Source of the DNA: a virus | Virus record (IMG/VR): IMGVR_UViG_3300005529_000024 | Coordinates: 110,396-174,395 of that record | Length of the DNA stretch: 64,000 bases | Direction: 5' to 3' (one strand) | Shown here: positions 1 through 64,000 of the stretch, piece by piece | How the letters are laid out: every line of letters begins with the position of its first letter | How positions within the stretch are numbered: position 1 is the stretch's first letter | Notes under the pieces: model-generated | Seen by the model: only the letters and a program-made list of their open reading frames with translations | The model's database searches: none | What the model was told of the DNA's origin: nothing | Position numbers and translations under genes: made by a program

Positions 1-930
1 AAAGAGGAATGTAAGAAAGCTTTAATTGCCTTGAAGGAATTAGAGTCTCTGGTGAAGCAGCATGAAAATAAGAAGTGTTCCGTGCATTGTCCTGAGTGTG
101 GTGTTCATGTCTATGGTCAAAACACAGGGAGTGAAAAAGAGAATTATTGGAAGGTACAAAAGGAATATAATTTATTACGGGATAAGGAGGTCGAAGAGGA
201 TAAATTATTTAATACAATTAGCTCTGAAATCAAACATACAAATTCACAAATAGATGCAATCAAGCGTAAGATCGTGTATCAGGATGAAATCATTGCTGGT
301 CATAAAAAGTACATAGCACAGAGTTCAAGTATTTTAAAAGAAGCTGAGGAGGAACTGCGGTTATCAGATAACCTTTATAACTCGATTGATCAAGAGATTA
401 GATCTTGTGAAGAGAATACAAAGTATTTCGAGTACCTAAATAAGGCATTCTTCGATATCAGGTCATTGGTATTAACTGATGCGCTTGATTGTGTGAACCA
501 ATCCTTGCAGGGTTATGTAGATGAATTATTTGGTTCTGGACTGAAGATTAAGGTACAGCCTATCAAGGAGAGCTTGACCGGCGAGATAACATCTAAGTTT
601 TCTATTCTCCTTATCGACAATGAGAACCGTACACGTGATTATGCATCTTTCAGCGAGGGAGAGCGGCGTAGAATAGATTTAGCTTTGCACATATCGCTGA
701 TAGATCTATCCAGGAAATATAGTTCTTTCCGATGCAATATCCTCCTATTAGATGAAGTTTGCGAGAACTTGGACACCCAAGGAATGCTCAGTTTGGTCAA
801 TATCTTGAAACGTAAGCTTGAGCATACAGATACTATAATGCTGATAACTCATATACCATATTTAAAATCATTGATTCAAAATTCAATCACGATTGTAAAG
901 AAAAACGATTTATCTTATCTTAAAAATTAA
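1..930 (+). CDS. SbcC/Rad50/gp46-like recombination ATPase, C-terminal part (starts before window)
   Basis: CPEC zinc hook, coiled coil, ABC signature FSEGERRRIDLAL, Walker B LLLDE, H-switch ITH; frame open from base 1. Confidence 0.9.
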   Translation, partial: KEECKKALIALKELESLVKQHENKKCSVHCPECGVHVYGQNTGSEKENYWKVQKEYNLLRDKEVEEDKLFNTISSEIKHTNSQIDAIKRKIVYQDEIIAGHKKYIAQSSSILKEAEEELRLSDNLYNSIDQEIRSCEENTKYFEYLNKAFFDIRSLVLTDALDCVNQSLQGYVDELFGSGLKIKVQPIKESLTGEITSKFSILLIDNENRTRDYASFSEGERRRIDLALHISLIDLSRKYSSFRCNILLLDEVCENLDTQGMLSLVNILKRKLEHTDTIMLITHIPYLKSLIQNSITIVKKNDLSYLKN

Positions 931-3173
931 TGGGGAAAGTAATGAAAGTACAGTCAGTTAGAAAACGTGATGGGAGAACAATCCCGTTCGATAAAAATAG
1001 GATTGTCAAGGCTATTACAAAATGTCTAGCAGCTACTAAAGAAGGCAATTCTGATGATGCGCTTAAATTAGCGAATAAGGTAGTGCGCGAGATCAATCAG
1101 AAGGAAGCGGAAGTTATAACCGTGGAAGAGATACAGGACATTGTAGAGAATACTCTGATCTTGTCTGATTTTGTTGTCACAGCTAAAGCCTATATCCTAT
1201 ACAGGCAGAAACGCGCTATCGTTCGAAAGAAGTCTAAGGATATACCTCAAAATGTCAAAGATCTTGTAAACGAAAGCAAGAAATATTTCAAGTCTCCATA
1301 TTCAGAGTTTATTTATTATCGCTCTTATTCTAGGTGGATTCCCTCTGAGAACAGAAGAGAGACATGGATTGAGACGGTTGATCGGTATGTAAATTTTATG
1401 CGTCAGAATCTTGCGGATAAACTGACTGAGCAAGAGTATACCGATATCAGAAATGCAATCTTGAACCAGGAAGTAATGCCGTCTATGCGTCTTTTCTGGA
1501 GTGCTGGTGAAGCTGCTTCGAAGACTAATACTACTGTGTTCAATTGTAGTTTTACGACAGTATCCAGTATTCGAGATTTTTGCGACATCCTCTATATTCT
1601 TATGTGCGGTTGCGGAGTAGGATTTAGCGTAGAACAGCAGCATATTCACAAACTACCTCAAATTGAGTGGCAGAAGAATGGCGAGGTACAGACTCATGTG
1701 GTTGATGATAGTAAAGAGGGATGGGCTAATGCATTTGAGGTTGGCCTAAAATGTTGGTTCTCTGGTGAGGATGTGGAATTTGATTTCTCTCAGGTAAGGC
1801 CAAATGGGACTCGTTTGAAGACCATGGGAGGTAAGGCTTCTGGTCCTGCACCATTGAAGTCTCTATTCTCTTTCACACGTAGTAAAATCCTTTCTAAACA
1901 GGGTCGTAGATTATCGTCTCTTGATGTGCATGACATTGTGTGTAAGATTGGGGAGATTGTTGTTACTGGAGGTGTACGAAGATCTGCGCTTCTATCCCTC
2001 TCTGATTTAGATGATCAGGAAATGCGTGTGGCGAAATCTGGTCAGTTTTATCTGACGGCGAGCCATAGATCATTTGCCAATAACTCTGTCGCATATAATT
2101 ATAAACCCTCGACTACAGAGTTCATGGATGAATGGATCGCACTTGCTAAAAGCGGTACTGGAGAGCGCGGTATTTTCAATCGTGGTAGTCTTCAAAAGCA
2201 AATGCCACAGCGTAGATGGAAGGGATTTAAAAAGGGTCTCTATAGTTCTGGTGTCAATCCTTGTGGTGAGATCATCCTAAAGTCAAAGGAAATGTGCAAT
2301 CTCTCTGAGGTTGTAGCCAAGCCAGATGATACTTTTGATAGCTTACTTTATAAGATTCGCTTGGCTACCATTGTCGGTACTTATCAGAGTACTTTAACAG
2401 ACTTCAAATATATCTCTCCAGAGTGGAAGAAGAACTGTGATGAAGAGCGTCTGTTGGGTGTTTCAATAACCGGACAATTCGATTGTGCTGTTCTTCGTGA
2501 TGCTGAGGTTCTGAAGAATCTTCGTGAGACTGCTATTGAGGTGAACAAAGAATATGCAAAGCGTTTTGGTATTAACGAATCTGTTGCGATTACAGCCATA
2601 AAACCATCTGGTAGCGTTAGTAGTCTTGTCGATGCGTCTTCAGGAATGCATCCACGTTACGCTAAATATTATATCCGGCGAGTTCGTATTGCTTCTACTG
2701 ACAGCTTGCTTAAGATGCTCCAGGATCAGGGATTCCCTGTCTTCCCGGATGTCGGCCAGAATCCAGAGACTTGTACTACCTATGTTCTTGAGTTTCCGAT
2801 GAAGGCACCAGAAGGATCTGTTACTCGTAACGATCTTACTGCTATCCAGCAGCTTGAATATTGGAAAATGCTGAAGGTTAACTATACAGAACATAATCCT
2901 AGCGTTACGATTCTCGTTTCTTCTAACGAGTGGATTGAGGTTGCTAATTGGGTGTATAATAATTGGGATATTATTGGTGGGGTGTCTTTCCTACCACGAG
3001 AGGAGCATAACTATATCCTTGCTCCCTATGAGGAAATTACAGAGGAGAAGTATAATGAGATGCTTCAGACTCTTCCTCAAGTAGATTTTTCCCAGATTCT
3101 GTTATATGAACAGGAAGATGAGACAGAAGGTCATAGAGAATTAGCCTGTGTCTCCGGTGTTTGTGAACTTTAA
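930..3173 (+). CDS. nrdJ: Class II (B12-dependent) ribonucleotide reductase with N-terminal ATP cone
   Basis: ATP cone (KRDGR...FDKNRI), NPCGEI, CNLSE, IKPSGSVS, C-terminal ACVSGVCEL; no beta subunit adjacent. Confidence 0.92.
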   Translation: MGKVMKVQSVRKRDGRTIPFDKNRIVKAITKCLAATKEGNSDDALKLANKVVREINQKEAEVITVEEIQDIVENTLILSDFVVTAKAYILYRQKRAIVRKKSKDIPQNVKDLVNESKKYFKSPYSEFIYYRSYSRWIPSENRRETWIETVDRYVNFMRQNLADKLTEQEYTDIRNAILNQEVMPSMRLFWSAGEAASKTNTTVFNCSFTTVSSIRDFCDILYILMCGCGVGFSVEQQHIHKLPQIEWQKNGEVQTHVVDDSKEGWANAFEVGLKCWFSGEDVEFDFSQVRPNGTRLKTMGGKASGPAPLKSLFSFTRSKILSKQGRRLSSLDVHDIVCKIGEIVVTGGVRRSALLSLSDLDDQEMRVAKSGQFYLTASHRSFANNSVAYNYKPSTTEFMDEWIALAKSGTGERGIFNRGSLQKQMPQRRWKGFKKGLYSSGVNPCGEIILKSKEMCNLSEVVAKPDDTFDSLLYKIRLATIVGTYQSTLTDFKYISPEWKKNCDEERLLGVSITGQFDCAVLRDAEVLKNLRETAIEVNKEYAKRFGINESVAITAIKPSGSVSSLVDASSGMHPRYAKYYIRRVRIASTDSLLKMLQDQGFPVFPDVGQNPETCTTYVLEFPMKAPEGSVTRNDLTAIQQLEYWKMLKVNYTEHNPSVTILVSSNEWIEVANWVYNNWDIIGGVSFLPREEHNYILAPYEEITEEKYNEMLQTLPQVDFSQILLYEQEDETEGHRELACVSGVCEL

Positions 3174-3185
3174 AACGAGGCAGAT

Positions 3186-4061
3186 ATGTACAGTGTGAAG
3201 ATTTTAGCAGACAGTATAGCACCAAACGGTCAACGTCTTACAACTTGGGAACTTACTTATCCTAGATTTGTTCATTCAGAGCTTATGACGCATAGGCTAT
3301 TTAGTCGTAATTCGGCAAGTAGTCGTGCGATTCCTACTGCTAAGCTCATCAATCGTGTAATGACTGATCCTGCATTGCCGGTTTGGTGGGGCAAGAATCA
3401 GACGGGTATGCAAGCCCTTGAGGAATTAGATCCTGATGCAAAGGAGAAGGCTATTGAGGTCTGGCTCAAGGCAAGAGATACAATGGTAGGAGTTGCTGAG
3501 GAGCTAAACAAGATCGGGCTTCATAAGCAGATTGCTAATCGTGTGATCGAACCTTGGATGTTCATTACCGTCATCGTATCAGCTACATGTTATGAAAATT
3601 TCTTCCATTTAAGATGTCATCCTGACGCTCAGCCTGAAATTGGTAAAATTGCTAAAATGATGTTCGAAACATACATCTCGCATGTACCAACACCTTTAGC
3701 TTCTGGAGAATGGCATGTGCCTCTAATTGACAACGAGGATATCGTTAGATGTTTCGTCAAGGCAAATGGTATCTCTCCTGATGGGATGTCCACAAAAGAG
3801 GAATGGGCTAATGCAACATATCTAATCAGGAAGGTTTCTGTAGGTCGTTGTGCTCGTGTATCTTATTTGACACATGATGGTATTCGTGATATCAATCAAG
3901 ATATTGAGTTGCATGATAAGCTTAAAAACAGCGGTCACTGGTCTCCATTTGAGCATGTTGCTATGGCTTTGGATCAACCAGACCGGATTGGAAACTTCAT
4001 TGGATGGCTTCAATATCGCAAGTGTTTTGAGAATGAGCATTACGGCGGGTTAATGCCATAA
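3186..4061 (+). CDS. thyX: FAD-dependent thymidylate synthase
   Basis: THRLFSRNSASSR ThyX motif, CARVSY, HWSPFEH. Confidence 0.9.
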   Translation: MYSVKILADSIAPNGQRLTTWELTYPRFVHSELMTHRLFSRNSASSRAIPTAKLINRVMTDPALPVWWGKNQTGMQALEELDPDAKEKAIEVWLKARDTMVGVAEELNKIGLHKQIANRVIEPWMFITVIVSATCYENFFHLRCHPDAQPEIGKIAKMMFETYISHVPTPLASGEWHVPLIDNEDIVRCFVKANGISPDGMSTKEEWANATYLIRKVSVGRCARVSYLTHDGIRDINQDIELHDKLKNSGHWSPFEHVAMALDQPDRIGNFIGWLQYRKCFENEHYGGLMP

Positions 4062-4070
4062 TCTATTAAG

Positions 4071-4113
4071 ATAGCCAATAATTTGTCTTAAATGACGATT
4101 ATTGGCTATTTTT
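4071..4113 (+). terminator. Intrinsic terminator after thyX
   Basis: ATAGCCAATAAT...ATTATTGGCTAT inverted repeat plus T run. Confidence 0.7.
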
Positions 4114-4129
4114 ATGCCTACATTTGATC

Positions 4130-4158
4130 TTGACAAATATACTGTTAAAAGGTATAAT
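4130..4158 (+). promoter_or_regulatory. sigma70-type promoter for tRNA
   Basis: TTGACA-N17-TATAAT, 6 nt before the tRNA 5' end. Confidence 0.85.
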
Positions 4159-4164
4159 ACTTAT

Positions 4165-4256
4165 AGGCCCTTAGTTTAACGGCAAAATCCTGGACTTATA
4201 ATCCAGAAGCTCTAGATTGGAGCGCGATACGGGTTCGAATCCCGTAGGGCCTACCA
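4165..4256 (+). tRNA. tRNA, anticodon TAT (nominal Ile), long variable arm, encoded CCA
   Basis: Acceptor AGGCCCT/AGGGCCT + A-CCA; anticodon stem CTGGA/TCCAG with loop CTTATAA; V-arm GCTCTA-GAT-TGGAGC; T arm ACGGG-TTCGAAT-CCCGT. Confidence 0.92.
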
Positions 4257-5077
4257 ATTTTAAACACAAGGATCTAAAATGACTAAAGAGGAATACGAGA
4301 AAAGCGTTAAGGAAACTATGATCCGTGACATGCTTTGTATGTATCAAAATGAGAAACTTGGTTATACTCCAGCTTGGATCTCTATGCTTGTTGATCGTCT
4401 CTATAATGAAGGGTGGAGAAAGACTAACGAACGACCATAGGAGGTGGATATGGAGTTTTCAGTCGGTGATTTCGTAAAAGTGAAAGAGATCAGCTATCTT
4501 AAGAAGGATCTCCATGGGAAGATCGGTAAAGTTGTTGGATCTCATGAAAACGATATTTATAGTGTTGAAATCGATGGTATACAGTATGGCTTGCTGGTAG
4601 ACATGATCGAGCTTGCCAATGTGAGCACAATGAAGTTAGAGGTTCTTCCTCCTATTCCAGCAGGAGAGAGTCCATTTATTCATGATGCGTATCACATGGG
4701 AGCACAGGTCGCTTCCAATGTGTATATCATGCATGAGACGCATAAAACCCAGAAAGCGAAATATATCATCGTTGTGAATACAGAGACAGGTGAGCGTTCA
4801 AGAATCTGGCTCTAAAGGAGAGGAGGTTGATATGAATGCAATCAAAGGTGATGTTCTCTTGACAAGGGAATTGATCGATGTTCTGACTCCTGAGCATGAT
4901 CGTACAAGCTGTGATGATACCGATCTTGCCAATGCATATGTGGTCTCAAATTCATACGTCCGATGTGTACGTTGCCATCTGCTGGATAATGTCGGGATGT
5001 ATGTTCGTGATCTCGGTATCCAACTTGTTGTTTCACAAGAAGCTAAACCAGACACCCCGACTCCATAAGGAGATAGA

Positions 5078-6022
5078 ATGAACATTTTGATTAAAATGAT
5101 TTTTGGTAGTTACCTTTATGGAACTGCAATTGAGGGCGTGAGCGATAAAGACTTCAAGGGCGTGTTCATGCCAGAGTTCTCTGATATCCTGCTGGCTAGG
5201 GTTAGCAAATCATATCAGACTTCTACCAAGAATGGCGACGGCAAGAATACTACCTCAGATGTCGATTCTGAGTTTTATTCCTTGCATTATTTTATCGAAC
5301 TGGCTTGTCAAGGGCAGACTGTTGCCTTGGATATGCTTCACGCTCCAGAGTCCATGTGTTTAATATCGAGCCATATCTGGAGGGATATCGTTGCCCAAAG
5401 ACATCTGTTTTATACTCGTAATCTGGACTCTTTTATCGGATATGCGCGTAGGCAAGCATCTAAGTATGGCATTAAGGGTAGCCGTCTTTCCGCTGCCAGT
5501 AGCGTTATCGATTTCCTTAAGAGGTGCTCTCCCTTTGAAACATTGGGCTACTATTGGGAGGAGCTTCCTCTTAGTGAGCATATCTTTAAGCATCCAGGGC
5601 AGGCTACCAATAACAATCTGAGGGAGTATGAAGTCTGCGGTAGAAAGTTCCAGGAAACCGCTTCTATTTCCTATGTCTTGCCGATCATCGAAAAGTTTTA
5701 TGCCAATTATGGGGATAGGGCAAGACAAGCAGCGGAAAATAAAAATATTGACTGGAAAGCGATTAGCCATGCATACAGAGCAGCATTGCAGGTTAAGCAA
5801 ATTCTGACTGAAAAGACGATTACTTTCCCCTTGCCACAGGCCGCTTATCTGAGGGATATCAAGACCGGAAAGCTGGATTATTCTACTGTGGTTGCCCCTG
5901 AGCTTGAAAAATTAATGGCTGAGGTAGAGGCGTTATCATTGAAAAGTGATTTGCCGGAAAGAGTTGATCGGGCTTATTGGGATTATTTTATCAAGGAAGC
6001 TATCAGGCGTTATTACTGGTAG
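5078..6022 (+). CDS. Pol-beta superfamily nucleotidyltransferase (phage type)
   Basis: GSYLYGT...SDKDFKGVF (GS...DxD) motif. Confidence 0.8.
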   Translation: MNILIKMIFGSYLYGTAIEGVSDKDFKGVFMPEFSDILLARVSKSYQTSTKNGDGKNTTSDVDSEFYSLHYFIELACQGQTVALDMLHAPESMCLISSHIWRDIVAQRHLFYTRNLDSFIGYARRQASKYGIKGSRLSAASSVIDFLKRCSPFETLGYYWEELPLSEHIFKHPGQATNNNLREYEVCGRKFQETASISYVLPIIEKFYANYGDRARQAAENKNIDWKAISHAYRAALQVKQILTEKTITFPLPQAAYLRDIKTGKLDYSTVVAPELEKLMAEVEALSLKSDLPERVDRAYWDYFIKEAIRRYYW

Positions 6023-6031
6023 AATCAATCC

Positions 6032-6060
6032 TTGACATGAGTATTAAATAATGGTATACT
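6032..6060 (+). promoter_or_regulatory. sigma70-type promoter
   Basis: TTGACA-N17-TATACT with extended -10 TG. Confidence 0.8.
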
Positions 6061-6081
6061 CATATGTAGGGAGGATCTCAA

Positions 6082-6597
6082 ATGGCTAAATATGAAGACA
6101 TACGGCAAATCTCCAATGCGAATTATGTTGTTAATATACCTTGGGATTATTTAGAAGAATGGCTTGATACCAATGAGCATAGATCTTATGGTATCGAGGT
6201 TGAGCCTGATTTTCAGAGAGCGCATGTCTGGGATGATGCCAAGCGTATCAAATATGTTGAGTTTTGTCTTCGTGGTGGAAGATCCAGCCTGAATATCTAT
6301 TGGAATTGTCCAGGTTGGATGATCGACTTTAAAGGCCCTTTGCAATTGGTTGATGGGCTGCAAAGGTTGACCGCTGTGAGGAAATTTTTGAGCAATGAAA
6401 TTCCTGCATTCGGACATTTTCATGATGAGTATACAGATAAGCTGAGTATGACTCGTTGTTATTTCCTTTTTTATATAAACGATCTTGCTTCACGAAAAGA
6501 TATCCTTCAGTGGTACTTAGATCTTAATGATGGTGGTGTTGTCCACACCACGGAGGAGCTTGAAAGGGTTAAGAAGCTATTGAGTGAAGCAAAGTAA
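6082..6597 (+). CDS. DUF262/ParB-like (GmrSD N-terminal) domain protein
   Basis: PDFQRAHVW and VDGLQRLTA motifs. Confidence 0.8.
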   Translation: MAKYEDIRQISNANYVVNIPWDYLEEWLDTNEHRSYGIEVEPDFQRAHVWDDAKRIKYVEFCLRGGRSSLNIYWNCPGWMIDFKGPLQLVDGLQRLTAVRKFLSNEIPAFGHFHDEYTDKLSMTRCYFLFYINDLASRKDILQWYLDLNDGGVVHTTEELERVKKLLSEAK

Positions 6598-6611
6598 CAA
6601 AAGGAGGCTTT

Positions 6612-7205
6612 ATGAAGAAGCTTTTACTTCTTTTTGTTTTATTTATTGCTCTTGGTCAGTCTCTTATGTTTTTAAAGCAGCAATGGATGGACAGGATTAT
6701 CGCTGAGTGTGAAGTTCGGGAAGCAGCATTGCGTTCTGAATATAACTCTCGAATTGAGAATTTGACTCGTGTTCACAAACTGTCTAATAAGATCAAGACT
6801 GTTAATGCTGAATTGAGCGATGAGTATGCCTTGTATCTCGCTTCCATTATCAATAATCGGGCTAAAGATCCAGAGCTTATTGTCGCTTTGACGACAGTTG
6901 AGAGCCGGTTCGTTTCTGATCTTGTTGGGCGACATCAGGATACGGGGTATATGCAGATTCTTCCCTCAACAGCCAAAGCATTGGGCTATGAGGATGCTGA
7001 TTTGCGTGATCCAGAAGATAATTTCTCAATCGGTATCCCGTACCTTGAATCGTTAATTGCTAAATATGGTCTGGAAGAAGGTGTTTCACGTTACCGCTGC
7101 GGTCAGAAGAAAGATTGTGTTAAAACCAAGCTTTCTAAGACTTATGTACAGCGTGTTATGAGTCTTTATTCTAAGCTGCAAGAAAACAAAAACAGTAAAA
7201 TGTAA
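6612..7205 (+). CDS. Lytic transglycosylase (SLT domain) with N-terminal membrane anchor
   Basis: VESRF catalytic Glu, GYMQILPSTA, DPEDN; hydrophobic N-terminus. Confidence 0.8.
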   Translation: MKKLLLLFVLFIALGQSLMFLKQQWMDRIIAECEVREAALRSEYNSRIENLTRVHKLSNKIKTVNAELSDEYALYLASIINNRAKDPELIVALTTVESRFVSDLVGRHQDTGYMQILPSTAKALGYEDADLRDPEDNFSIGIPYLESLIAKYGLEEGVSRYRCGQKKDCVKTKLSKTYVQRVMSLYSKLQENKNSKM

Positions 7206-8267
7206 GGAGAAAGAATGGAAAAGATTGTGTTGGAAAGTATCCGGCGTGTTGATGCTGCAATAAACACTCATTATGAGGAAGACTTTAAGCAGCGTATAAT
7301 AGCTTATGCTACTCCGAAAGGATATCATTTAATCGAGCCGTTAATTGATATATTTAATAATGACGGTGTTGACGCACTTCTGGAGGCAGTTAAACCTTTA
7401 CAGAGGGATCGATCTTTTGCTCCAGGTATTTATCGTGAACTGCTTGTGTTAGAGTCTCGCGTTCATGCTGATTATAAAAATCAATTTCTGACTGAGAAGA
7501 AGGAGCCTAAAAAGCGAAAGAAGAAACGTGCTCCAGAAGGTCAAGAGCGGGAGCCGTTATCCCAGAAGAATCCTTTCGCCTCACATACACAGGGGCACGT
7601 GTTTCACGCAATTTTTGAGAAGGGACCGTATTCTGTCGAGGAAGCTGTAAAGATAGCAGCAGAGTCTGGTCTCAAGCTTACTTTTGCTCGTGCGAAGCAA
7701 TTACCGTATGAATATCAACGTGGTGATATCGCCGGATTTACAATTGAACAGTCTTATGATGGCGACGTACTGAAATGGAAAGTTGTGCCTGCTCAATCTA
7801 CAGTGGGTGTGTCTTAAGATGGAATCAAAACGTGGTTTAGAATCCATTCCAGAGCTACAGTTTATTACGAACTGTGATAAGGATCATGAGATGCCACATG
7901 TAGCAATCTGGACTAAGGAAGGTCCATTGCACTTCTTCTGGTGTCATAAATGTAAGCAGGCAAAATTTGTTATTGAACCAGACAGAGTGAAATGGGAAAA
8001 GCATAAATCCAGACTTATCGTAAGATTCTTTGATTGGCTTTTTAATGTCTGGTGAGGAGGAAGTATGAGAGGATACAGCACGAGCGAGACAAAAAGGATG
8101 GTAAGAAAGATATTCTTTGGTCGTGCTACCAAAGAGGAAGTATATAAGTTCAAATCTTTCTGTCTCTGCATGGTCAAAAAGGAGTTTCATCCAGTTAAGA
8201 GGGATTTGTATAATCAGGTTGTCTCAGATAACCTTGAGGTCGCTTATTCCCTTCAGAAGGAACTGCG

Positions 8268-8798
8268 ATGATATTCTTTACGAGCGATACACATTTTTAT
8301 CATAAGAATGTAATCAGATACTCTAATCGTCCGTTTTCCTCAGTAGAAGAGATGAATGAGGCACTGATCGAAAAGTGGAACTCTACTGTATCTGTTAAGG
8401 ATGAAGTGTATCACCTTGGCGATGTGTCTTTCTCCAGTCTAGGTAATACTCTTTCTATCTTGGATAGATTGAATGGTAGAAAGAAACTGATCCTGGGCAA
8501 CCATGATAGAACTCTTTCAAAGAAATCTGATTTCAAGTCGAGGTTCGAGTGGATCAAAGATTATTATCTTCTTAAAGTCAATGATCCGGATGCGCCTGAT
8601 GGCGTTCAGCAAATAGTTCTTTTCCACTATGCGCTTAGGACTTGGGAAAAGATACACTATGGATCTTGGAATCTTTTTGGTCATAGCCATGGTACTCTAC
8701 CCGATAATATATACCTTAAGGCTATGGATGTTGGCGTAGATTGTAATAATTATAAACCTATAAGCTATGAGAGAGTAAAAGATATTATGCGTGTGTGA
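8268..8798 (+). CDS. Calcineurin-like metallophosphoesterase
   Basis: SDTH, LGD, GNHD, GHSH motifs. Confidence 0.88.
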   Translation: MIFFTSDTHFYHKNVIRYSNRPFSSVEEMNEALIEKWNSTVSVKDEVYHLGDVSFSSLGNTLSILDRLNGRKKLILGNHDRTLSKKSDFKSRFEWIKDYYLLKVNDPDAPDGVQQIVLFHYALRTWEKIHYGSWNLFGHSHGTLPDNIYLKAMDVGVDCNNYKPISYERVKDIMRV

Positions 8799-8944
8799 GT
8801 CTCCTGGGCTACAGGACAGTGCATTACGAAATAGAAGTAATGAGCACACTAGTCCAAAGTAAGGATAAAGACAAGAGGCGTTATTGTTGGCCTAGCTACG
8901 GCAGAGCGTAAGAGGCCCTTGAGGGTAGCGCGTCCCTCTCACAC
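8793..8944 (+). ncRNA. Candidate structured ncRNA with tRNA-like terminal architecture
   Basis: GTGTGAG/CTCACAC closing stem enclosing several hairpins (TCCTG/CAGGA, GTGCATTAC/GTAATGAGCAC, AGGC/GCCT, GAGGG/CCCTC); GC-richer intergenic stretch. Confidence 0.5.
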
Positions 8945-9212
8945 TTATATATAAGCAAAATAGGAGATTAAAGATGAAATTTATTCTTGAGGAAGATAAA
9001 GAAGATCAGATTCTTTTAAAGCTTGTGAGGTATGGTGATAGTATTGGACTTGTAGCTTCTAGAAAGGGTGATTTGGACTGGTATATCCTTTTCATCAGTA
9101 ATGATGGTACTCTATTTCTTCCTAAAGAGCTTGATGAGGGTTTAGGATTCCGGCTTGACGAAAAAGGCCGTATTAAGGTAGTTGATAAGTGGAGTGAGAC
9201 GAAAACTAATCC

Positions 9213-9240
9213 TTGACAAAATAAATAATACTGCTATAAT
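9213..9240 (+). promoter_or_regulatory. sigma70-type early promoter (conserved spacer class)
   Basis: TTGACA-AAATAAATAATACTGC-TATAAT (16-nt spacer). Confidence 0.8.
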
Positions 9241-9277
9241 TATCTATGAATAGGGTGAACAGGTTTAAACTCTAAAC

Positions 9278-9688
9278 ATGGAGGTTAAAATGCTGGTATC
9301 TTATACGATTAAACTCAATAGAGATGGTCTCAGCAAAGACGATTTTATTCTAGCTATCAAACATTTACGTAACTATATTACTGGTCTGTCTCTTGCGGTT
9401 TCTAAACAGGCTGTTGAAGAGGTTCTTCAGAATGGTCAAACTGTTATCACCAATGAAGAATCTCCGGTTCTCTTCGACAATACCGATTATGGCAAGAGGA
9501 ATCGTGATACTCTGCGTGGTTCTGCGCTTGCTGCTCTGGAACTTATGGGCTTTTCAATCGCATCCCATAATCCGAAGCTTACCGATACTATTGATTCTCT
9601 TAAGCGCACTGTCCATACAGCGATTGAAAATGGAGAATATTCATTGGCGATTTCATTAATCAACGTTCTTATCGAGAATTCCAAATGA
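9278..9688 (+). CDS. Protein with N-terminal ribosomal bL12 C-terminal-domain-like segment
   Basis: ILAIKHLRNYITGLSLAVSKQAVE resembles bL12 helix-turn-helix (I..IK.VR.ITGLGLKEAK.LVE). Confidence 0.5.
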   Translation: MEVKMLVSYTIKLNRDGLSKDDFILAIKHLRNYITGLSLAVSKQAVEEVLQNGQTVITNEESPVLFDNTDYGKRNRDTLRGSALAALELMGFSIASHNPKLTDTIDSLKRTVHTAIENGEYSLAISLINVLIENSK

Positions 9689-10066
9689 TTACAAGGGTTT
9701 CTATACCTGTAACTGGCTGTTACGATGACGAATTAGTGTTTTTTAGCTTATATTTTGAGGGTCATCGATCCCCTTGTAAAAAGGATGTCTTGGATGTCCT
9801 CAAAGATACCATTGATACTTATTCAGATCTTCCAGAAGCTGTTGTTTCTTTCGAGATGAGTAAGGAAGCTTATGAAATCACACAGTCTGTACATGACTGG
9901 CAATATGTCAACGATCATTCCATTGTTGAGACAAACACATTTGTAGAACATCCTAAATGGGGTCGTCAACCCTATTCCTGGCGTATTCTCGATATCCATA
10001 ATCTAGACAGGCTCACAATTCGTCGTCTCAACAAGGAGTTGGGCCGGGAAGATTAGAAATCCTTAT

Positions 10067-10090
10067 CCTACCTTTTGCTTTTTCGCGTCT
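10067..10090 (+). promoter_or_regulatory. Putative phage-specific promoter CCTA-N14-GCGTCT
   Basis: One of six exact-spacing copies; heads the gene run leading to sigma/terminase/portal. Confidence 0.7.
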
Positions 10091-10522
10091 TGCCTACTAA
10101 AGATCCAAATTAATAAAAACTAAGGAAAATAATATGAAATCCTGCATCTTTACTGATAATGATGCTGTTAACTCTCTGTTTTCATTAGAGAATCAGAAAT
10201 TGTGCCCATGTGATGGTATGATTATGTTCCGAAGGCGTAATTATCTGGCTACCCGTCCGGATGTACGAGCTAAGTATGGGTTTGATTTACTGGTCTGTAA
10301 CGCACATTCTAACCTTCTCAAGGAAATTGAGCCACAGCTTACTCTTGAGCAGTTTATACGACAAATTGGGCCAAATTACGAGGCTTTATGCCCATCCTGC
10401 AATATGTGGGTGGTTCTGGACCATTTTAAGTTTAATACCCATGGTACAGGTCGTAGTGGTATTTGTCGATTGAGCGACAACGATGTTTAATCCTGCCTTT
10501 ATTCCTGTTTTTATCGGTGAGT

Positions 10523-12124
10523 ATGAAAAATAAATTAACAAAGTCTCAGAAAAGAATTTTATCCATATACATAAAGCTTTCTAAAAAGAATGGCGTCTAT
10601 CCATCCAGATCTGAACTTCTGCGCGAGGGTGTGAGCCGTGATCAAGTACGTTCTGCATTCGGGTCTTTGTCTCAATTAAAGAACGTGGCGTTTACTACAT
10701 ATCCGGATGTCTTTAAGGGCATTATCGATGAAACCTTGGTATCAGATGATGCGATCCAAAATTTAAAACAAGAAGTAAGGGGTTATAATAAATTTGTTAT
10801 AACCACAGCAATTGGTGGTGGTAAAGTTCATTCCAAGTTTCATTCGAGTCTGAAAAAGTATTGCGAGTTAAACAATGCAAAGCTCTTGATTCTGATGGCT
10901 GAAGATCCGGCATCGATCAGGAAATTTAAGATTCCAAATGGTCTTGAAGAAGAGCAGTTTGTTTTCTCTGATATCAAATTAAATTCAAATATCTTCATCT
11001 CTACAATTAAATTATCTGCTAAGCAAATCGATCCTATGACTGGATTGTCCAGGTTAGGAAAGCGCGAGGGATCGTTTATTTATGCATCTCCGAAGCAACG
11101 ATTAGTCTTCGTCCCGATAGGCTCTACTCTTCCTCACGCGATCATGACTACAGGAGCTATCACTCTCCCTGATTATCAGACTGAGCATTACATGAGCGAG
11201 CGTACAGCTTGGATTGCAAAACAAGACCATGTAATGGGCGCTGTAATTGTCGAGGTCGAGGATGAGGAGATCTACCACTTTAGACAGATTCAAGCAGAAA
11301 AGAATGGATCTTTTATAGATCTTGGGAAACAATACACAGAGAATGGCGTTATTGATGTAAGACCATCTGCGTTCATTCTTGGTGATTGGCATTCTGGTGA
11401 AACCGATCCAACAGCGAAAACTTCTTGGAAAGAAGTTGTTGATGCTGTAAAACCCAGAATCCTCGTTCTTCATGATGCTTTCAATGGTAAATCAATAAAT
11501 CATCATGAGAAGGGTCGTAAGATCAAGCGAGCGAAATTTTATCGTGATAATTTACTGTCGCTTAAAGATGAACTTAAAAAGTTTGCTGAAGATTTAAACG
11601 AACTGTCAACATGGGCTGATCAGGTAGTGATAGTTAAATCAAATCATGATGAGTTCTTAGAAGAGATTCTAGAAGATGGTCGGTATATAAACGATCCGAT
11701 AAACTTCGAAATTTGTACGAAACTAGCTTTAGCTATGCTGAATGGTTCATCACCATTACGAATTGGTGCTGAGATATCAGGCTTGTCAGCGACTAATATA
11801 GTGTGGCTCAAAAGGGATGATGATTTTGAAATCGCTCGTATCCAGTTAGGGGCACATGGAGATAAGGGGCCAAATGGAGCGAGAGGGAGTATAAAGAATC
11901 TTGAGTCATCCTATGGTAATTGTGTAATTGGTCACTCACATTCTCCTGGTATTCTAAGAGGATGCTGGCAAGTTGGAACAAGTAGTCTTTTTAATTTGGG
12001 ATATAACGTTGGTCCGTCATCCTGGTTGCATACAAGCTGTCTGTTGTACCATACAGGAGCACGTCAGTTAATACATTCTATTGAAGGTAGATGGAGATCT
12101 AAAAATGGAAATAAAGCTAGTTAA
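10523..12124 (+). CDS. Large phage metallophosphoesterase-domain protein
   Basis: GDWH, LHD, SNHD, AHGD, GHSHS motifs; likely start MKNK at 10523 (ORF track 10463). Confidence 0.7.
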   Translation: MKNKLTKSQKRILSIYIKLSKKNGVYPSRSELLREGVSRDQVRSAFGSLSQLKNVAFTTYPDVFKGIIDETLVSDDAIQNLKQEVRGYNKFVITTAIGGGKVHSKFHSSLKKYCELNNAKLLILMAEDPASIRKFKIPNGLEEEQFVFSDIKLNSNIFISTIKLSAKQIDPMTGLSRLGKREGSFIYASPKQRLVFVPIGSTLPHAIMTTGAITLPDYQTEHYMSERTAWIAKQDHVMGAVIVEVEDEEIYHFRQIQAEKNGSFIDLGKQYTENGVIDVRPSAFILGDWHSGETDPTAKTSWKEVVDAVKPRILVLHDAFNGKSINHHEKGRKIKRAKFYRDNLLSLKDELKKFAEDLNELSTWADQVVIVKSNHDEFLEEILEDGRYINDPINFEICTKLALAMLNGSSPLRIGAEISGLSATNIVWLKRDDDFEIARIQLGAHGDKGPNGARGSIKNLESSYGNCVIGHSHSPGILRGCWQVGTSSLFNLGYNVGPSSWLHTSCLLYHTGARQLIHSIEGRWRSKNGNKAS

Positions 12125-12868
12125 GCAGTTTAAGCGAGGTCCGTATATCATAAAGCACGAAATCTGGAGCTTAGATGGTAATCCGGATACATTTATGAAG
12201 GCCGCGTATTCAGTTGATGGCGTATATATTGGTCTTACAAAAGATGCACATCATCTTTATAAAACTTTTGGCATAGAAGAGTTTTATGGGCGCACACCTC
12301 AATCTGTAGTATGTACCATCGGCTATTCACCTAAAAATAAGAAATGGTATGGGTGGAGCCATAGAGCTATTCATGGATTCAAGACAAAACGTGCGGCTAT
12401 AAATTTTGCAGAGAAGGTATCTTAGGAGAATACGGATGTTAGATGATAGCGAGGGCGAGTATCCTCCAGGACATCCTAAAGCTCAAGTTTTGGGGTGTAT
12501 GTGTGATCCAATAAAGAATCGTTGTGGCGTTGGAAGTAGATTATTTCCAGGAGCATTTTTTCGGGTCACAACATGGATAATATCAAAAGATTGTCCAATT
12601 CATCGTTTAAGTAAGGAAGAAGTATGACGTTTCATGAATATCTGAAAAATCTAGAAACATGCTATGCTCTTTTATTTTTGCGCCGATCTGGTCCTGAAGA
12701 AGCTCCTCTTTGTGTGCTTGGTACAATCATAGTACACGATGACTTCGTTTTAATTCGGGATGTGGACAACAAAGAGTGTGCATATCTATGTACAGAGATT
12801 GTCGGTGTCGCTCGAATGAGTGCGGAAGAATATGAATTAGCTAAAGCAGAAACAGAGGCTTTAGAAGA

Positions 12869-13465
12869 GTGAAGAAATCATCTCGTTCCGGCAAACGTAA
12901 ATGTAAGCGATGTAAGGAGCTTTTTCTCAGGAAGAAGGGTGATCCATTACTCTGTGAGAGATGTAGATTCCATTGCTCCAGATGTGATTCCTTATTAACG
13001 CTGGATGAGATAAAAGATAAACAGACTCATTGTAATAACTGTTCTCAAGAAGTCGCCATAAACAAAGAGAACAATGTCCACAATAAGGATTACGCCTTAT
13101 TAAGAACATACGGCATTACATACAATGAATACCTAAAGTTACTCGAAGATCAAAATGGCCTTTGCTGGATATGCCGAAAACCTCCAATGAATATCTCATT
13201 GAGTGTTGACCATAAGCATGAAGCAGGGGAGAACAAGAAGAATCCTAGAAGAAAGAGACATCGCGTAAGGGGTCTTTTATGCTGGCTGTGCAATACAGCG
13301 TTAAGACATTATTTCGATGATCCAATTCTCCTAAGAAGAGCAGCAGAATATTTGGAAGTTCTACCAGCACAAAAAGTCTTATATCCGGAACACAGAATAT
13401 TAGTAGACAATGGTGGATCTATTCTGCCGAATATTAACCAGAAGGAAAACAGGGATTGTACTTAA
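12869..13465 (+). CDS. Endonuclease VII-family (Holliday junction resolvase-like) protein
   Basis: YGIT...QNGLCWIC...LSVDHKH...VRGLLCWLCN. Confidence 0.85.
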   Translation: MKKSSRSGKRKCKRCKELFLRKKGDPLLCERCRFHCSRCDSLLTLDEIKDKQTHCNNCSQEVAINKENNVHNKDYALLRTYGITYNEYLKLLEDQNGLCWICRKPPMNISLSVDHKHEAGENKKNPRRKRHRVRGLLCWLCNTALRHYFDDPILLRRAAEYLEVLPAQKVLYPEHRILVDNGGSILPNINQKENRDCT

Positions 13466-13471
13466 CTTAAG

Positions 13472-14197
13472 ATGTCGAAGAACGTGAAAGAAAAAATTAT
13501 ACCTATTGACTCGCATACCCAAGAAAGTTTTAATGCTCGCGTATTACCGTTGTATTTAGCGCGGCGTTCAGGTGTTGATAACTCTATCGAGCTATTTGAT
13601 TTACTAAGTCATATCGTTAATATCGTAGCTCCCAGATCGTTTCCATCTGTATCAGAATTTGATGCAGACGATTTGAAATCAAGAGGTAGAGAGTACCTGT
13701 GGAAGAAGATTAAGAATAATGATCTTCCAGATATAGAATCAGGGTTCTTCAATTATTTCTATGAATGTATTAAGAATGAAATGCTTCGTGAGTTAAAGGG
13801 TATCAATCAGCAGATATTCGAGTCTGGTAACGCTTCTGTTGAATGCCCGTCTATGTCAAAGCTATACACGGTTGATAATGTCGAGAATTACATTACAGCT
13901 TACGAGGTATTGCAGAACCTGTATATGGAGATCGTTGCTGAGATTAGATTCGGGGATAATGAGTTCCTTCTTTGCAAATATATTCTATCTCGCATATTGA
14001 TTTCTGAGGTCATCTCTCCACGTCATATAAAACGTGCTTATGGTATACAAAATTACAAATTCTACGTGGATTATATCCAAGTAAAAATAAAGTCTAAGCT
14101 TTATAAATATAGAGACATATTAACCAAGATGGGTTGCAACATAGCAGAGATCTCCCAACAATATTTATTGGAGCCAGAAAATAATGCGGATCTATGA
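13472..14197 (+). CDS. Putative phage sigma factor (sigma70 region 2-like)
   Basis: DADDLKSRGREYLWK...FFNYFYECIKNEMLRELK resembles sigma region 2.2-2.4; next to packaging genes. Confidence 0.55.
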   Translation: MSKNVKEKIIPIDSHTQESFNARVLPLYLARRSGVDNSIELFDLLSHIVNIVAPRSFPSVSEFDADDLKSRGREYLWKKIKNNDLPDIESGFFNYFYECIKNEMLRELKGINQQIFESGNASVECPSMSKLYTVDNVENYITAYEVLQNLYMEIVAEIRFGDNEFLLCKYILSRILISEVISPRHIKRAYGIQNYKFYVDYIQVKIKSKLYKYRDILTKMGCNIAEISQQYLLEPENNADL

Positions 14198-14555
14198 TGA
14201 CGTAAAGATATTCGAAAAATATTCTGGTGGAATTATTGATCCTGTTGAGCTTCTATTGCTGTATTCTTCCCGGATGACTTTACTACCTGAGCTATATGAT
14301 GCTTTGGGTAGAGAGTATGCACTTAGATTCCTGGACATATTCTCTGGTCGTACTATCAGTATCCCGTCTCAGGAAGCGATGAATCGTGATTTACGCGATG
14401 TTGCTATCTTTCTGAGAATTCATAAGAACGATACGCCAGAGCGTAGAAAAGAGATTGCTCAGAAATATGACATCACGTTAGAGAACCTTGATCGTATTTA
14501 CAAGGCAGTAAATGATGTTGTTTCTAATGTTGCTAAATTCAAGTTTAATGGTTAG
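14184..14555 (+). CDS. Mor/C-like transcription regulator
   Basis: LGREYALRFLDIFSGRTISIP...RDVAIF...EIAQKYDIT, Mor family pattern with C-terminal HTH. Confidence 0.65.
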   Translation: MRIYDDVKIFEKYSGGIIDPVELLLLYSSRMTLLPELYDALGREYALRFLDIFSGRTISIPSQEAMNRDLRDVAIFLRIHKNDTPERRKEIAQKYDITLENLDRIYKAVNDVVSNVAKFKFNG

Positions 14556-14561
14556 AGGTTT

Positions 14562-15062
14562 ATGGAAGACGATACTACGCGAGATCTAGATAAAGCTTTA
14601 GATACGATACGAGCTATATGTACAACGAAAGCGACAGAAGCATTAGCCAAAGAAGAAGTTGAGAAGATCCTATCTGACCATCAACTAAAGTTAAAGTTAT
14701 TCATGGCTGCGTTTTCTCTTAAGCGCGTTAATAGTATTATCCGTGTCGCTAAGATGCAGGATTTCATCGAAGAGAAGCTACTTGATCCTGAACGTTGGAA
14801 AAATGCCAGTAATAAAGATTTGCTCAAGCTTCTTGTTAAGCTTAATGACATTGTTGCTCAGAATATGGATTACTTCAGTCAGATTCTTGGCGGTGACACA
14901 CAGTTTGATCCGAATCTATTAGTTGTTCTTCTCGGTGACAAATCCAAAGCAGAGGATAAGGAAAAGACAGTCAAGAGGTTGGAAGATCTTTCTCCTGAAT
15001 CACGAGAGAAGATTCGATCTAAATTTTCTGATTTGCTTGGCTCATTAAAGAATGATGGATGA
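14562..15062 (+). CDS. Probable terminase small subunit
   Basis: Helical 166-aa protein overlapping the terL start; positional inference only. Confidence 0.4.
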   Translation: MEDDTTRDLDKALDTIRAICTTKATEALAKEEVEKILSDHQLKLKLFMAAFSLKRVNSIIRVAKMQDFIEEKLLDPERWKNASNKDLLKLLVKLNDIVAQNMDYFSQILGGDTQFDPNLLVVLLGDKSKAEDKEKTVKRLEDLSPESREKIRSKFSDLLGSLKNDG

Positions 15063-17067
15063 TAAAAAACTAACGAAAGAAGAAGAGAACTTACTTAAAA
15101 AATTAAGCGATGACTCTAATAATGACACGAGAGAATTTTTCGATTCGTTATCTCTTCATGAACGTGAAGTTGCCTTACAGATTATCAAAGAGATGGAGAG
15201 TACTGGAAAGTCTGATACCTATGACCTTCTTTGGGAAACAGACTTTGTGCGGAAACCAGCTACTCCAAAAGAGTTTTTAGAAGATCATGCTTATCTAGGT
15301 AAGGATATCACGAGCAAGCTCTATGATCCTTGGAAGGAAGTCTTATGCACAGCGTTGGATGCCAAGAATGAGATCAATGAGTTAGTGTTATCTGGGGCTA
15401 TCGGTATCGGTAAGTCTACTGTGGCGAATGTGGCTATGATGTATAAGCTATATTCGTTGTCTTGTCTTAAAAACCCACAGAAGTACTACCATAAGATGGA
15501 GCACATAACAATCACCTTTGCCTTGTTCAGTGCCACATTGCAGGTGATCTCCAATACAACATTCTCCGATCTTCTCGGTATGTTCAATGCAAGTCCATAT
15601 TTTAACGAGTTCTATAACTCCAAAGACGCAAAGAAAATCGTACTCCAGGATAAGCGCGTTGACGTGAAACTCGGTAGCCAAGAGTTGCACGAACAGGGAT
15701 TGCATGTCTTTGCTTGCGTATTGGATGAAACAAACTACATGCGTCAAGCTGGAGAATATCAGCGAGCATTCAACATCTATAGTCAGTTGATGTCTCGTAT
15801 GAAGTCCCGGTTCATGTACAAAGGTAAAATACCTGGACTCCTCTGTCTCGTTTCGTCTTCGAAGAGTACAGCCGACTATATCGATGACCATATTTCTAAG
15901 GTTAAAAACAATAAGAATGCTTTGGTAAAGAGCTTTCCTATTTGGGTTGTTCGTGGATTTAAGAAGGGCGTTTCATCTGAAGTTTATTGCGGGGATACAT
16001 TCAAGGTTGATTCTGGTGATCAGTTTCATTCACCAAAGATTATTACAGAAGATTCTCCTAGTGTGTCTGGAGAAGAGAATGTAATTGAGATTCCTGTTGA
16101 ATACCATTCTGAGTTTGAACGTGATATCTATACGGCTTTAAGGGATGTTGCTGGTCGATCCAGTCAACCTAATAATCCTCTTATCCCGAATAAACTATTG
16201 ATAGCAGCTTGTAGGGATATCACACGTAAACATCCATTTAGTGTTGAATCAGCTATCATCGATATGTCCGATGAGAGTAAGACCATCCAAGATTATTTCC
16301 TGGTGGATGAACTCTTCGTCCGGGAGTTTGGCAATTATCGGTTAAAAGTCAATCCTAGTACGTTTAGGTACGCTCACATAGATATCGGGTTGAGGGGTCC
16401 AAGTAATGATGGGGACCCTGCTGCTATGTCTGTCGGGCATTATGCTGGTACGAAATCAGTTATAAGATACTTGCCTGATGGTCGGCCTTATAGCATTCCT
16501 GCTGTGCAGATCTATATTGACTTTATGATCCAGATGAAGCCACAGAAGGGATCTAAACTTGATATCTCTAAGATCCTGGAATTCATCTTTTTCCTTGAGA
16601 ACATGGGCATGAATTTCGCTCGTGTTACATATGATACTTTCCAATCTGAGAGCAGTCTACAGACATTACAGAAGCTTAAGATTGAATCAGGGATTCTATC
16701 AACGGTAAGAGATGACCATGCATATCTAGAGCTACGAAGTTGTTATACGGAACAGCGTATAAGCGTTTATGAATATCCTCTGTATGAGGAGGAGTTAGCA
16801 AGGCTTGAGCATACTCCAGCCAAGAAGAAAGTTGACCATCCTCCCAGAGGTAGTAAGGATATAACCGATACCGTTGCTGGTGTCGTTGAAAACATAATCA
16901 TGCACGAGAATACAAGTATTACTGAACGAGAAATTATTGATTCTGAAGAGATGTTAAAACTTCAAGACCTTCAGAACAGAAGAGATAATGAAGACATGTT
17001 CATTCTAAACGATTACGAGCGGAATCTAGGCGAATTCGATGATCGTGAGATGACAGATTTGATATAA
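15052..17067 (+). CDS. terL: Terminase large subunit
   Basis: Walker A SGAIGIGKST, Walker B VLDE, nuclease HIDIG, DTFQS, DHPPRGSKDITD. Confidence 0.92.
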   Translation: MMDDKKLTKEEENLLKKLSDDSNNDTREFFDSLSLHEREVALQIIKEMESTGKSDTYDLLWETDFVRKPATPKEFLEDHAYLGKDITSKLYDPWKEVLCTALDAKNEINELVLSGAIGIGKSTVANVAMMYKLYSLSCLKNPQKYYHKMEHITITFALFSATLQVISNTTFSDLLGMFNASPYFNEFYNSKDAKKIVLQDKRVDVKLGSQELHEQGLHVFACVLDETNYMRQAGEYQRAFNIYSQLMSRMKSRFMYKGKIPGLLCLVSSSKSTADYIDDHISKVKNNKNALVKSFPIWVVRGFKKGVSSEVYCGDTFKVDSGDQFHSPKIITEDSPSVSGEENVIEIPVEYHSEFERDIYTALRDVAGRSSQPNNPLIPNKLLIAACRDITRKHPFSVESAIIDMSDESKTIQDYFLVDELFVREFGNYRLKVNPSTFRYAHIDIGLRGPSNDGDPAAMSVGHYAGTKSVIRYLPDGRPYSIPAVQIYIDFMIQMKPQKGSKLDISKILEFIFFLENMGMNFARVTYDTFQSESSLQTLQKLKIESGILSTVRDDHAYLELRSCYTEQRISVYEYPLYEEELARLEHTPAKKKVDHPPRGSKDITDTVAGVVENIIMHENTSITEREIIDSEEMLKLQDLQNRRDNEDMFILNDYERNLGEFDDREMTDLI

Positions 17068-17082
17068 ACAAAAGGGATCAAA

Positions 17083-18693
17083 ATGGGAATTAGGGCTAGT
17101 GTTTCTGAATTAGTACAAAAATATTTTGGGTACTCCTTACCAAGCTATGTGACTTCTGATCAGACTTCAAAGGAAGATTGGCAGACACCTACATATGAAT
17201 GGTATTTGGATGCTATTAAGATCGGGCATTCAAGGCAATTACTCTATACTGATGTCGAGGAAATGGATAACTACTCTGACATTTGCGCTGCTTTGGATAT
17301 TTACTCCGATGATGCCTGTCAACATGACTACCAGACAAGTAGAACAATATGGGTGGATTCTGCGGATAATTTTATTTCTGACACCTTAAATGAGATGTTT
17401 GATAATCTTCAATTCGAGGATTATATCTGGGGCTTCTCTCGTTCTCTTGCCAAATATGGCGATCTCTTCTTGAGAAACTATATTAAGGAAGATGACGGCA
17501 TTGTTCATCTGGAATGGTGTGATCCTAAGATTGTCTCCAGGGATGAGGATAAGTTCAGGGTCCTGCGTGGATATCAGATCTCTTCTAAGACTTCATCAAA
17601 GAATCCCGCTGACTCTATGTTCCAGCCTTGGGAGATTACTCACTTTAAAGTTCCAGGTCGATATATCCAAGCGAGCTATGGTGAGAGCATGTTGAATGGT
17701 GCTCGTTTGACATGGAAGCAATTGAAGCTGATGGAAGACGCTGTTCTTTTATATCGGTTGCGCCATGCTCCTGATCGTATGATCTTTAAGATTGATATCG
17801 GGGCTATGCCTATTGAAGAGGGTTTCGATCTTCTAAATCGGTATAAGGCACTTAACCGGAAGCATCGTTTTGTTGATCCATCAAGCAAGGAATTTAGAAC
17901 TCGCAATAATCCTCTTGGGTCTGATTCGGATATCTATTTTCCGACACGGCCAAATTCAAATAGCGATGTGACAAAGATTCCTGGTTCAGCAAACGTATCC
18001 CAGATCTATGATATCGAGTACATGATGATGAAGCTTTATGGTTCTCTTAAGATTCCTAAAGCTTATATGAGCCAAGAGAAAGATTCCGGATGGAAGTCTG
18101 GTGCTGCATTGTCTCAGCAGGATCTTCGTTATGCTCGTACAGTTAGACGGTTGCAACGAGGTATGATCTTAGGTGCGCGTCGTCTTTGCAATATCCATCT
18201 TGCTGCTAAGGGTATCGATCCTTATAAGCATGAGTTTGCTGTTAGAATGACTAATGTGTCTAATCTTGACGAACTCCAGGAAGTTACTATCCTGAAGGAA
18301 AAGCTCGAAGCTGCTAAAGGTCTAGCTGAGGTTGCTGAGTCTCTTGGCGTAAATAAACAGGCTATGATCGATTTCGTGTTTGAATCTTTGCTGTCCCTTC
18401 CTGAAGAGACGGTTAAGAAACTTCGGTTAATCAAAGCCGAGAAAGAGGGTAGCGAAGAAGAGTCTAAAAAGGTGCTGGATAACCTGGATGTCATTAATGA
18501 GGCTGTCCAACACTATATCGGTAAGAAGCCATTATTAAAAGAAGCTATCATAAACGATATCGATAAGGCACAACTTGAAGCTGCTTCTAGAGGTGGTTAT
18601 CTTAATAATAAGGCGTTCAGGAAAATAGGCGCTGACGCTTTGCCGAGTAAGGGTCAAAAATCGTTACGAGATCAAAATGAAACCCAATCTTAG
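17083..18693 (+). CDS. Portal protein, T4 gp20-like
   Basis: MEDAVLLYRLRHAPDRMIFKIDIG, DIEY, LKIPKAY motifs; follows terL. Confidence 0.92.
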   Translation: MGIRASVSELVQKYFGYSLPSYVTSDQTSKEDWQTPTYEWYLDAIKIGHSRQLLYTDVEEMDNYSDICAALDIYSDDACQHDYQTSRTIWVDSADNFISDTLNEMFDNLQFEDYIWGFSRSLAKYGDLFLRNYIKEDDGIVHLEWCDPKIVSRDEDKFRVLRGYQISSKTSSKNPADSMFQPWEITHFKVPGRYIQASYGESMLNGARLTWKQLKLMEDAVLLYRLRHAPDRMIFKIDIGAMPIEEGFDLLNRYKALNRKHRFVDPSSKEFRTRNNPLGSDSDIYFPTRPNSNSDVTKIPGSANVSQIYDIEYMMMKLYGSLKIPKAYMSQEKDSGWKSGAALSQQDLRYARTVRRLQRGMILGARRLCNIHLAAKGIDPYKHEFAVRMTNVSNLDELQEVTILKEKLEAAKGLAEVAESLGVNKQAMIDFVFESLLSLPEETVKKLRLIKAEKEGSEEESKKVLDNLDVINEAVQHYIGKKPLLKEAIINDIDKAQLEAASRGGYLNNKAFRKIGADALPSKGQKSLRDQNETQS

Positions 18694-18839
18694 AAAGAAA
18701 ATGGAAGATGTAGATAGAAAGTTACTCTTTGTTCTATCTAGCTATGAAGAGGTAAAGGATCAGGTTGTATTTCCTGCCTCTATTTTGGATACACTATATT
18801 CGTTGCAAAGGGAGTTGCAAGAGATTCAAAAAATATTAA

Positions 18840-18863
18840 CCTAAATTCGAAGTCTTTGCGTCT
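18840..18863 (+). promoter_or_regulatory. Putative phage-specific promoter CCTA-N14-GCGTCT
   Basis: Exact-spacing copy upstream of SWIM/membrane/KH genes. Confidence 0.7.
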
Positions 18864-19174
18864 TGCAAAATATGAATGAGATAAATGTAAATCGACAATA
18901 TATTGAATCGCTTTATAAAGAGTATTTATCTAGGCTCAAACATGGCGAAGCGGCTATTCGTGTTGCTGCTGATCTGTTTGAGAATGTTAATGATCTTCTT
19001 GGATATTCCGCTAAGCGTGTTGATGACGAATCAATTAAAGTCCTCAAAAACGATGGCACAGAATATACTTTATCAATAAAGGAAGATACGGTTACATGTA
19101 ACTGTATTGGATTCCAACATCGCAATCGGTGTAAACATACCGCGTTTGCGAAAATACTAACAAAGGAGAAATAA
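18863..19174 (+). CDS. SWIM zinc-finger protein
   Basis: CNC...RCKH; true start probably the ATG at 18872 or 18876-region, after the promoter. Confidence 0.7.
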   Translation: MQNMNEINVNRQYIESLYKEYLSRLKHGEAAIRVAADLFENVNDLLGYSAKRVDDESIKVLKNDGTEYTLSIKEDTVTCNCIGFQHRNRCKHTAFAKILTKEK

Positions 19175-19175
19175 T

Positions 19176-19334
19176 ATGTTTTCAAAGGTAGTGTCGTTTC
19201 TTACAAGTCGTCCGGCTTGGCAGGTGTTCGTTGGTGGTATTCTTATGGGATATCTTACTCGGTTCTGTCACTCTTGGATCTTGACTGTAGCCAGCATTGC
19301 TCTTGCTGCGTTTCTTGCTAAGAAGGCAAAATAG
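19176..19334 (+). CDS. Small membrane protein (52 aa, two hydrophobic segments), not in ORF track
   Basis: AAGGAG SD, MFSKVVSFLTSRPAWQVFVGGILMGYLTRFCHSWILTVASIALAAFLAKKAK. Confidence 0.6.
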   Translation: MFSKVVSFLTSRPAWQVFVGGILMGYLTRFCHSWILTVASIALAAFLAKKAK

Positions 19335-19362
19335 GATCTAATTCGGAAAGAAAGGGAGCCAG

Positions 19363-19671
19363 ATGTCAGAACATTCTGTAGAGACCTTGCAATTGGCAAG
19401 GTTGATTCTTGATGCAGCAAAGTTGATGGTAGATCTTCCAGAAGAGACAAAAGTAAATATTCTAACCGAGCGCAATATTACAGTCTTCCAGATTGAAACC
19501 AATAAAAAGGATATCGGGAAGCTGATCGGTAAGGGAGGTCGTAATATCCAGTCTCTTCGTCGTATTGTTAGCTCAATTGGCGCGAAATTGAGTTGTAACT
19601 GCATGGTCGAGATCAAAGATGACCATAGCTTGACTTATCGTAAAAACAAGTCGGCATCAACTGAAGAGTAA
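19363..19671 (+). CDS. khpA: KhpA-like single KH-domain RNA-binding protein
   Basis: MVDLPEE...DIGKLIGKGGRNIQSLRRIV, GxxG KH loop. Confidence 0.8.
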   Translation: MSEHSVETLQLARLILDAAKLMVDLPEETKVNILTERNITVFQIETNKKDIGKLIGKGGRNIQSLRRIVSSIGAKLSCNCMVEIKDDHSLTYRKNKSASTEE

Positions 19672-19684
19672 GCTTAATTTAAAG

Positions 19685-19724
19685 GTGCAAGGTGATGGTT
19701 AATTCTGTCACCTTGCATTTTTTT
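19685..19724 (+). terminator. Intrinsic terminator
   Basis: TGCAAGGTGATGG/CTGTCACCTTGCA stem plus T7. Confidence 0.85.
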
Positions 19725-19762
19725 GTCTTTATTTTTTACAGGTAATATTAAACATTTACTTA

Positions 19763-19791
19763 TTGACAAAATAGATAGTGCAGTTTATAAT
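19763..19791 (+). promoter_or_regulatory. sigma70-type promoter
   Basis: TTGACA-N17-TATAAT. Confidence 0.8.
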
Positions 19792-20287
19792 AACAGTTGA
19801 CAGTGTGATTAGGGGATCAAAATCATACTGAATTTTGGGCAGGAGGAACAAAAATGGACAGATACGCTCACTTTCTCTTTGATGATGGTGAATCGATTAT
19901 CGAGTCCCTTATTAAGGGCGTAGATGAGGATTTAGAGGCTATTATCAAACTTCCGAATACGGATGACCGTAAGGAGCGGATTGCCTTTCTTGAGGGGAAG
20001 AGGGCGGCATATAGGCTGATTCTGTCTACTTGTAATCATGAACCAAAGGTTTTGCGTTAAAGGGCAGTTAAACCTTAAATTGGAGGCTACAATGAATGTT
20101 CACTTAAATGTGTATATCATCATGTCCACCTTAGTTTTCATGTTTCTGGGTATGATCTGGAAGACGAGTGATTGGGTTAATCTCTTCCTAAAGTTTGTGT
20201 TTATCATTATGGTTCTCTTTGGCATTTTTATGTATCTGTCTACAAATGGATACATAATTAATGTGGTCGAAGTTCAATAAAAAGTAC

Positions 20288-20316
20288 TTGACAAGTTTAT
20301 AAAGTACGGCTATAAT
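20288..20316 (+). promoter_or_regulatory. sigma70-type promoter
   Basis: TTGACA-N17-TATAAT. Confidence 0.8.
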
Positions 20317-20320
20317 ATCA

Positions 20321-20400
20321 GTGTGGGAAATACTAGTGTCGAAAGCCTAGTACGCCCGTCAAAGGGTGGATAAGAAGGGTTCACCTATTCCGCGACCTTT
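20321..20400 (+). ncRNA. Candidate structured leader/ncRNA
   Basis: Directly after promoter; hairpins TACTAG/CTAGTA and CGCCC/GGGTG within an imperfect closing stem, followed by T run. Confidence 0.35.
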
Positions 20401-20581
20401 TTAAATGAGGCGACAAATGGATAAGATTAGCCGAGAGATTATCAGATCGTTAGTTGATGATACGATAAAGCGATTTGAGGCTGAACTACGGGATCTACTT
20501 CTCCCTTCTCTCATCGAGGAAGGGGAGTTAACCAGAGAGGTTCAAAATTTCCGGGAAAAGATCATCGGGGCAATTTGATTG

Positions 20582-20703
20582 AAGGGGCGGTGTAATAGGC
20601 AGGCGCAAAATAAACGGTGAACTAGCGTGGCGGTCGAAAGGCTTCTTGATACTACCTATTACCCGACAGGGGTTAATAAGCCTGTGTTTCCGGCCCCCTT
20701 TTT
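20582..20703 (+). ncRNA. Candidate structured ncRNA (~120 nt)
   Basis: GGGGCGG/CCGGCCCC closing stem, GTAATAGG/CCTATTAC, GGTC-GAAA-GGCT, ACAGG/CCTGT, T run at 3' end; no ORF. Confidence 0.5.
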
Positions 20704-21319
20704 AATCCGACTTGGAGGGCAGAATGAGAGAAAAACCAGAATACGCCAAAGAAGAGCACTTCGAATTTCTGAATGAGCTTAGACTTTCAGGCAAAGTCAA
20801 CATGTTTGGTGCTCGCCCTAACCTGATGCGGAAGTTTCCCTATCTCAACGGGGATCAAGCCCTTGACATTCTGACTTACTGGATGGAAACCTTTTAACTC
20901 GATTGGAGGTATCCAATGTATCATGAAGAAAAGGTGATCTGTGGGGTTTTGCATTGGCGTGGAACTCCAGATGGAGAATGGCATGTCTATTCTGCTGAGC
21001 AGTTGACATCAAGGATCTTGGAACTTAAAAAGGAGCTTGCGAGTAAGGAGGAACATGAAAACTCTTATGTTGTATGAATCTTTTTTAGAATCAGCTAGAT
21101 TCTATCTCCTTGATGGCGATTACTCCAGATTCGATAAGATCTACATCAACGATTCTGGCTGTGATGAAGCTCTCTGCGATGAACTGAGCAACTTTATGTT
21201 TGATGATGTCCTGATTGAAGAGAATCACAAGCCTATTCAGTTTGGTCCGGATGTTAAGTTTGATATCTTCGTACAGTGTGGCATTCTACCTTAATGATAA
21301 AGATTTTTTAAAAAAGTAC

Positions 21320-21348
21320 TTGACAAATTTATAAGATCCTGCTATACT
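21320..21348 (+). promoter_or_regulatory. sigma70-type promoter for the Y RNA array
   Basis: TTGACA-N17-TATACT, 16 nt upstream of unit 1. Confidence 0.85.
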
Positions 21349-21364
21349 ATAAAAAGTTTAAGAT

Positions 21365-21428
21365 TTGGTGGGTCGGAGTCAATGGGTTATCTTGGATAAT
21401 ACCCCATGACGAAAAAATTATCCACCAA
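21365..21428 (+). ncRNA. Y RNA-like unit 1 (minimal)
   Basis: TTGGTGG/CCACCAA terminal stem, GGGTCG paired with TTATCC (bulged C), inner stem GTCAATGGG/CCCATGAC followed by TTATC. Confidence 0.8.
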
Positions 21429-21434
21429 TAGGTT

Positions 21435-21509
21435 AGATGGGTCGCTGTTGATGGGTTATCAAACATATTATATTGATTAATCTCCCATTGACGACAAAAT
21501 TATCCATCT
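21435..21509 (+). ncRNA. Y RNA-like unit 2 (minimal)
   Basis: AGATGG/CCATCT terminal stem, GGGTCG/TTATCC, inner stem GTTGATGGG/CCCATTGAC then TTATC. Confidence 0.8.
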
Positions 21510-21515
21510 TTAAAT

Positions 21516-21644
21516 ATGTGGGTCGATTTTCAGTTGGTTATCGAATTTGAATCGAGAGACATGGGTTCGAATCCCATACGCTAGTTATGCTGGCGTTAGC
21601 TTAGTGGATAGAGCACTTTCCGACTGATACTAACTTATCCACAT
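21516..21644 (+). ncRNA. yrlA: YrlA-type Y RNA with circularly permuted tRNA-like domain (unit 3)
   Basis: ATGTGG/CCACAT, GGGTCG/TTATCC, TCAGTTGG/CCGACTGA; inside: T arm ATGGG-TTCGAAT-CCCAT, loop-closed 7-bp acceptor ACGCTAG/CTGGCGT, TA, D arm GCTT-AGTGGATA-GAGC. Confidence 0.9.
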
Positions 21645-21658
21645 TTAATTTAACAATT

Positions 21659-21724
21659 TAGCGGGTCGCCATTAGTCGATTATCGCCTGGAAAAATATTT
21701 CGATTAATACATACTAATCCGCTA
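21659..21724 (+). ncRNA. Y RNA-like unit 4 (minimal)
   Basis: TAGCGG/CCGCTA terminal stem, GGGTCG/TAATCC, inner stem ATTAGTCGA/TCGATTAAT then TTATC. Confidence 0.75.
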
Positions 21725-21733
21725 TTAAAAATC

Positions 21734-21840
21734 CCTAAGCTCAGTCGCTAAGCGTCTGAGAGGGTCGCCAAGCGTCCCGTCTTAGGTGAGATCCCGCATC
21801 CATGATAATATCTGCCCATATTGTCTGGATACCACCTCCT
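21734..21840 (+). ncRNA. Unassigned structured element after the Y RNA array (also contains CCTA-N14-GCGTCT at 21734-21757)
   Basis: Twin hairpins with repeated GTCGCYAAGCGTC enclosed by CCTAAG/CTTAGG; then a 13-bp hairpin followed by ACCACCTCCT. Confidence 0.45.
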
Positions 21841-21841
21841 C

Positions 21842-21883
21842 AAAATGGCATGATGGCCTATAAAGCTGTCATGCCATTTTTCT
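21842..21883 (+). terminator. Intrinsic terminator closing the ncRNA cluster
   Basis: AAAATGGCATGATGGC/GCTGTCATGCCATTTT 16-bp stem plus T run. Confidence 0.85.
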
Positions 21884-21967
21884 GTCTTTTTTCCGAAATT
21901 CTTATAAAAATCTTTATTCTTTACCAATTAATTTACCAAATAAGCTGGTTTTTAGTCTCCTTCTCTA

Positions 21968-21995
21968 TTGACAAAATAAATAATACTGATATAAT
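21968..21995 (+). promoter_or_regulatory. sigma70-type early promoter (conserved spacer class)
   Basis: TTGACA-AAATAAATAATACTGA-TATAAT. Confidence 0.8.
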
Positions 21996-23368
21996 AATAG
22001 TTAATTAGACAATAAGCGGAGGGAGAAAATGAAAAAATACTGGCCGAGTCAATTAAAACCTGGAGATTCCTTTGATTATGATGGGGCGCGGTTCATTGTA
22101 ATCAGCACACACCAACGCCCCTTCAATTTTTGGGAGGTCGTTGTCACGAATCGTTTAATGGGCGGTACTAAGTCGGTTTGGCTGAAAACGACTGAACAAG
22201 TTGTGGATGAGCATTATGATGAAGTTACCAAAGCTCCTTCACAGGGTAGATAAAAATGATTGCATATCTGACAGATGGCAAAGAGATTTTCAAAGCAGAA
22301 ATAATTAAATCCATAGATGAACTAAAGGAATTAAATAAACATTCTAAAAAGTCTACTGATGGAAATCTTTTTTGGGTAACAAGGAAGGATTTCAAATAAT
22401 AATGGAGGGTTCGAACATGAAATTCTGTGAGACAAATCCATCTGGAAAAGTCTGTGATATCTGCAAGGGAAATAGAAATCAAATGGATATGCACCTCGAA
22501 CCTTTCTGTAACTTTTGTGCAATCGCAATCTGGGACTTTTATTACAATCATGGTGGAAACATTGCTGATGCCGTAGAAGCTATCTACCAACAACGATATA
22601 ACCTGTACAGTGATGGCATTATAAACTTTTAAAAGCGGAGGGAGAGATGATTACTCAAGGTAAAAATGAAAGCCGGTTACTGTATCTTCTGCGGGTTGCT
22701 ACCGTCTATATTGAGGCGCACCCGGACTACGAAGTTGATTATGATGAGACAACTTGTGATGGGTATTGTCTGGCTGATGAGCTTCGTAACGAAATTGGGG
22801 AATTGCAGAGAAAGTCTGACACAATGCAATGTCCAGAATGTTTCTTTACGTTCAAACAAAGTTAAGGAAGGGGTATGCCATGGCAGAGCCAATTAAAAAC
22901 GAGGAATCAAGCCTGTATCAACGATGTAACTTTCAGGAGACCACATACTTTAAATCCGTTGATGCTCTCACTATTATAGAGGTCCTTATCAAGGAAGTTG
23001 AGAATCTCCCAACCGAAATGAAGAGGGCAACTGAATATTATGAGCATGCTGAGCCGGATGAACGTGAGGGAAAGCATCCTTATTTCGATGCAGAAGAAAA
23101 GATTGATCAGTTGACCATGAAGCTTAAGGAAGCTAAAAAAGAGATACAAATCCTGCGGATCTGTGGAGATTAAGGGGGTTGAGATGACTGAAAATGAGGC
23201 ATACGAGGAGAAGCGCCGACAAGCTATTGACAATCTTAAGAAGTTAGGGTTAAAATCAATCCCACTTTCTGTTGCAGCTACTGTGCTTCCAATCATCCCA
23301 GAATGGGAAAAATTCCAGAAAAAGAGGAAAAGAAAGAAGAAAAAGACTAAGTAATATCCCTTTGGCTA

Positions 23369-23396
23369 TTGACAAAACAGATAATACTGATATACT
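23369..23396 (+). promoter_or_regulatory. sigma70-type early promoter (conserved spacer class)
   Basis: TTGACA-AAACAGATAATACTGA-TATACT. Confidence 0.8.
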
Positions 23397-25689
23397 ATAG
23401 TTAAAACAACGAGGGCTTAATATGGGTTACAACTTCGAAAAATCAGATTGTGACAACTGCGGGGTTACTCAGAAGGAGCTTGATAAGGAGCCGTCGAAAT
23501 ATGGGGTTTGTCCTGATCGGCAGAATTATCTGACCGAGAGAACTGGAGGATATGATACTTCTTTACATTTGTCCGCTGATGGTGGGGTCTTATGTCCTAA
23601 GTGTCATCGTGAGAAGGAAATTGGCCGTATTTTCTCTAGCAGATAGGAGACACAATGAACACCGATTATGTGCTATTCGGAGATGTCGCTAGAAAGCAAC
23701 TAGGAATGCAAGCTCAGTATGCTTCCCGTTATGTCGATGGCAGATTCGGTTGTGCAAATCTAGGAAAAGATCTTAGATTCCTAGGTGATGTAGATGACTA
23801 TCATTCTCTTCAAATCCATAAAGATGACGTGTCTGAATTCGTTAAGAGATTCAAAGGAATAAGGAGATCAACCAATGGACATTAAAGGAGAAAGCGCATA
23901 CTGCCCTTCATGCAACGAAGAATTTTATGATCGTTACGATCTCCGCATGCATGAAAGATTTCACTGGAACCATGAGTTATTCCCGACATGGGAAGCGTAC
24001 ATTAATCAGATGCTGCCACACAAAGATGCAAAAGCCCTTGTTAACAATCTGGTGTTGTTAACTCGTAAGCAATGGTTTCTCTGCTTCCTTCCTGAGAAGC
24101 GTAAATATGCTGCCTGCAAAGCTTCCATGAAGCAGGAATACTTGCAAAAAGGATATGTCTTCTTTCTCCCCTCTGAAGACAAAATGCAATCTCTTTTTAC
24201 TTATGCCTAAAATAACTGGAGGATAATGTATGTGTGATTATCGTGAAGCATGGAGTGGGAAATGTAAGAATGATGATGCACAGCGATGTTTTACCCACCA
24301 GGATAAGGTATGTATAGTCTGTGGTAATACCGCTACACATGACTGCGAGGAGACAGTCTGGGTTGTCTGTGGCTTTCCTTTGTGTGATGATTGCGAGCAT
24401 AGGATCTCTCCAGAGGGTGATAATGGTGGTACTGCTTATCTTGGAAAAAATGGGCATTGCCGAAAGAAGGAGCAGAAATATCTTCCATGGTATATGCGTG
24501 AAGATCCAGAAAAACCCTTTTCTGATATGTTGAAACTTCTGGTTGAGAAATGGAAGCGTGAACGAGGGATGGTCTAACTGAAACGACAAGGAGGAATATT
24601 ATGGATAAAAAATGGCGCGACTCGGAAATTGCGATGGTGTTGTCCTCGATACAGATTGATTTGGAGCGGGAATTATTTCAAGCTTTCGTTGATTCAAACG
24701 AACTTATGAAAGACATCCCGGCTTCCGACTTCCAGAAGGATGGTGTTATCAAGAAAGCACTGTCTTTGGCATTAAAGAGGGCATATCCAGATAGAGAGAT
24801 CAAGTTTGTCTAGACATCCAAGGAGGGAATGACAATGGCGATGGAGGCATACGGCGGGTTCAATATTTATGATGACTGTGATCAATGTAAGAGGAAATCA
24901 GAATTGTTTACTACACACTCTGACAACATATATCTCTGTCATGATTGTTTGGAAGATGTTTCTTGTGTAGCTCTCTCTAAGAGGGAGATCAGTACGATAT
25001 TTGCTGCACTTTCGTATTGGCAAAGTGGTATTGAAGTTGATGAAGAGGGGGTTTTAGATGTGTCTGTGCCTGAAGCACACGCACCTATTACCCTCAAAGA
25101 AATTAACCATCTTTATGAGAGGTTGATGCCATGAGAGAGATCTTAACTCCACCCGGATATCCGAGATGTTATATTTGCAGGGGACAATGCAGAACTCACA
25201 GGTATAATCCTTGTTTTAAATGCCAAGGATTGGGATTCCTGTTAGCCAAACAGCTTAAAAAGAGGATCGATGCAGTTTTTTACGCGCAACTGTTAAAGGA
25301 TCAAGCGCCAATTATTGCTGCAATAAGACTTGCAAAAGCCAACAAACGGGCGTTAAAAAAGGTGCAACATGAAAAATACAGAAGCTGAATTCGAGAGTAA
25401 TATAGTTTATTTCCTGCTTGGAATGTTTGATCCAGAATATCAGAAAGAGTTTGGATCAAAATATAGTAAAAAGATTGACGATTATTTGGAAAGAAGGAGA
25501 AATCTAAAAACATGAAACGTGCGAGCTATAGAGAGGGTATCGAGATTATTGCTTTAAATGATGAGCCTACAATTTTGGATGTTGAAGAGATGATCGGCTT
25601 TCCATCTGTTATGCTGCTGGCTGAGTTATTCGGTGTAACTCAGGAGAAAGTTGCCGGAGATATTATCAAGTTTCGGAGGAGACAGTCAG

Positions 25690-26145
25690 ATGATTCTGAA
25701 AGAAGCTGAGTATTTGGCTTTGGACCTGTTAATTAAACATCAATTAAACATGAAGGGCTGGCGCTTTAAATTTGACCGGGCAAAGAATCGCATGGGTCTA
25801 TGTCGATACGGTCATAAGTGTATCTCCCTTTCCAGAGTCTTAACCTTTAAAGCTTCTGAAAAAGAGGTGGAGGATACATTATTGCATGAAATAGCGCATG
25901 CATTAGTGGGTCCTGGATTCGGTCATGGAAAAGTGTGGAAGCAAATGGCGCGTAAAATTGGCTGTTCTGCTGAAAGATGTCATAACGTTAAAATTACATA
26001 CAAGTATATTCTTCGTTGTGAAAAATGTGGGAAAGTAACAGGTAAGCGTAATAGAAGGAAGAACCTTGTTCATATATCTTGCGGTGGGCGTATTTTGTAC
26101 TTTCCTTATATTCCAGACAGTGAAGAAAATGTGTTGACAAAATAA
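25690..26145 (+). CDS. SprT-like zinc metalloprotease
   Basis: TLLHEIAH...HGKVWK, C-terminal Cys cluster; likely start MILKE (ORF track 25651). Confidence 0.8.
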   Translation: MILKEAEYLALDLLIKHQLNMKGWRFKFDRAKNRMGLCRYGHKCISLSRVLTFKASEKEVEDTLLHEIAHALVGPGFGHGKVWKQMARKIGCSAERCHNVKITYKYILRCEKCGKVTGKRNRRKNLVHISCGGRILYFPYIPDSEENVLTK

Positions 26146-26161
26146 ACAATGCTGCTATACT
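26134..26161 (+). promoter_or_regulatory. sigma70-type early promoter (conserved spacer class)
   Basis: TTGACA-AAATAAACAATGCTGC-TATACT. Confidence 0.8.
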
Positions 26162-26514
26162 TATAGTTAATTAAATAGGGAGGTTACAATGATCCTGGCA
26201 ATTGTCGATAGTCTTAGGTTCAAAGAGAATAAACTCACTCAGACAGTCCATTATTACGAGAACTGTAAAAGGCTTGAGTTTACCTATTTTCTAGAAAGAC
26301 AAGGCTCTCTTCCAGCAGTAATAGCAGATACAAAGGAAGAAGCTATCGAAAAGCTGAGGGAAGCTATCAAGAATTATCTATCAACTTGCGTGTGGGGTAA
26401 ACCAAATGCAAAAGATTTCGTGTTCTCTATCAGGTATGATTTTACATTAAAGAATCTTATCAACTTTCCACCTTCCTGCGTATCGCCTGAGATCGAACTC
26501 GAACCTGTTGAATA

Positions 26515-26904
26515 ATGGAGTTAACAAAATTGGACATCTACCTTGACGATACAAGAGAACCTTTGGGAGAAGGTGTTGTATGGGTGACAAATTTTAGACA
26601 AGCTGCACGATTATTGTCTACTGGTAATGTCGAGTCCATATCATTAGATTATGACTTGAGCTACCAACCACTCTGTAGGGTTTGTCTCGTTAAATGTAGC
26701 TTTGAATGCGATTGTGACTGTCACAGTGAGCCGGGAACTGGTCTTGACGTAGTAGAACACATGATAAAGACTAATATCTGGCCATTAAGAATCTATATCC
26801 ATTCTAGCTCCCCAAAAGGTAGGGATCTCATGTTTGATAAGATCCTGTTACACGGACCATATAAAAAACATGATAGATTAAGGATGTATTTCGAATGCCC
26901 TTGA
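26515..26904 (+). CDS. Cyclic-phosphate-processing receiver-like domain protein
   Basis: YLDDTREP, ISLDYDL, GTGLDV, IHSSSPKG pattern. Confidence 0.7.
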   Translation: MELTKLDIYLDDTREPLGEGVVWVTNFRQAARLLSTGNVESISLDYDLSYQPLCRVCLVKCSFECDCDCHSEPGTGLDVVEHMIKTNIWPLRIYIHSSSPKGRDLMFDKILLHGPYKKHDRLRMYFECP

Positions 26905-26928
26905 CAAAACAAATAATACTGGTATACT
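26901..26928 (+). promoter_or_regulatory. sigma70-type early promoter (conserved spacer class)
   Basis: TTGACA-AAACAAATAATACTGG-TATACT. Confidence 0.8.
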
Positions 26929-27653
26929 AATAGTTAATTAGACAACAAACCAGGGAGTGGACAATGGATAACCTGAATGATTTAGAGAAAGCGTTAGCTG
27001 GCGGTAGAGGAGATGTCGATTTTTATCTTGGGAACGTCACTGTCGATGAATTTATTAAACACATCGAAGAGATCAAAAAGAAAGCTGCATTAACTACCGA
27101 TGCAGGTGTTCTTAAGGCGAAGATTTTAGAATTATTTAACAACGAAAAATAATCGGTAGTAAAAGATCTGCTACAGGGGATAACGAAAAATGGATAACTT
27201 CCAGGAAAAGTTTTTTAAAACCTTCAAAGGTGAATGTTTCGGTATCGGGCTATATGAGGATGATGGCTATATCCTCTTTAAAGTGATCGTGGAAGATGAT
27301 GGTAACTGGTTTGAATCAACAAATGGTGGGAGCGGTTACTGGCTAGAAGATTTGATGGAGGAAATGTCTGCTGCTCAGCGATATCTAGCACTCGAATGTA
27401 TCAGGGATGATGGTGGATTTAAAAGAAAACAATAAACACTGGAGATGACAAAATGAAGAATTTTAAATGGACCATCGAAATTGAAGTCTCTGAGACTTGG
27501 GTTCGGGATGGATTCAACCTTGATAAGGGCGGCATCACTCACATGTTATCAAGTCTCTTACCGTTTGCTTATGAACATGAGTTTAGCGGCAAAATAATCT
27601 CTGCTCCAGATCCGAAAGAAATCGAAAAAGCACAGTCATAGGAGGGTTTACAG

Positions 27654-28088
27654 ATGAAACCAATTATGCTGATGATTCTTGTGATCTTGGTATCAGGTTG
27701 TGGAAATGATTCCAATAATGCGCCTGCAACTGCTGTGTCGGCAGGTGGAGCATATTTCGATTCCTCTGTATACACAATGCTGGACAACGTTTTCGAAGAT
27801 GTCAAGAAATGCATGGCTGATGAGGGTTTTCCTTCCGACAAGGGAAGCACAGCAGATTTGACTATTGTTATGATGTGGGGTGATACCTTTGATTGTGTTG
27901 ATCCAGTTACGAATAAACCAACTAGATGTACTGGAGAGTTTATTTCACAAGGCGCGATAATCAAAGTCACTCACACATTTGAATCTGTCCGGCATGAGTA
28001 CATTCACTTCTTGCTGGAGAAGAATACAGGAGATCTAGATCCGGCGCACAAACATGCTACTCTCTTTCAGCATTGTCAGGTAAGGTAG
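27654..28088 (+). CDS. Lipoprotein with HExxH motif (possible zincin peptidase)
   Basis: Signal peptide with LVSGC lipobox; RHEYIH...H. Confidence 0.5.
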   Translation: MKPIMLMILVILVSGCGNDSNNAPATAVSAGGAYFDSSVYTMLDNVFEDVKKCMADEGFPSDKGSTADLTIVMMWGDTFDCVDPVTNKPTRCTGEFISQGAIIKVTHTFESVRHEYIHFLLEKNTGDLDPAHKHATLFQHCQVR

Positions 28089-28121
28089 CATAAAATATTT
28101 TCAAAAATTCTAACTTTACTA

Positions 28122-28150
28122 TTGACAAACCAGATTCACCCTGGTATATT
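28122..28150 (+). promoter_or_regulatory. sigma70-type promoter
   Basis: TTGACA-N17-TATATT with extended TG. Confidence 0.65.
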
Positions 28151-29519
28151 GGAGGTCAATAATGAATGTATCAGAAAAGAGTTATCCAGGATTAAAGAGG
28201 TATATCACAGATAAATGTTACTGCTCCCATGAAAGACAGATGCATGGTGTTGTTGGTTCTATAGTTAATGGGACCAAGTGTAACATATCAAACTGTTACT
28301 GCAATAATTTCAAGCTGAAGGAGAATCATGCCGTACATAGCACAAGATAGAAGAAGGGCGATTGTCAAGAAAGCCTACCTTGATATGACAGAGATTGATA
28401 AGGCAGGAGAGTTGAACTATGCCATTACTATATTGATTCAGCAGTATAGTCATAACAAAGGTAAACTGTCGTATCAAACTATCAATGATATCATCGGTGC
28501 TCTCGAAGGGGTGAAGCAGGAATTTTATAGGCGTGTCGCTGTTCCTTACGAGGAAGCGAAGATCAAAGAGAATGGAGAAGTCTACTGGAACACGTATTCC
28601 CCTGATGAGGAATAAGGTCAAATGACCAAACTTAGCAACAATCATTGGATTTTAGAAGACTATGTACAGCGTATGCCTGTGTGTGACTGGAAGAAGCTTT
28701 TAATGCAGGGGCAAGACCGCATAATTTTTTATGGTAGGATGCGTACCCTTAAAGCTAAAAATGTGGGGTACGGTATTGTGGATGTTTATAAAAGCAAGGA
28801 GGAGTGATTATGAAGATCGGATTTCGCACCTTTAAACTCATTCACATGCGTTCTTTTAGCTTTGATGTCTTTCATTTCGATGATATGACGATACTTTCAG
28901 CAATATTTTGGAACCGTAGTTTTAGCATTGACATTGGACTTAAATAGGAGAAATAAAAAATGAAGGGACCCAAGAAGTTAAAAAAGCGTTCTGAACGGTC
29001 ATTTAACAATCGCAAACGTGAGCAGGATCGGCTTAAGAAACTACTCCGAAAGGCTTTGAAGCGTAAACGTGTTCTTCAGGCGCAAAGCAATACAGAGCTT
29101 TTAGATAAGACTCTTAACCAGATTCAGCACCTTGAGAACCAGCTTCGATTTAGTAAGTCTGTCTCGGACGATAAGACAGTCACGCTCTTTGATCATGAAG
29201 AGGCGCTTCCATTAGCATTAGCGTTAGCGGGTAAACTGTGAGATGGCAACATACTGGTGCGGTGAGCATTTCAGACCTTTTGAGAATGATTTAAATATTG
29301 ACGCATTACGGGCAACTGAAATGCTTGTTGCGAAGGTATTAACAAATGAAAAATTTCTCACTACTTTCAATCTGGAGATTGAGCATTTAAAAAGTATACC
29401 AATCCTTACTGTTAGGGAGAAGCTTATACAGGTAACACCTATATGCTGTTTTGTTGGTGATGATATTGTAAGAAGTGTGTTCGAAGCGTGTAAATCTGAA
29501 TATAAACAGGAGTGACAAC

Positions 29520-29939
29520 ATGAAATTAAAAACTTTTTTATTCGCAGTTTTAACCGTTCTTTTCTTCCTGACACCTTTAGCTCATAGTAAGGATCTTCCT
29601 GAAACTGTCGAGATCCGAGATCTTTTAGATCATAGCGAACGGTATGATGGGAAGCGTGTAATTGTCTTCGGTACTCTGCGTGGTCTTCCCGTTCGTAAGA
29701 GTCGGTCTGGTATACCATTGTATGAATTCGAGGTTCGAGATCCAAAGGATACATCATCTGAACATAGCGGCATTACAATTGTGTTAAATGATGATTCAAA
29801 CACGGATAAGAAATTTAAAGTAGATGAGAATGTTATCGTGCAGGGTGTCTTTCATAGCAACTTGTTCCAAGGCGGTCTTCCTTTTTATTCTGCCATTCTC
29901 GTTGAAATCTTGTCAAAAGATGTTGGGGCTTCCAAATGA
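29520..29939 (+). CDS. Exported OB-fold-like protein
   Basis: Signal peptide; YDGKRVIVFG...VIVQGVF beta pattern. Confidence 0.45.
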   Translation: MKLKTFLFAVLTVLFFLTPLAHSKDLPETVEIRDLLDHSERYDGKRVIVFGTLRGLPVRKSRSGIPLYEFEVRDPKDTSSEHSGITIVLNDDSNTDKKFKVDENVIVQGVFHSNLFQGGLPFYSAILVEILSKDVGASK

Positions 29940-30658
29940 AGAACTTTATAATCGCTTGTTTAATTTTGTTGGTTACTACAGCAACGAGTTTTGCTTCTCC
30001 AATTCCAGGTGTCACGGATGAGGCATTCGATCTCGCACGTAGCGGATTTGGCCGTACACTTAAAAATCTGGATGAGTTTACCAGTAATAAAGAAAAGATG
30101 GTAGATACTCCATTGATTCTAAATGATGTTAAACTTGAATTCAAAAGTGTGAATGTAGAGTTTATCAAAGGTGAAGTTGCTTATGAGTTTACGATTATAA
30201 ATGTCGTAACTTTAACGAAAGAATCAATGGAGGTCGTAGCTACAACTCGAACACCAGAATATGGCGCTATGCCATTTCCTTTTAGTTCATTGAAGAATAG
30301 GTTAACCACAATTATCTTCGTCTATAGCTCGCTCGATAAGAAGATACATTTGGCTGGTGTTTCTCCATCAAGAAATGAAGGTAGCCTGTAATGTTGGCAA
30401 CATTAACAGATGGTCCATTAGTTGACAAAAAGATTGTTTTAGGTAATACTGTATCAGATCCACCAGTTGTTCTTGAATTCATAGCTGAGAATCAAGAGCG
30501 TGATGGTCATGGGAATGTGAGGTCAATAGGCGAGATTATCACATTGATCTATAAATTCATGTCTTTGGATTCTGAGATAACAGAGGATGGAGTATTAAAA
30601 GTTTGCAAGTATAGTTTCGAGACTTATGGTAGGCACGATATTTCTTAAGATATTTTAT

Positions 30659-30682
30659 CCTACCATATTGGATTAAGCGTCT
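30659..30682 (+). promoter_or_regulatory. Putative phage-specific promoter CCTA-N14-GCGTCT for the Ro60-RNA ligase operon
   Basis: Exact-spacing copy ending 48 nt upstream of the Ro60 ATG. Confidence 0.7.
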
Positions 30683-30691
30683 TGCGGGTGA

Positions 30692-30712
30692 AAGTGGGTC
30701 AATTATCTACTT
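30692..30712 (+). promoter_or_regulatory. Y-RNA-mimic hairpin in Ro60 mRNA leader (putative autoregulatory operator)
   Basis: AAGTGGGT-CAATT-ATCTACTT hairpin containing GGGTC and TTATC as in the Y RNA units, 5 nt before the AAGGAG SD. Confidence 0.6.
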
Positions 30713-30730
30713 AATAAAAGGAGAGATCAA

Positions 30731-32317
30731 ATGGCGAAATACACAAAGCATTTCCAAACGAAGCAGACCAAACAAACTGAACCGATTCCCGGTAAGAACC
30801 AGGTGAAAAATAATGCTGGTGGTTATACGTTCAAGATTACCCCAGAGGCGCAGTTTAAGCGATTCTTGATTCTTGGTAGTGATGGTGGTAGTTATTATCA
30901 GACCGAGAATGACTTGACTGTTGAAAATGCTGAGAATGCAGTTGAGTTTATTAAGCAGGATGGCGTTATGGCAGTAAAGCTTATTGCTGAAATCTCAGAT
31001 CAGGGTAGAGCAGCTAAGAATTCACCGGCTATCTTTGCTCTGGCTCTTGTTTGTACATTCGGTAGCCCTGAAGCAAAAGCTTGCGCGTATAAGGCGATTC
31101 CTGTTGTGTGCCGTATCGGTACTCATATCTTTGAGTTTTGCCAGTACATTCAAGATCTTCGTGGGTGGAGCCGTGGGCTTAGAAAGGGTGTTGCTTCTTA
31201 CTTTGAGAAAAAGGTTGCTGATTCCAATCTGGCGCTTGACGTTATCAAGTATCGTCAGCGTGATGGTTGGACACATAAGGATGTTCTTCGTTTGTCTCAT
31301 CCTTCAATCAGCGGTAATGATGTCAACTCGGTTTTAAAGTGGGCTGTTGGTAAAGAGGTTACAGAGAAAAACGCGCTCATCAGTGCATTTGAACAGATTC
31401 AGAAGACGACCAATGTTAATGAGGCTGTTAAGCTGATTGAGGAGAATAACCTCCCTCGTGAAGCTGTTCCTACGGATCTGCTTAATTCTGCGGATATCTG
31501 GAATGCTTTGCTTGTTAAAATGCCGATGAAAGCCATGATCCGCAATCTTGGAAAAATGACTTCCATTAACCTTCTTAAGTCTAACTTTGGTGAACAGGAG
31601 AAGAGAGTTATTGCTTCTCTTACTAATGTAGAGGCTTTGAGCAAGGCACGTATCCATCCTCTGGATATCCTTGTTGCTCTTAAGATCTACAGTCAGGGTC
31701 ATAGTGAAAGAGGATCTCTCTCATGGCGTCCTGTTCCTGGTATTGTTGAAGCTTTGAATGAGGCTTTCTATCTTTCTTTCAAGAATGTAGCTCCACTTGG
31801 TAAGAACTTCCTTATCGGACTTGATGTCTCTGGGTCTATGTCTAGCCGTATTTCAGACAGCAATTCATTGACTTCACGTGAAGCAACTTCAGCTATTTCT
31901 CTGTTGCTGGCCCGGACTGAGAAGTCGGCAGAGGTGTTTGCTTTCTCTAACTCGTTCATGCCGTTGACTGTTCACAAGAATCTGAGCCTTGAGGGATTGA
32001 TGCGTAAGACAGAAAGTCTCCCATTCCAGGGTACTGATTGTGCTCTTCCAATGTTGCATGCTACCCGTAATAAGATTGACAACATTGATTGTTTCATCGT
32101 GTTAACCGATAGTGAAACGTGGGCTGGAAATATTCATCCTAGCCAAGCTTTACTTGATTATCGGAGACAGTTTAATCCGGAAGCCAAATTGATTGTTTTG
32201 GCAACTGTTCCTTCTGCTTTCACGATTGCTGATCCGACCGATGCAGGCTATTTGGATATCGCTGGATTCGATTCAAGCGTGTATTCGGTCATGCAAGAAT
32301 TCCTGAAAGGATGGTGA
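30731..32317 (+). CDS. rsr: Ro60/TROVE-domain ribonucleoprotein (Rsr) with vWA domain
   Basis: NNAGGY, RFLILGS, RGWSRGLRK, KYRQRDGWTHKDVLRLSHP, MIRNLGKM, vWA MIDAS DVSGSM, GTDCALPM, TDSETW. Confidence 0.95.
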   Translation: MAKYTKHFQTKQTKQTEPIPGKNQVKNNAGGYTFKITPEAQFKRFLILGSDGGSYYQTENDLTVENAENAVEFIKQDGVMAVKLIAEISDQGRAAKNSPAIFALALVCTFGSPEAKACAYKAIPVVCRIGTHIFEFCQYIQDLRGWSRGLRKGVASYFEKKVADSNLALDVIKYRQRDGWTHKDVLRLSHPSISGNDVNSVLKWAVGKEVTEKNALISAFEQIQKTTNVNEAVKLIEENNLPREAVPTDLLNSADIWNALLVKMPMKAMIRNLGKMTSINLLKSNFGEQEKRVIASLTNVEALSKARIHPLDILVALKIYSQGHSERGSLSWRPVPGIVEALNEAFYLSFKNVAPLGKNFLIGLDVSGSMSSRISDSNSLTSREATSAISLLLARTEKSAEVFAFSNSFMPLTVHKNLSLEGLMRKTESLPFQGTDCALPMLHATRNKIDNIDCFIVLTDSETWAGNIHPSQALLDYRRQFNPEAKLIVLATVPSAFTIADPTDAGYLDIAGFDSSVYSVMQEFLKGW

Positions 32318-32321
32318 TCAT

Positions 32322-33431
32322 ATGAGCACATTAAAAGTAGAGATCTGTAGAATTGATGGTGTGGAAAAGCATCCTAATGCCGATAGGCTGGATATTGTCA
32401 AGATTGCCGGTTGGCAATGTGTCACACAGAAAGATGCTTTTAAGGTAGGGGATTCCTGCGTCTACATACCGATTGACTCGATATTGCCCCTCGAAGTTGA
32501 GAGTAAGATCTTTGGTCCTGATTCTAAGATTAAGCTTGATAAATCTAGGGTCAGATCAATTAAACTTCGTGGTGCCATTTCACAGGGTATGGCTGTAAGA
32601 CCATCTACTCTCGGTATTCCTGATGATCAGGATGTTGGTACAGATGTTTCTGAGATTCTTGGCATTAAGAAATATGAACCGCCTACCAGGGAGGTGTCTC
32701 ATAACAGTCAGCTTAATCCTAAACCAAAGCGAAGCTGTAATCCTAATTTCAAGAAGTATACTGGTATCGAGAACTGGAAATGGTATCCAACACTTTTCGA
32801 TAGCACAGAAGAGGTCGTAGTTACAGAGAAGATTCATGGTACAAACTTCCGCTGTGGCTATATTCCTTACTGTGCAAATACTTGGTGGAAGAAGGTTCTG
32901 AAGTTTCTTCACCTTACACCTCAGTATGAGTTTGTGTATGGTAGCCACAATGTTCAGTTGCAGAATAAACTGCGCTATAAAGGCTACTACAGCAATAACG
33001 TGTATCTTAAAATCGCTAAGCAATATAACCTTGAGTCTGTTCTGAAGAACTTTCCTGGTTTTGTTGTATACGGGGAAATCTACGGTGATAGGATACAGAA
33101 GGGATATAATTACGGGTGTGGTACAGGAGAGCATAAGCTCGTTGTTTTTGATGTCATGCACGATGGCAGTTATCTAGACTTTCCTGTCTTTAGTGTTTTT
33201 TGTAATTTGAGACGGCTACCTATGGCCCCTGTTGTTTATCATGGCCCGTATGATGGCGATAAGATTCTGTCCCTTACCAAAGGCAATTCTGTTCTCTGTC
33301 CTGAGCAGAGGGTTCGTGAGGGAGTCGTTGTGAAACCATTAAAAGAACAGATAACATTTATGGGTAGAAAGATTTTAAAAGTCATCTCTGATGATTATCT
33401 GTTGAACAACGATAACACTGACTTTCATTAA
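32322..33431 (+). CDS. ATP-dependent RNA ligase (DRB0094/Rnl5-like) with N-terminal OB domain
   Basis: HPNADRL N-terminus, TEKIHGTN motif I, YGEIYG, FDV, REGVVVK, LKVIS. Confidence 0.9.
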   Translation: MSTLKVEICRIDGVEKHPNADRLDIVKIAGWQCVTQKDAFKVGDSCVYIPIDSILPLEVESKIFGPDSKIKLDKSRVRSIKLRGAISQGMAVRPSTLGIPDDQDVGTDVSEILGIKKYEPPTREVSHNSQLNPKPKRSCNPNFKKYTGIENWKWYPTLFDSTEEVVVTEKIHGTNFRCGYIPYCANTWWKKVLKFLHLTPQYEFVYGSHNVQLQNKLRYKGYYSNNVYLKIAKQYNLESVLKNFPGFVVYGEIYGDRIQKGYNYGCGTGEHKLVVFDVMHDGSYLDFPVFSVFCNLRRLPMAPVVYHGPYDGDKILSLTKGNSVLCPEQRVREGVVVKPLKEQITFMGRKILKVISDDYLLNNDNTDFH

Positions 33432-34297
33432 TATTTAGGGGAGTATATGTTAAAGGATGTACACACAATAGTAGCTTGCTTTAGCTGTGATTTAGACAAA
33501 GAAGTAAGGGAGTATCTTTCCAGGGGTTGGCATCTTGGTGATCTCTCTGTTACGGAACTTAATGGTGAACTTAAGTTTGTGCAACAAATGTTGTTTTATG
33601 ATGAGACTTATTAAGGAGAATAAAAATGATCGATCAATCTAAAATGGAACAAGTAAGAGAATTCGGTGAATTGTTTGAGCAATATTCACGTAATAAAATT
33701 ATGGCCTATTTCCTCAGTAGCGGTGATCTGCTTATTGGTATGGTAGCAGAGGAACAAGCCGATCAGGATTGCATAACAAAGGTTCTGCTGATTAAACACG
33801 CTACTGCAATTTTCCCAATGGAGAGTAACCTTGCCGTTCCTGGTCAACAGGTTGCGAACATGACTCCTTTTGCGATGCCGACTAATATCAAGGTCCCGAT
33901 TAACCGTTTCTTTGTCAACACAAAGGCTGTAGTTGGGAGTGCCGTACTTAATAGTACCGAACCTCTCTTCGGTCATTATCTCGGTGTCATAGTAAGATCT
34001 GAGTTTGAAAAGCGTATGAAAAAGGAAGAAAAAGAGCCGTCAAGAATTATTCATCCATAGGATCGTCATGAAGAAGTTTTTTCAAAAGCTGATATCTCTA
34101 TTTCGTCAGCGCAACGATGTAAGACTAAAGTTTGTTTATTTCTATCGTGAGGATGGATTCATAATGGCTATCGACAGCAACTTAGTCATTTGGTACTACG
34201 ATACAAAACAGCAAACTTGGTATATGCGTTGGGGTAATAAGGTTAGCTTGGATAATCCTTATTCTGTTATTAATCCTTATACAAAAAGGTCTGGTAA

Positions 34298-34672
34298 ATG
34301 ACACCGGAAGAGTATATTGCACAGGTTAAGATTACAGAGTCAACTGATTGGGACGTTATCTCTGGTAGATTGAATAACATAGAAACATTGCGACTCCTTC
34401 ATTCTGCTGTTGGTTCGTCAACAGAGGCTGGAGAAGTATTGGATATTATCAAAAAGCATGTCTTCTATGGGAAACCGCTCGATAGGGAGCACCTTAAAGA
34501 AGAATTTGGGGATCTCCTTTGGTACGCTGCTATCGGTATGGACATCTTGGATTTTTCATTTGAAGAGGTAATGAAATCTAATATTGATAAGCTGCGGGTT
34601 CGATATGGTAAGAAGTTTAGCGAACACGCTGCATTGAACCGTATAGAGCATAAGGATGAATCTTTAGAATGA
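34298..34672 (+). CDS. MazG-like nucleotide pyrophosphohydrolase
   Basis: EAGEVLDIIKK...EEFGDLLWY...NIDKLRVRY. Confidence 0.85.
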   Translation: MTPEEYIAQVKITESTDWDVISGRLNNIETLRLLHSAVGSSTEAGEVLDIIKKHVFYGKPLDREHLKEEFGDLLWYAAIGMDILDFSFEEVMKSNIDKLRVRYGKKFSEHAALNRIEHKDESLE

Positions 34673-34935
34673 CAGTTTTCATTATTTTATTAGTGTCAAT
34701 TATCATTGGATCTCTCATTGATTGGTTAATAGGTCTTTTTATAGATCGATTTTAACGGAGTATAAAGATGGCAAAAGATAAAGAGTCTCATTCAGGGAAA
34801 AAGCATGGTACAAGAATTATCTCATGTACCTGTACAAATGCTTTCCAGGATAAACAACACGGCCATGGAAAGCGTGTTGGTAACTATACAAGTAAACAGA
34901 CTGCCCGTTGTACAGTGTGCGGGAAAGAGCATTAA

Positions 34936-36009
34936 ATGGGCTATTTACTCGCGTTATTACTATTCCCAATAATCTGGCCTTTCATAGCTAAAGCTATATG
35001 GTCAAGGGATATTACTATTAAGGAAATGCTCCTTAATATCGTAATAGTAATAGTCCTGATTATTCTAGCATGGGAAACAACATCCTATGTAAGCATGCTA
35101 GATACCGAAATCTGGAATGGCGAGATTCTATCTAAACATAGGGTTCATGGTTCATATGTTCGTTCTTATAGCTGCAATTGTACAACTGATTCAAAAGGCA
35201 ATCAGACTTGTCAGACTTGTTACGAAGATCATTACACAGTCAATTGGTACGCCAAGTCTAACATAAATGATATTCAATTTGATTATGCAGATTGGACTTC
35301 CAGGGGCGTATATAGTCTTCCTGATCCAGCTTCATACTCCTCTTGCAAAATTGGTGATCCTGTTTCATTGGAGCGTAGATTTAAAAACTATGTAAAGGTC
35401 GCCTCTAAGAGTTTATTTCATCTAGATCCAAATCTTGCTGTCTTTGAGAAGAGTATTCCTAACTATCCAAAAGTTTTCTCTTTCTATAAAATAAATAGAG
35501 TGCTCAACACAAATTCTTCCATATCTCAAGATCAGATCAATTTACTAAACGATAATCTAAACCATGGATTAAAGGAGCTTGGTCCGAAGAAGCAGGCTAA
35601 CATAGTAGTTATATTAACAGGTATTAATGATCATAACTATAAATCTGCTGTCGAATCTAATTGGCTTGGTGGTAAGAAAAATGATATCTTGGTTTTTATA
35701 GGTACAGATGCAGACAAGAATATAACATGGGCTGATGCAAGTACTTGGGCATTTAATTCAGGTAATGAGATGCTTCAGGTTAAACTTCGTGATTCTTTAT
35801 TGGAATCCAAGACGTTTGATGCTGAGACAATTTCTAAGATTATTTTAGATTCGACTAATAATTATTACAAGCGTCCGCACATGAAAGATTTTAAGTATCT
35901 ACTGGATGATATTGAACCGCCTATGTGGGTGTTTATCACGCTTTTAATCATTGGGATAGCAGGTAGTATTGGGCTAAGTATCTTTTTTATAAAGGAGAAT
36001 GTACTATGA
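34936..36009 (+). CDS. Membrane protein with large extracytoplasmic domain
   Basis: Two N-terminal and one C-terminal TM segment, WLGGKKND motif; coupled to the LemA-like gene. Confidence 0.6.
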   Translation: MGYLLALLLFPIIWPFIAKAIWSRDITIKEMLLNIVIVIVLIILAWETTSYVSMLDTEIWNGEILSKHRVHGSYVRSYSCNCTTDSKGNQTCQTCYEDHYTVNWYAKSNINDIQFDYADWTSRGVYSLPDPASYSSCKIGDPVSLERRFKNYVKVASKSLFHLDPNLAVFEKSIPNYPKVFSFYKINRVLNTNSSISQDQINLLNDNLNHGLKELGPKKQANIVVILTGINDHNYKSAVESNWLGGKKNDILVFIGTDADKNITWADASTWAFNSGNEMLQVKLRDSLLESKTFDAETISKIILDSTNNYYKRPHMKDFKYLLDDIEPPMWVFITLLIIGIAGSIGLSIFFIKENVL

Positions 36010-36563
36010 AAACAGCCATGATTTCTTTAGCAGCAGTTTTAGGTATCTTTGTTTTGGTTGCAGTTTTTTGTGTAGGCTCATATATAAACGCTTACAACTA
36101 TGGAAACAGCACTGAAGCTCAGATTAAGGCAGAGTATTCCAACATGGAGAATATCCTTGGTCAATACTCGCTTAAAGTAGCGGAAGCGGCACAAGTACCT
36201 GCTGCTTATCGGGATGATCTTAAGACCGTTGTATCTGCTGCCATGACAGGCCGATATGGTCAGGATGGAAGCAAAGCAGTTTTCCAGTTTATCAAAGAGC
36301 AGAATGTACAGGTTGATTCGTCTGTGTATAAACAGCTTCAACAGACTATTGAGGGTGGGCGTAATCAATTTGAGAATTCCCAGACTAAGTTTATTGATGT
36401 CAAACGAGTGTATGAGACGAATCTTGGATCTTTCTGGACTGGAACATGGCTTAAGGTCGCCGGTTATCCAAAGATTAATCTTGCTGAGTTTAAACTGATC
36501 TCTAGTGAACATGCTCAGGATACTTTCAAGACTGGTGTTGACAAAGGATTAAAGATAAGATAA
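36006..36563 (+). CDS. LemA-like membrane-anchored protein
   Basis: N-terminal TM then helical domain (YKQLQQTIEGGRNQF...KRVYET). Confidence 0.5.
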   Translation: MKTAMISLAAVLGIFVLVAVFCVGSYINAYNYGNSTEAQIKAEYSNMENILGQYSLKVAEAAQVPAAYRDDLKTVVSAAMTGRYGQDGSKAVFQFIKEQNVQVDSSVYKQLQQTIEGGRNQFENSQTKFIDVKRVYETNLGSFWTGTWLKVAGYPKINLAEFKLISSEHAQDTFKTGVDKGLKIR

Positions 36564-36727
36564 TGGCTAAGAAAATTATATTCCAATGGAAATGGGGATC
36601 TGGTATCCTGGAAGCAACGGTGTTAGAAGAAGTTGACACCTATTACTATGTTCAGTTTGATAATGGCACCAGAACTATGTGTTTAAAAGACAAAATAAAA
36701 GTCATAGAGACCAAAGGAGAATAAGAA

Positions 36728-37795
36728 ATGAAACTGCAAGATTTGGATTTAGCGGCTGTTGAGGAAACAAAAGTAGAAAGTTTTATTTGTATGCTGGCAG
36801 ATATCAAGCTGCTTGATGCTGGTGTGGTTCATTGCGTGGACAAGGATTATAAACTCGATATTACCTCTATCGAGGATCTCTGTAAACTCCTTGACGTGCC
36901 TGTACGATTCCAGAAGCGTGTGGCTAGCATTAGCGCCTATCTTTGGGTTGAAATTGCGGCTAAGCTTCAGGTTGCACATAACCATGATGTTAGGGTGTAT
37001 TTTAAGGGTGACACTATTAAATCAATTGTTCATGTCGATTCTCCTGATGTTTCAAACGGACAGATGTTAGATGCTCTTCTGAATAACCCCGTCATCCAGA
37101 ATCTTGATGTCACTCGATATTCTATAGACGATGACGGCATCCTCGTTACCTTTACTGATCCGGCAAGGGACTTCTCAACTGGTAGCTGGTCTGACCTTGG
37201 TAATGATATCTTCCGCGTGGGCATCTCCTTCCAGGGTAATCAACTCGGTCATAACAGACCTAGACTAACAGAAGGTGTTGAACGTCTCATTTGTACAAAC
37301 ATGACTTATATGATGATGCGGCGTCACTCATATGCGCTCAACGTTAAGCGTCGTTCTTTAGATGTTCTTCTAGAAGAGCGTTTTGGAACATGGTCTCAGA
37401 ATAACACTATTATCAACCTTGTTAATGACAGAGTTAATTTACTTAAAAATACATCTGCGTCTTATCTTGAGGTTGAAACTGTTTTCTACTCTCTGGCGAG
37501 TTTAATTGATGACAGTGAGTGTGCGCTTGTTCCTGATCTCTATGACCGCATTCCAGTGCATTCTATCGCCATGGCTTATGGTGGAGAGCATCCCCTGAAG
37601 CGTTCGAACAAGTTTAAGGCCACAGCAAAGACACCGATCAACCTGTATGATCTCTACAATCATCTTACTGATGTTGGATCAAACAATAAGAAATTGAGCA
37701 CTGAAGATAGTTTGAGTCTCGGTATCTTGGGTGGTAAGTTCCTCATGAAGACTCCTGATCTCGTGGATGTAGCCCCACAGACTGTGATCTTCTAA
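36728..37795 (+). CDS. Possible distant DUF932-family protein
   Basis: ERLICTN motif, NLYDLYNHLT C-terminal pattern. Confidence 0.4.
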   Translation: MKLQDLDLAAVEETKVESFICMLADIKLLDAGVVHCVDKDYKLDITSIEDLCKLLDVPVRFQKRVASISAYLWVEIAAKLQVAHNHDVRVYFKGDTIKSIVHVDSPDVSNGQMLDALLNNPVIQNLDVTRYSIDDDGILVTFTDPARDFSTGSWSDLGNDIFRVGISFQGNQLGHNRPRLTEGVERLICTNMTYMMMRRHSYALNVKRRSLDVLLEERFGTWSQNNTIINLVNDRVNLLKNTSASYLEVETVFYSLASLIDDSECALVPDLYDRIPVHSIAMAYGGEHPLKRSNKFKATAKTPINLYDLYNHLTDVGSNNKKLSTEDSLSLGILGGKFLMKTPDLVDVAPQTVIF

Positions 37796-37997
37796 CGAAG
37801 GTATAAGATGGAGTTGTCTCGTTTCAAAGAAATAAAGCGTTGTATTAAGTGTGATTTCTTCACTGAAAATATACAGCGGATACACTGTAAAGGAAATAGG
37901 AACAGTACAGAGATCTGCGCTGACATTACTTACGAGCATATGCATCTTACTTGTAAGGGGTGTGGATTTGAGATGTTAGAGCATACTAAGGATTCTA

Positions 37998-38378
37998 ATG
38001 TCGTATAAGTTTTTGATACAACTGGCTATCAAGAATGTACACTTGGTCAGTGTCCACAAATCCAAGCACTTCTGCTTTATATTTAAAAATGGAAGTCTAT
38101 GCACGTTTGGTCTGAACTGTCGCATATTCTTCCAGACTAAAGATGGAAAAACAAAGTACTCTAAACATGCAGAGGAAGTGGCTATCGACAGATTGAAAGC
38201 TTTAACACGTAATACTCGATTCAATCCAAGGCATTATTCAATAGTGAATATTCGAATCAACAGTAAGGGAGAATTAAGAAATTCCAAACCATGTAGCGGG
38301 TGTAAGTCTATTATTGATGAGATCGGCATCAAGAAAGTCTATGCGAGTACTGATGCAGGGAACATAATAAAAGTATAG
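37998..38378 (+). CDS. Zinc-dependent cytidine/dCMP deaminase-like protein
   Basis: HAEE and SKPCSGC motifs. Confidence 0.75.
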   Translation: MSYKFLIQLAIKNVHLVSVHKSKHFCFIFKNGSLCTFGLNCRIFFQTKDGKTKYSKHAEEVAIDRLKALTRNTRFNPRHYSIVNIRINSKGELRNSKPCSGCKSIIDEIGIKKVYASTDAGNIIKV

Positions 38379-39139
38379 GAGGGATCATGAGTTTTGATTC
38401 AGAATATGGGGACAGTCAAAATGATATCAGCAGAGACGATATTCTCTCAGCATTATCTGAGGTCACAGACTTTGTGACCGAGGGTCAATATGAACTAGCC
38501 CATGAGAAGCTTTTGGATATCACGGATATGATAGAAAATATCCAAGAAGCTGAAGATTACGATGATCGTGAAGTTGATGAGGAATTCAACGAACATGAAT
38601 TCTAAAAGTCTTATTGACGAATTTCTGAAAAATAAAGGCAACACGATTAAGTCAGCAGATCAAGTCGTTAAGTCTGGATTTTATAAGAACATACATAAAA
38701 ACAGATGGGAAGCTTGGCTTGTTACTCCTGATGGCAAGAAGCTTTTAGGTTTTCAACCGTATAACAGTCAGGAATATTTTCTCATAGAATGGAAGGCAAG
38801 ATTATCAACAACTTACCCGGAACTTAAAAATGATCAATCCAAATAAGACGCTGTATGAATGTCATATCACTGTGCTGATACAGCCAGATAGAATAAAGGA
38901 GTATGAGGTACTTGGTAAAGAGATGAAGTGGAAGACATCCTATATTGCAGGTGATCCTGTTATGGGAGACAATATGACATACTTCTATTTCACAAGACAT
39001 CATACAGATTATAACGAGCTTTATTCCGAAATGCAGGCTGCATCTAGAATGATTAATATCGGTGTGGTTAGGGAGAAGATTGAGGCAATTGTTTACGATA
39101 CAAAGTTAGGGATAAAGCCAAAGGAGAATAAATAAGTTC

Positions 39140-39790
39140 ATGAAACTCGTTGCTCTTTCTGACACTCACAACCAGCATAATAATATAGAGGTCCCGAATG
39201 GAGACATACTCGTTCATGCTGGCGATATCAGCTATCAGGGTAGATTCCAAGAGATAGCAGTATTCATAAAATGGTTTGCTGCTCAACCTCATCCTATCAA
39301 GATTCTCGTACCAGGTAATCATGATTTCCTGTTCGAACGTGATATGCCTACCGCGAGAAAACTGTGTGAGGAGAATAAGATTACGCTCTTGGTAAATGAA
39401 GGAGCGACAATTAGAGATCTCTTTGTTTGGGGTAGTCCTGCTGTGCCCTTCTTTATGAATTGGGCTTTTAATTATCAGCGTGGTGAAGATATCAAACGGT
39501 TTTGGAACCTCATCCCTTCTGATATCGATTTACTTATTACTCATGGTCCACCAAAAGGAATCCTTGATGAGATTGATGGACAGGAAGTAGGCTGTTGGGA
39601 TCTTCTGGAAGAGGTCCTTAATAGGATTAAACCAAAAGTTCATTTGTTTGGGCATATACATAAAAATGGAGGGCTGTCACTTACAATTGATGGAACGACA
39701 TTTTATAATGTGGCTATTTGTGACGAAACGTATAAAACAACAAATCCAGTAACTGTGATTGATATAGGGAGAGAAAAACATGGTGCGTAA
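39140..39790 (+). CDS. Metallophosphoesterase (MPPED/Rv0805-like)
   Basis: SDTH, HAGD, GNHD, THGPP, FGHIH. Confidence 0.88.
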   Translation: MKLVALSDTHNQHNNIEVPNGDILVHAGDISYQGRFQEIAVFIKWFAAQPHPIKILVPGNHDFLFERDMPTARKLCEENKITLLVNEGATIRDLFVWGSPAVPFFMNWAFNYQRGEDIKRFWNLIPSDIDLLITHGPPKGILDEIDGQEVGCWDLLEEVLNRIKPKVHLFGHIHKNGGLSLTIDGTTFYNVAICDETYKTTNPVTVIDIGREKHGA

Positions 39791-40415
39791 TGTTGAAGGG
39801 TTAAAATTTTTCTTAAAGAATACGATCTTTGATGTGGTTCTTTATGATACGGATGATCATAAGAAATATGCTGTCGCTGGTGGTGCTGTACGCGATTACC
39901 TGTCTAACAATCCGATTAAAGACATCGATATTTTCTGTGAAGATATTGAGGCAGAAGAATATATCCTGGATAGGCTTCAATCGTTAGCTGATTTCGGTCA
40001 TCCAGATATCGTCTACGTAAACCATAATGATTTCCTTTCTAACTATCGTATTGGGGAATATGCTGTTCAGATTATCCGGAACAAGTATTTCCCGCTTACT
40101 AATGATCCTAGTTTTCTAATTGAAGCATTTGACTTCACCATTTGTGGCGGTATGGTTCGTTTCGATGGTGAAGCATTCTTCCTTCCTACATTCTTCCAAG
40201 ACTGTCTCGCAAAACATCTTCGCATTCAAGTTATTACCTTCCCCTTGTCAACACTCGAACGTATGCAAAAATATATTCAACGAGGTTACACAGCATGCAA
40301 TGGTACTCTCCTGAGTATTGCAAAGAGTCTTCAAGGCTTGGATTACGATAATCCAGATGTCAACACTCTTGTCTTTTATCCGGATGGTACGCCTAGATTT
40401 TTCTCATACGATTAA
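39780..40415 (+). CDS. tRNA nucleotidyltransferase/poly(A) polymerase head-domain protein
   Basis: AGGAVRDYL, KDIDIF, FDFTI. Confidence 0.75.
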   Translation: MVRNVEGLKFFLKNTIFDVVLYDTDDHKKYAVAGGAVRDYLSNNPIKDIDIFCEDIEAEEYILDRLQSLADFGHPDIVYVNHNDFLSNYRIGEYAVQIIRNKYFPLTNDPSFLIEAFDFTICGGMVRFDGEAFFLPTFFQDCLAKHLRIQVITFPLSTLERMQKYIQRGYTACNGTLLSIAKSLQGLDYDNPDVNTLVFYPDGTPRFFSYD

Positions 40416-41677
40416 ACTGTTTTTTATTTGTGAAAACAAACAAGGAGGATAACATGAGCTTTACAGTCAATGTAAACCAGAAGAATCTTTCTGATGAGGA
40501 AATTGATCTCGTTAATATAATCACGTACCTTTATCATGAATTTGACGAAGAAAATTTTGCTTGCATGGAAGACATTGAGGAGATGGCTGGTAATCTAGGG
40601 TATCCAAAGACTATCGCTAGAGTCACTCTCAGAATGCTCCAGAACAAGGGATTGGTCGAATGTGATCCTTATGGCCGTGGTTACAAGTTATCTGATGTTG
40701 GCGTTGCTGTATCAGATGAATGTGGTTTTTGGAAAAACTCAAGAGCAGCATATTATTCAGTTTTAGAAAGTAAAGATGTAAAGGAGGAGATTTAATGAGT
40801 AAAGTATATGTCATGGTATCGGGTGAGCCTAGTTCCGGTAAGTCAACAATCGCTCGCGTCATTAAGGAAGCATTACATGATAAGGGTATCGAGGTTGGGA
40901 CATTCGCTGATGGCAAACCTATTCTTGTCGCGCATCCATCTGAGATAGATGATCGTGTCAATACGTTGGTGAAGGATGGACTGACTATCGATCTCATCGT
41001 TATGCAGATGACGAAGCAAGCACCTCCTGTTAACAAATCGCCTAATCAACCTTTCAAAGGAACAGAATAGATGTATGAACTCACAATCGTATTGGTATCA
41101 ATCGGTTTCTTTTGCCTTACATGGGCTGCTTTTAGTCAAATAACTCATCCTCCATTAAGTGAAAAGGAGAAACGAGATGAACAAGACAGTAGAAAGCCTC
41201 TTTAAATTGCAGGCTCATATTGCTCAGTCTGCTCCTCAGAATCCTCCCAATCTTCTCGAACTAAGGCTCTTAGAGCTACGTTCGAAATTAAAATCCTACC
41301 AGGATGATGCGTTCATGGTGAAGATCGCTATCGGTATGTTAACCTTCGTTAGTTTGTCCGCATTAATTCTATCACTCTTCAGTCTCCGATATGGTATAAT
41401 GTCTCTGATGCTGGTGATCCCTTCTATCATAATCATCTCGTTCAATATCCTTCTTACAATGTGGTTGATCGTTAGTCGAAGACTCCAGATGTCTGATTTC
41501 GTAGCGGAAAGGCAAGCCATTCTTCGTGATCTTTCGAATCCGAATCAACAGCAATCCATGTTCGATATGGATACCAGGAAGGCTCTTTTCGATGATCTTT
41601 GCAAACTGTATACATAATACTATATACTGTTTTACATGAAAAATATTTAAATCTTTAATATTTTCTTGAAAAAGTCC

Positions 41678-41706
41678 TTGACAAAATACCATTCCGGCGC
41701 TAGACT
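41678..41706 (+). promoter_or_regulatory. sigma70-type promoter
   Basis: TTGACA-N17-TAGACT. Confidence 0.6.
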
Positions 41707-41785
41707 ATGGTACGTACAAATGTAAGCGTTATTGCAACTCATTGCAATTATACCTTGGATGGGATCATAAAAAGGAGAGAAGCGC

Positions 41786-42178
41786 ATGAACATTAGTAAC
41801 GGAAGGGCGGTCAAGAAGTCTGATGAACGGTACAATAACTGGCTGTTTAATAAGTTTCCAATGCTCTTCCTGGAGCGGGAAGCTAAAAACAGCAACGCTT
41901 GGAAGCAACCAGCTTCGGCTACTTATTGGACCGATGACATTCTTCATATCGATGTCAACTTCACCGGGATCAAGAGAGAAGATGTCAACCTTATCCTGGA
42001 GGAGAATTTTCTTTGTCTTGAAATCGTCAACCAAGGAGGTGAATGGCCTAAACGAAGACTTGCTGATTTCGTTCTTCCCCTCTCACTTGATTTTTCCTCC
42101 CTTCGATCAGCATATGATGGCAATACTTTAAAAATTGAAATAAAAAAGAAAGAAACAAAGATCTTAAAACCAAATTAG
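41786..42178 (+). CDS. Small heat-shock protein (Hsp20/alpha-crystallin)
   Basis: GIKREDVNLILEENFL, FVLP, AYDGNTLKIEI. Confidence 0.7.
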   Translation: MNISNGRAVKKSDERYNNWLFNKFPMLFLEREAKNSNAWKQPASATYWTDDILHIDVNFTGIKREDVNLILEENFLCLEIVNQGGEWPKRRLADFVLPLSLDFSSLRSAYDGNTLKIEIKKKETKILKPN

Positions 42179-42181
42179 AAG

Positions 42182-42225
42182 TCCCCCTATTTGCTATCCG
42201 TTCTTGCAGATAGGGGGATTTTTTT
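42182..42225 (+). terminator. Intrinsic terminator
   Basis: TCCCCCTATTTGC/GCAGATAGGGGGA stem plus T7. Confidence 0.85.
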
Positions 42226-42237
42226 GTCTAAAATATG

Positions 42238-42266
42238 TTGACAAAATAGACAATACCTGCTATAAT
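42238..42266 (+). promoter_or_regulatory. sigma70-type promoter
   Basis: TTGACA-N17-TATAAT with extended TG. Confidence 0.8.
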
Positions 42267-42402
42267 TTGGTTTGGATAAAGGAGGATACCAATGTGCGAC
42301 AATAAGATTCATCCATGGGACCTAACAATCGGTAAAGGCTGGCTACTTGTCATTTTCCTTATCATATTATTAAAAATCCTCTTATAGAGGGCGAGGTAGG
42401 TA

Positions 42403-42939
42403 ATGACACACACCAATTTTACGTATAAGGCTTTCCTGTTCGCTAAAAAGGCGCACGAGGGCGTAAAACAGACGAGGAAGTACACAGGAGAGGATTACAT
42501 CGTTCACCCTGTCGCTGTGGCTGAATTAGTGGCTTCCGTTCGCCCTACAGACGAAAATTTAATTGCTGCTGCCTTTCTCCATGACACTGTGGAAGACACT
42601 CATGTTACGCTTGAGCAGATCCTTGCGGAGTTCGGAGAGGATGTCGCCAACCTTGTTTCTGAGGTTACAGATGTCTCGAAGCCGAGCGATGGAAATAGAA
42701 AAGCTAGGAAGTATATTGATTTTTTACACATCGCTAGGGCTTCCAAACGTGCGAAGATCCTTAAACTCGCGGATCTGATTGATAATACTAAGACTATCTC
42801 TAAACATGATCCTGAGTTTGCACGAACTTATATCGAGGAAAAAGAAAGGCTTCTCACTGTTTTGAACGAAGCAAATGATGTTTTGTTTGAAAGGGCGCTG
42901 GATTCGATCAAGGAATATTACAAAAACAAGCCGGAGTAA
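42403..42939 (+). CDS. HD-domain (p)ppGpp hydrolase-like protein (small alarmone hydrolase/Mesh1 type)
   Basis: AH...RKYTGEDYIVHP, LHDTVEDT, KLADLIDN. Confidence 0.85.
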   Translation: MTHTNFTYKAFLFAKKAHEGVKQTRKYTGEDYIVHPVAVAELVASVRPTDENLIAAAFLHDTVEDTHVTLEQILAEFGEDVANLVSEVTDVSKPSDGNRKARKYIDFLHIARASKRAKILKLADLIDNTKTISKHDPEFARTYIEEKERLLTVLNEANDVLFERALDSIKEYYKNKPE

Positions 42940-43325
42940 ACTATGAAATGCCATATAACAAGAGCATACGCAGGGATAGGATATAGGTTTTGCAATACCA
43001 AGGATTATTTCCTGGTGCGTGTAGACCCAGATACGATTGGAATTAGTAGTTTCACTAAGCTATTCAAATATCTTGGTCTAGAAGAAAATGGATGTTATTT
43101 GGCTGATTTGAAAATAACTCGTGATAAGCGCAACTTTAATTTTAAATTAAAGAAGATTGATAATGGACATTTCTTTGACTTATACAATGTCAGGAATAAG
43201 CCTCTTCTATGTTTTTGTGGAAAAGAGTTTAAGAAGTATTTTCCTGGGCTATCTAAGAATATGAATCCCAAAGTGCTGTATTGTGTACGTGTTTCTATTA
43301 GGATTATAAAGAAGGTGAGGGCACA

Positions 43326-43697
43326 ATGAGAAAACTTGCTATTGATGATAAAAGGAATTACACAGATGTTAATCTCGTAGCTCGTGATTTCGAGCATGGC
43401 ATCAAGGCATTGGATTTAATGGGGCCTTGGGATCTCCTGTTCCTTGATCATGACTTGGGAGGAGAGAAAACAGGCTACGATATATTAACCTTTATCAACT
43501 TCCTGTCAAACGATGAGCATCCCGTAAGCAAGCCAACGAAGATTAAGCTTGTCACAAGTAATCCTGTTGGCAGAGAAAACATGGAATTCGCGCTTAAGAG
43601 TATGGGATATGTTCTTAATATAAGAGAGCAGGTTTGGGTATTGGTGAACGTTGAACCAGAGATAAGGGAGGATTATGACAAATCAGGAATTTTTTGA
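43326..43697 (+). CDS. Cyclic-phosphate-processing receiver-like domain protein (second copy)
   Basis: IDDKR, LFLDHDLG, TGYDIL, TSNPVG. Confidence 0.75.
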   Translation: MRKLAIDDKRNYTDVNLVARDFEHGIKALDLMGPWDLLFLDHDLGGEKTGYDILTFINFLSNDEHPVSKPTKIKLVTSNPVGRENMEFALKSMGYVLNIREQVWVLVNVEPEIREDYDKSGIF

Positions 43698-44367
43698 TAA
43701 GGTCAAAGACCATCTGTTAACACAGAAAAGAAAAAGTCTCGGTAAAGATCGAAGTTGCAAGTATAGGGGGATCGATAATCTTAAATGTTCTATAGGTAGT
43801 GTAATTCCCGATGAACTCTATGATCCTGATATGGAGGGTAGACTGCCAGGGAATTTAATAACTAAATTTCCTAAGATCGCTGAATTGTTTGCTGGCGTGG
43901 ATTTTAGCCTGATAACAGATCTCCAATTAGTACACGATTGTACTCCCGCCTTAATATGGGAGAATGAGCTTAAAAAAGTGGCATGTAAGTATGGATTAAA
44001 ATTTAAAGTATAGTCATGGACTTCAACCTTCGATTTCTTTATAAACGATATGATTATAGCGAAGTCCAGGGATATATTATTGATGCTCTGCTGATGGCTC
44101 AAGATTATGACCAGATTGAAAAATTAATAGTAGATTGGGGATTTAAGAAAAAGGAGTATGTAAGCGTCAGTAAGTTTGATCCAGGTGAGCATTATCACTG
44201 TTTAGGAGTGAAGTTCAACACTCTCGAAGATGCTAAAAAATTTATAGAAGAAGAGGGTTGTGTCTATAATGGTCTCAAGATAGTATATGTTCGTGATGCT
44301 CTCAATGGAGACTGAAATAAGCAAGTACTGTGCCAAAAGATTAATAAAGAAATAGCAATAAAATCTC

Positions 44368-44395
44368 TTGACAAAATAAACAATGCTGCTATACT
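44368..44395 (+). promoter_or_regulatory. sigma70-type early promoter (conserved spacer class)
   Basis: TTGACA-AAATAAACAATGCTGC-TATACT, identical to the 26134 copy. Confidence 0.8.
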
Positions 44396-44421
44396 GTTTA
44401 TATAAACAACACTAACCTAAC

Positions 44422-45315
44422 ATGGAGGTCAGCATGAAAGTTGATGTGACAGCAGCAAAGAATATCAGCGAAGTTTTGGGGATGGCAAAGCTGGATTACA
44501 ACGTTGTTACGAGACCTGTCTATGACAACGAGGGAAGACGGATCGATGGTTATCAGGCCGTAACTCGTGAGAGTGACTCCCATATCTTCTCGATTATGGG
44601 AGATCGATATGTTCCAATGCAGAACATCGAAGCTTTCTCCTCCCTGGATGAGCTTGGACTTCGGTATGTGTCTGCTGGCAGTTTTGGCGGTAAGACGTTC
44701 GTTCAAGCCCAACTTCCTGGAGAGATCAAGGTTGCCGGGATGGATACCATCAATAAGCTGTTGACTTTTGTGAACTCTTATGATGGATCTGTCTCAATCT
44801 CCTTGTTCTTAACCCTGGTCCGAATCGTCTGCCAGAACACCCTGATGATGGCCCTTCAAAGAGGGGAATACCTCATCCGGGCGAAACATACCCAGACCGC
44901 CAAACTGAAGTTCAAAAACGCGAAGGAACTGTTCGAGGTCGTCAACCTGCAAGTCGAGGGTGTTACGAAGGTTTATGATACCCTCATCAAGACCCCGATG
45001 AAGCTTGCCACTGTCGATGAATTCCTGAAGGAATTGTTTATCGGTGAGAAAGTGGTGGAAGCGAACATCCCCACCAAAACTCTCAACAAGATGGACCGGA
45101 TCAAGTTTCTCTTCGAAAACGGCAAGGGTGCGGATATGCATCGTGGAACTGCATGGGGTCTCTACAATGCTATCTCTGAGTACACCGATCATGAAGCCAA
45201 CACGCGGGGTAGCGAGTCAAAAGAAGAATCCCGTCTCGTGTCGAGCATGTTCGGATCTGGAGCGAAACTGAAAGAGGAATCCTTCAGCAAGCTCCTGGAA
45301 CTCGTGAACGTTTAA
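44422..45315 (+). CDS. DUF932-family phage/plasmid protein
   Basis: YVPMQN, NSYDGS, RIVCQNT, HT, GTAWGLYNAISEYTDH. Confidence 0.85.
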   Translation: MEVSMKVDVTAAKNISEVLGMAKLDYNVVTRPVYDNEGRRIDGYQAVTRESDSHIFSIMGDRYVPMQNIEAFSSLDELGLRYVSAGSFGGKTFVQAQLPGEIKVAGMDTINKLLTFVNSYDGSVSISLFLTLVRIVCQNTLMMALQRGEYLIRAKHTQTAKLKFKNAKELFEVVNLQVEGVTKVYDTLIKTPMKLATVDEFLKELFIGEKVVEANIPTKTLNKMDRIKFLFENGKGADMHRGTAWGLYNAISEYTDHEANTRGSESKEESRLVSSMFGSGAKLKEESFSKLLELVNV

Positions 45316-45328
45316 AATGTTTAAATCG

Positions 45329-45357
45329 GCTCTCCCTCGAAAGAGGGGGAGCTTATT
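45329..45357 (+). terminator. Probable terminator hairpin
   Basis: GCTCTCCCTC-GAAA-GAGGGGGAGC then TTATT. Confidence 0.6.
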
Positions 45358-45383
45358 AAGCACTTTAGGCGAGGAGAAAGGAA

Positions 45384-46247
45384 ATGTTCTGGAAAGATGC
45401 CTGTTCAGCTAGTAGTACAGGTTTAGCGGTTAGGCGAACAAAAAATGGCAACACCATGCTCTGCTACCCTGATGGGACTATAGAGGTCCAATGTTCTGGT
45501 GATCCTTCTCTTAATGATCAAGAGGCATTGGATGATTTGTTTGATGAGTCCAACCATGACTGGCTACCACAGCTTGTAACCCAGAAAGTTATTCAACATC
45601 CTCTCATTGGTATAGAGTGGGAAGTACAGTTGAGCTTTCCGAAGTTAGGAAAAAGACAAGTATCTGCTGATTGGATACAATATATACCTTGCTCGTTTGA
45701 GTTTCTTGGCGAGCGCGTATCTTTAAAAATAGACTCATCTCTGATTTCAAAGTATGTTGATCTTGATCAAGGGAATATAGAGTTTCGTTCTGAACCTGTT
45801 GCAATCTCTGATCTTGACCAAGAGATAAAGCGAGTAGAGAAGATACTGGCAAACACTATTACCCAGATAAGTAAAGACACAAAACAAGATATCGGTGTCT
45901 TTCTCCCAAGTACCATGAGATGGGATTATTTTCCAAAAGTTACAAAACATGTTTCGATTTCAATCCCTAATCATTATGATTATCCGGACTTTATTTTTGA
46001 AGCTATTGCTGCTAAGATGGTTAATATCAAAGAAGGGGATTATCATCGCTGTAGGCTTCATGTCCGAGTACCATATACTTTCTGTGATTATGAGGAGCTT
46101 TTTAACAAAACGATTGACTTCATTAAGCACAATACGAAAAAGCAGTATATGGATTACATCAAATCTTTATACGCAGAGGATCAGCCAATCAGGTTTGTCG
46201 GTTATGTGAAGAACAAAAATTGGGTGAGGGTAAGGGGATTAATCTGA
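45384..46247 (+). CDS. Paralog family A member 1 (COOH-NH2 ligase-like motifs)
   Basis: GIEWEVQLS, DQGNIEFRS, KHVSIS, RLHVRVPY, C-terminal FVGY..GLI. Confidence 0.5.
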   Translation: MFWKDACSASSTGLAVRRTKNGNTMLCYPDGTIEVQCSGDPSLNDQEALDDLFDESNHDWLPQLVTQKVIQHPLIGIEWEVQLSFPKLGKRQVSADWIQYIPCSFEFLGERVSLKIDSSLISKYVDLDQGNIEFRSEPVAISDLDQEIKRVEKILANTITQISKDTKQDIGVFLPSTMRWDYFPKVTKHVSISIPNHYDYPDFIFEAIAAKMVNIKEGDYHRCRLHVRVPYTFCDYEELFNKTIDFIKHNTKKQYMDYIKSLYAEDQPIRFVGYVKNKNWVRVRGLI

Positions 46248-46249
46248 TT

Positions 46250-47131
46250 ATGGATAACGTAGATAATACGCCAACTGTAGAGTTTATCAGAACCGGACCT
46301 GATAGCTATGTTCTTCTACATACGGGGCAGGAGATTACTTTTGATCTTTCAGATGTATTCCCCACTGATAATGACTTTAAGCATGTTAGACCTGGTAGGC
46401 AAGAAGTTAAACATCCATTGATTGGTGTGGAATGGGAGGTACAGCTAAGCTTACCAAAATCAGGAAATAAACAAGTATACGCGCTGAGAACAAAATCTTC
46501 TCAATGTATTGTAAGCGAGCACGTTCCTTCTGATAAAGATAAAAGCTTGTTTATACTCACGATACCAGAAGCTTTGCTGAAAGAGTATAATGCATTGCCG
46601 GATTTAGGGAATATAGAGATTCGTTCCAATCCAGTCAAGATCTCAGATTTGCCGAAAGAAATAAAGAGATCTGAAACGAACTTGGCTAATATTATTAATA
46701 AAATACATGCAGATATTCAGCAACCGATAGGTGTCTTTCTTCCAGGTACTAAGAAATTTAGTAGCGAGTATAGTAATTTTCTTGAGGCTAATTTATACTC
46801 AGGACTGACAAAGCATGTGAATATCTCGATTCCATCAGCAGATCTACCTTTGTCAACATATGATGTGGATACTATTCTTCCTTCGCTCGTAATGGCAAAA
46901 GATGGTGATTATCACTCTGTTAGAGTTCATATTCGTGTGCCATATACATTCTGTGATTACAGAGAATTGTTTAATAAAACAGTTGCCCTTCTTGAAGATG
47001 GAATGTGTGATAAACTACTGAGAAGTCAATATAGGGAATATATTCAATCCATGTTTGAAGAGGATCATCCAATTCGTTTTGTTGGTTATTTAAAGAGCCA
47101 GAGTTGGGTAAGAGTGAAGGGATTAATATAA
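46250..47131 (+). CDS. Paralog family A member 2
   Basis: GVEWEVQLS, DLGNIEIRS, KHVNIS, RVHIRVPY; likely start MDNV (ORF track 46220). Confidence 0.5.
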   Translation: MDNVDNTPTVEFIRTGPDSYVLLHTGQEITFDLSDVFPTDNDFKHVRPGRQEVKHPLIGVEWEVQLSLPKSGNKQVYALRTKSSQCIVSEHVPSDKDKSLFILTIPEALLKEYNALPDLGNIEIRSNPVKISDLPKEIKRSETNLANIINKIHADIQQPIGVFLPGTKKFSSEYSNFLEANLYSGLTKHVNISIPSADLPLSTYDVDTILPSLVMAKDGDYHSVRVHIRVPYTFCDYRELFNKTVALLEDGMCDKLLRSQYREYIQSMFEEDHPIRFVGYLKSQSWVRVKGLI

Positions 47132-48465
47132 CTAGGAGGTATCACCATGGAAAGCATGAAGTCTTTGATTCTGGAAGCACAAAATGAATCCACAGTTGAC
47201 GGCAAGCTTGAAGCTGCTCAGAAAGCACTTAAGACCATGGGGTTTGACATCGCTAATGGTGACATGGCGAGTGTAGAAGTCACAGAGAATGGTTGTATCA
47301 TCTTTACATTTTATCCGGAGGAAGGAGAGTAAGATGGCTCGAATCGGTTTGTCTTTTTCGAAACGCATTGAACTGCTCAAGACTTTGCGTGAGTCGTTGC
47401 CGAAAGATAGGGTCTTGGAAGCTTATAAAAACATCCTTCCTAAATTTGAGAAGCGTGTTGATAAGCAAGACTTTACTTCCGTATTAAAGCTCGCATTAAG
47501 AGAACAAAAGAAATACCGCAAACCATGTGGCGGTTGTTTTTCCCTTAAAGACATAGAAGATCTTTCAGGGGGATCTTACGGTGCGCCGGAGAGTATCAGC
47601 ATACTTGTTTCCAGAATAAGAATAGCTTGTATGAAACTGACGTATCCTCTCCTTGCCAATCTGCCAAGTGAAGCTAAACGAGGTGACGAAGAAGAACCAG
47701 AATATGAAGATTCTGAGTTTATACGTGCTGCTGAGCTTCAGAGTAGAAAGGTATTGCAGTTAGTCGGTAAGCACTTTAGATGTTTATCTAAACCAATACC
47801 CATTTCGATTGAAAGTACAGAGGACGCTCAAACCTACTCTGAATATGTTTCTGAGCTTCTTAGAGCATTTGATCTGGCTTATTCTGAAATGAAAGAGGAT
47901 ATCATCATGAATAAGATTAATGAAGGTCATGACTTAAAGCCTGTTGTAACATCGGATTATAGATAAACAAAATTATCAACATGGAGGTGTCACATGGATG
48001 ACTTTGATAAGTATACTATGAAGATGGAGCTTCCGGGTAAGAGTGACTTCACCACATGGTATGTCTATAGAAACGGTGTTATGCTTGCTAAAGGTAAGAC
48101 GGTAGCTGATTGTGTAACTGAATTGAATAATCTTAAGTGGGATGATATAAAAATATTGCCCTCTACTATAAAGAGTAAGTTGGATCTTGAGGGACTTGGC
48201 TTTACTGTCGGCAGAGAAGTTAATGAAGAGCAATATAAAGCTGCACGAATCAAATTCTATGATGAGCAGAATAGGCTTCATGACCTGTTTAGGAAAGATC
48301 TCTTTGAGGAGTTCGGTGTCGAGGATAATCCGAAATCAAACTATGCTTTTGGTATAGCTTGGGATAGAGGGCATAGCTCTGGACTTCATGAGGTGTATCA
48401 GCATTTTGCTGAGCTTGCTCCGTTGCTCCAGTAAGAGGATGGAAACATTACATATGAAAGATTAC

Positions 48466-48489
48466 CCTAACTTCACATTTTTTGCGTCT
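48466..48489 (+). promoter_or_regulatory. Putative phage-specific promoter CCTA-N14-GCGTCT
   Basis: Exact-spacing copy in intergenic region. Confidence 0.65.
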
Positions 48490-48639
48490 AATCTTTTAAA
48501 TTTTTAATTTAAATTTAAAGAATGAAGATTTAAAAATTAGTATAGATTTAAAATAAAAAATTAGTAATAAAAAAATTACAAAAGATCTAAATTAGCCGGT
48601 CTTTTCAAAGCTCTTTTAAAATTTTAAGGAATAAAAGAT

Positions 48640-49620
48640 ATGCTGGAAGTAGATTATATTTCGTTAGAAGATATTGAACAAATAATTAATAATGCAAATA
48701 GCTGGAATAGTAGTCTAAAGACAACAGCAGAAAATTTTCTTGTTAAAACAACTAAACCAAAAGTTCTTGGTGAAGATTATTATCTTCATACATTAGAACC
48801 TTTCCCTCATCCCGATTATCCGTTAATCGGATTAGAATGGGAAGTGCAGTTATCACTTCCTTCTCATGGTACGTATCCCGTCATTTGTTATGTCACATCA
48901 AAAAATAAACCACAACTTTTCTTTGTAGACAGAAAGGATGAAGAGACTTACTTTGATACTTTTACTCGATATCCTCGTTTACATTCTTTTGTTCTAGGTA
49001 TACCATATGATTTAATGGAAAAGTACTGTATGTTTATTGATATGGGTAACATTGAGATATCAACTTATCCTTGTGGTAAAAGTGATTTTAAAAATGCAGT
49101 TAAGGAGGCAGAAGGAAGATTATTTTCTCTTATTGAAGAGTTAGCTAAGGAAGTTGGTCCTATTGGTGTATTACTACCTATTCCCGAACATTTACTTCAT
49201 AATAATCCATTGAGTGCTCATCTTAGGCCAACTAAGCATATTAATATTTCTTCGAAGAAGATTTCCAAGTATGTCATTGTAAACAATGTGAGTTATGATG
49301 GACTCTATCATAGTTGTAAGATTGATTATAAGATAGGCTTTTATGGAGTAAGATGTCATATCTTTCTTCCATATAACTTCAAGAACTATGATGATTTGTT
49401 TGTTATCTTCGAAGACAATACTCCTCTTACTACTCCATTGGATTCATATAATTTCGATGAGATCTCTAGACTGGAGAATTATTATCTTGAGGATTATTTG
49501 AAGCCACAGATTGAGAAAGCTGCATTGAGGAGCTTGGCGAAGGAAGGCCAAATGAAAGATCCGATCTTGGTTGGATACTGCAAACACGAAAAATTTTTTA
49601 GGGTTAACGGATTAGTTTAG
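48640..49620 (+). CDS. Paralog family A member 3
   Basis: GLEWEVQLS, DMGNIEIST, KHINIS, RCHIFLPY. Confidence 0.5.
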   Translation: MLEVDYISLEDIEQIINNANSWNSSLKTTAENFLVKTTKPKVLGEDYYLHTLEPFPHPDYPLIGLEWEVQLSLPSHGTYPVICYVTSKNKPQLFFVDRKDEETYFDTFTRYPRLHSFVLGIPYDLMEKYCMFIDMGNIEISTYPCGKSDFKNAVKEAEGRLFSLIEELAKEVGPIGVLLPIPEHLLHNNPLSAHLRPTKHINISSKKISKYVIVNNVSYDGLYHSCKIDYKIGFYGVRCHIFLPYNFKNYDDLFVIFEDNTPLTTPLDSYNFDEISRLENYYLEDYLKPQIEKAALRSLAKEGQMKDPILVGYCKHEKFFRVNGLV

Positions 49621-49644
49621 CCTAACCTATACTTTTTTGCGTCT
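49621..49644 (+). promoter_or_regulatory. Putative phage-specific promoter CCTA-N14-GCGTCT
   Basis: Exact-spacing copy immediately after a stop codon. Confidence 0.7.
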
Positions 49645-49973
49645 TGGAAAGGTAGAATATGTGTCAACGAAACTTAAATAATGTTACATTGGAAGAGTAC
49701 ATCGAAGAGACTGGTGGGTTGACTGAGCTTCTTTATGCAATTGAAAGATTAGGACATGCGAATGGTTTTAACTGGAACTATCAGATAGATGCCATGGTTC
49801 GTGAAATAGAGATTAGAGCTAAGATCTTTAATTAGGAGGATCAATATGTTACAGTCTTTTGCATATCTCGCTGAGCATCATATAGTGTTGTTAGAATTTT
49901 TAGGAGTTTTGTTTGGATTTTTTGTTGCTTGGTTACTTGATGAGTTTCTTAATTTCTTCTAATGGAGATTCAA

Positions 49974-50405
49974 ATGTCATTTGAAGGTGCGTGGAATAAT
50001 GATTCCACATCGGGTTGGGTTGGAATTGATTTAGACGGTACTCTTGCTATCTATGATGGTTGGAACAATGGAGAGATTGGAGCACCTATCGAGAGCAATG
50101 TCAATAAAGTTAAAGTATGGCTTCGGTTAGGCTATCGTGTTAAGGTTATGACTGCCAGAGCGAACGACATAAAACAGATTAAGATCGTTCAGGATTGGTT
50201 AGTTAAACAGGGTCTTCCTCCTCTTGATGTCACAAGTGTTAAAGATTTCCTGATGATTGAACTACATGATGATCGTGCTGTTGCTTACGAGACGAACACA
50301 GGCAGACAGTTAAGCCCTAGCCGTGTTGATAATTATATCAATGATCCTAAAGCTGCTTTCAGACAGCTTAGTTACTTTTTACTTTCTCAAGATAATAAGG
50401 AATGA
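49974..50405 (+). CDS. HAD-superfamily phosphatase (PNKP-phosphatase-like)
   Basis: DLDGTL, MTAR, HDDRA. Confidence 0.75.
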   Translation: MSFEGAWNNDSTSGWVGIDLDGTLAIYDGWNNGEIGAPIESNVNKVKVWLRLGYRVKVMTARANDIKQIKIVQDWLVKQGLPPLDVTSVKDFLMIELHDDRAVAYETNTGRQLSPSRVDNYINDPKAAFRQLSYFLLSQDNKE

Positions 50406-50842
50406 TCATGAACCAAGAACTTGGTACTAATCCAAAGGATTTGATCGGTAGTAAGAAAGTCTCATCAACAAAACTTCCTGCTGTTGCTATCATTCATGGC
50501 GCTCATGCAATGATGGATGGAGCCAGAAAGTATGGCCCGTATAACTGGAGAAAGAATAAGGTCGTTGCCAGTATCTATATCGATGCAGCACAGCGGCATC
50601 TTCTCTCCTGGTTGGAAGGAGAAGAGATTGCTGAGGATAGTTCAGCACATCATTTAGGGCATGCGATTGCTTGTTGTGCGATTCTTTTAGATGCACAAGA
50701 AACAGGCAACCTTGTTGATGACCGCCCTGGACATGATAAGATCGTGACAAAACTCCTGGAGCGTATTCGTGCTATACTTGAATGTAAACCTAAAGCTACA
50801 ACGAAAAGAAAAAAGACAGTTAAAGGTAGAAACAAAAAGTAA
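50402..50842 (+). CDS. dATP/dGTP diphosphohydrolase-like (DUF5664) protein
   Basis: GARKYGPYNWRK, AAQRHL, EDSSAHHLGHA. Confidence 0.75.
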   Translation: MIMNQELGTNPKDLIGSKKVSSTKLPAVAIIHGAHAMMDGARKYGPYNWRKNKVVASIYIDAAQRHLLSWLEGEEIAEDSSAHHLGHAIACCAILLDAQETGNLVDDRPGHDKIVTKLLERIRAILECKPKATTKRKKTVKGRNKK

Positions 50843-51034
50843 ATAATATATGAGGGAACGTGCTATGAAAGACAGAATCAGGGTATTCCTTTTCAATCTT
50901 TCCAGATTGCCACAGAGGATGATGGCAAATCATTTACGCAAGCGTGGATGGGTTGCTTTCTATCTGGAGAAGGAAGCGCGGAAGTGTAATCAAGGATGTT
51001 GCTGGTTAGCAATTTATGAGTATGAGGTGAAGAA

Positions 51035-51448
51035 GTGAAAGTTTATATTGCAGGGACATTCGCCAATCGTAATAAATTAAGGCCGGTTCGCAATCAACTA
51101 TGGGAGATGGGGCACCAGGTCGTTTCCAGTTGGCTTGATGAAACGTCTAAACCAGCTTTCATGACTGCTGAAGAGTACCAAAGAAAGCTTGCGATTAAAG
51201 ATCTATGTGAGGTCTCTTCTGCTGATCTAATCATTGTTGATTGTGAGTCTATTAGCGGTGGAAAAAATTGCGAATTAGGATTCTCTCTGAGAGGGTTTCA
51301 TAATCATATCATCTGGACTGTCGGTGATCCAAACAATATCTTTCAAGTCTTAGTTGACCGACATTTTGATACTTGGAAAGACTGTCTTAAGTTTGCATTA
51401 GAGTACCATCCTGGCACTAAATCAATTGATGCGAATAAGGTGAAGTAA
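51035..51448 (+). CDS. Nucleoside 2-deoxyribosyltransferase-like protein
   Basis: KVYIAG, DL...ADLII, GKNCELG. Confidence 0.65.
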   Translation: MKVYIAGTFANRNKLRPVRNQLWEMGHQVVSSWLDETSKPAFMTAEEYQRKLAIKDLCEVSSADLIIVDCESISGGKNCELGFSLRGFHNHIIWTVGDPNNIFQVLVDRHFDTWKDCLKFALEYHPGTKSIDANKVK

Positions 51449-52296
51449 TGGGTTATCAGGACGAGTTATACGTTGGTATCGAATGGGAAACTCAACTATC
51501 TGTTCCTGCTCTTGGGAATAAACAGATCTTCGCCATGTATCAGGACCCAGATGGTTTCGACCGTAAGAGGGAGTTGACATCCATATATCTTTCATTTTTT
51601 ACTAATTATCCCATTAAAGATGTCATGAATAATGATCTCTTTGATGTTTTCCCAATATTACATGATCCACCTAAACCGCTTTATTTTAAGTCCTCTCCTA
51701 TGGAGTACTTTCCAATTTCTCTTGATGTCGGCAACATTGAGGTTCGTAGTTTCCCAACAAAATTACGCGATGTCAACCAATCTATTAAAGCAGCAGAATC
51801 AGAGTTAGCTGCTTTCACAAATTCATTTACCCCACAACACGATTATGGTTTATTTCTTCCTACATCTTTATTGGATGATACGAATTGTATTGCTCCATCA
51901 AAGCATTTAAATTTTAGCGCAATCGGAATCGTAGACTCAATTCTTGCAAAAGAATATTTTCCCAAATATAAAAATATGAGATCTATTGAGGTAGCATCAG
52001 AAGATGCCTATGGAGACTATACCAATGAATATTTCTATCTCTCTCCAGGGTACAGTGATATGAATCATTGTTACAGACTTCACATTTCTGTGCCGTATAA
52101 TTATACCGATTATGATCATATCGGATCTTTAGTTTATACTATTATTAAATCAAAATCTAAAAGTAAAGCTATGGATTATATGTATTCATTATCAGAATAT
52201 TTATCTTCATGGTGTAAGGATAATGAGGCAGATAAACAAACATTCGTAGGTTACACAAAAAATAAAAAGTGGACTCAAATTAAAGGACTTATTTGA
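51448..52296 (+). CDS. Paralog family A member 4
   Basis: GIEWETQLS, DVGNIEVRS, KHLNFS, RLHISVPY, FVGY..GLI. Confidence 0.5.
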   Translation: MGYQDELYVGIEWETQLSVPALGNKQIFAMYQDPDGFDRKRELTSIYLSFFTNYPIKDVMNNDLFDVFPILHDPPKPLYFKSSPMEYFPISLDVGNIEVRSFPTKLRDVNQSIKAAESELAAFTNSFTPQHDYGLFLPTSLLDDTNCIAPSKHLNFSAIGIVDSILAKEYFPKYKNMRSIEVASEDAYGDYTNEYFYLSPGYSDMNHCYRLHISVPYNYTDYDHIGSLVYTIIKSKSKSKAMDYMYSLSEYLSSWCKDNEADKQTFVGYTKNKKWTQIKGLI

Positions 52297-52394
52297 CAAA
52301 CATTGTCATGGTGAACAAAAATTGTTAACACGATTTCTTACATACACAACTTACTTTTTTACTTCTCTTTTAAATAAAAAATCCCACAAAAGAC

Positions 52395-52423
52395 TTGACA
52401 AAGTTTACAGTAACTGGTATGCT
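52395..52423 (+). promoter_or_regulatory. sigma70-type promoter
   Basis: TTGACA-N17-TATGCT with extended TG. Confidence 0.65.
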
Positions 52424-53475
52424 TTAGCTCAAAGGGAGAAACCGATGAGCAGTTTGGGCTTTGAAACAAATTATCGGATCAGATACATAAAAGAACCGAA
52501 AAGGAGAAGCCTTATGTGGTTTAACAAGACGATGTTTAAAATCACTATGCTTTATAAGCCGGTTCACGAGACATTTGTATTTACCTCGCCTGCGGATCAT
52601 ATCCGAGATGCATTCAATCTTGCTTATGATAAGGCTCAAGAAGTCTGGGGAGACGAAATCGATTGGGATAATCTGTCCGTAAAAGTTCTTCAAGCATAGG
52701 AGGATTATATGGATACCACAGAGATGGAAACCGAGAGGATCGAAAGAGAGGCTGAGAAAACCCTTCTCCACTTGCTTGTCAAGTGTGAGCCGGAACAGCC
52801 TGAGATTGACTGGCTTATCAGACTCAACAATATCAATCTGATGGAGCATATTCAGTCTTGTTAGATAATGATGAGATCTCCAATGCTATGTTTCACGTTA
52901 TCACTGGTAGGCTCAAAGACCGTGAAGCCTTAGCTAAATTTCTATTTCTGATGGAGCATACGGATACTTGGGATTTTGAGACTGATAATTTCAAAGACAA
53001 GTATAGGCGGCATGCTGATAATATTGTTACCTATTTATTGGGTATAATATCCAAACCCATATATTGGGATCATAACGGACCTAAACCTAACCGGGATTAA
53101 ATGAGATACCCACACAAAAAAGTCTTTGGTAAGACATATATCGGCTGGCTCAATTTCCTTATTCTGCAATGGTTCTTCATAAGATTGCAAGCTAATGTGC
53201 ATGAGTATCTTATCATAGAGAGTTGGCAGATTCGTGTAGCTTTGCCTATGACTGGATGGTACACAGATTACATTCCGAAGAACTGGTATTTTAATATTTA
53301 TAGGCTGATCAAATGATCAACGATATTAAAAAAGCTCTTGATGATCTTCATGATGCTGAAGAGATTTTTCTTATCTCACGCGAGAACCCAAGATTGTTTG
53401 ATCCTGAGCAGTCTGCCATTGAACTGAAGAAATGTGCATTAGAACTTTTAAGACTTTTGGATGAGGAAGCGAGTA

Positions 53476-53736
53476 ATGAGACTACCTCTGGAAAATGAAA
53501 CTTTAGTACTCATCAACGGGGTACAGGAGATCGTAAAGAAAGAGCCGTTGCCGTTTGAATTGATAGTAAAGATAGCATTCCCATACAGGCTGATTTCTGA
53601 ACCTAATCATTATACTATTACTTATCGTTACAGGAATGAGAACGATTGCTTCATATCAGGTGGTGTAATACCTGGTGGACTGATCGTGCCGAAATTTGGT
53701 ATGATATTTAATGTTACTAAAACAGTAACCGCGTAG
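53476..53736 (+). CDS. Multi-ubiquitin (beta-grasp) domain protein
   Basis: VLING...LPFELIVKIAFP...YTITY...GMIFNVTKT matches my recollection of bacterial Multi_ubiq domains. Confidence 0.6.
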   Translation: MRLPLENETLVLINGVQEIVKKEPLPFELIVKIAFPYRLISEPNHYTITYRYRNENDCFISGGVIPGGLIVPKFGMIFNVTKTVTA

Positions 53737-54142
53737 GAGGGATAATGCTGAATATCGCTAATAAGTATGAGAATGAGTATTATGCCTATTATTTTCTTTC
53801 ACCAAATACAGATGGCTTTATTGGCGTAGAGCATGATAAAGAATATAATGAGTGGTGGTTGGTGCATGCTTCATCTGTGTATATCCAGATGGAACAGGTT
53901 GAAGTAGATAAACTTAAGGCTTCTGTATTAATTATTATTTGAAACGAGCAATGAGATTAAACCTGACTAAAATTAAAGAGGCTTTAGACGATCTTGAGAT
54001 AGCTCAAGAGTTCTTTATGAGAGCATATTGGAATGCGGAAGTTCTTGATATTCATGCTGTCAAACTAAAGGAATGTGCTTTGGAACTTGCAAAACTCTTG
54101 GATGGAGATTCTGAGTCTATTTAATTTAGAGGGATATTATTC

Positions 54143-54655
54143 ATGAAGGTAGCTTTCCTTGATATTGATGGCGTCTTGGTTACATTGCGGTCAATGAAGC
54201 AAAACGCTCTGAGACTTCAGCCGAATATGTTTGATCCTAAGTGCGTAGCTAATTTCAATATGTTGGTCCATGAAAATGAAGTCCAGGTTGTCATATCTTC
54301 TTCCTGGAGAATTGGTACGCCACTCGATAAACTCAAGTCTGATCTATACGATGTCGGTTTGGATGTGAGTAAGATAATTGATAAGACTCCTGTTATCAGT
54401 GATGTTGAGCGAGGAAAGGAAATACATCAATGGCTTTCTACCGTTGGTAAGGATGTTACACATTTTTGTATCCTTGATGACAATCGTGATATGAACATAA
54501 CGAGTAAAAGAAATCTTCATAAATATCTTGTGCAGACTGGTTTCTTTTATGGTCTTACTGAGGATCATGTTATTAACGCCCTTGAAATTTTAGAGGTTGA
54601 TACATCGGTTTTAAGCAAACGGTTTTTTGTGTCTAATCAATTGGAGCTTAAATGA
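54143..54655 (+). CDS. HAD domain protein, Swiss-Army-Knife RNA-repair type
   Basis: FLDIDGVL, VVISSSWR, RGKEIHQWL, ILDD, GLT. Confidence 0.8.
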   Translation: MKVAFLDIDGVLVTLRSMKQNALRLQPNMFDPKCVANFNMLVHENEVQVVISSSWRIGTPLDKLKSDLYDVGLDVSKIIDKTPVISDVERGKEIHQWLSTVGKDVTHFCILDDNRDMNITSKRNLHKYLVQTGFFYGLTEDHVINALEILEVDTSVLSKRFFVSNQLELK

Positions 54656-57261
54656 TTACACCAAAAGAAGGGAAAGAGATTGGTGCTCTTGCTCTTAATG
54701 GAGATCTGTTGGCTAAACAGCTTATCAAAGCATACCAAATGTACCAGGACGATCCAACTGATGGCGTTAAGAGATCTATGCTTGAGTCATGCCTAAAAGA
54801 ATACCGGCAAGAAGTGAATGTTCCTCAGCCAATTAAAGAGTTGTTTAACACGTTATCCACATCTGTTCGTTCAGGTGCTGAAGTAAAAAGTATACTTGAG
54901 GGTACATTTAAAAATAACGTCCCTTTTGTAGAGATAATAACATATCTTTCAAATAAGCTGGCGATTAGTAATAAACGTCCGCTGACTGAGAAAGTGAAGA
55001 AAAAATATAATTTAAGGGAGGATTGAAATGGGAAACGATTTTTTTGATGCTTGTTTAATGGAATCGCGTATTATGCAGATTGCTCTTGGTAGCCTTGATT
55101 ATAATGTACTCATCGATAAGTATCAAGAAGCACATGGTAAAACTGATGTTAAAAAACTGATTGCCACTATCGATGATCTGTATCGTCAGCAATCAGAGAT
55201 TACTAATTCTATCGAGCATGTTCAAGATGCCCAAATTTCTATTGCTCCTCTTGAGTGTATCCCCCTATTTCCAGCACCAGCGCGTTCTGCATCAAAGAAA
55301 TCTGGGCGAGGAAAATCTAAGAAGAGTAAATAATATCAATGGAGGAGTCCCATGGTATCCAACAAGAATACTGTCCTTAAGACTTTCCCATTTGCTTATT
55401 GTGGTAAAGCTTTAAATGGAAAGATCTATCTTGTTCTGGATGATGTTGAATGCGATCCAGGACCGGATATCATTGGTAAGGGTGTGACACCGAATTCTGC
55501 TTGGAAGAATGCTGTAGAGAATATCAACCGTAATCGTATGGTTTAAATGGCAAAGCTAAATCCTTTAGATATGTCCAGGAAGTTTGCTGGTGAGCTTGCC
55601 AGACGTGGTATCAGGTTCAGTAAATCCAATGTACCACGTGGCATTGATTTCTTTATTCAACCTAATATTTATATTGTCCTAGAATCTATATTAGGTGAGA
55701 AAGATTACGCTATTTCTAAGTTGAATAAAAAATGTATTATTAAGAGATTTTTATTGCGGGATGTTAATCGTGATTTAAAGAAGTGTGTCAATGAGATACA
55801 GGCACTTATAACTCCCTTGACACTTCATGACATAAAGAGGATCTTTGATCAGCATATCAGTCTACGTCCGCATAGATCTAAAAAAGCGATATCTGAGAGT
55901 ATAATGAGATTCCTGGAAACTTTTGTGAGTGATTATGATCCGGAGGAAAAATGTTAGTTAGAACCATTAATAGTGCTGTGAATAAGAAAGAAATCCTTGC
56001 TCTCAATTTAGAACCACGTCAGTCTGGTCAGCCTTATACTATACGCATCCTATTTAAGACAGGCAGCATATGGACTCTTTCATATGAATATGAGGCCGAC
56101 CGGCAGAAGGTTTTCGATCTATTGACAGATAAAGATCAAGAAGGGAAGAAGAAAGAGAAAAAAGAAGAAACCGAATAATTGTAACGATTGGATTTTTATG
56201 TCTGAATTAAAGCTTGTTCTTACTGATGGTGGTAGATCTAAAAGTAAACGTCCTAAACAAACTAATGATTGTACGGTTCGTGCTCTTGCTATAGCAGTAA
56301 ACCAGCCTTATGATGTTGTTTATGATGCTCTCGCAAAGGGAGGAAGGAAGTGCTCCAGCGGATTTAATATCGACACTTGGCTTTGGAAAAATAGAGATAA
56401 TGTTTTTGGTTACAAAGCTATTATGATTGAGTCTTATAAGTTTGAGCTTATCCAGAATATAGCACATAAGATTTCAAAAGGTAGGTATTTGATATGTATC
56501 CGTGATCATGTATATGCATTTGTCAATAATGCTGTGCATGATGAAACATTTAAACATGGAAAGAGATCATATAACGATTACCATATTGAGTTGATATGGA
56601 AATTTGTGAAGATCAAAAGAGGTAAAAATGGAAAACGATAATGCAGATTTAAAAAAGCACGAGCGTATACTGGAGACATATAAACTTACTTGTGCGCTTA
56701 GGGATGATCTGCTCATTGCAATTGAGAACTGTGCTGTTCGCGTTAATCCTAATGTAGATACGGCTGTTCTCTTTGATGCGATTAATAGTGCATTCTATAC
56801 TATACTTAAAGATTATATTGATATCATGAAGAGATCTGGCGCAGTTATTCCAAATGCATTTCAAGCTCTTTCACAGGATGATATCGAGAATTCTAAGGAG
56901 ATTATTAGTCTAGAGAATATGCTCAACACTGATAACAAGCCTTTGGATAAGTAGTTTAAATATTTGCGGAATTGTCAAATTATACTGGACATATTCAACA
57001 TATTATAAACCGTAATGGAGGATTTTATGAGCAAGAGAAAGAAACCTAGAAAGCTCAGCCTTGTAAAGTATGTTGGTAAGAAAGGTACTGCTGGTTACAG
57101 TAATAATCCTTTTCATGAAGGTGATGTCTATATCTTTATTGGTGAGATAGCTAATATGCCAGATCATTGTGTAATCCTTGGTTCTTCATCTGGGAATATT
57201 TATTCTGGATATCATACGAGCGATTTTCAGGAATTGAAAGAGAGCGAGATATAAAACACAA

Positions 57262-57615
57262 ATGGAAAGAGAACTTTTATTTTCGATAACAAAGAAAGAT
57301 CTGATCATAGAATATTTCTCTGGTACAGGTGCTGGAGGTCAGTATAGGAATAAACACCAGAACTGTGTCCGGCTTAAACATCCTGAATCCGGTGTATTGG
57401 TTACAGGACAATCGAATCGTGATCGTATTGCTAACTTAAAGGAAGCTTTTAATAATCTAGTTAATCATCCAAAGTTTAAGGTTTGGCATCGGCAAAAGAC
57501 TCAAGAGATCTTAACAGGTAAGACGTTAGAAGCTCTTGTGGAAGAAATGGTTCAACCACAGAATCTAAAGATAGAAGGCCGGGATGAGAACGGCAATTGG
57601 GTAGAGATAAAGTAA
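57262..57615 (+). CDS. Stand-alone GGQ release-factor-like peptidyl-tRNA hydrolase domain
   Basis: GTGAGGQYRNK...VRLKH..SG...R..N...AF; only 117 aa. Confidence 0.85.
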   Translation: MERELLFSITKKDLIIEYFSGTGAGGQYRNKHQNCVRLKHPESGVLVTGQSNRDRIANLKEAFNNLVNHPKFKVWHRQKTQEILTGKTLEALVEEMVQPQNLKIEGRDENGNWVEIK

Positions 57616-57913
57616 CGGTAATCATAGGAGGATAGAAAATGATCAAAGGAATCAGAACCGATTGCGTTACTGGTGAAGCTCGTGAGGTTGAGGTTAATTT
57701 TAGTCTGACACCTATTGAGGATAACTTTATCTTCACGCTTTTAAATGGTCCTACTGGCTATGAGGCATTTTACTTGAATGAGCGCACAGTCAAGAAGTTG
57801 TCAGAAATTGGTTGGATTGCTTGTATTGGTACTCCTGGTAAATGGGATCGTTTGTTTATTTCTGCTGAAGAAATGAAGAAAGCTTTTGAATATATTGGAT
57901 GGAGTGTTCCAGC

Positions 57914-58402
57914 ATGATTTTGTCCGGAAACGATTTATACAGATACATGAGGCGTGGCGAATTAATAATAGAGCCACTGGATGTCGCGCAGATCAGGGAA
58001 AATGGAATTGATCTGATAGTAGATACATGCAAGTTTTATTGCTTGAATGTTGGTACTCATATCAGTACTGATACTATAACCCCAGGTAATGCTTATCTTA
58101 TCGCGACTAGAGAGCATATCAAGATGCCAAATGATCTGATGGCGTTTGTCAATGTTCGTTCCACATGGGCGCGTCATGGATTCTTTCTACCGCCTACTAT
58201 TGTTGATGCCGGTTTCGAGGGGCAATTGACTTTAGAGATAATGTACATGGGATCAAAGACCATTAGTATTTGCGGGGAGAGGTTTGGACATTTAATCTTC
58301 TCACAACTGTCATCCCCTGCTATACCTTATGCAGGAAAATATCAGCATCAATCAGGTGTTACCTTACCTAGACTAGATAAAGATTATGGAAAAGAAATCT
58401 AA
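57914..58402 (+). CDS. dcd: dCTP deaminase/dUTPase family protein
   Basis: MILS, RSTWARHG, VDAGFEGQLTLE, YAGKYQHQ. Confidence 0.85.
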   Translation: MILSGNDLYRYMRRGELIIEPLDVAQIRENGIDLIVDTCKFYCLNVGTHISTDTITPGNAYLIATREHIKMPNDLMAFVNVRSTWARHGFFLPPTIVDAGFEGQLTLEIMYMGSKTISICGERFGHLIFSQLSSPAIPYAGKYQHQSGVTLPRLDKDYGKEI

Positions 58403-58674
58403 TACTGAAGTACCGGATAAAGCTAAATGGGTTGAGAAACGTGTCATTGATAGTTTTTTAATCATGAATGTATTCTATATGATATTAATACTTCTTGCTT
58501 TTTATTTTGGTGTTAAGCTGGAAGATTCGAGGATACAGTTATCATGTCAGACACGAAACAACTTCGCTATCACTGATGAGCGTTTCGTGTGTTATAAAAG
58601 AGGTGAATCGCCTAGCTCTTTATATCAGCATGATTTTAAAGATGTAGACTATGACACAGATGAAAAAGGATAAC

Positions 58675-59190
58675 ATGGAAACAAAAGTAATAAACTTCTT
58701 TGCTGGTCCTGGAGCCGGGAAGTCTTCTGTCTCCTCACATTTATTCTCCTTACTTAAGCACGAGGGTAGGAACGTTGAGCTAGTCACCGAGTTTGCAAAA
58801 GACATCGTGTGGGAGGAGAGCTTTAAAGTATTGAAAGATCAAGTCTATCTTTTCGGTACTCAATATCATAGGCTGTGGAGATTGTTGGGGAAAGTAGAAT
58901 ATATAATCACAGATAGTCCCTTACTTCTGAACCTTTGGTACGGGAAAGATATGCCACATTCGTTTAGTGAATTGGTTCTGGATCTCTATAAGGAAATGGA
59001 TAACATCAACATATTCCTTCATAGAACAAAGCCGTACAATCCAAATGGGCGTATGCAAACCGAACAAGAAGCCAAAGAGTATGATGTACATATCAAACAA
59101 CTATTAAATATCCACAACATACCTATGATCGATATCGTATCAGATCAGTTTGCTGCGGATAAGATAAAGAGTATTCTTAAAGAGTCTTGA
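58675..59190 (+). CDS. P-loop nucleotide kinase (NadR/AAA_28-like)
   Basis: GPGAGKS, EFAKD, ITDSPL, GRMQ. Confidence 0.75.
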   Translation: METKVINFFAGPGAGKSSVSSHLFSLLKHEGRNVELVTEFAKDIVWEESFKVLKDQVYLFGTQYHRLWRLLGKVEYIITDSPLLLNLWYGKDMPHSFSELVLDLYKEMDNINIFLHRTKPYNPNGRMQTEQEAKEYDVHIKQLLNIHNIPMIDIVSDQFAADKIKSILKES

Positions 59191-59244
59191 GGGAAAGATG
59201 TTGGCAGAATTGGTAATCACTTTAGATGGAGGATGAAATAAAAA

Positions 59245-59577
59245 ATGATAAATAGTGGTGCCATGATTCTATTGATATTACTGCACTTCTTTGGTGATTT
59301 TGTTCTTCAATCTGATGATATGGCTAAAAATAAAAATAAAAGTAACAAGTGGCTTGCATTTCATGTGAGCATTTATCTCCTTCCTTTCTGTATATTCAGT
59401 TTCTGGTACGCTTTAGTAAATGGTTTACTCCATTTCATTACTGATTATTTTTCTTCCAGGATGACATCAAAGCTTTATCAGAAAGGCGATGTGCATAATT
59501 TCTTTGTGGTAATTGGTGCGGATCAAGCTATCCATATGATCTGTTTGGTTATTACTTATCTTAAGATGTTTAAATAA
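59245..59577 (+). CDS. DUF3307-like membrane protein
   Basis: HFFGDFVLQ...MAKNK, H..IY, HFITD, DQAIH. Confidence 0.75.
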
Positions 59578-60237
59578 AGAGGTAGTCCTGTGATACTGGC
59601 AATAACAATTATATTATCTTCGATTGTAATCTATGGTATATATCGTTTTCTCTTTCCATGTGCTTTGTTTGTTCCAAGAGTCTACAAGATAAAGCTTTGG
59701 TCGCTTGGTTTTAATGCATGTATTTATGAAGCGCCTTGGGAGGGTGTTCCATACACTATAGCTAACTTGTCTATTTCCCTATTTTATATTTGTATAAATT
59801 TTGATTGGTATTCCTTAGAACCGCCCGGATACTATGATTGGAGCGATTAGAATGAGTAATCAAATATACTATGTCCATAAAAATGCTGGAGATTTTATCT
59901 TCGTTAAAGAGGGAGAATTTTTTAAGGAGCAAGGTGGTTTAAGAGAACCATGGGGTAAAGCGTGGATTCCAGTCAAGGCTTCTTCTATAGAGGATGCCAG
60001 ACAGATTGGAGCTAAGCTTTTAAATGGGAGAATATGTAATGGATAACGTGCAGCATGTAGTAAACATACCAATTGGTAACGGTTATTTGATTGAGCTTGC
60101 CTACAAGGAACAACGAGCATCTATCTGTATGATTGATGTGCATGATTATACATGCTTTACCGGAGAGTTATCTCTAAGTCAGATTGATAACCTTATTAAT
60201 AAACTCGATATTCTAAAATCTATGTTGGAAAGGAAAT

Positions 60238-60924
60238 ATGAGCAAGAGCAAGTCTAAAAAAGAAAGGAAGAGGATAAGCCTTACTATGCGGAAGATTACA
60301 CCTCGAACAGAAAACCAGGAGCGTATGTTCAAAGCATGGAACTCTAATAATCATATATGCGCTCATGGTTCAGCAGGATCTGGTAAAACTTTTCTTAGCA
60401 TGTACTTAGCGTTGAATAGTATTTTGGATGGCGATTACGATAAGCTTATTATTGTCAGATCTATTCTTCCAACAAGAGATGTAGGTTTCCTGCCCGGTAG
60501 TCTTGAAGAAAAGATAGCTATCTATGAGAATCCCTATCGAGATATTCTGCACAGCCTTTCTTCAGATCCACATTGTTATGATCATATGAAGGATGATGGC
60601 GTAATTGAGTTTGTTACTACTTCGTTTATTCGAGGGCTGACTTGGGATAAATCGATTATTCTTGTTGATGAGGGAGAAAATTTAAACTGGCATGAGATCG
60701 ATTCTGTTATGACACGTGTTGGGTTAGGTTCTCGCGTAATGTTCATCGGTGATATGGTGCAGACCGATCTGACATCAAAGACAGATAAGTCAGGTATGTC
60801 ACGGTTTTTACGGGTGATAGATAGGATGTCTTGCTTTGATACTATCGTATTTGGTACAGATGATATCGTGAGAAGCGAATTCGTAAAGTCCTGGATTATC
60901 AATAGCATGCATGTTAAAGAGTAA
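60238..60924 (+). CDS. phoH: PhoH-family ATPase
   Basis: GSAGSGKT, GFLPGSLEEK, FIRGLT, VDEGEN, TRVG, GDMVQTD, DIVRS. Confidence 0.92.
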   Translation: MSKSKSKKERKRISLTMRKITPRTENQERMFKAWNSNNHICAHGSAGSGKTFLSMYLALNSILDGDYDKLIIVRSILPTRDVGFLPGSLEEKIAIYENPYRDILHSLSSDPHCYDHMKDDGVIEFVTTSFIRGLTWDKSIILVDEGENLNWHEIDSVMTRVGLGSRVMFIGDMVQTDLTSKTDKSGMSRFLRVIDRMSCFDTIVFGTDDIVRSEFVKSWIINSMHVKE

Positions 60925-61500
60925 TCTTGTTCTGTTAAGGAGATCAAGGTATGGATGATACAGAGATTATCGCTCGACAGGCGCGTAAAATTGAGATCCT
61001 GGAGCAAACGGTTGCAGAATTAGAGGGATCGATAGATCAAGTTCGATTGTGTATTTGTGGTATTGGCGGTCCACTGAATGATAACAAGTTTCAATATTCA
61101 AAAGCACAAGCGGAAATATTCTTTCAGATTGCAGAATATCTTGGGTTTAGTTGGGATTAAATATGGAAATATTATCTGAATCATTCAATAAAAAATCCGA
61201 TGAACCAACACCTAAGTTTATCGTGAAATTACGAACAACCATGTGGGGTGACAGAAGGGGCATTTATCTGAAGAAAAGTATCACGTTTCTAAAGAGACAG
61301 TCTGTCGATATTTACTTTCTAGAAGATGATATCGAGGGTATGGGTGCTGATGAAGTATTGATTCGTATCCTAAACTTGAATGAATGCGACGATGGAATTT
61401 ATGAACTTGTTGTCTGCAATGTAAGCCATGATTGGGAAACTGGTTACGTTGATGATTATGACTATAGATTGAAACCAATTGATAAAAAGAAGGATCAAGT

Positions 61501-61824
61501 ATGAGGAAGGTAATTTTGGAATCTCCTTTTGCAGGAGATATCGAGGCTAACATAGCCTATGCTAAAAGATGCATCGCAGATTGTTTGCATCGGGGTGAAG
61601 CTCCAATTGCAAGTCACTTACTGTTCACACAACCTGGTATCCTGGATGATAATATTCCAGGTGAGAGGAAGTTAGGAATTGATGCCGGTCATGCTTGGAT
61701 CTGTGTGGCTGACGCTATGGTTGTCTATATGGATCGTGGTACATCAAAGGGTATGCAACAAGGTATTGAGGTAGCTAAGCAACATAACATCTTGATCGAG
61801 TATAGGTATCTTTACACTTATTAA
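61501..61824 (+). CDS. Conserved phage protein, nucleoside deoxyribosyltransferase-like fold
   Basis: ESPFAGD, PIASHLLF, SKGMQQGI. Confidence 0.55.
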   Translation: MRKVILESPFAGDIEANIAYAKRCIADCLHRGEAPIASHLLFTQPGILDDNIPGERKLGIDAGHAWICVADAMVVYMDRGTSKGMQQGIEVAKQHNILIEYRYLYTY

Positions 61825-62568
61825 CTGTTCCACGTGGAACTATAGAGGATATTACATGCAGATAGAAAAGGGTACACCGATCATTTTAAATAAGAATGCT
61901 GTCGCTGTCATCCATATCTTTAAGCGAGAAGATTCTTTATCTGATATATGGTTGTTCGATTCGGACGAGATCCAAGCTCAGGTTCGTAATGATTGGGAGC
62001 TTGCTGCTAAATCCTTTGTTGAGCAGTTAGAGCAAAACTGGAGTATCAGTTTTATGAAGGCGCTTAAAAAAGAGATCAACAATATCCTTGATTCAAATGA
62101 CAAAGATATATTAACACGTGCTATACATGATGTTATCAGAGATAACCATAACGCTGGTCTCCTCCCAAGAGATTTAATAGATAATATAAAAGATTATACG
62201 CCTACACAAATTCGTAACCGCATGCAAGAGATGATCGATTCTGGGGAACTCTTGGTTGATGCCGAACGTAGATTGAGACTTCCTGAGTCTGGAGATAAGA
62301 GGGCAGATTAATGAATATAGAAAATAAGGAGTTAGAAGAAGAATTGAATAATACTCTTAGTTCGCTTTATGCCTATATGGATAGTTAAATGGACAGACAT
62401 TACATAAAGATAGTAGCTTTAAGAACAGCAATCAGGGAGATCTTAGAACATTTCCGGATGCAGGAAGCCGAGTGTCCATTTTGTGAGTTATCTGAATCTC
62501 ATTCTGATGAATGCCCGATAACTACAGTAAATAAATATATAGGAGAACTAGATTAAGAGGAGGCAGGA

Positions 62569-63922
62569 ATGATTGATGAATTTGATAAGATGACAATAAA
62601 TGAAAAAACTTCTGTAGTTCATCGGGAAATGTTCCGGGAGTTACTGACAAGATATAAATCAAGGGGAAAGGAAATCTCTCTAATAGAAGAAGCGATTAAG
62701 CAAACAATTCTATCCAATATACTCTTTGAAGCTAAGATTGAGACGTTGCTTAAAGTACGGGAACAGAAAAGGAATGCAGACGAACAGAAATATTTTGATG
62801 GTGTAGTAGATCAAGTCTTACGTGATCTGATATTCCAGGTTCGAGGCCAGACATCTCTTATTGAACGTACCAATTTATTAAGGATGAACGCAGGAGATGA
62901 ACCGAATAAACCAGCAACAGATTCTGGTCAAGCTATTGAAAAAGACATTGATTGGTATCGTGTTGGTGTTCGACGTACTTCAAATGACTCTTCGCCTATT
63001 ATTCCAGAGATTGTATGCTATGATGTTGAAGCTCATTCTATGGAGGAAGCACAAGAGATAGTTTGGCAGAGAAATATCAGACCATGTTATCCTCCTGATG
63101 TGGATGCCAGGATCATCTCTGTCTCTTTAACATTTGATGCCAAAGATAATCCTTCTAAGAATCTATTAGATGTAAGTACAGATGTATCTATCAAACAAGT
63201 AAATTGGAGATCAAAATGTTAGATATGGATAAGGAGCCAACACGCGATTTAGATAGGATTATATTCAATAATTTAGATTCAGTCTGGGAGGAACTGGACA
63301 AATTAAAAAAGAAGATTTCAGATATAGAATTAACTAAGACGCAGAAGGAACTTACACAACCTGAAGAGAGTATTAATTATTCTGCTTATCATTCTAATCT
63401 GTACAGCGTTGTAGTAGCTTTACTGAATGACGATAACTTCTTTGATATCGATGATCCCAGAAACCCATACAAGCATAAGTCTACCATTTATAAAGTCTAT
63501 GCTGATTCTGTTGTAGGCGCTGTAGATAATTTCTTTAAGTATTCCGGCATTACTCCTAGTCGTAAGGTTGTTGTTATCTCTGTCTCTCTTATTAAAATAG
63601 TTAATTAAACAGTCTACTGTATGTACGCTTATATTGCTCGAAATGACTGTACAAAAATTTTAAGTGTAATGCGTTACAGGGTAGGAGGTTAAAAATGCAG
63701 GATGGGATAATCCATGGAAAAACAAATAGGCTTGACATATATCGTGTTGGCTTTAGTACTCTTTCAGCAGATTATAGCACAGTAAGCCGTACAGTTGTAT
63801 ATCGGGATGTCGAAGCCTTTTCATTATTAGAAGCTATTATGATGCTTACTATTGAAACTCCCGAAGGTTGCGATAAAGTAGTTCCTGTATCCTGTACCCT
63901 TATAAGTTTTGATAAAAGATAA
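62569..63922 (+). repeat. Three tandem ORFs sharing a ~60-aa domain (62569-63222, 63204-63608, 63695-63922)
   Basis: Shared YRVG/YSVV...YDVEAHS/YKVYADS/RDVEAFS...ISVSL/VSCTL pattern. Confidence 0.6.
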
Positions 63923-64000
63923 ATCTTGATGAAGGAATAAAATGAGTTTTATAAAAGTACAAAGGATGGGTCGTTATGGATCTCTGACTGGAATATATAT

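What the first reader, a model, noticed from the sequence alone, without database searches (positions are those of the whole stretch)
21320..21883. Phage-encoded tandem array of four Y RNAs, unlinked from its Ro60 gene
Seen: one sigma70 promoter (21320-21348) and one terminator (21842-21883) bracket four units at 21365, 21435, 21516 and 21659. Each unit has the order unique 6-7 bp closing stem, GGGTCG, inner stem, TTATC, variable domain, inner stem, A-rich linker, T(T/A)ATCC, closing stem. The closing and inner stems differ in sequence between units yet always pair, which is covariation within the array. Known: Ro60/Rsr binds Y RNA on a helix formed by the RNA 5' and 3' ends with a bulged C, and bacterial Y RNAs usually lie next to rsr. 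GGGUCG/UUAUCC gives that bulged-C helix. Inference: a polycistronic precursor is processed into four distinct Ro60 ligands (64, 75, 129 and 66 nt) with interchangeable effector domains. The array is 9 kb from rsr (30731) and uses a different promoter class, so the RNAs may be made before the phage Ro60 and could also load or titrate a host Rsr.
Basis: partly seen in the sequence, partly recalled or inferred. Interest (0 to 1): 0.92.

Follow-up and report, generated by a model that had tools for sequence, protein, structure and literature searches.

The report
Four-gene Y RNA array in a phage
An uncultured T4-like soil phage carries four different small "Y RNA" genes in a row, the likely partners of the Ro60 RNA-binding ring protein it encodes 9 kb away; this is a good example of a many-RNA layout that is common in phages and that I did not find described in the papers I could search.

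Summary
Four units (21365-21428, 21435-21509, 21516-21644, 21659-21724) lie between a near-consensus sigma-70 promoter and an intrinsic terminator. All share GGGUCG ... UUAUC ... U(U/A)AUCC, with unit-specific stems that pair. Their shared 5' pattern (GGGTCG, 8-12 nt, GNTTATC) occurs 4 times in the window against 0.02 expected.

A covariance model built only from other phages' units finds U1, U2 and U4 (55, 48 and 38 bits). U3 also carries a YrlA-type permuted tRNA-like domain. The stems covary strongly across 66 units from other phages.

TROVE (Ro60) genes are present in 20 of 31 records that carry such units, mostly within 1.5 kb. The 9 kb separation is unusual but not unique. The window's Ro60 is canonical (E 1e-116 to solved Ro60 structures).

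One claim fails. Ro60 lies in the same early-gene region as the array, which is studded with the same promoter type.

Phage Y RNAs and multi-Y-RNA precursors are published. What I did not find described in the papers I could search is arrays of 3-13 units, their interleaving with tRNA genes, and their likeness to nematode sbRNAs. This scan has already reported similar arrays on other phage DNA. No expression or binding data exist.

The parts
21320..21348 (+). Sigma-70-type promoter of the array (TTGACA-17-TATACT, extended -10 TG). The transcript probably starts near 21355.
   Evidence: 11 of 12 matches; the same promoter type recurs through the early region
21365..21428 (+). U1, a 64-nt short Y RNA: closing stem UUGGU/ACCAA, GGGUCG, inner stem, UUAUC, small loop, A-rich linker, UUAUCC
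   Evidence: 55.0 bits, E 3e-12, with model R2, which holds no window sequence; fold
21435..21509 (+). U2, a 75-nt short Y RNA with a 9-bp inner stem GUUGAUGGG/CCCAUUGAC
   Evidence: 48.2 bits with R2; Rfam nematode sbRNA model RF01656 gives 30.8 bits across U1/U2, below its threshold
21516..21644 (+). U3, a 129-nt YrlA-type Y RNA. Its tRNA-like domain spans 21561-21614: T arm 21561-21577, 7-bp hairpin 21579-21595, D arm 21599-21614.
   Evidence: 45.9 bits with R1, in whose training set it was not included; Rfam YrlA RF02553 gives 29.2 bits, E 3.5e-4, over the full model length but below the 69-bit threshold
21659..21724 (+). U4, a 66-nt short Y RNA. Its motifs diverge most: GAUUAUC and UAAUCC.
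   Evidence: 37.9 bits, E 9e-8, with R2; fold
21729..21841 (+). Fifth structured element in the same transcription unit, function unknown. It folds as a three-way junction with two near-identical hairpins (N-U-CGC-YAA-GCG-U-N) followed by a 13-bp hairpin.
   Evidence: MFE -37.2 kcal/mol, z -4.2, 0 of 200 shuffles fold as well; no Rfam match; no copy found in IMG/VR by pattern
21842..21890 (+). Intrinsic terminator: 16-bp stem and T run
30690..30714 (+). Small hairpin in the Ro60 leader that repeats the GGGUC...UUAUC motif. It was reported by another agent of this scan.
   Evidence: Sequence; only a weak R1 match (8.4 bits, E 5.3); earlier finding e1-5659081
30731..32317 (+). Phage Ro60 (TROVE + Ro60-type vWA), the presumed protein partner
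   Evidence: Pfam; E 5.6e-117 to 9nen, 3e-116 to 1yvp (Xenopus Ro60), 2e-106 to 2nvo (Deinococcus Rsr)
32322..33431 (+). RNA ligase (PF09414 plus PHA02142 OB fold), starting 4 nt after Ro60. It suggests an RNA-repair context.

Best explanation
The locus is a stand-alone non-coding transcription unit of about 530 nt. It encodes four different Y RNAs, the RNA partners of the phage's own Ro60. Shown: each unit has a terminal helix formed by its 5' and 3' ends and containing GGGUCG paired to U(U/A)AUCC, then an asymmetric internal loop, then a second helix capped by UUAUC. Shown: this design is an RNA family that recurs with compensatory changes in many phages and some bacteria, usually beside a TROVE gene. 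Shown: one unit (U3) carries the permuted T-arm/hairpin/D-arm module of YrlA-type Y RNAs. Inferred: host sigma-70 RNA polymerase transcribes the array early in infection. Inferred: host endonucleases cut the 6-14-nt AU-rich spacers, and exonucleases trim back to the closing stems. Inferred: each RNA docks on the outer face of the Ro60 ring through the GGGUCG/UUAUCC helix, which stabilises it. Inferred: the RNAs then gate the ring or tether it to other factors, with U3 acting through tRNA mimicry (for example to PNPase or tRNA-handling enzymes) and U1, U2 and U4 through their short loops. This would give one protein four specificities. The RNA ligase directly downstream of Ro60 and the cyclic-phosphate-processing receiver gene 4 kb upstream suggest the particle serves RNA repair or surveillance during infection, possibly against host RNA-targeting defences.
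For: The anatomy is far beyond chance. Model R2, built from 30 units of other phages, scores U1, U2 and U4 at 55.0, 48.2 and 37.9 bits; nothing else in 64 kb scores above 13.3 bits. U3, not in the R1 training set, scores 45.9 bits and matches Rfam YrlA end to end at 29.2 bits. Covariation holds across 66 non-window units: 90.5% of cells are paired against 65.3% in shuffles and 38-47% when the partner is slid, and 16 of 19 pairs show changes on both sides. The same holds on the unfitted MAFFT alignment: 84.6% against 66.5%. The invariant G-U pairs would be C/A mismatches on the other strand, so the structure belongs to the + strand RNA. TROVE is present in 20 of 31 records that hold such units and in 8 of 11 complete ones. 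Units lie within about 1.5 kb of TROVE in most of these records. Other arrays also mix short units with 116-152-nt units that carry T and D loops. The window's Ro60 is canonical. Published precedent: phage YrlA RNAs; at least two Y RNAs in every bacterium studied; YrlA and YrlB of M. smegmatis processed from one precursor (PMC4201824); Thermus phage phiLo Ro60 binds two phage-encoded Y-like RNAs and forms complexes with host PNPase (PMC12135203).
Against: There is no expression, processing or binding evidence; no RNA run is listed for this DNA. No unit reaches the gathering score of any Rfam family. The published GNCGAA motif is imperfect in all four units: GUCGGA, GUCGCU, GUCGAU, GUCGCC. In U2 and U4 only one G-U pair follows the putative bulged C. 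The array is 9 kb from Ro60, whereas most family members are adjacent. The vertebrate Y_RNA model RF00019 gives no match. No close relative of this phage was found, so conservation of this particular array cannot be checked.
Confidence: 0.85

Rival explanations
1. The RNAs are Y-like, but their main target is the host's Ro60 (Rsr) or another host factor such as PNPase. On this reading they act as decoys or hijackers rather than as cofactors of the phage Ro60.
For: The array is a separate transcription unit 9 kb from the phage Ro60. Three phage records rated 100% complete (G007, G009, G021) carry one high-scoring unit (52-59 bits) but no TROVE, Ro60-type vWA or DUF2828 gene. Units of the same family occur in bacterial genomes. 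phiLo Y-like RNAs bind host PNPase on their own (PMC12135203).
Against: This phage does encode a canonical Ro60. That gene's leader repeats the docking motif (e1-5659081). In 20 of 31 records the RNA family travels with a TROVE gene. The host is unknown, so whether it has Rsr cannot be said. The two readings do not exclude each other.
Confidence: 0.1
2. The units are decayed tRNA genes or tRNA-array processing elements with no Ro60 function.
For: U3 holds T-arm and D-arm sequences. In other phages the units abut or interleave with tRNA genes. Some long units there embed an almost complete tRNA.
Against: ARAGORN and Rfam find no tRNA in the array. U1, U2 and U4 have no tRNA features. The conserved parts are the Y-type terminal helix and the UUAUC helix, and these are under compensatory selection. 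The order of the T and D arms in U3 is permuted, as in YrlA.
Confidence: 0.03
3. The repeats act at the DNA level (protein-binding sites, a recombination or replication element) or are chance hairpins, and are not RNA genes.
For: No transcript data exist.
Against: The four units sit between a near-consensus promoter and a strong terminator, with no ORF on that strand. The pairing uses invariant G-U pairs, so it is strand-specific. Unit sequences differ while pairing is kept. The pattern is 200-fold above chance.
Confidence: 0.02

Closest known systems
YrlA and YrlB of Salmonella Typhimurium and Mycobacterium smegmatis, and YrlA of mycobacteriophages (Chen et al. 2014, PMC4201824; Rfam RF02553)
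   Same: A Ro60 partner RNA with a terminal helix made by the 5' and 3' ends and a G-N-C-G... motif on the 5' strand. One RNA carries a permuted T-arm/stem/D-arm tRNA mimic (U3). It is accompanied by shorter Y RNAs without it. M. smegmatis makes two from one precursor. Phage-encoded examples are published.
   Different: There are four units rather than one or two. They form their own promoter-terminator unit 9 kb from Ro60, whereas the published search kept only RNAs within 4 kb. Both strands of the docking helix are conserved (GGGUCG/UUAUCC); in the Salmonella and M. smegmatis RNAs only the 5' strand is recognisable. A UUAUC-capped second helix is conserved. U3 reaches only 29 of the 69 bits needed for RF02553.
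Thermus phage phiLo Ro60 with Yrl1 and Yrl2 (PMC12135203; PDB 9KOP, 9L5Y)
   Same: A phage-encoded Ro60 together with more than one phage-encoded Y-like RNA. Binding and ternary complexes with host PNPase were shown there.
   Different: phiLo's Ro60 is only distantly related to this one (E 6e-5). Its two RNAs lie just upstream of the gene and were chosen by the CGAA motif. It has no four-unit array and no reported tRNA-like unit.
Deinococcus radiodurans Yrn1 and Yrn2 with Rsr and PNPase (RYPER)
   Same: Both strands of the Ro60-binding helix are retained. Several small RNAs are encoded in a cluster. A tRNA-like module is present in one of them. This is the functional model of tethering and gating.
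   Different: It is a cellular system encoded next to rsr and induced by UV. No sequence likeness was detected here.
Nematode stem-bulge RNAs (Rfam RF01656), which are Y RNA homologues
   Same: The consensus of the phage family and that of RF01656 share the blocks GG(G)UC(C)G.AG, UGGGUUAUC, CCCA and CAACUU..CCG. By my own by-eye count over the two printed consensus lines, about three quarters of the positions in those two arms are identical. Two phage units pass Rfam's own threshold (40.2 and 38.4 bits against 38). U1/U2 score 30.8 bits.
   Different: The window's units are below threshold. The vertebrate Y_RNA model RF00019 sees nothing. sbRNAs are eukaryotic polymerase III transcripts linked to DNA replication and mostly not found with Ro60 in vivo (PMC4726728). 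The likeness may be common descent or convergence on Ro60 binding.

Membership tests
Y RNA (functional class: small RNA bound by Ro60) | The 5' and 3' ends pair into a terminal helix that carries a conserved bulged or distorted Ro60-docking motif | tested here: met
   All four units form closing stem + GGGUCG/U(U/A)AUCC. The helix is kept by compensatory changes across the family. Whether the C is bulged or sits in a 1x1 loop remains open.
Y RNA (functional class: small RNA bound by Ro60) | Physical binding to Ro60, and dependence on Ro60 for stability | not testable with these tools
   Needs co-immunoprecipitation or EMSA.
Y RNA (functional class: small RNA bound by Ro60) | The genome encodes a Ro60 orthologue, usually close by | tested here: met
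   A canonical Ro60 lies at 30731-32317. It is in the same genome but 9.0 kb away, so 'close by' is not met. The family co-occurs with TROVE in 20 of 31 records.
Y RNA (functional class: small RNA bound by Ro60) | Accumulates as a discrete small RNA | not testable with these tools
   No RNA run is listed for this DNA.
Rfam RF02553 YrlA | Score at or above the gathering threshold (69 bits) | tested here: not met
   U3 scores 29.2 bits (E 3.5e-4 locally). U1, U2 and U4 give no match.
Rfam RF02553 YrlA | Permuted tRNA-like module (T arm, stem-loop, D arm) inside the Y helix | tested here: met
   Met for U3 only: GGGUUCGAAUCCC T arm, 7-bp hairpin, GCUUAGUGGAUAGAGC D arm, aligned over model positions 1-114.
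Rfam RF02553 YrlA | GNCGAAN0-1G motif on the 5' strand (Chen et al. 2014) | tested here: not met
   The units read GUCGGAG, GUCGCUG, GUCGAUU and GUCGCCA, so only GNCG is kept. Most relatives in other phages do have GUCGAAG.
Short two-helix Y-like RNA family of phages and bacteria defined here (models R1 and R2) | Significant score with a model that contains no window sequence | tested here: met
   R2 gives U1 55.0, U2 48.2 and U4 37.9 bits, with E 3e-12 to 9e-8. R2 does not find U3 because of its long insert; R1 does, at 45.9 bits.
Rfam RF01656 nematode sbRNA | Score at or above the gathering threshold (38 bits) | tested here: not met
   The window scores 30.8 bits, for an alignment that joins the U1 5' half to the U2 3' half. 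Two units of other phages do pass.

The most novel reading that the evidence does not exclude
The short units belong to a large, uncatalogued clade of phage and bacterial Y RNAs that is homologous in sequence to animal-type Y RNAs of the nematode sbRNA kind: the same docking helix on both strands, the same UGGGUUAUC/CCCA second helix and the same CAACUU linker. If so, the UUAUC module, so far tied to DNA replication in animals, is an old Ro60-linked feature. Phages would then move whole Ro60 + multi-Y-RNA modules between hosts, in arrays of up to 13 units interleaved with tRNA genes. Some phages would carry only the RNA, to exploit a host Ro60.
Probability: 0.3. Interest if true: 0.75.

Novelty: new variant of a known kind. 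Interest (0 to 1): 0.55.

Why it matters
Ro60 and its Y RNAs form a conserved RNA-surveillance particle whose role in bacteria, and even more in phages, is poorly understood. This locus suggests that a phage equips one Ro60 with a set of four different RNAs made from a dedicated early operon. The survey around it shows that such sets are the rule in Ro60-encoding phages, with 3-13 units that are often woven into tRNA clusters. That gives a testable model in which one ring protein is given many specificities by different RNAs. It also points to cultured test systems: Streptomyces BE-cluster phages such as Wofford carry unannotated units. Finally, it yields a covariance model that could annotate an RNA family absent from Rfam. 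The likeness to nematode sbRNAs bears on the open question of whether bacterial and animal Y RNAs share ancestry.

Tried and rejected
- Rfam at gathering thresholds finds nothing in the array.
- blastn of the array against 50,697 phage records gives no match.
- No close relatives of this phage were found. The portal protein gave none in IMG/VR or in metagenome contigs. Ro60 gave one locus at 41% identity. Orthologous arrays therefore could not be compared.
- Sequencing runs: no RNA holder is listed. The one DNA holder may be the source sample.
A 30-unit leave-out model (R2) was built instead.
- The weak model match at 10655-10710 lies inside a 553-aa ORF and is judged to be chance.
- The twin-hairpin pattern of the 21729-21841 element has no copy in IMG/VR.
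- A T4-type late promoter box near Ro60 is absent.
- DUF2828 and the Ro60-type vWA domain were sought as hidden Ro60-like genes in the TROVE-less phage records. None was found, but the DUF2828 control rang nowhere, so that negative is weak.
- The vertebrate Y_RNA model RF00019 gives no match in five phage records.
- The Sim et al. 2020 review (PMC10870794) is not held, and the supplementary tables of Chen et al. 2014 are not held. I therefore cannot exclude that some of these loci were listed there.

Full report
**What is there.** The window is the last 64 kb of a 174 kb IMG/VR record rated 82% complete. The phage has a T4-type portal. The one sequencing run that holds this DNA, possibly its source, is labelled soil metagenome.

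- At 21320-21348 lies TTGACA-17-TATACT with an extended -10 TG, 11 of 12 matches. At 21842-21880 lies a 16-bp terminator stem followed by a T run.
- Between them there is no + strand ORF of 50 aa or more.
- There are four units: U1 21365-21428, U2 21435-21509, U3 21516-21644 and U4 21659-21724.
- Each unit reads: unit-specific closing stem, GGGUCG, 2-4 nt, an 8-9-bp unit-specific inner stem ending in G(G/A)UUAUC, a variable part, the return strand of the inner stem, a 6-7-nt A/C-rich linker, U(U/A)AUCC, and the closing stem.
- The pattern GGGTCG-N8-12-GNTTATC occurs four times in the window, against 0.02 expected.
- These four units are the only confident matches to the family model in the window (filters off); a scan of the whole 174 kb record lists only U1, U2 and U4.
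- Each unit folds on its own with its two ends paired.

**Independent test that these are members of an RNA family.**
- I scanned IMG/VR with the units' shared motifs. This gave 58 loci, about what chance alone would give by my own rough estimate. About 40 of them, however, also had a closing stem and an inner stem, neither of which the pattern demanded.
- An alignment of 30 such units plus U1, U2 and U4 showed 84.6% paired cells, against 66.5% in shuffles and at most 50% when the partner was slid.
- The model built from it (R1) found U3, which was not in it, at 45.9 bits.
- R1 also found 87 units in the phage loci.
- On 66 non-window units, pairing was 90.5% against 65.3% in shuffles, and 16 of 19 pairs changed on both sides.
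- A second model (R2), made only from units of other phages, scored U1, U2 and U4 at 55.0, 48.2 and 37.9 bits. Nothing else in the window scored above 13.3 bits.
- The invariant G-U pairs make the structure specific to the + strand RNA.

**Identity.**
- U3 aligns end to end with Rfam YrlA at 29.2 bits, below the 69-bit threshold. It shows a canonical T arm (GGGUUCGAAUCCC), a 7-bp hairpin and a D arm, in the permuted order typical of YrlA.
- U1 and U2 resemble the nematode stem-bulge RNA model RF01656 (30.8 bits). Two units from other phages pass that family's own threshold.
- The vertebrate Y_RNA model sees nothing.
- The gene at 30731-32317 is a full-length Ro60: TROVE and Ro60-type vWA, with E about 1e-116 to animal Ro60 structures and 2e-106 to Deinococcus Rsr.
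- An RNA ligase follows it after 4 nt. A cyclic-phosphate-processing receiver domain gene lies at 26515-26904. A metallophosphoesterase lies at 39140-39790. The setting looks like RNA repair or surveillance.

**Linkage with Ro60 across phages.**
- TROVE is present in 20 of 31 records that hold a unit, and in 8 of 11 complete ones.
- Combining the coordinates, most arrays lie within 1.5 kb of TROVE, upstream, downstream or on both sides.
- Long separations do occur. In G012 three units lie 10.7 kb away and none is adjacent. Streptomyces BE-cluster phages (for example Wofford, NC_048722) have one unit at the head of a tRNA cluster, 9.2 kb from the Ro-like gene, plus two units just upstream of it. 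None of these is annotated.
- Unit counts per phage run from 1 to 13. L048 has 13 units in 2.3 kb directly before its Ro60.
- Arrays typically mix 64-82-nt units with 116-152-nt units that carry tRNA-like parts.
- Arrays often abut or alternate with real tRNA genes.
- The same RNA type occurs in bacterial genomes of several phyla, often two or three in tandem.
- Three phage records rated 100% complete have a unit but no TROVE, Ro60-type vWA or DUF2828 gene.

- The 'different promoter class' claim is not supported. The + strand gene run leading to Ro60 is punctuated by the same promoter type, at 23369, 26134, 26901, 28122 and, more weakly, 30422. No T4-type late box is nearby. The array and Ro60 are most simply both early.
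- The variable domains fall into two classes rather than being free-form.
- A fifth structured element (21729-21841, z -4.2) shares the transcription unit and is unexplained.
- Processing, binding and timing cannot be addressed, because no RNA data are listed.

**Mechanism proposed.**
- Shown: the anatomy, family membership, covariation, co-occurrence with TROVE, and a canonical Ro60 in the same genome.
- Inferred from published systems: the primary transcript is cut in the AU-rich spacers. M. smegmatis YrlA and YrlB come from one precursor (PMC4201824).
- Inferred: each RNA docks on Ro60 through its terminal helix and is stabilised by it.
- Inferred: the RNAs gate the ring or tether it to partners such as PNPase. 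This is shown for Deinococcus and, in vitro, for Thermus phage phiLo (PMC12135203).
- U3's 7-bp hairpin between the T and D arms may even make it an RNase P substrate, as with M. smegmatis YrlA. This is speculative.
- A counter-defence role is conceivable. A Ro60-like protein of phage Bas63, encoded next to tRNA genes, counters the Ppl defence system (bioRxiv 10.1101/2024.10.10.617714).

**Novelty.**
- Already published: phage Ro60, phage YrlA-type RNAs, two or more Y RNAs per organism, and a shared precursor.
- Not found in the papers I could search: dedicated arrays of three or more Y RNAs in phages, their weaving into tRNA clusters, orphan units in Ro60-less phages, and sequence-level likeness to sbRNAs. 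[quoted passage not shown]
- The key review and the 2014 supplementary tables were not available to me.
- Other agents of this scan have already reported similar arrays on other phage DNA, so this locus is one instance of a recurrent finding.
- I rate it a new variant of a known kind, of moderate interest.

Noticed in passing
window 21729-21841: A GC-richer 113-nt element lies between U4 and the terminator. It folds as a three-way junction with two near-identical hairpins (stem, U/U mismatch, CGC-YAA-GCG) followed by a 13-bp hairpin. MFE z-score is -4.2. It has no Rfam match and no copy in IMG/VR by pattern. It may be a fifth, different RNA of the operon.
   Followed up: partly
L012 8476-8542; L014 5358-5438; L041 461-538: Three phage records that CheckV rates 100% complete (43, 84 and 53 kb) each carry one high-scoring Y-like unit (52, 45 and 59 bits). 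None has a TROVE, Ro60-type vWA or DUF2828 gene, and no tRNA gene lies in the fetched stretch around the unit. These may be orphan Y RNAs that use a host Ro60.
   Followed up: partly
L048 774-3071 (TROVE starts near 3165): Thirteen Y-like units and one tRNA gene sit in 2.3 kb directly upstream of a phage Ro60. This is the longest array seen here.
   Followed up: partly
L048 1352-1412; L058 5083-5154: Some long units embed an almost complete, non-permuted tRNA (Rfam tRNA 56.8 and 47.1 bits) inside the Y-type helices. These look like Y RNA-tRNA chimeras.
   Followed up: no
L064 (Streptomyces phage Wofford NC_048722) 3035-3125, 11669-11786, 11791-11864: These are unannotated Y-like units in a cultured phage. 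One ends 1-2 nt before tRNA-Gly at the head of a tRNA cluster, 9.2 kb from the Ro-like gene. Two lie between tRNA-Asp and the Ro-like gene. The phage is a ready experimental system.
   Followed up: partly
L008 7983-8050; L033 10034-10103: Two phage Y-like units score above Rfam's gathering threshold for the nematode stem-bulge RNA family RF01656 (40.2 and 38.4 bits against 38).
   Followed up: partly
L109 1907-2174; L094 6971-7365; L099 123-746; L091, L073 (Sorangium): The same Y RNA type occurs, often two or three in tandem, in bacterial genomes and MAGs: Anaerolineae, Sorangium, Armatimonadota, Gemmatimonadota, Iamiaceae, Bryobacteraceae and Uhrbacteria. I did not check whether these stretches are prophages.
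   Followed up: no
L009 6088-6818: Y-like units alternate with two unusually long tRNA matches (6159-6286 and 6377-6505, about 128 nt each), in the order Y-tRNA-Y-tRNA-Y-Y.
   Followed up: no
window 26515-26904; 39140-39790; 39780-40415: There are RNA-repair-flavoured neighbours: a cREC_REC (cyclic-phosphate processing receiver) gene, a calcineurin-like phosphoesterase, and next to it a weak poly(A)-polymerase/CCA-type head-domain match (E 0.004, below threshold).
   Followed up: no
window 21968-21995: A perfect 12/12 sigma-70 consensus promoter with TG lies 80 nt after the array's terminator and starts the next run of small early genes.
   Followed up: no

What the first reader, a model, noticed from the sequence alone, without database searches (positions are those of the whole stretch)
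21516..21644. Y RNA unit 3 is a complete circularly permuted tRNA, including an anticodon-like arm (UUG)
Seen: inside the Ro60 stem the order is TCGA-ATTTGAA-TCGA (4-bp stem, 7-nt loop with U33, TTG, A37, A38), GAGAC variable loop, a canonical T arm, a 7-bp acceptor stem closed by a TTATG loop (no CCA end), U8-A9 and a canonical D arm with GG. This is a tRNA opened between positions 26 and 27 and grafted onto the Y stem. Known: YrlA RNAs mimic tRNA with T, closed acceptor and D stems. Inference: the retained Gln-like anticodon loop on an unchargeable body could be a decoy for anticodon nucleases, synthetases or modification enzymes, or a bait that brings such enzymes to Ro60 and the RNA ligase.
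Basis: partly seen in the sequence, partly recalled or inferred. Interest (0 to 1): 0.8.

Follow-up and report, generated by a model that had tools for sequence, protein, structure and literature searches.

The report
Phage Y RNA with anticodon arm
This phage gene encodes a known kind of small RNA (a YrlA-type Y RNA, partner of the Ro60 protein) built from a rotated tRNA. Its extra hairpin, read in the literature as a "variable arm", behaves like a true tRNA anticodon arm in about 140 phage and bacterial relatives.

Summary
Window 21516-21644 (+) is a YrlA-type Y RNA: a Ro60-type stem closing a complete tRNA body in rotated order. It is the third of four Y RNAs in one promoter-to-terminator unit of a phage that also encodes Ro60 and an RNA ligase.

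The hairpin 21541-21555 is real and conserved. It is not a new structure: it is the "V" stem-loop of Chen et al. 2014, read there as a variable arm.

In 142 phage and bacterial relatives picked by stem pairing alone:
- the loop has 7 nt, with U33 in 89%, a purine at 37 in 91% and A38 in 84%;
- positions 34-36 carry 42 different triplets;
- positions 36 and 37 are coupled as in genuine tRNAs (U36-A37, G36-G37);
- 4-5 nt of variable loop follow the hairpin;
- the Ro60 helix joins through linkers at the 26/27 break.

So the anticodon-arm reading is well supported. The "Gln" label is not, because the triplet varies freely. The decoy or bait function is untested, and a competitor role for YrlA is already in print (Hughes 2020). 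I found the anticodon-arm reading in no paper I could search. This scan has noted it before on other DNA (e1-3496498, e1-5352943).

The parts
21320..21348 (+). sigma-70-type promoter (TTGACA, 17 nt, TATACT with TG) upstream of the Y RNA array
   Evidence: 11 of 12 matches
21365..21429 (+). Y RNA unit 1, a short form without a tRNA module (GGGTCG ... GGGTTATC ... TTATCC)
   Evidence: matches the nematode sbRNA model RF01656 at E 2.7e-4
21435..21509 (+). Y RNA unit 2, short form
21516..21644 (+). Y RNA unit 3, the YrlA type: a Ro60-type stem plus a complete permuted tRNA body
21516..21523 (+). 5' strand of the lower (Ro60-type) stem, followed by the GTCGA motif; it pairs with 21637-21644
21530..21537 (+). 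5' strand of the upper closing helix; it pairs with 21620-21627
   Evidence: pair probability 0.8-1.0
21538..21541 (+). TTAT, the conserved YUAY of YrlA RNAs that precedes the 'V' hairpin
   Evidence: PMC4201824
21540..21556 (+). anticodon-arm look-alike (the published 'V' stem-loop): A-G mismatch plus TCGA/TCGA, 7-nt loop 21545-21551, triplet TTG 21547-21549
21557..21560 (+). variable loop AGAC; C21560 is position 48, partner of G15 (21604) in the Levitt pair
21561..21577 (+). T arm, 5 bp with loop TTCGAAT
21578..21596 (+). 7-bp acceptor stem closed by TTATG; no free ends and no CCA
21597..21615 (+). U8, A9, the D arm (GCTT-AGTGGATA-GAGC) and A26
21616..21619 (+). CTTT linker between position 26 and the 3' strand of the closing helix
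21659..21724 (+). Y RNA unit 4, short form
21732..21832 (+). fifth structured element before the terminator; function unknown
   Evidence: -37.2 kcal/mol, z -4.6
21842..21890 (+). intrinsic terminator of the array
30731..32317 (+). Ro60 (TROVE plus Ro60 vWA domains)
32322..33431 (+). ATP-dependent RNA ligase (PF09414 with the PHA02142 OB domain; phrog_968), 4 nt after Ro60

Best explanation
Unit 3 is the YrlA-type member of a four-unit phage Y RNA operon.

Shown by sequence and comparison: its GGGTCG/TTATCC stem is the kind bound by Ro60, and it closes a whole tRNA written in the order anticodon arm, variable loop, T arm, acceptor 3' strand, loop, acceptor 5' strand, D arm. The hairpin 21541-55 is the family's 'V' stem-loop. 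Across the family it obeys the rules of a tRNA anticodon arm: a 5-position stem, a 7-nt loop, U33, a purine at 37, A38, tRNA-like coupling of positions 36 and 37, and 4-5 nt to the T stem. The triplet 34-36 is free. The Ro60 helix is attached by single-stranded linkers at the 26/27 break, so it does not replace the anticodon stem.

Inferred: the RNA folds into a full L-shaped tRNA look-alike that displays an anticodon loop while Ro60 holds its other end. The loop is read by a protein that recognises tRNA anticodon loops, such as a modification enzyme, an anticodon nuclease or a repair enzyme. The particle then works as a competitor, sensor or bait in tRNA damage and repair, together with the RNA ligase encoded beside Ro60. 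Which protein reads the loop is not known.
For: Identity: the sequence parse; the Rfam YrlA match; Ro60 and an adjacent RNA ligase in the same phage and on the same strand; one promoter and one terminator around the array.

The hairpin forms: pair probability 0.86-0.94 when only the T, acceptor and D arms are enforced.

The hairpin is conserved. Among 160 phage and 97 bacterial closed-acceptor elements not selected for any hairpin, the canonical frames (7-nt loop ending 10 or 9 nt before the T stem) hold at least 4 of 5 pairs in 64+33 and 40+14 cases. Other frames hold roughly 5-35, apart from frames nested in the same hairpin.

In the window's own GGGTCG...GGTTATC subfamily (58 sequences, all matches of the scan), 30 reach at least 4 of 5 pairs despite a fixed A-G at 27:43. 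About 10 more show the same hairpin with one further mismatch.

Covariation: all 5 pairs of the helix change on both sides. The score is 0.82 against 0.23 when shuffled and 0.10-0.27 when slid. Against the window's TCGA/TCGA, relatives have TCTC/GAGA, TCGC/GCGG, TCCA/TGGG and TCTT/AAGG.

Loop composition was not used for selection. In 142 elements U33 is 127, R37 is 129, A38 is 119 and G32 is 1, with 42 triplets. In the 49 perfect stems U33 is 49/49.

Coupling of 36 and 37: U36 with A37 in 72/76, G36 with G37 in 30/41, and G37 after a non-G36 only twice (Fisher 2.5e-19, not corrected for relatedness). The same rule holds in 1727 genuine tRNAs from the same loci.

The variable loop is RGGUY, as in class I tRNAs.

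Junction: the closing helix starts mostly 7-10 nt after the D stem and 1-4 nt before position 27.

These elements are Ro60-linked: 26 of 37 with enough flank have Ro60 in the fetched DNA, always on the same strand, at a median of less than 1 kb.

A GenBank annotator's tRNA finder called one such YrlA 'tRNA-Thr (tgt)'.
Against: No protein is shown to touch the loop.

The outer two stem pairs are weak: U-G or mismatches in 32 and 50 of 142 elements.

A32 is far commoner than in tRNAs (18% against 1%), and A36 and C36 are under-represented.

About 40% of closed-acceptor elements, and S. Typhimurium YrlA whose structure is solved, have no such hairpin. So the arm is not essential to YrlA function in general.

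S. Typhimurium YrlA is not cut by the anticodon nuclease active there (PMC7790460).

The statistics count sequences, not independent events.

Ro60 lies 9 kb from the array here, further than the usual 4 kb or less.
Confidence: 0.55

Rival explanations
1. The hairpin descends from a tRNA anticodon arm but is kept only for folding or nuclease resistance of the tRNA-like module. Nothing reads the loop, and the triplet drifts because it is neutral.
For: The triplet varies freely (42 kinds). Many YrlAs lack the hairpin. Chen et al. 2014 discuss protection from nucleases as one role of the tRNA fold. U33 and a purine at 37 are also what a stable U-turn loop needs (my own knowledge of tRNA structure).
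Against: The tRNA-like coupling of positions 36 and 37 has no obvious folding reason in an RNA that does not decode. A38 and the near-absence of G32 are kept. A plain stabilising hairpin would be expected to drift to tetraloops or other loop sizes, yet 7 nt dominates.
Confidence: 0.25
2. This is the published reading. The hairpin is the counterpart of a long (class II) tRNA variable arm, and the helix leading to the Ro60 site is the counterpart of the anticodon stem. The RNA would then have no anticodon-arm equivalent.
For: Chen et al. 2014 model it this way. In the crystal structure of S. Typhimurium YrlA the helix that continues to the Ro60 module does occupy the anticodon-stem position. Some relatives, for example L028:3974, have that two-strand stem directly after position 26 and no hairpin.
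Against: In hairpin-bearing members the closing helix is separated from the D stem by 7-10 unpaired nt (4 plus A26 here) rather than by the single nucleotide 26. After the hairpin comes a full 4-5-nt RGGUY variable loop. By my own knowledge of class II tRNAs, 1-2 nt would be expected there, and variable arms have 3-5-nt loops without a U33/R37 signature. Here loops are 7 nt with that signature.
Confidence: 0.12
3. It is a permuted tRNA gene that is processed (opened at the acceptor loop, joined at 26/27) into a decoding tRNA-Gln(UUG).
For: All tRNA parts are present. M. smegmatis YrlA is cut by RNase P and receives CCA (PMC4201824). An RNA ligase is encoded in the phage.
Against: No bulge-helix-bulge or other known processing signal is visible at the junction. 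The closing stem carries the Ro60-type motif shared with three non-tRNA units in the same transcript. Gln identity elements are absent. Triplets in relatives include ones not used by bacterial tRNAs, such as AUU, AGU and AUG.
Confidence: 0.03
4. The hairpin is a chance palindrome (TCGA...TCGA) that overlaps the conserved TTATC motif.
For: The stem has only four Watson-Crick pairs, and the isolated hairpin is worth only -1.8 kcal/mol. TTATC is conserved for other reasons in all four units.
Against: The same position, loop size and loop signature recur with compensatory changes in dozens of relatives.
Confidence: 0.02

Closest known systems
YrlA RNAs (Rfam RF02553; S. Typhimurium, M. smegmatis, mycobacteriophage ET08; Chen et al. 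2014 PMC4201824; structure in Wang et al. 2018, 10.1101/312249)
   Same: A Ro60-type stem with a GNCGA motif; T arm, then closed acceptor stem, then D arm; conserved YUAY; the 'V' stem-loop upstream of T; tRNA tertiary-contact nucleotides; encoded with Ro60 on the same strand; phage-borne examples are known.
   Different: It scores 29 bits against a gathering score of 69. Ro60 lies 9 kb away rather than within 4 kb. The unit sits inside an array with three short Y RNAs. The ligase partner is an ATP-dependent RNA ligase, not RtcB. The solved S. Typhimurium RNA has no V hairpin and 'lacks the anticodon loop'. Here, and in most relatives I collected, the hairpin has full anticodon-arm character.
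D. radiodurans Yrn1
   Same: A Y RNA for which Chen et al. 2014 drew a potential 'anticodon arm' with a 5-bp stem.
   Different: In Yrn1 the loop has 6 nt, the arm lies between the T and D elements, there is no V arm, and the tRNA likeness is partial. Here the arm precedes the variable loop and T arm exactly as in tRNA.
Circularly permuted tRNA genes of Cyanidioschyzon merolae and Thermofilum (cited in 10.1101/312249)
   Same: A closed acceptor end, with the 5' and 3' ends of the transcript pairing elsewhere in the cloverleaf.
   Different: Those are processed into decoding tRNAs by the splicing endonuclease and a ligase. No such signal is seen here, and the closing helix is a Ro60 site.
tmRNA and the TYMV tRNA-like structure
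   Same: tRNA mimics with T-arm and acceptor likeness. The tmRNA model gives a weak partial hit on the T arm.
   Different: They have a free CCA end and are aminoacylated. tmRNA lacks an anticodon arm, and SmpB stands in for it.
tRNAs with a capped Y module in place of the anticodon loop
   Same: The same two modules, a tRNA body and a Ro60-type helix, next to phage Ro60.
   Different: The permutation is opposite: open acceptor ends, a Y helix capped by a tetraloop, and no anticodon loop.

Membership tests
YrlA (Y RNA-like A, sensu Chen et al. 2014) | Order T arm, closed 'AS' stem-loop, D arm, enclosed by a stem formed by the RNA's two ends | tested here: met
YrlA (Y RNA-like A, sensu Chen et al. 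2014) | GNCGAA(N)G motif near the 5' end (presumed Ro60 contact) | tested here: inconclusive
   GTCGAT at 21522-27 matches 5 of 6. The sibling units have GTCGGA, GTCGCT and GTCGCC. Ro60 binding was not tested.
YrlA (Y RNA-like A, sensu Chen et al. 2014) | Nucleotides of the tRNA tertiary contacts (U8, A14, G15:C48, G18 G19, T54 psi55 C56, A58) | tested here: met
   All are present by sequence. Folding in vivo was not tested.
YrlA (Y RNA-like A, sensu Chen et al. 2014) | Conserved YUAY before the V region | tested here: met
   TTAT at 21538-41 (PMC4201824)
YrlA (Y RNA-like A, sensu Chen et al. 2014) | Encoded on the same strand as a Ro60 gene, usually within 4 kb | tested here: inconclusive
   Same strand and same phage, but 9.1 kb upstream of Ro60
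YrlA (Y RNA-like A, sensu Chen et al. 2014) | Rfam RF02553 gathering score (69 bits) | tested here: not met
   29.2 bits, E 3e-4 on 651 bases and 2e-5 on the genome. The model has no V hairpin and misaligns that stretch.
YrlA (Y RNA-like A, sensu Chen et al. 2014) | Bound by Ro60/Rsr; carries D and psi55 modifications | not testable with these tools
   Needs immunoprecipitation and modification mapping
Genuine (decoding) tRNA | Free 5' and 3' ends at the acceptor stem, a CCA-acceptor end, and detection by tRNA models | tested here: not met
   The acceptor is closed by TTATG. ARAGORN and RF00005 do not call it.
Genuine (decoding) tRNA | Anticodon arm: 5-bp stem, 7-nt loop, U33, purine at 37 | tested here: met
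   (4 Watson-Crick pairs plus an A-G mismatch here)
Class II tRNA variable arm (the published reading of the hairpin) | A stem-loop between position 45 and position 48 with a short loop and 1-2 nt before the T stem; the anticodon stem begins right after nucleotide 26 | tested here: not met
   A 7-nt loop, 4-5 nt before the T stem, and a closing helix 5 nt (family: 7-10 nt) after the D stem. The class II criteria are from my own knowledge.

The most novel reading that the evidence does not exclude
The 'V' stem-loop of most YrlA RNAs, bacterial and phage, is a working anticodon stem-loop mimic kept under tRNA-grade constraints, with a freely changing triplet. These Y RNAs would then be complete tRNA look-alikes that present chosen anticodon loops to enzymes that read such loops. 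Candidates are anticodon nucleases of defence or toxin systems, position-37 or position-34 modification enzymes, and repair ligases. Ro60 would hold the RNA, and different copies within one phage would carry different triplets as a repertoire of decoys or sensors.
Probability: 0.35. Interest if true: 0.8.

Novelty: new member of a known kind. Interest (0 to 1): 0.6.

Why it matters
What the tRNA-like domain of bacterial and phage Y RNAs does has been open since 2014. The published view is that it mimics only the tRNA elbow and lacks an anticodon loop. If the common 'V' hairpin is an anticodon arm held to tRNA rules, the list of candidate partners narrows to proteins that read anticodon loops. 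The question then becomes directly testable:
- map modifications at positions 34 and 37;
- offer the RNA to anticodon nucleases and to TrmD and the t6A enzymes;
- swap triplets.

It would also tie phage Ro60-ligase modules to the conflict over tRNA cleavage between phages and host defences. For genome annotation, such elements are sometimes called as tRNA genes: one is 'tRNA-Thr' in GenBank MW584167.

Tried and rejected
- DNA similarity of the array to isolated phages: no match.
- Ro60-based search for kin in viral contigs: one locus only, 41% identity.
- Pattern TGGGTCG..GGTTATC alone: mostly chance hits, with two useful loci.
- MAFFT alignment of the 102 five-nt-variable-loop sequences (A3) introduced gaps in the 5' strand. 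I did not use it, and counted pairs in fixed frames by script instead. A1 put the length difference at the 5' end and was not used either.
- A rival two-strand anticodon stem GAGAG(21554-58)/CUUUC(21616-20) is 4.7 kcal/mol worse, has probability about 0.01, and would leave a 2-nt variable loop.
- G3-U70 in the closed acceptor (21592 with 21582) as an alanine-identity mark, as in tmRNA: not enriched in the family (12 of 142, like other positions). Dropped.
- Pairing of YUAY with loop positions 36-38 as a pseudoknot: rejected on geometry, since there is no linker between that pairing and the 3' stem strand (inference only).
- Gln identity: the acceptor end does not fit (sequence plus my own knowledge of GlnRS identity).
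- Papers not held: Burroughs and Aravind 2016 and Sim et al. 2020, Annu Rev Microbiol. 'Not in print' therefore rests on an incomplete library.
- No other YrlA match in the 174-kb genome, which has one tRNA gene only.

Full report
**What is there.**
The window is the last 64 kb of a 174-kb IMG/VR phage record with a T4-type portal gene. Between a strong sigma-70-type promoter (21320-48) and an intrinsic terminator (21842-90) lie four units. Each begins with GGGTCG, holds a TTATC motif and ends with TTATCC or AATCC. A fifth, strongly folding element follows (z -4.6).

Units 1, 2 and 4 fold as short Y-RNA-like stem-loops. Units 1 and 2 even match Rfam's nematode stem-bulge (Y-like) RNA model at E 2.7e-4. 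Unit 3 (21516-21644) is the only one with a tRNA-like insert, and it is the only YrlA match in the genome (29.2 bits against a gathering score of 69). Ro60 (TROVE plus vWA domains) lies 9 kb downstream on the same strand. An ATP-dependent RNA ligase follows it after 4 nt.

**Check of the observation.**
- hairpin TCGA/ATTTGAA/TCGA at 21541-55;
- then GAGAC;
- a canonical T arm;
- a 7-bp acceptor stem closed by TTATG;
- U8-A9;
- a canonical D arm with GG;
- A26.

Two stems formed by the flanks enclose all of this. If only the T, acceptor and D arms are enforced, ViennaRNA returns exactly this structure at -39.0 kcal/mol, against -39.3 unconstrained. The hairpin pairs have probability 0.86-0.94. 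A competing helix, GAGAG/CUUUC, has about 0.01.

**Relatives.**
DNA and Ro60 searches gave almost no close kin, so I scanned collections for the architecture itself.

Two pattern scans of viral contigs and one of bacterial genomes did not ask for any hairpin. A script then required a T arm, a closed 7-bp acceptor and a D arm, and removed ARAGORN-called tRNAs. This left 160 phage and 97 bacterial elements. Where at least 3.5 kb of flank was available, 26 of 37 had a Ro60 homologue in the fetched DNA. It was always on the same strand, at a median of less than 1 kb. These are therefore YrlA loci.

I counted pairs in every frame (loop length 3-10, distance 7-13 from the T stem). The anticodon-arm frames stand out. 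A 7-nt loop ending 10 or 9 nt before the T stem gives 64 and 33 of 160 phage elements, and 40 and 14 of 97 bacterial elements, with at least 4 of 5 pairs. Unrelated frames give roughly 5-35. The only other peaks are frames nested in the same hairpin.

**The loop.**
The 142 elements were selected on stem pairing alone. Their loop composition is therefore an independent read-out.

| Feature | 142 YrlA elements | 1727 genuine tRNAs of the same loci |
|---|---|---|
| U33 | 127 (89%) | 96% |
| Purine at 37 | 129 (91%) | 98% |
| A38 | 119 (84%) | 75% |
| Position 32 | G once; A in 18% | A in 1% |

Among the 49 elements with perfect stems, U33 is 49/49. Positions 34-36 carry 42 different triplets, and copies within one phage differ.

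Positions 36 and 37 are coupled as in tRNAs. U36 is followed by A37 in 72 of 76 cases and G36 by G37 in 30 of 41. G37 follows another base only twice (Fisher 2.5e-19, not corrected for relatedness). Genuine tRNAs give 601/609 and 206/393.

The 5 nt after the hairpin read RGGUY, the class I variable loop.

**The stem.**
On a gap-free alignment of the 40 elements with a 4-nt variable loop, window included (A2), all five pairs change on both sides. The covariation score is 0.82, against 0.23 when shuffled and 0.10-0.27 when slid. That is as good as the T stem. Percent paired is inflated by my selection, but the compensatory changes are not. The outer two pairs are weak (U-G or mismatches).

**The window's own subfamily.**
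A scan for GGGTCG...GGTTATC...T arm returned all 61 matching stretches of the viral collection. Together with matches already in hand this gave 58 distinct sequences, again unselected for a hairpin. In the register GGTT-ATCNN, 30 have at least 4 of 5 pairs although 27:43 is a fixed A-G. About 10 more show the same hairpin with one more mismatch. Examples set against the window's ATCGA-ATTTGAA-TCGAG are:
- ATCTC-CTTTCCT-GAGAG;
- ATCGC-CTTTTAA-GCGGG;
- ATCCA-CTCATAA-TGGGG;
- ATCTC-CTGTCAA-GAGGG.

**Where the Ro60 helix joins.**
In 130 of the 142 elements a closing helix of at least 5 bp was found. It starts mostly 7-10 nt after the D stem (5 nt here) and 1-4 nt before position 27. An anticodon-stem replacement would start after the single nucleotide 26, as it does in Rfam's YrlA consensus and in some relatives without a hairpin (L028:3974).

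**What is known.**
Chen et al. [quoted passage not shown] Wang et al. 2018 state that YrlA 'lacks the anticodon loop'. They discuss an origin from dimeric tRNA transcripts in which the first tRNA's anticodon arm went into the Ro60 stem.

The published phage ET08 YrlA has the hairpin CTC-ATTGAAA-GAG followed by AGGTC. One YrlA of a Mycobacterium abscessus prophage is annotated 'tRNA-Thr (tgt)' in GenBank. Hughes et al. 2020 suggest that the YrlA tRNA domain could act as a competitive inhibitor of an anticodon nuclease.

So the hairpin is known and the competitor idea is in print. I did not find the reading of V as an anticodon arm under tRNA-like constraints in the papers I could search. Two key reviews and Burroughs and Aravind 2016 were not held. 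Earlier agents of this scan reached the same reading on other phages (e1-3496498, e1-5352943).

**Mechanism.**
Shown: the identity as a YrlA-type RNA, the anticodon-arm character of the hairpin, and the link to Ro60 and a ligase.

Inferred: the loop is read by a protein. The 36-37 coupling in an RNA that cannot decode is hard to explain by folding alone. The conserved UUC or AUC start of the 5' strand, whatever the triplet, argues against repeated capture of real tRNA arms.

I put 0.55 on 'anticodon-loop mimic presented to a tRNA-loop reader while tethered to Ro60'. The alternatives are:
- 0.25 for a relic kept for folding only;
- 0.12 for the variable-arm reading;
- 0.03 for processing into a real tRNA;
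- 0.02 for chance.

The 'Gln' label should be dropped. The specific decoy-for-anticodon-nuclease idea is perhaps 0.15-0.2 on its own.

**Verdict.**
This is a real feature, a new member of a known RNA family, and a correct and useful structural reading. Its functional part remains open.

Noticed in passing
L002:7976-8103, 8374-8501, 9798-9919: Upstream of the Ro60 gene of another phage (41% identical Ro60) lie three ~125-nt tRNA-shaped genes with open acceptor ends. Their anticodon arm is replaced by a Y-type helix capped by GCAA (CTTGACCG-GCAA-CGGTACG) plus a GTTATC motif. This is the opposite circular permutation of YrlA. Earlier notes of this scan describe the same design.
   Followed up: partly
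window 4165-4256: The genome's only tRNA gene is called tRNA-Ile(UAU), yet it carries a 19-nt insertion in the variable region, like a class II tRNA. That is unusual for an Ile tRNA.
   Followed up: no
window 21732-21832: A fifth element lies between Y unit 4 and the terminator. It has twin small hairpins inside a CCTAAG/CTTAGG stem plus a long hairpin, folds at -37.2 kcal/mol (z -4.6) and contains another GGGTCG.
   Followed up: partly
window 21364-21510: Units 1 and 2 together match Rfam's nematode stem-bulge RNA family (RF01656, a Y RNA relative) at 30.8 bits, E 2.7e-4. The match rests on the GGUC...GGGUUAUC...UUAUCC features. The UUAUC motif of animal Y-like RNAs is thus shared by this phage's Y RNAs.
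   Followed up: no
window 21582 with 21592: The closed acceptor stem of unit 3 has G3-U70, the alanine identity pair used by tmRNA. It is not enriched in the family (12 of 142), so it is probably incidental.
   Followed up: yes
L473:2564-2642 (GenBank MW584167, M. abscessus prophage prophiGD43A-5): A YrlA beside a 'Ro-like RNA binding protein' is annotated as tRNA-Thr (tgt). The annotator's tRNA finder read the hairpin as an anticodon arm. A BrnT-like toxin-antitoxin pair lies just upstream.
   Followed up: no
L518 (- strand, about 5328 of the reverse complement), L259, L340: These Y RNAs have the same GGGTCG...GGTTATC handle. They keep the anticodon-like hairpin and the T arm but seem to lack the acceptor stem, or both the acceptor and D arms. 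They look like reduced versions of the module.
   Followed up: no
142 YrlA hairpin loops: A at position 32 is 18% in YrlA loops against 1% in genuine tRNAs of the same loci. A36 and C36 are under-represented (8-9% against 21% each), and U36 is over-represented (54% against 35%). No explanation yet.
   Followed up: no
window 30694-30713: The Ro60 leader holds GTGGGTCAATTATCTAC, a miniature of the GGGTC/TTATC ends of the array units, just before the AAGGAG ribosome site. Another note of this scan (e1-5659081) flagged it. I only read the sequence.
   Followed up: no

What the first reader, a model, noticed from the sequence alone, without database searches (positions are those of the whole stretch)
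30659..30733. Ro60 mRNA leader carries a miniature Y-RNA Ro60 site next to the ribosome-binding site
Seen: AAGTGGGTCAATTATCTACTT (30692-30712) forms an 8-bp hairpin that fuses the two conserved halves of the array units (TGGGTC and TTATC). It lies just after the putative promoter and 5 nt before the AAGGAG SD of rsr. Inference: Ro60 not bound to Y RNA binds its own leader and represses translation or alters mRNA stability, matching protein level to Y RNA supply, as ribosomal proteins do by rRNA mimicry. This also ties the distant array to this gene independently of synteny. I am not aware of this being described for Ro60, but could not search.
Basis: partly seen in the sequence, partly recalled or inferred. 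Interest (0 to 1): 0.85.

Follow-up and report, generated by a model that had tools for sequence, protein, structure and literature searches.

The report
Collapsed Y-RNA stem before phage Ro60
Just upstream of a phage's Ro60 gene sits a 21-base hairpin that is the leftover closing stem of a Y RNA, the small RNA that Ro60 binds; it could let Ro60 throttle its own synthesis, but here the site is degraded and binding is unproven.

Summary
The hairpin AAGTGGGT-CAATT-ATCTACTT (30692-30712) is real. It ends 5 nt before the AAGGAG of rsr (Ro60, 30731-32317). It joins the two strands of the closing stem of this phage's Y RNAs (array 21363-21728): 16 of 17 bases match unit A.

Its origin is fairly clear. 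In the nearest relatives I could fetch (Ro60 53-56% identical), a full Y RNA lies at exactly this place. One of them begins with the same AAGTGGGTC at almost the same distance from the SD. So this is a Y RNA that lost its inside.

- **Promoter:** the "putative promoter" is not supported. rsr probably lies in an operon that starts near 28122.
- **Function:** open. The hairpin has A where all Y RNAs have the G of the GNCG/CGAA Ro60 motif, and it has no upper helix. It scores 6.7 bits with a Y-RNA covariance model. No close relatives exist to test conservation.
- **Support for the idea in general:** other phage rsr leaders carry complete Ro-site-like hairpins abutting the SD (11 found, 0.22 expected).
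- **Prior reports:** this scan has noted such leader sites on other genomes. I found no paper on Ro60 autoregulation.

Odds: Y-derived about 0.8 overall; working Ro60 operator about 0.3.

The parts
30692..30712 (+). Mini Y stem hairpin. 5' arm AAGTGGGT (30692-30699), loop CAATT (30700-30704; C30700 corresponds to the bulged C of Y RNAs), 3' arm ATCTACTT (30705-30712).
   Evidence: Sequence; fold -5.0 kcal/mol, z -4.2; covariance model R1 6.7 bits; 16/17 match to the strands of unit A and 18/21 to those of L180 unit 3 (read).
30718..30723 (+). Shine-Dalgarno AAGGAG of rsr. It begins 5 nt after the hairpin and ends 7 nt before the ATG.
   Evidence: Sequence.
30731..32317 (+). rsr: Ro60 homologue of 528 aa (TROVE + Ro60 vWA).
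   Evidence: Pfam PF05731 5e-44 and PF25045 4e-55; thousands of homologues, the best 54-56% identical.
30649..30691 (+). Rest of the 82-nt intercistronic spacer. It holds two further Y-strand-like fragments, TTTTATCCTACC (30654-30665, like a 3' strand) and TTGCGGGTGAAAG (30682-30694, like the 5' strand TTGCGGGTCGA of L181 unit 1 minus the C). Both are uncertain. No promoter.
   Evidence: Sequence compared; promoter scans. Not statistically tested.
21363..21728 (+). Array of four Y RNAs: A 21363-21430, B 21433-21511, C 21513-21652 (YrlA-like, with a tRNA-like domain), D 21657-21726. Closing stems are xGGGTCG / (A/T)TATCCx.
   Evidence: Rfam YrlA 29 bits, below threshold; R1 58-73 bits for A, B and D, 19 bits for C; the closing stem covaries across 9 units of this clade.
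21320..21348 (+). Promoter of the Y array (TTGACA-17-TATACT, with TG).
21842..21880 (+). Intrinsic terminator after the array.
   Evidence: 16-bp stem followed by a T run.
28122..28150 (+). Nearest strong promoter-like site upstream of rsr (TTGACA-17-TATATT, with TG). Probable start of the operon that includes rsr.
   Evidence: No strong terminator lies between it and 30731. A weaker site lies at 30422-30450.
32322..33431 (+). RNA ligase gene, 4 nt after rsr. Probably co-translated context.
   Evidence: Pfam PF09414 and PF21189.

Best explanation
The hairpin is the collapsed closing stem of a Y RNA. In this phage lineage the ancestral layout was: Y RNA(s), a short U-rich spacer, the SD, then rsr. 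Here the working four-unit Y array sits 9 kb upstream under its own promoter and terminator. At the old place, only the two strands of the Ro60-binding stem of the rsr-proximal Y RNA remain. They are joined by a 5-nt loop after loss of about 40-50 inner nucleotides. The hairpin lies in an 82-nt spacer inside a polycistronic mRNA.

It keeps GGGUC of the Ro60-contacted strand. It has lost the invariant G that follows the bulged C, the upper helix and the whole effector domain, and one G-C pair has become G-U. I therefore read it as a relic that is at most a weak Ro60 site.

Shown: the sequence, the fold, the positional homology and the missing motif parts. Inferred: the deletion history and the low affinity.
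For: 1. L180 (Ro60 54% identical) has three full Y RNAs directly upstream of rsr. The last reads AAGTGGGTCGAAGG...ACTTATCCGCTT-TTTT-AAGGAG. The window reads AAGTGGGTC-AATTATCTACTT-AATAA-AAGGAG. The 5' strand is 9/9 identical, the 3' strand 9/12, and the spacer to the SD is 4 nt in L180 against 5 nt here.
2. L181 and L005 have the same layout: a full Y ends 18-28 nt before the start codon.
3. At least 30 of 82 non-redundant phage rsr loci have a full Y RNA ending 80 nt or less before the start codon.
4. There is a parallel case. L022 and L036 have 86% identical Ro60. L022 has a full Y (ATGGACCGGAG...CACTAGTCCAT) where L036 has only ATGGGC-CAATTA-GCCCAT.
5. The motif is unlikely here by chance: 5e-4 per 82 nt.
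6. Signs of decay: GUCA instead of GNCG, which is invariant in all 9 aligned units and conserved in more than 250 species (PMC4201824). There is no upper stem. A C-to-U change makes a G-U pair. The U-run seen after the stem in relatives is lost. R1 gives only 6.7 bits.
Against: A deletion relic should decay, yet all 8 pairs are intact. In L036 the mini stem differs from L022 by a compensatory A-U to G-C change, which hints at selection on such stems. Ro-site-like hairpins at the rsr SD recur in other phages, so a site here may be kept for a reason. Ro60 mainly reads the 5' strand (PMC4201824), and 6 of the 7 bases of GGGUCGA are present. Over the whole window the covariance-model score is not significant, so descent from a Y RNA rests on position and motif rather than on a formal homology score.
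Confidence: 0.5

Rival explanations
1. Working feedback operator. Ro60 that is not occupied by Y RNA binds the mini stem and, from 5 nt upstream of the SD, blocks 30S binding or alters mRNA decay. Ro60 synthesis would then track Y RNA supply. The hairpin would still be Y-derived, but kept by selection.
For: The stem is adjacent to the SD. The 8-bp stem is intact and keeps the GGGUC core. Complete Ro-site-like hairpins (CUU-stem-loop-stem-C-GAA) lie directly before or over the rsr SD in 11 of 87 leaders against 0.22 expected. These fall in about 4 independent lineages, and the stems covary. L036 has a second mini stem with a compensatory pair. In most phage loci a Ro60 site, in the form of a full Y RNA, lies 15-40 nt from the start codon. 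Earlier AI notes of this scan propose the same on other genomes; I did not check those.
Against: It lacks the invariant G of GNCG/CGAA, and it lacks the stem-bulge-stem that served as the minimal binder for a phage Ro60 (PMC12135203). The hairpin is weak (-5 kcal/mol). It is not the same design as the recurrent permuted sites. With a loose definition, mini hairpins of this orientation are not enriched in rsr leaders: 4 seen against 3.9 expected. No close relatives are available. No paper reporting Ro60 autoregulation was found.
Confidence: 0.3
2. Chance hairpin. An AT-rich spacer happens to contain GGGTC and TTATC in a self-complementary context, with no link to Y RNAs.
For: Genome-wide the motif occurs as often as expected: 2 sites outside the array against 2.2 expected. 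The other site lies inside a 747-aa ORF. The R1 score is not significant over the window. The motif was defined after it had been seen.
Against: The location-specific probability is 5e-4, or about 2e-5 with the stem. The 9-mer is identical, and the spacing to the SD nearly the same, as in the rsr-proximal Y RNA of L180. The leader-only E-value is 0.04.
Confidence: 0.1
3. A Y-derived stem kept for a role that does not depend on Ro60. Examples are a protective or processing hairpin that defines the 5' end or stability of the rsr-ligase mRNA, or a remnant of a stem-plus-U-run attenuator that once separated the Y RNAs from rsr.
For: In L180, L181 and L005 the closing stem of the proximal Y RNA is followed by a U-run, which looks like a leaky terminator or processing point. 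M. smegmatis Y RNAs are processed from one precursor upstream of rsr (PMC4201824).
Against: The U-run is lost here (UUAAUAAAA). The hairpin is weak. No terminator call is made here. There is no RNA-end data.
Confidence: 0.1

Closest known systems
Ro60-binding closing stem of bacterial and phage Y RNAs (YrlA/YrlB, Yrn1; motif GNCGAA(N0-1)G or 'CGAA'; Chen et al. 2014 PMC4201824; Thermus phage phiLo Yrl1/2, PMC12135203)
   Same: Same two strands as the phage's own Y RNAs (GTGGGTC / AATTATC-AC). Same strand as rsr and directly upstream of it. Same G-C, G-U, U-A pairs before the C.
   Different: No G after the C, no upper helix and no internal loop or tRNA-like domain. It is 21 nt long instead of 65-140, and it is part of an mRNA spacer. 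By these features it is not a Y RNA.
Autogenous translational operators that mimic the protein's main RNA ligand (E. coli ribosomal proteins S8, L1, S15, L20; ThrRS-thrS operator; phage MS2 coat protein-replicase hairpin, T4 RegA/gp32). From general knowledge.
   Same: A small copy of the ligand's binding site placed at the RBS of the protein's own gene. The expected logic is that free protein represses.
   Different: No binding or repression data exist for any Ro60. The copy here is incomplete and lies beside the SD rather than over it.
Similar leader sites were noted earlier by this scan (e1-2694084, e1-2641530, e1-3984127).
   Same: A Y-stem-like element in the rsr leader, next to the SD.
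   Different: Those run 3' strand, loop, 5' strand. They keep the full G-N-C-G-A-A and 1-2 pairs beyond the bulged C, and the motif abuts or overlaps the SD. The window's element has the normal strand order, its loop falls where the upper stem should be, and it lacks the G.

Membership tests
Y RNA / Ro60-binding module | 5'-strand motif GNCGAA(N0-1)G ('CGAA'), which is contacted by Ro60 | tested here: not met
   The leader has GTCAAT (30698-30703). The G after the C is invariant in all 9 aligned units of this clade and in the published motif (PMC4201824).
Y RNA / Ro60-binding module | Closing helix formed by the 5' and 3' ends, ending in G-C/G-U/U-A before a bulged C | tested here: met
   8 bp, AAGUGGGU/AUCUACUU, followed by C30700. 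The equivalent stems of the Y units covary.
Y RNA / Ro60-binding module | Stem-bulge-stem: a helix continues beyond the bulged C | tested here: not met
   C30700 opens a 5-nt hairpin loop, so no upper pairs are possible.
Y RNA / Ro60-binding module | Large internal loop or effector (often tRNA-like) domain; length 65-140 nt | tested here: not met
   21 nt. R1 aligns it only through a local end that skips 45 model positions.
Y RNA / Ro60-binding module | Encoded within 4 kb of rsr on the same strand | tested here: met
   The hairpin ends 18 nt before the rsr ATG, on the same strand.
Y RNA / Ro60-binding module | Bound by Ro60 | not testable with these tools
   Needs EMSA or CLIP. The complex predictor takes no RNA.
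Autogenous translational operator by ligand mimicry | Site overlaps or abuts the RBS of the regulator's own gene | tested here: met
   The stem ends 5 nt before AAGGAG.
Autogenous translational operator by ligand mimicry | Site reproduces the determinants of the primary ligand | tested here: inconclusive
   6 of 7 bases of GGGUCGA and 16 of 17 of unit A's stem strands are present. The invariant G and the upper helix are missing.
Autogenous translational operator by ligand mimicry | Conserved in orthologous leaders | tested here: inconclusive
   No relative is above 56% identity. One analogous mini stem was found (L036). Different Ro-site hairpins are enriched in other phages. A loose mini-hairpin class is not enriched.
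Autogenous translational operator by ligand mimicry | Protein-dependent repression | not testable with these tools
   Needs a reporter fusion or toeprinting.

The most novel reading that the evidence does not exclude
Ro60 controls its own translation by binding a Y-RNA-stem copy at the RBS of rsr. This feedback would be widespread: full Y RNAs, permuted CGAA hairpins or mini stems lie next to the SD in many phage and bacterial rsr genes. On this reading, the window's mini stem is the kept minimal operator after the Y array moved away.
Probability: 0.3. Interest if true: 0.75.

Novelty: new variant of a known kind. Interest (0 to 1): 0.5.

Why it matters
How Ro60 levels are matched to Y RNA levels is not known in bacteria or phages. 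I found no paper on Ro60 autoregulation in the held library. A Ro-site copy at the rsr RBS would give a simple feedback mechanism, testable with an EMSA and a reporter fusion.

This window adds an evolutionary snapshot. The Y array has moved 9 kb away, and at the old position only the Ro60-binding stem survives. The window by itself is a weak example. The stronger candidates for the same idea are the complete CGAA hairpins abutting the SD in other phages.

Tried and rejected
- **Promoter in 30659-30691:** none by scan or by eye. Rejected.
- **Terminator reading of the hairpin:** there is no U-run and no terminator call. Rejected.
- **Repeated regulatory motif in this phage:** the 17-mer has no second copy, even with up to 3 mismatches. 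The other GGGTC..TTATC site, at window 1901, lies inside a 747-aa ORF.
- **Near-identical phages:** none in the phage collection by DNA search. The best protein relatives are 54-56% identical. P0001 and P0004 contigs have no DNA on hand.
- **IMG/VR pattern TGGGYCAATTAKCY..GGAG:** 93 hits, of which only the L036 contig lies next to a TROVE gene. The pattern was derived from those two sequences, so this is not independent evidence.
- **L061 as a third mini stem:** the proposed hairpin is not the MFE. Dropped.
- **Loose class of 6-bp hairpins with G[CT]C at the loop:** not enriched in rsr leaders, 4 against 3.9 expected.
- **Reviews:** two Ro60 reviews (PMC10870794, PMC6542706) are not held.
- **Failed script:** one script gave no answer and was rerun at smaller size.

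Full report
**Setting.** The window is bases 110396-174395 of a 174-kb IMG/VR virus record. It is AT-rich, and the genes in this region run on the + strand. ORF 30731-32317 is a Ro60 homologue (TROVE 5e-44, Ro60 vWA 4e-55). An RNA ligase gene follows it after 4 nt. Nine kilobases upstream, four Y-RNA-like units lie between a consensus promoter (21320-21348) and a terminator (21842-21880), at 21363-21728. Unit C gives a sub-threshold YrlA match (29 bits). A covariance model built from nine short units of this clade (R1) finds units A, B and D at 58-73 bits and unit C at 19 bits. The closing stems covary across the nine units. Their conserved parts are xGGGTCG on the 5' side and (A/T)TATCCx on the 3' side, plus an inner GGTTATC.

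**The observation.** AAGTGGGTCAATTATCTACTT is at 30692-30712. It folds into 8 pairs, two of them G-U, with the loop CAATT, at -5.0 kcal/mol; 1 of 200 shuffles does as well. AAGGAG follows after 5 nt, and the ATG is at 30731. The hairpin equals GTGGGTC plus AATTATC(C>T)AC, which are the two strands of unit A's closing stem, at 16 of 17 bases, with the inside missing.
- GGGTC-N0-6-TTATC is expected 5e-4 times per 82 nt, about 2e-5 with the full stem.
- Genome-wide the motif is no commoner than chance: 2 sites outside the array against 2.2 expected. The other site lies inside a long ORF.
- R1 gives the hairpin 6.7 bits. That is E = 0.04 if only the leader is searched and E > 10 over the window.
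- So the case for a link to Y RNAs rests on where the hairpin is, not on a formal homology score.

**No promoter here.** This phage uses very clear promoters (TTGACA-16/17-TG-TATACT) at 21320, 21968, 23227, 23369, 26134, 26901 and 28122, all on the + strand. None lies in 30649-30730, and no good terminator lies between 28150 and 30731. rsr is therefore probably read from 28122, or from a weaker site at 30422. The hairpin sits in an 82-nt intercistronic spacer. It would be in the mRNA either way.

**Relatives.** No relative exceeds 56% Ro60 identity, so the leader cannot be aligned across species. The layout, however, can be compared.
- In L180 (54% identical), three full Y RNAs lie directly before rsr. 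The last is AAGTGGGTCGAAGG...GGGTTATCTTGGATAAT...ACTTATCCGCTT-TTTT-AAGGAG. Its 5' strand is 9/9 identical to 30692-30700 and its 3' strand 9/12. The spacer to the SD is 4 nt against 5 nt in the window. Its inner hairpin is that of window unit A.
- L181 and L005 show the same layout.
- Among 82 non-redundant phage rsr loci, at least 30 have a full Y RNA ending 80 nt or less before the start codon by strict criteria, and more by eye.
- The window's hairpin is thus the positional counterpart of the closing stem of the rsr-proximal Y RNA, with about 40-50 inner bases gone.
- A parallel exists. L022 and L036 have Ro60 86% identical and nearly identical upstream DNA. L022 has a full Y RNA where L036 has only ATGGGC-CAATTA-GCCCAT (-8.8 kcal/mol). 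The two stems differ by a compensatory A-U to G-C change.

**Does it still bind Ro60?** The published recognition motif is GNCGAA(N0-1)G on the 5' strand, and Ro60 mainly reads that strand (PMC4201824). For a Thermus phage Ro60, a stem-bulge-stem mimic carrying CGAA bound at 16 nM (PMC12135203). The window's Y units keep GNCG in every case. The leader has GUCA. The C opens the loop, so there is no upper helix, and one G-C pair has become G-U. The whole leader is no more structured than shuffles, and the SD is free in the MFE. This looks like a degraded site. Against simple decay, all eight pairs survive and 6 of the 7 core bases are present.

**The general idea.** While scanning leaders I found a different, more complete element. 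It reads CUU-stem-loop-stem-C-GAA, that is, the Y 3' strand, a loop, then the 5' strand with an intact G-N-C-G-A-A. It lies immediately before or over the rsr SD (L030, L034, L042, L058, L059, L066, L047, L009, L010, L027; L072 is similar).
- With a fixed definition there are 11 such sites in 87 leaders against 0.22 expected from the rest of the same loci. One of the 11 is a tRNA-like T arm.
- They fall in about four independent lineages, and the stems covary. They are the MFE in L047, L066 and L072.
- Several of these loci have no recognisable Y RNA within 4 kb.
- This makes feedback by Ro60 on its own RBS a reasonable hypothesis for phage rsr genes in general.
- Earlier AI notes of this scan reached the same idea on other genomes. 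I did not check those genomes.
- I found no paper describing it.
- The window's element is not of this design. A loose class of normal-order mini hairpins is not enriched in leaders: 4 seen against 3.9 expected.

**Verdict.**
- Origin from a Y RNA: about 0.8 overall, the sum of the relic reading and the two readings in which a Y-derived stem still has a role.
- Relic with at most weak Ro60 affinity: 0.5.
- Working feedback operator: 0.3.
- Chance: 0.1.
- Another RNA role: 0.1.

Binding and reporter assays would settle it.

Noticed in passing
L030:3419-3443, L034:3426-3450, L042:3921-3945, L066:3962-3986, L047:732-754, L072:3960-3986, L009:3973-3994, L027:3975-3999: Other phage rsr leaders carry a permuted, complete Ro-site-like hairpin (CUU-stem-loop-stem-C-GAA) that abuts or overlaps the SD. 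There are 11 in 87 leaders against 0.22 expected, and the stems covary. Several of these loci have no canonical Y RNA within 4 kb. These are better candidates for Ro60 autoregulation than the window's element.
   Followed up: partly
L183-L262 (for example L185:2440-2460), about 25-30 nt before the rsr SD: Rsr leaders labelled mostly Verrucomicrobia share a hairpin GTGCCG-AGAGTTGG-CGGCAC just after the last Y RNA. Its arms covary (GCGTCG/CGACGC, ATGCCG/CGGCAT and others) and it holds a GNCG(A/G)(A/G) motif. Its loop GAGUUGG is complementary to CCAACUU in the 3' strand of the Y RNA upstream.
   Followed up: no
window 30654-30665 and 30682-30694: The same spacer holds TTTTATCCTACC, which is like a Y 3' strand, and TTGCGGGTGAAAG, which is like the 5' strand TTGCGGGTCGA of L181 unit 1 minus the C. 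These may be further debris of an old Y array. Not tested statistically.
   Followed up: partly
window 21320, 21968, 23227, 23369, 26134, 26901, 28122 (+ strand): Seven near-consensus promoters (TTGACA, 16-18 nt, TATACT, TATAAT, TATATT or TAAAAT; six with an upstream TG). They divide this region into short + strand transcription units.
   Followed up: no
window 4165-4256: A tRNA-Ile (anticodon TAT) of 92 nt with a 19-nt insert at the variable-arm position (Rfam 62.8 bits). This is unusual for an isoleucine tRNA.
   Followed up: no
window 21364-21510: Units A and B together give a weak match (30.8 bits, E 0.026) to Rfam RF01656, a nematode small-RNA family. From general knowledge these stem-bulge RNAs are regarded as Y RNA homologues.
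   Followed up: no
L180:9986-9996, L181:7370-7382, L005:1603-1625: In the closest relatives, the closing stem of the rsr-proximal Y RNA is followed by a U-run and then the SD. This may act as a leaky terminator or processing point that sets the Y-to-rsr ratio. The U-run is lost in the window.
   Followed up: no
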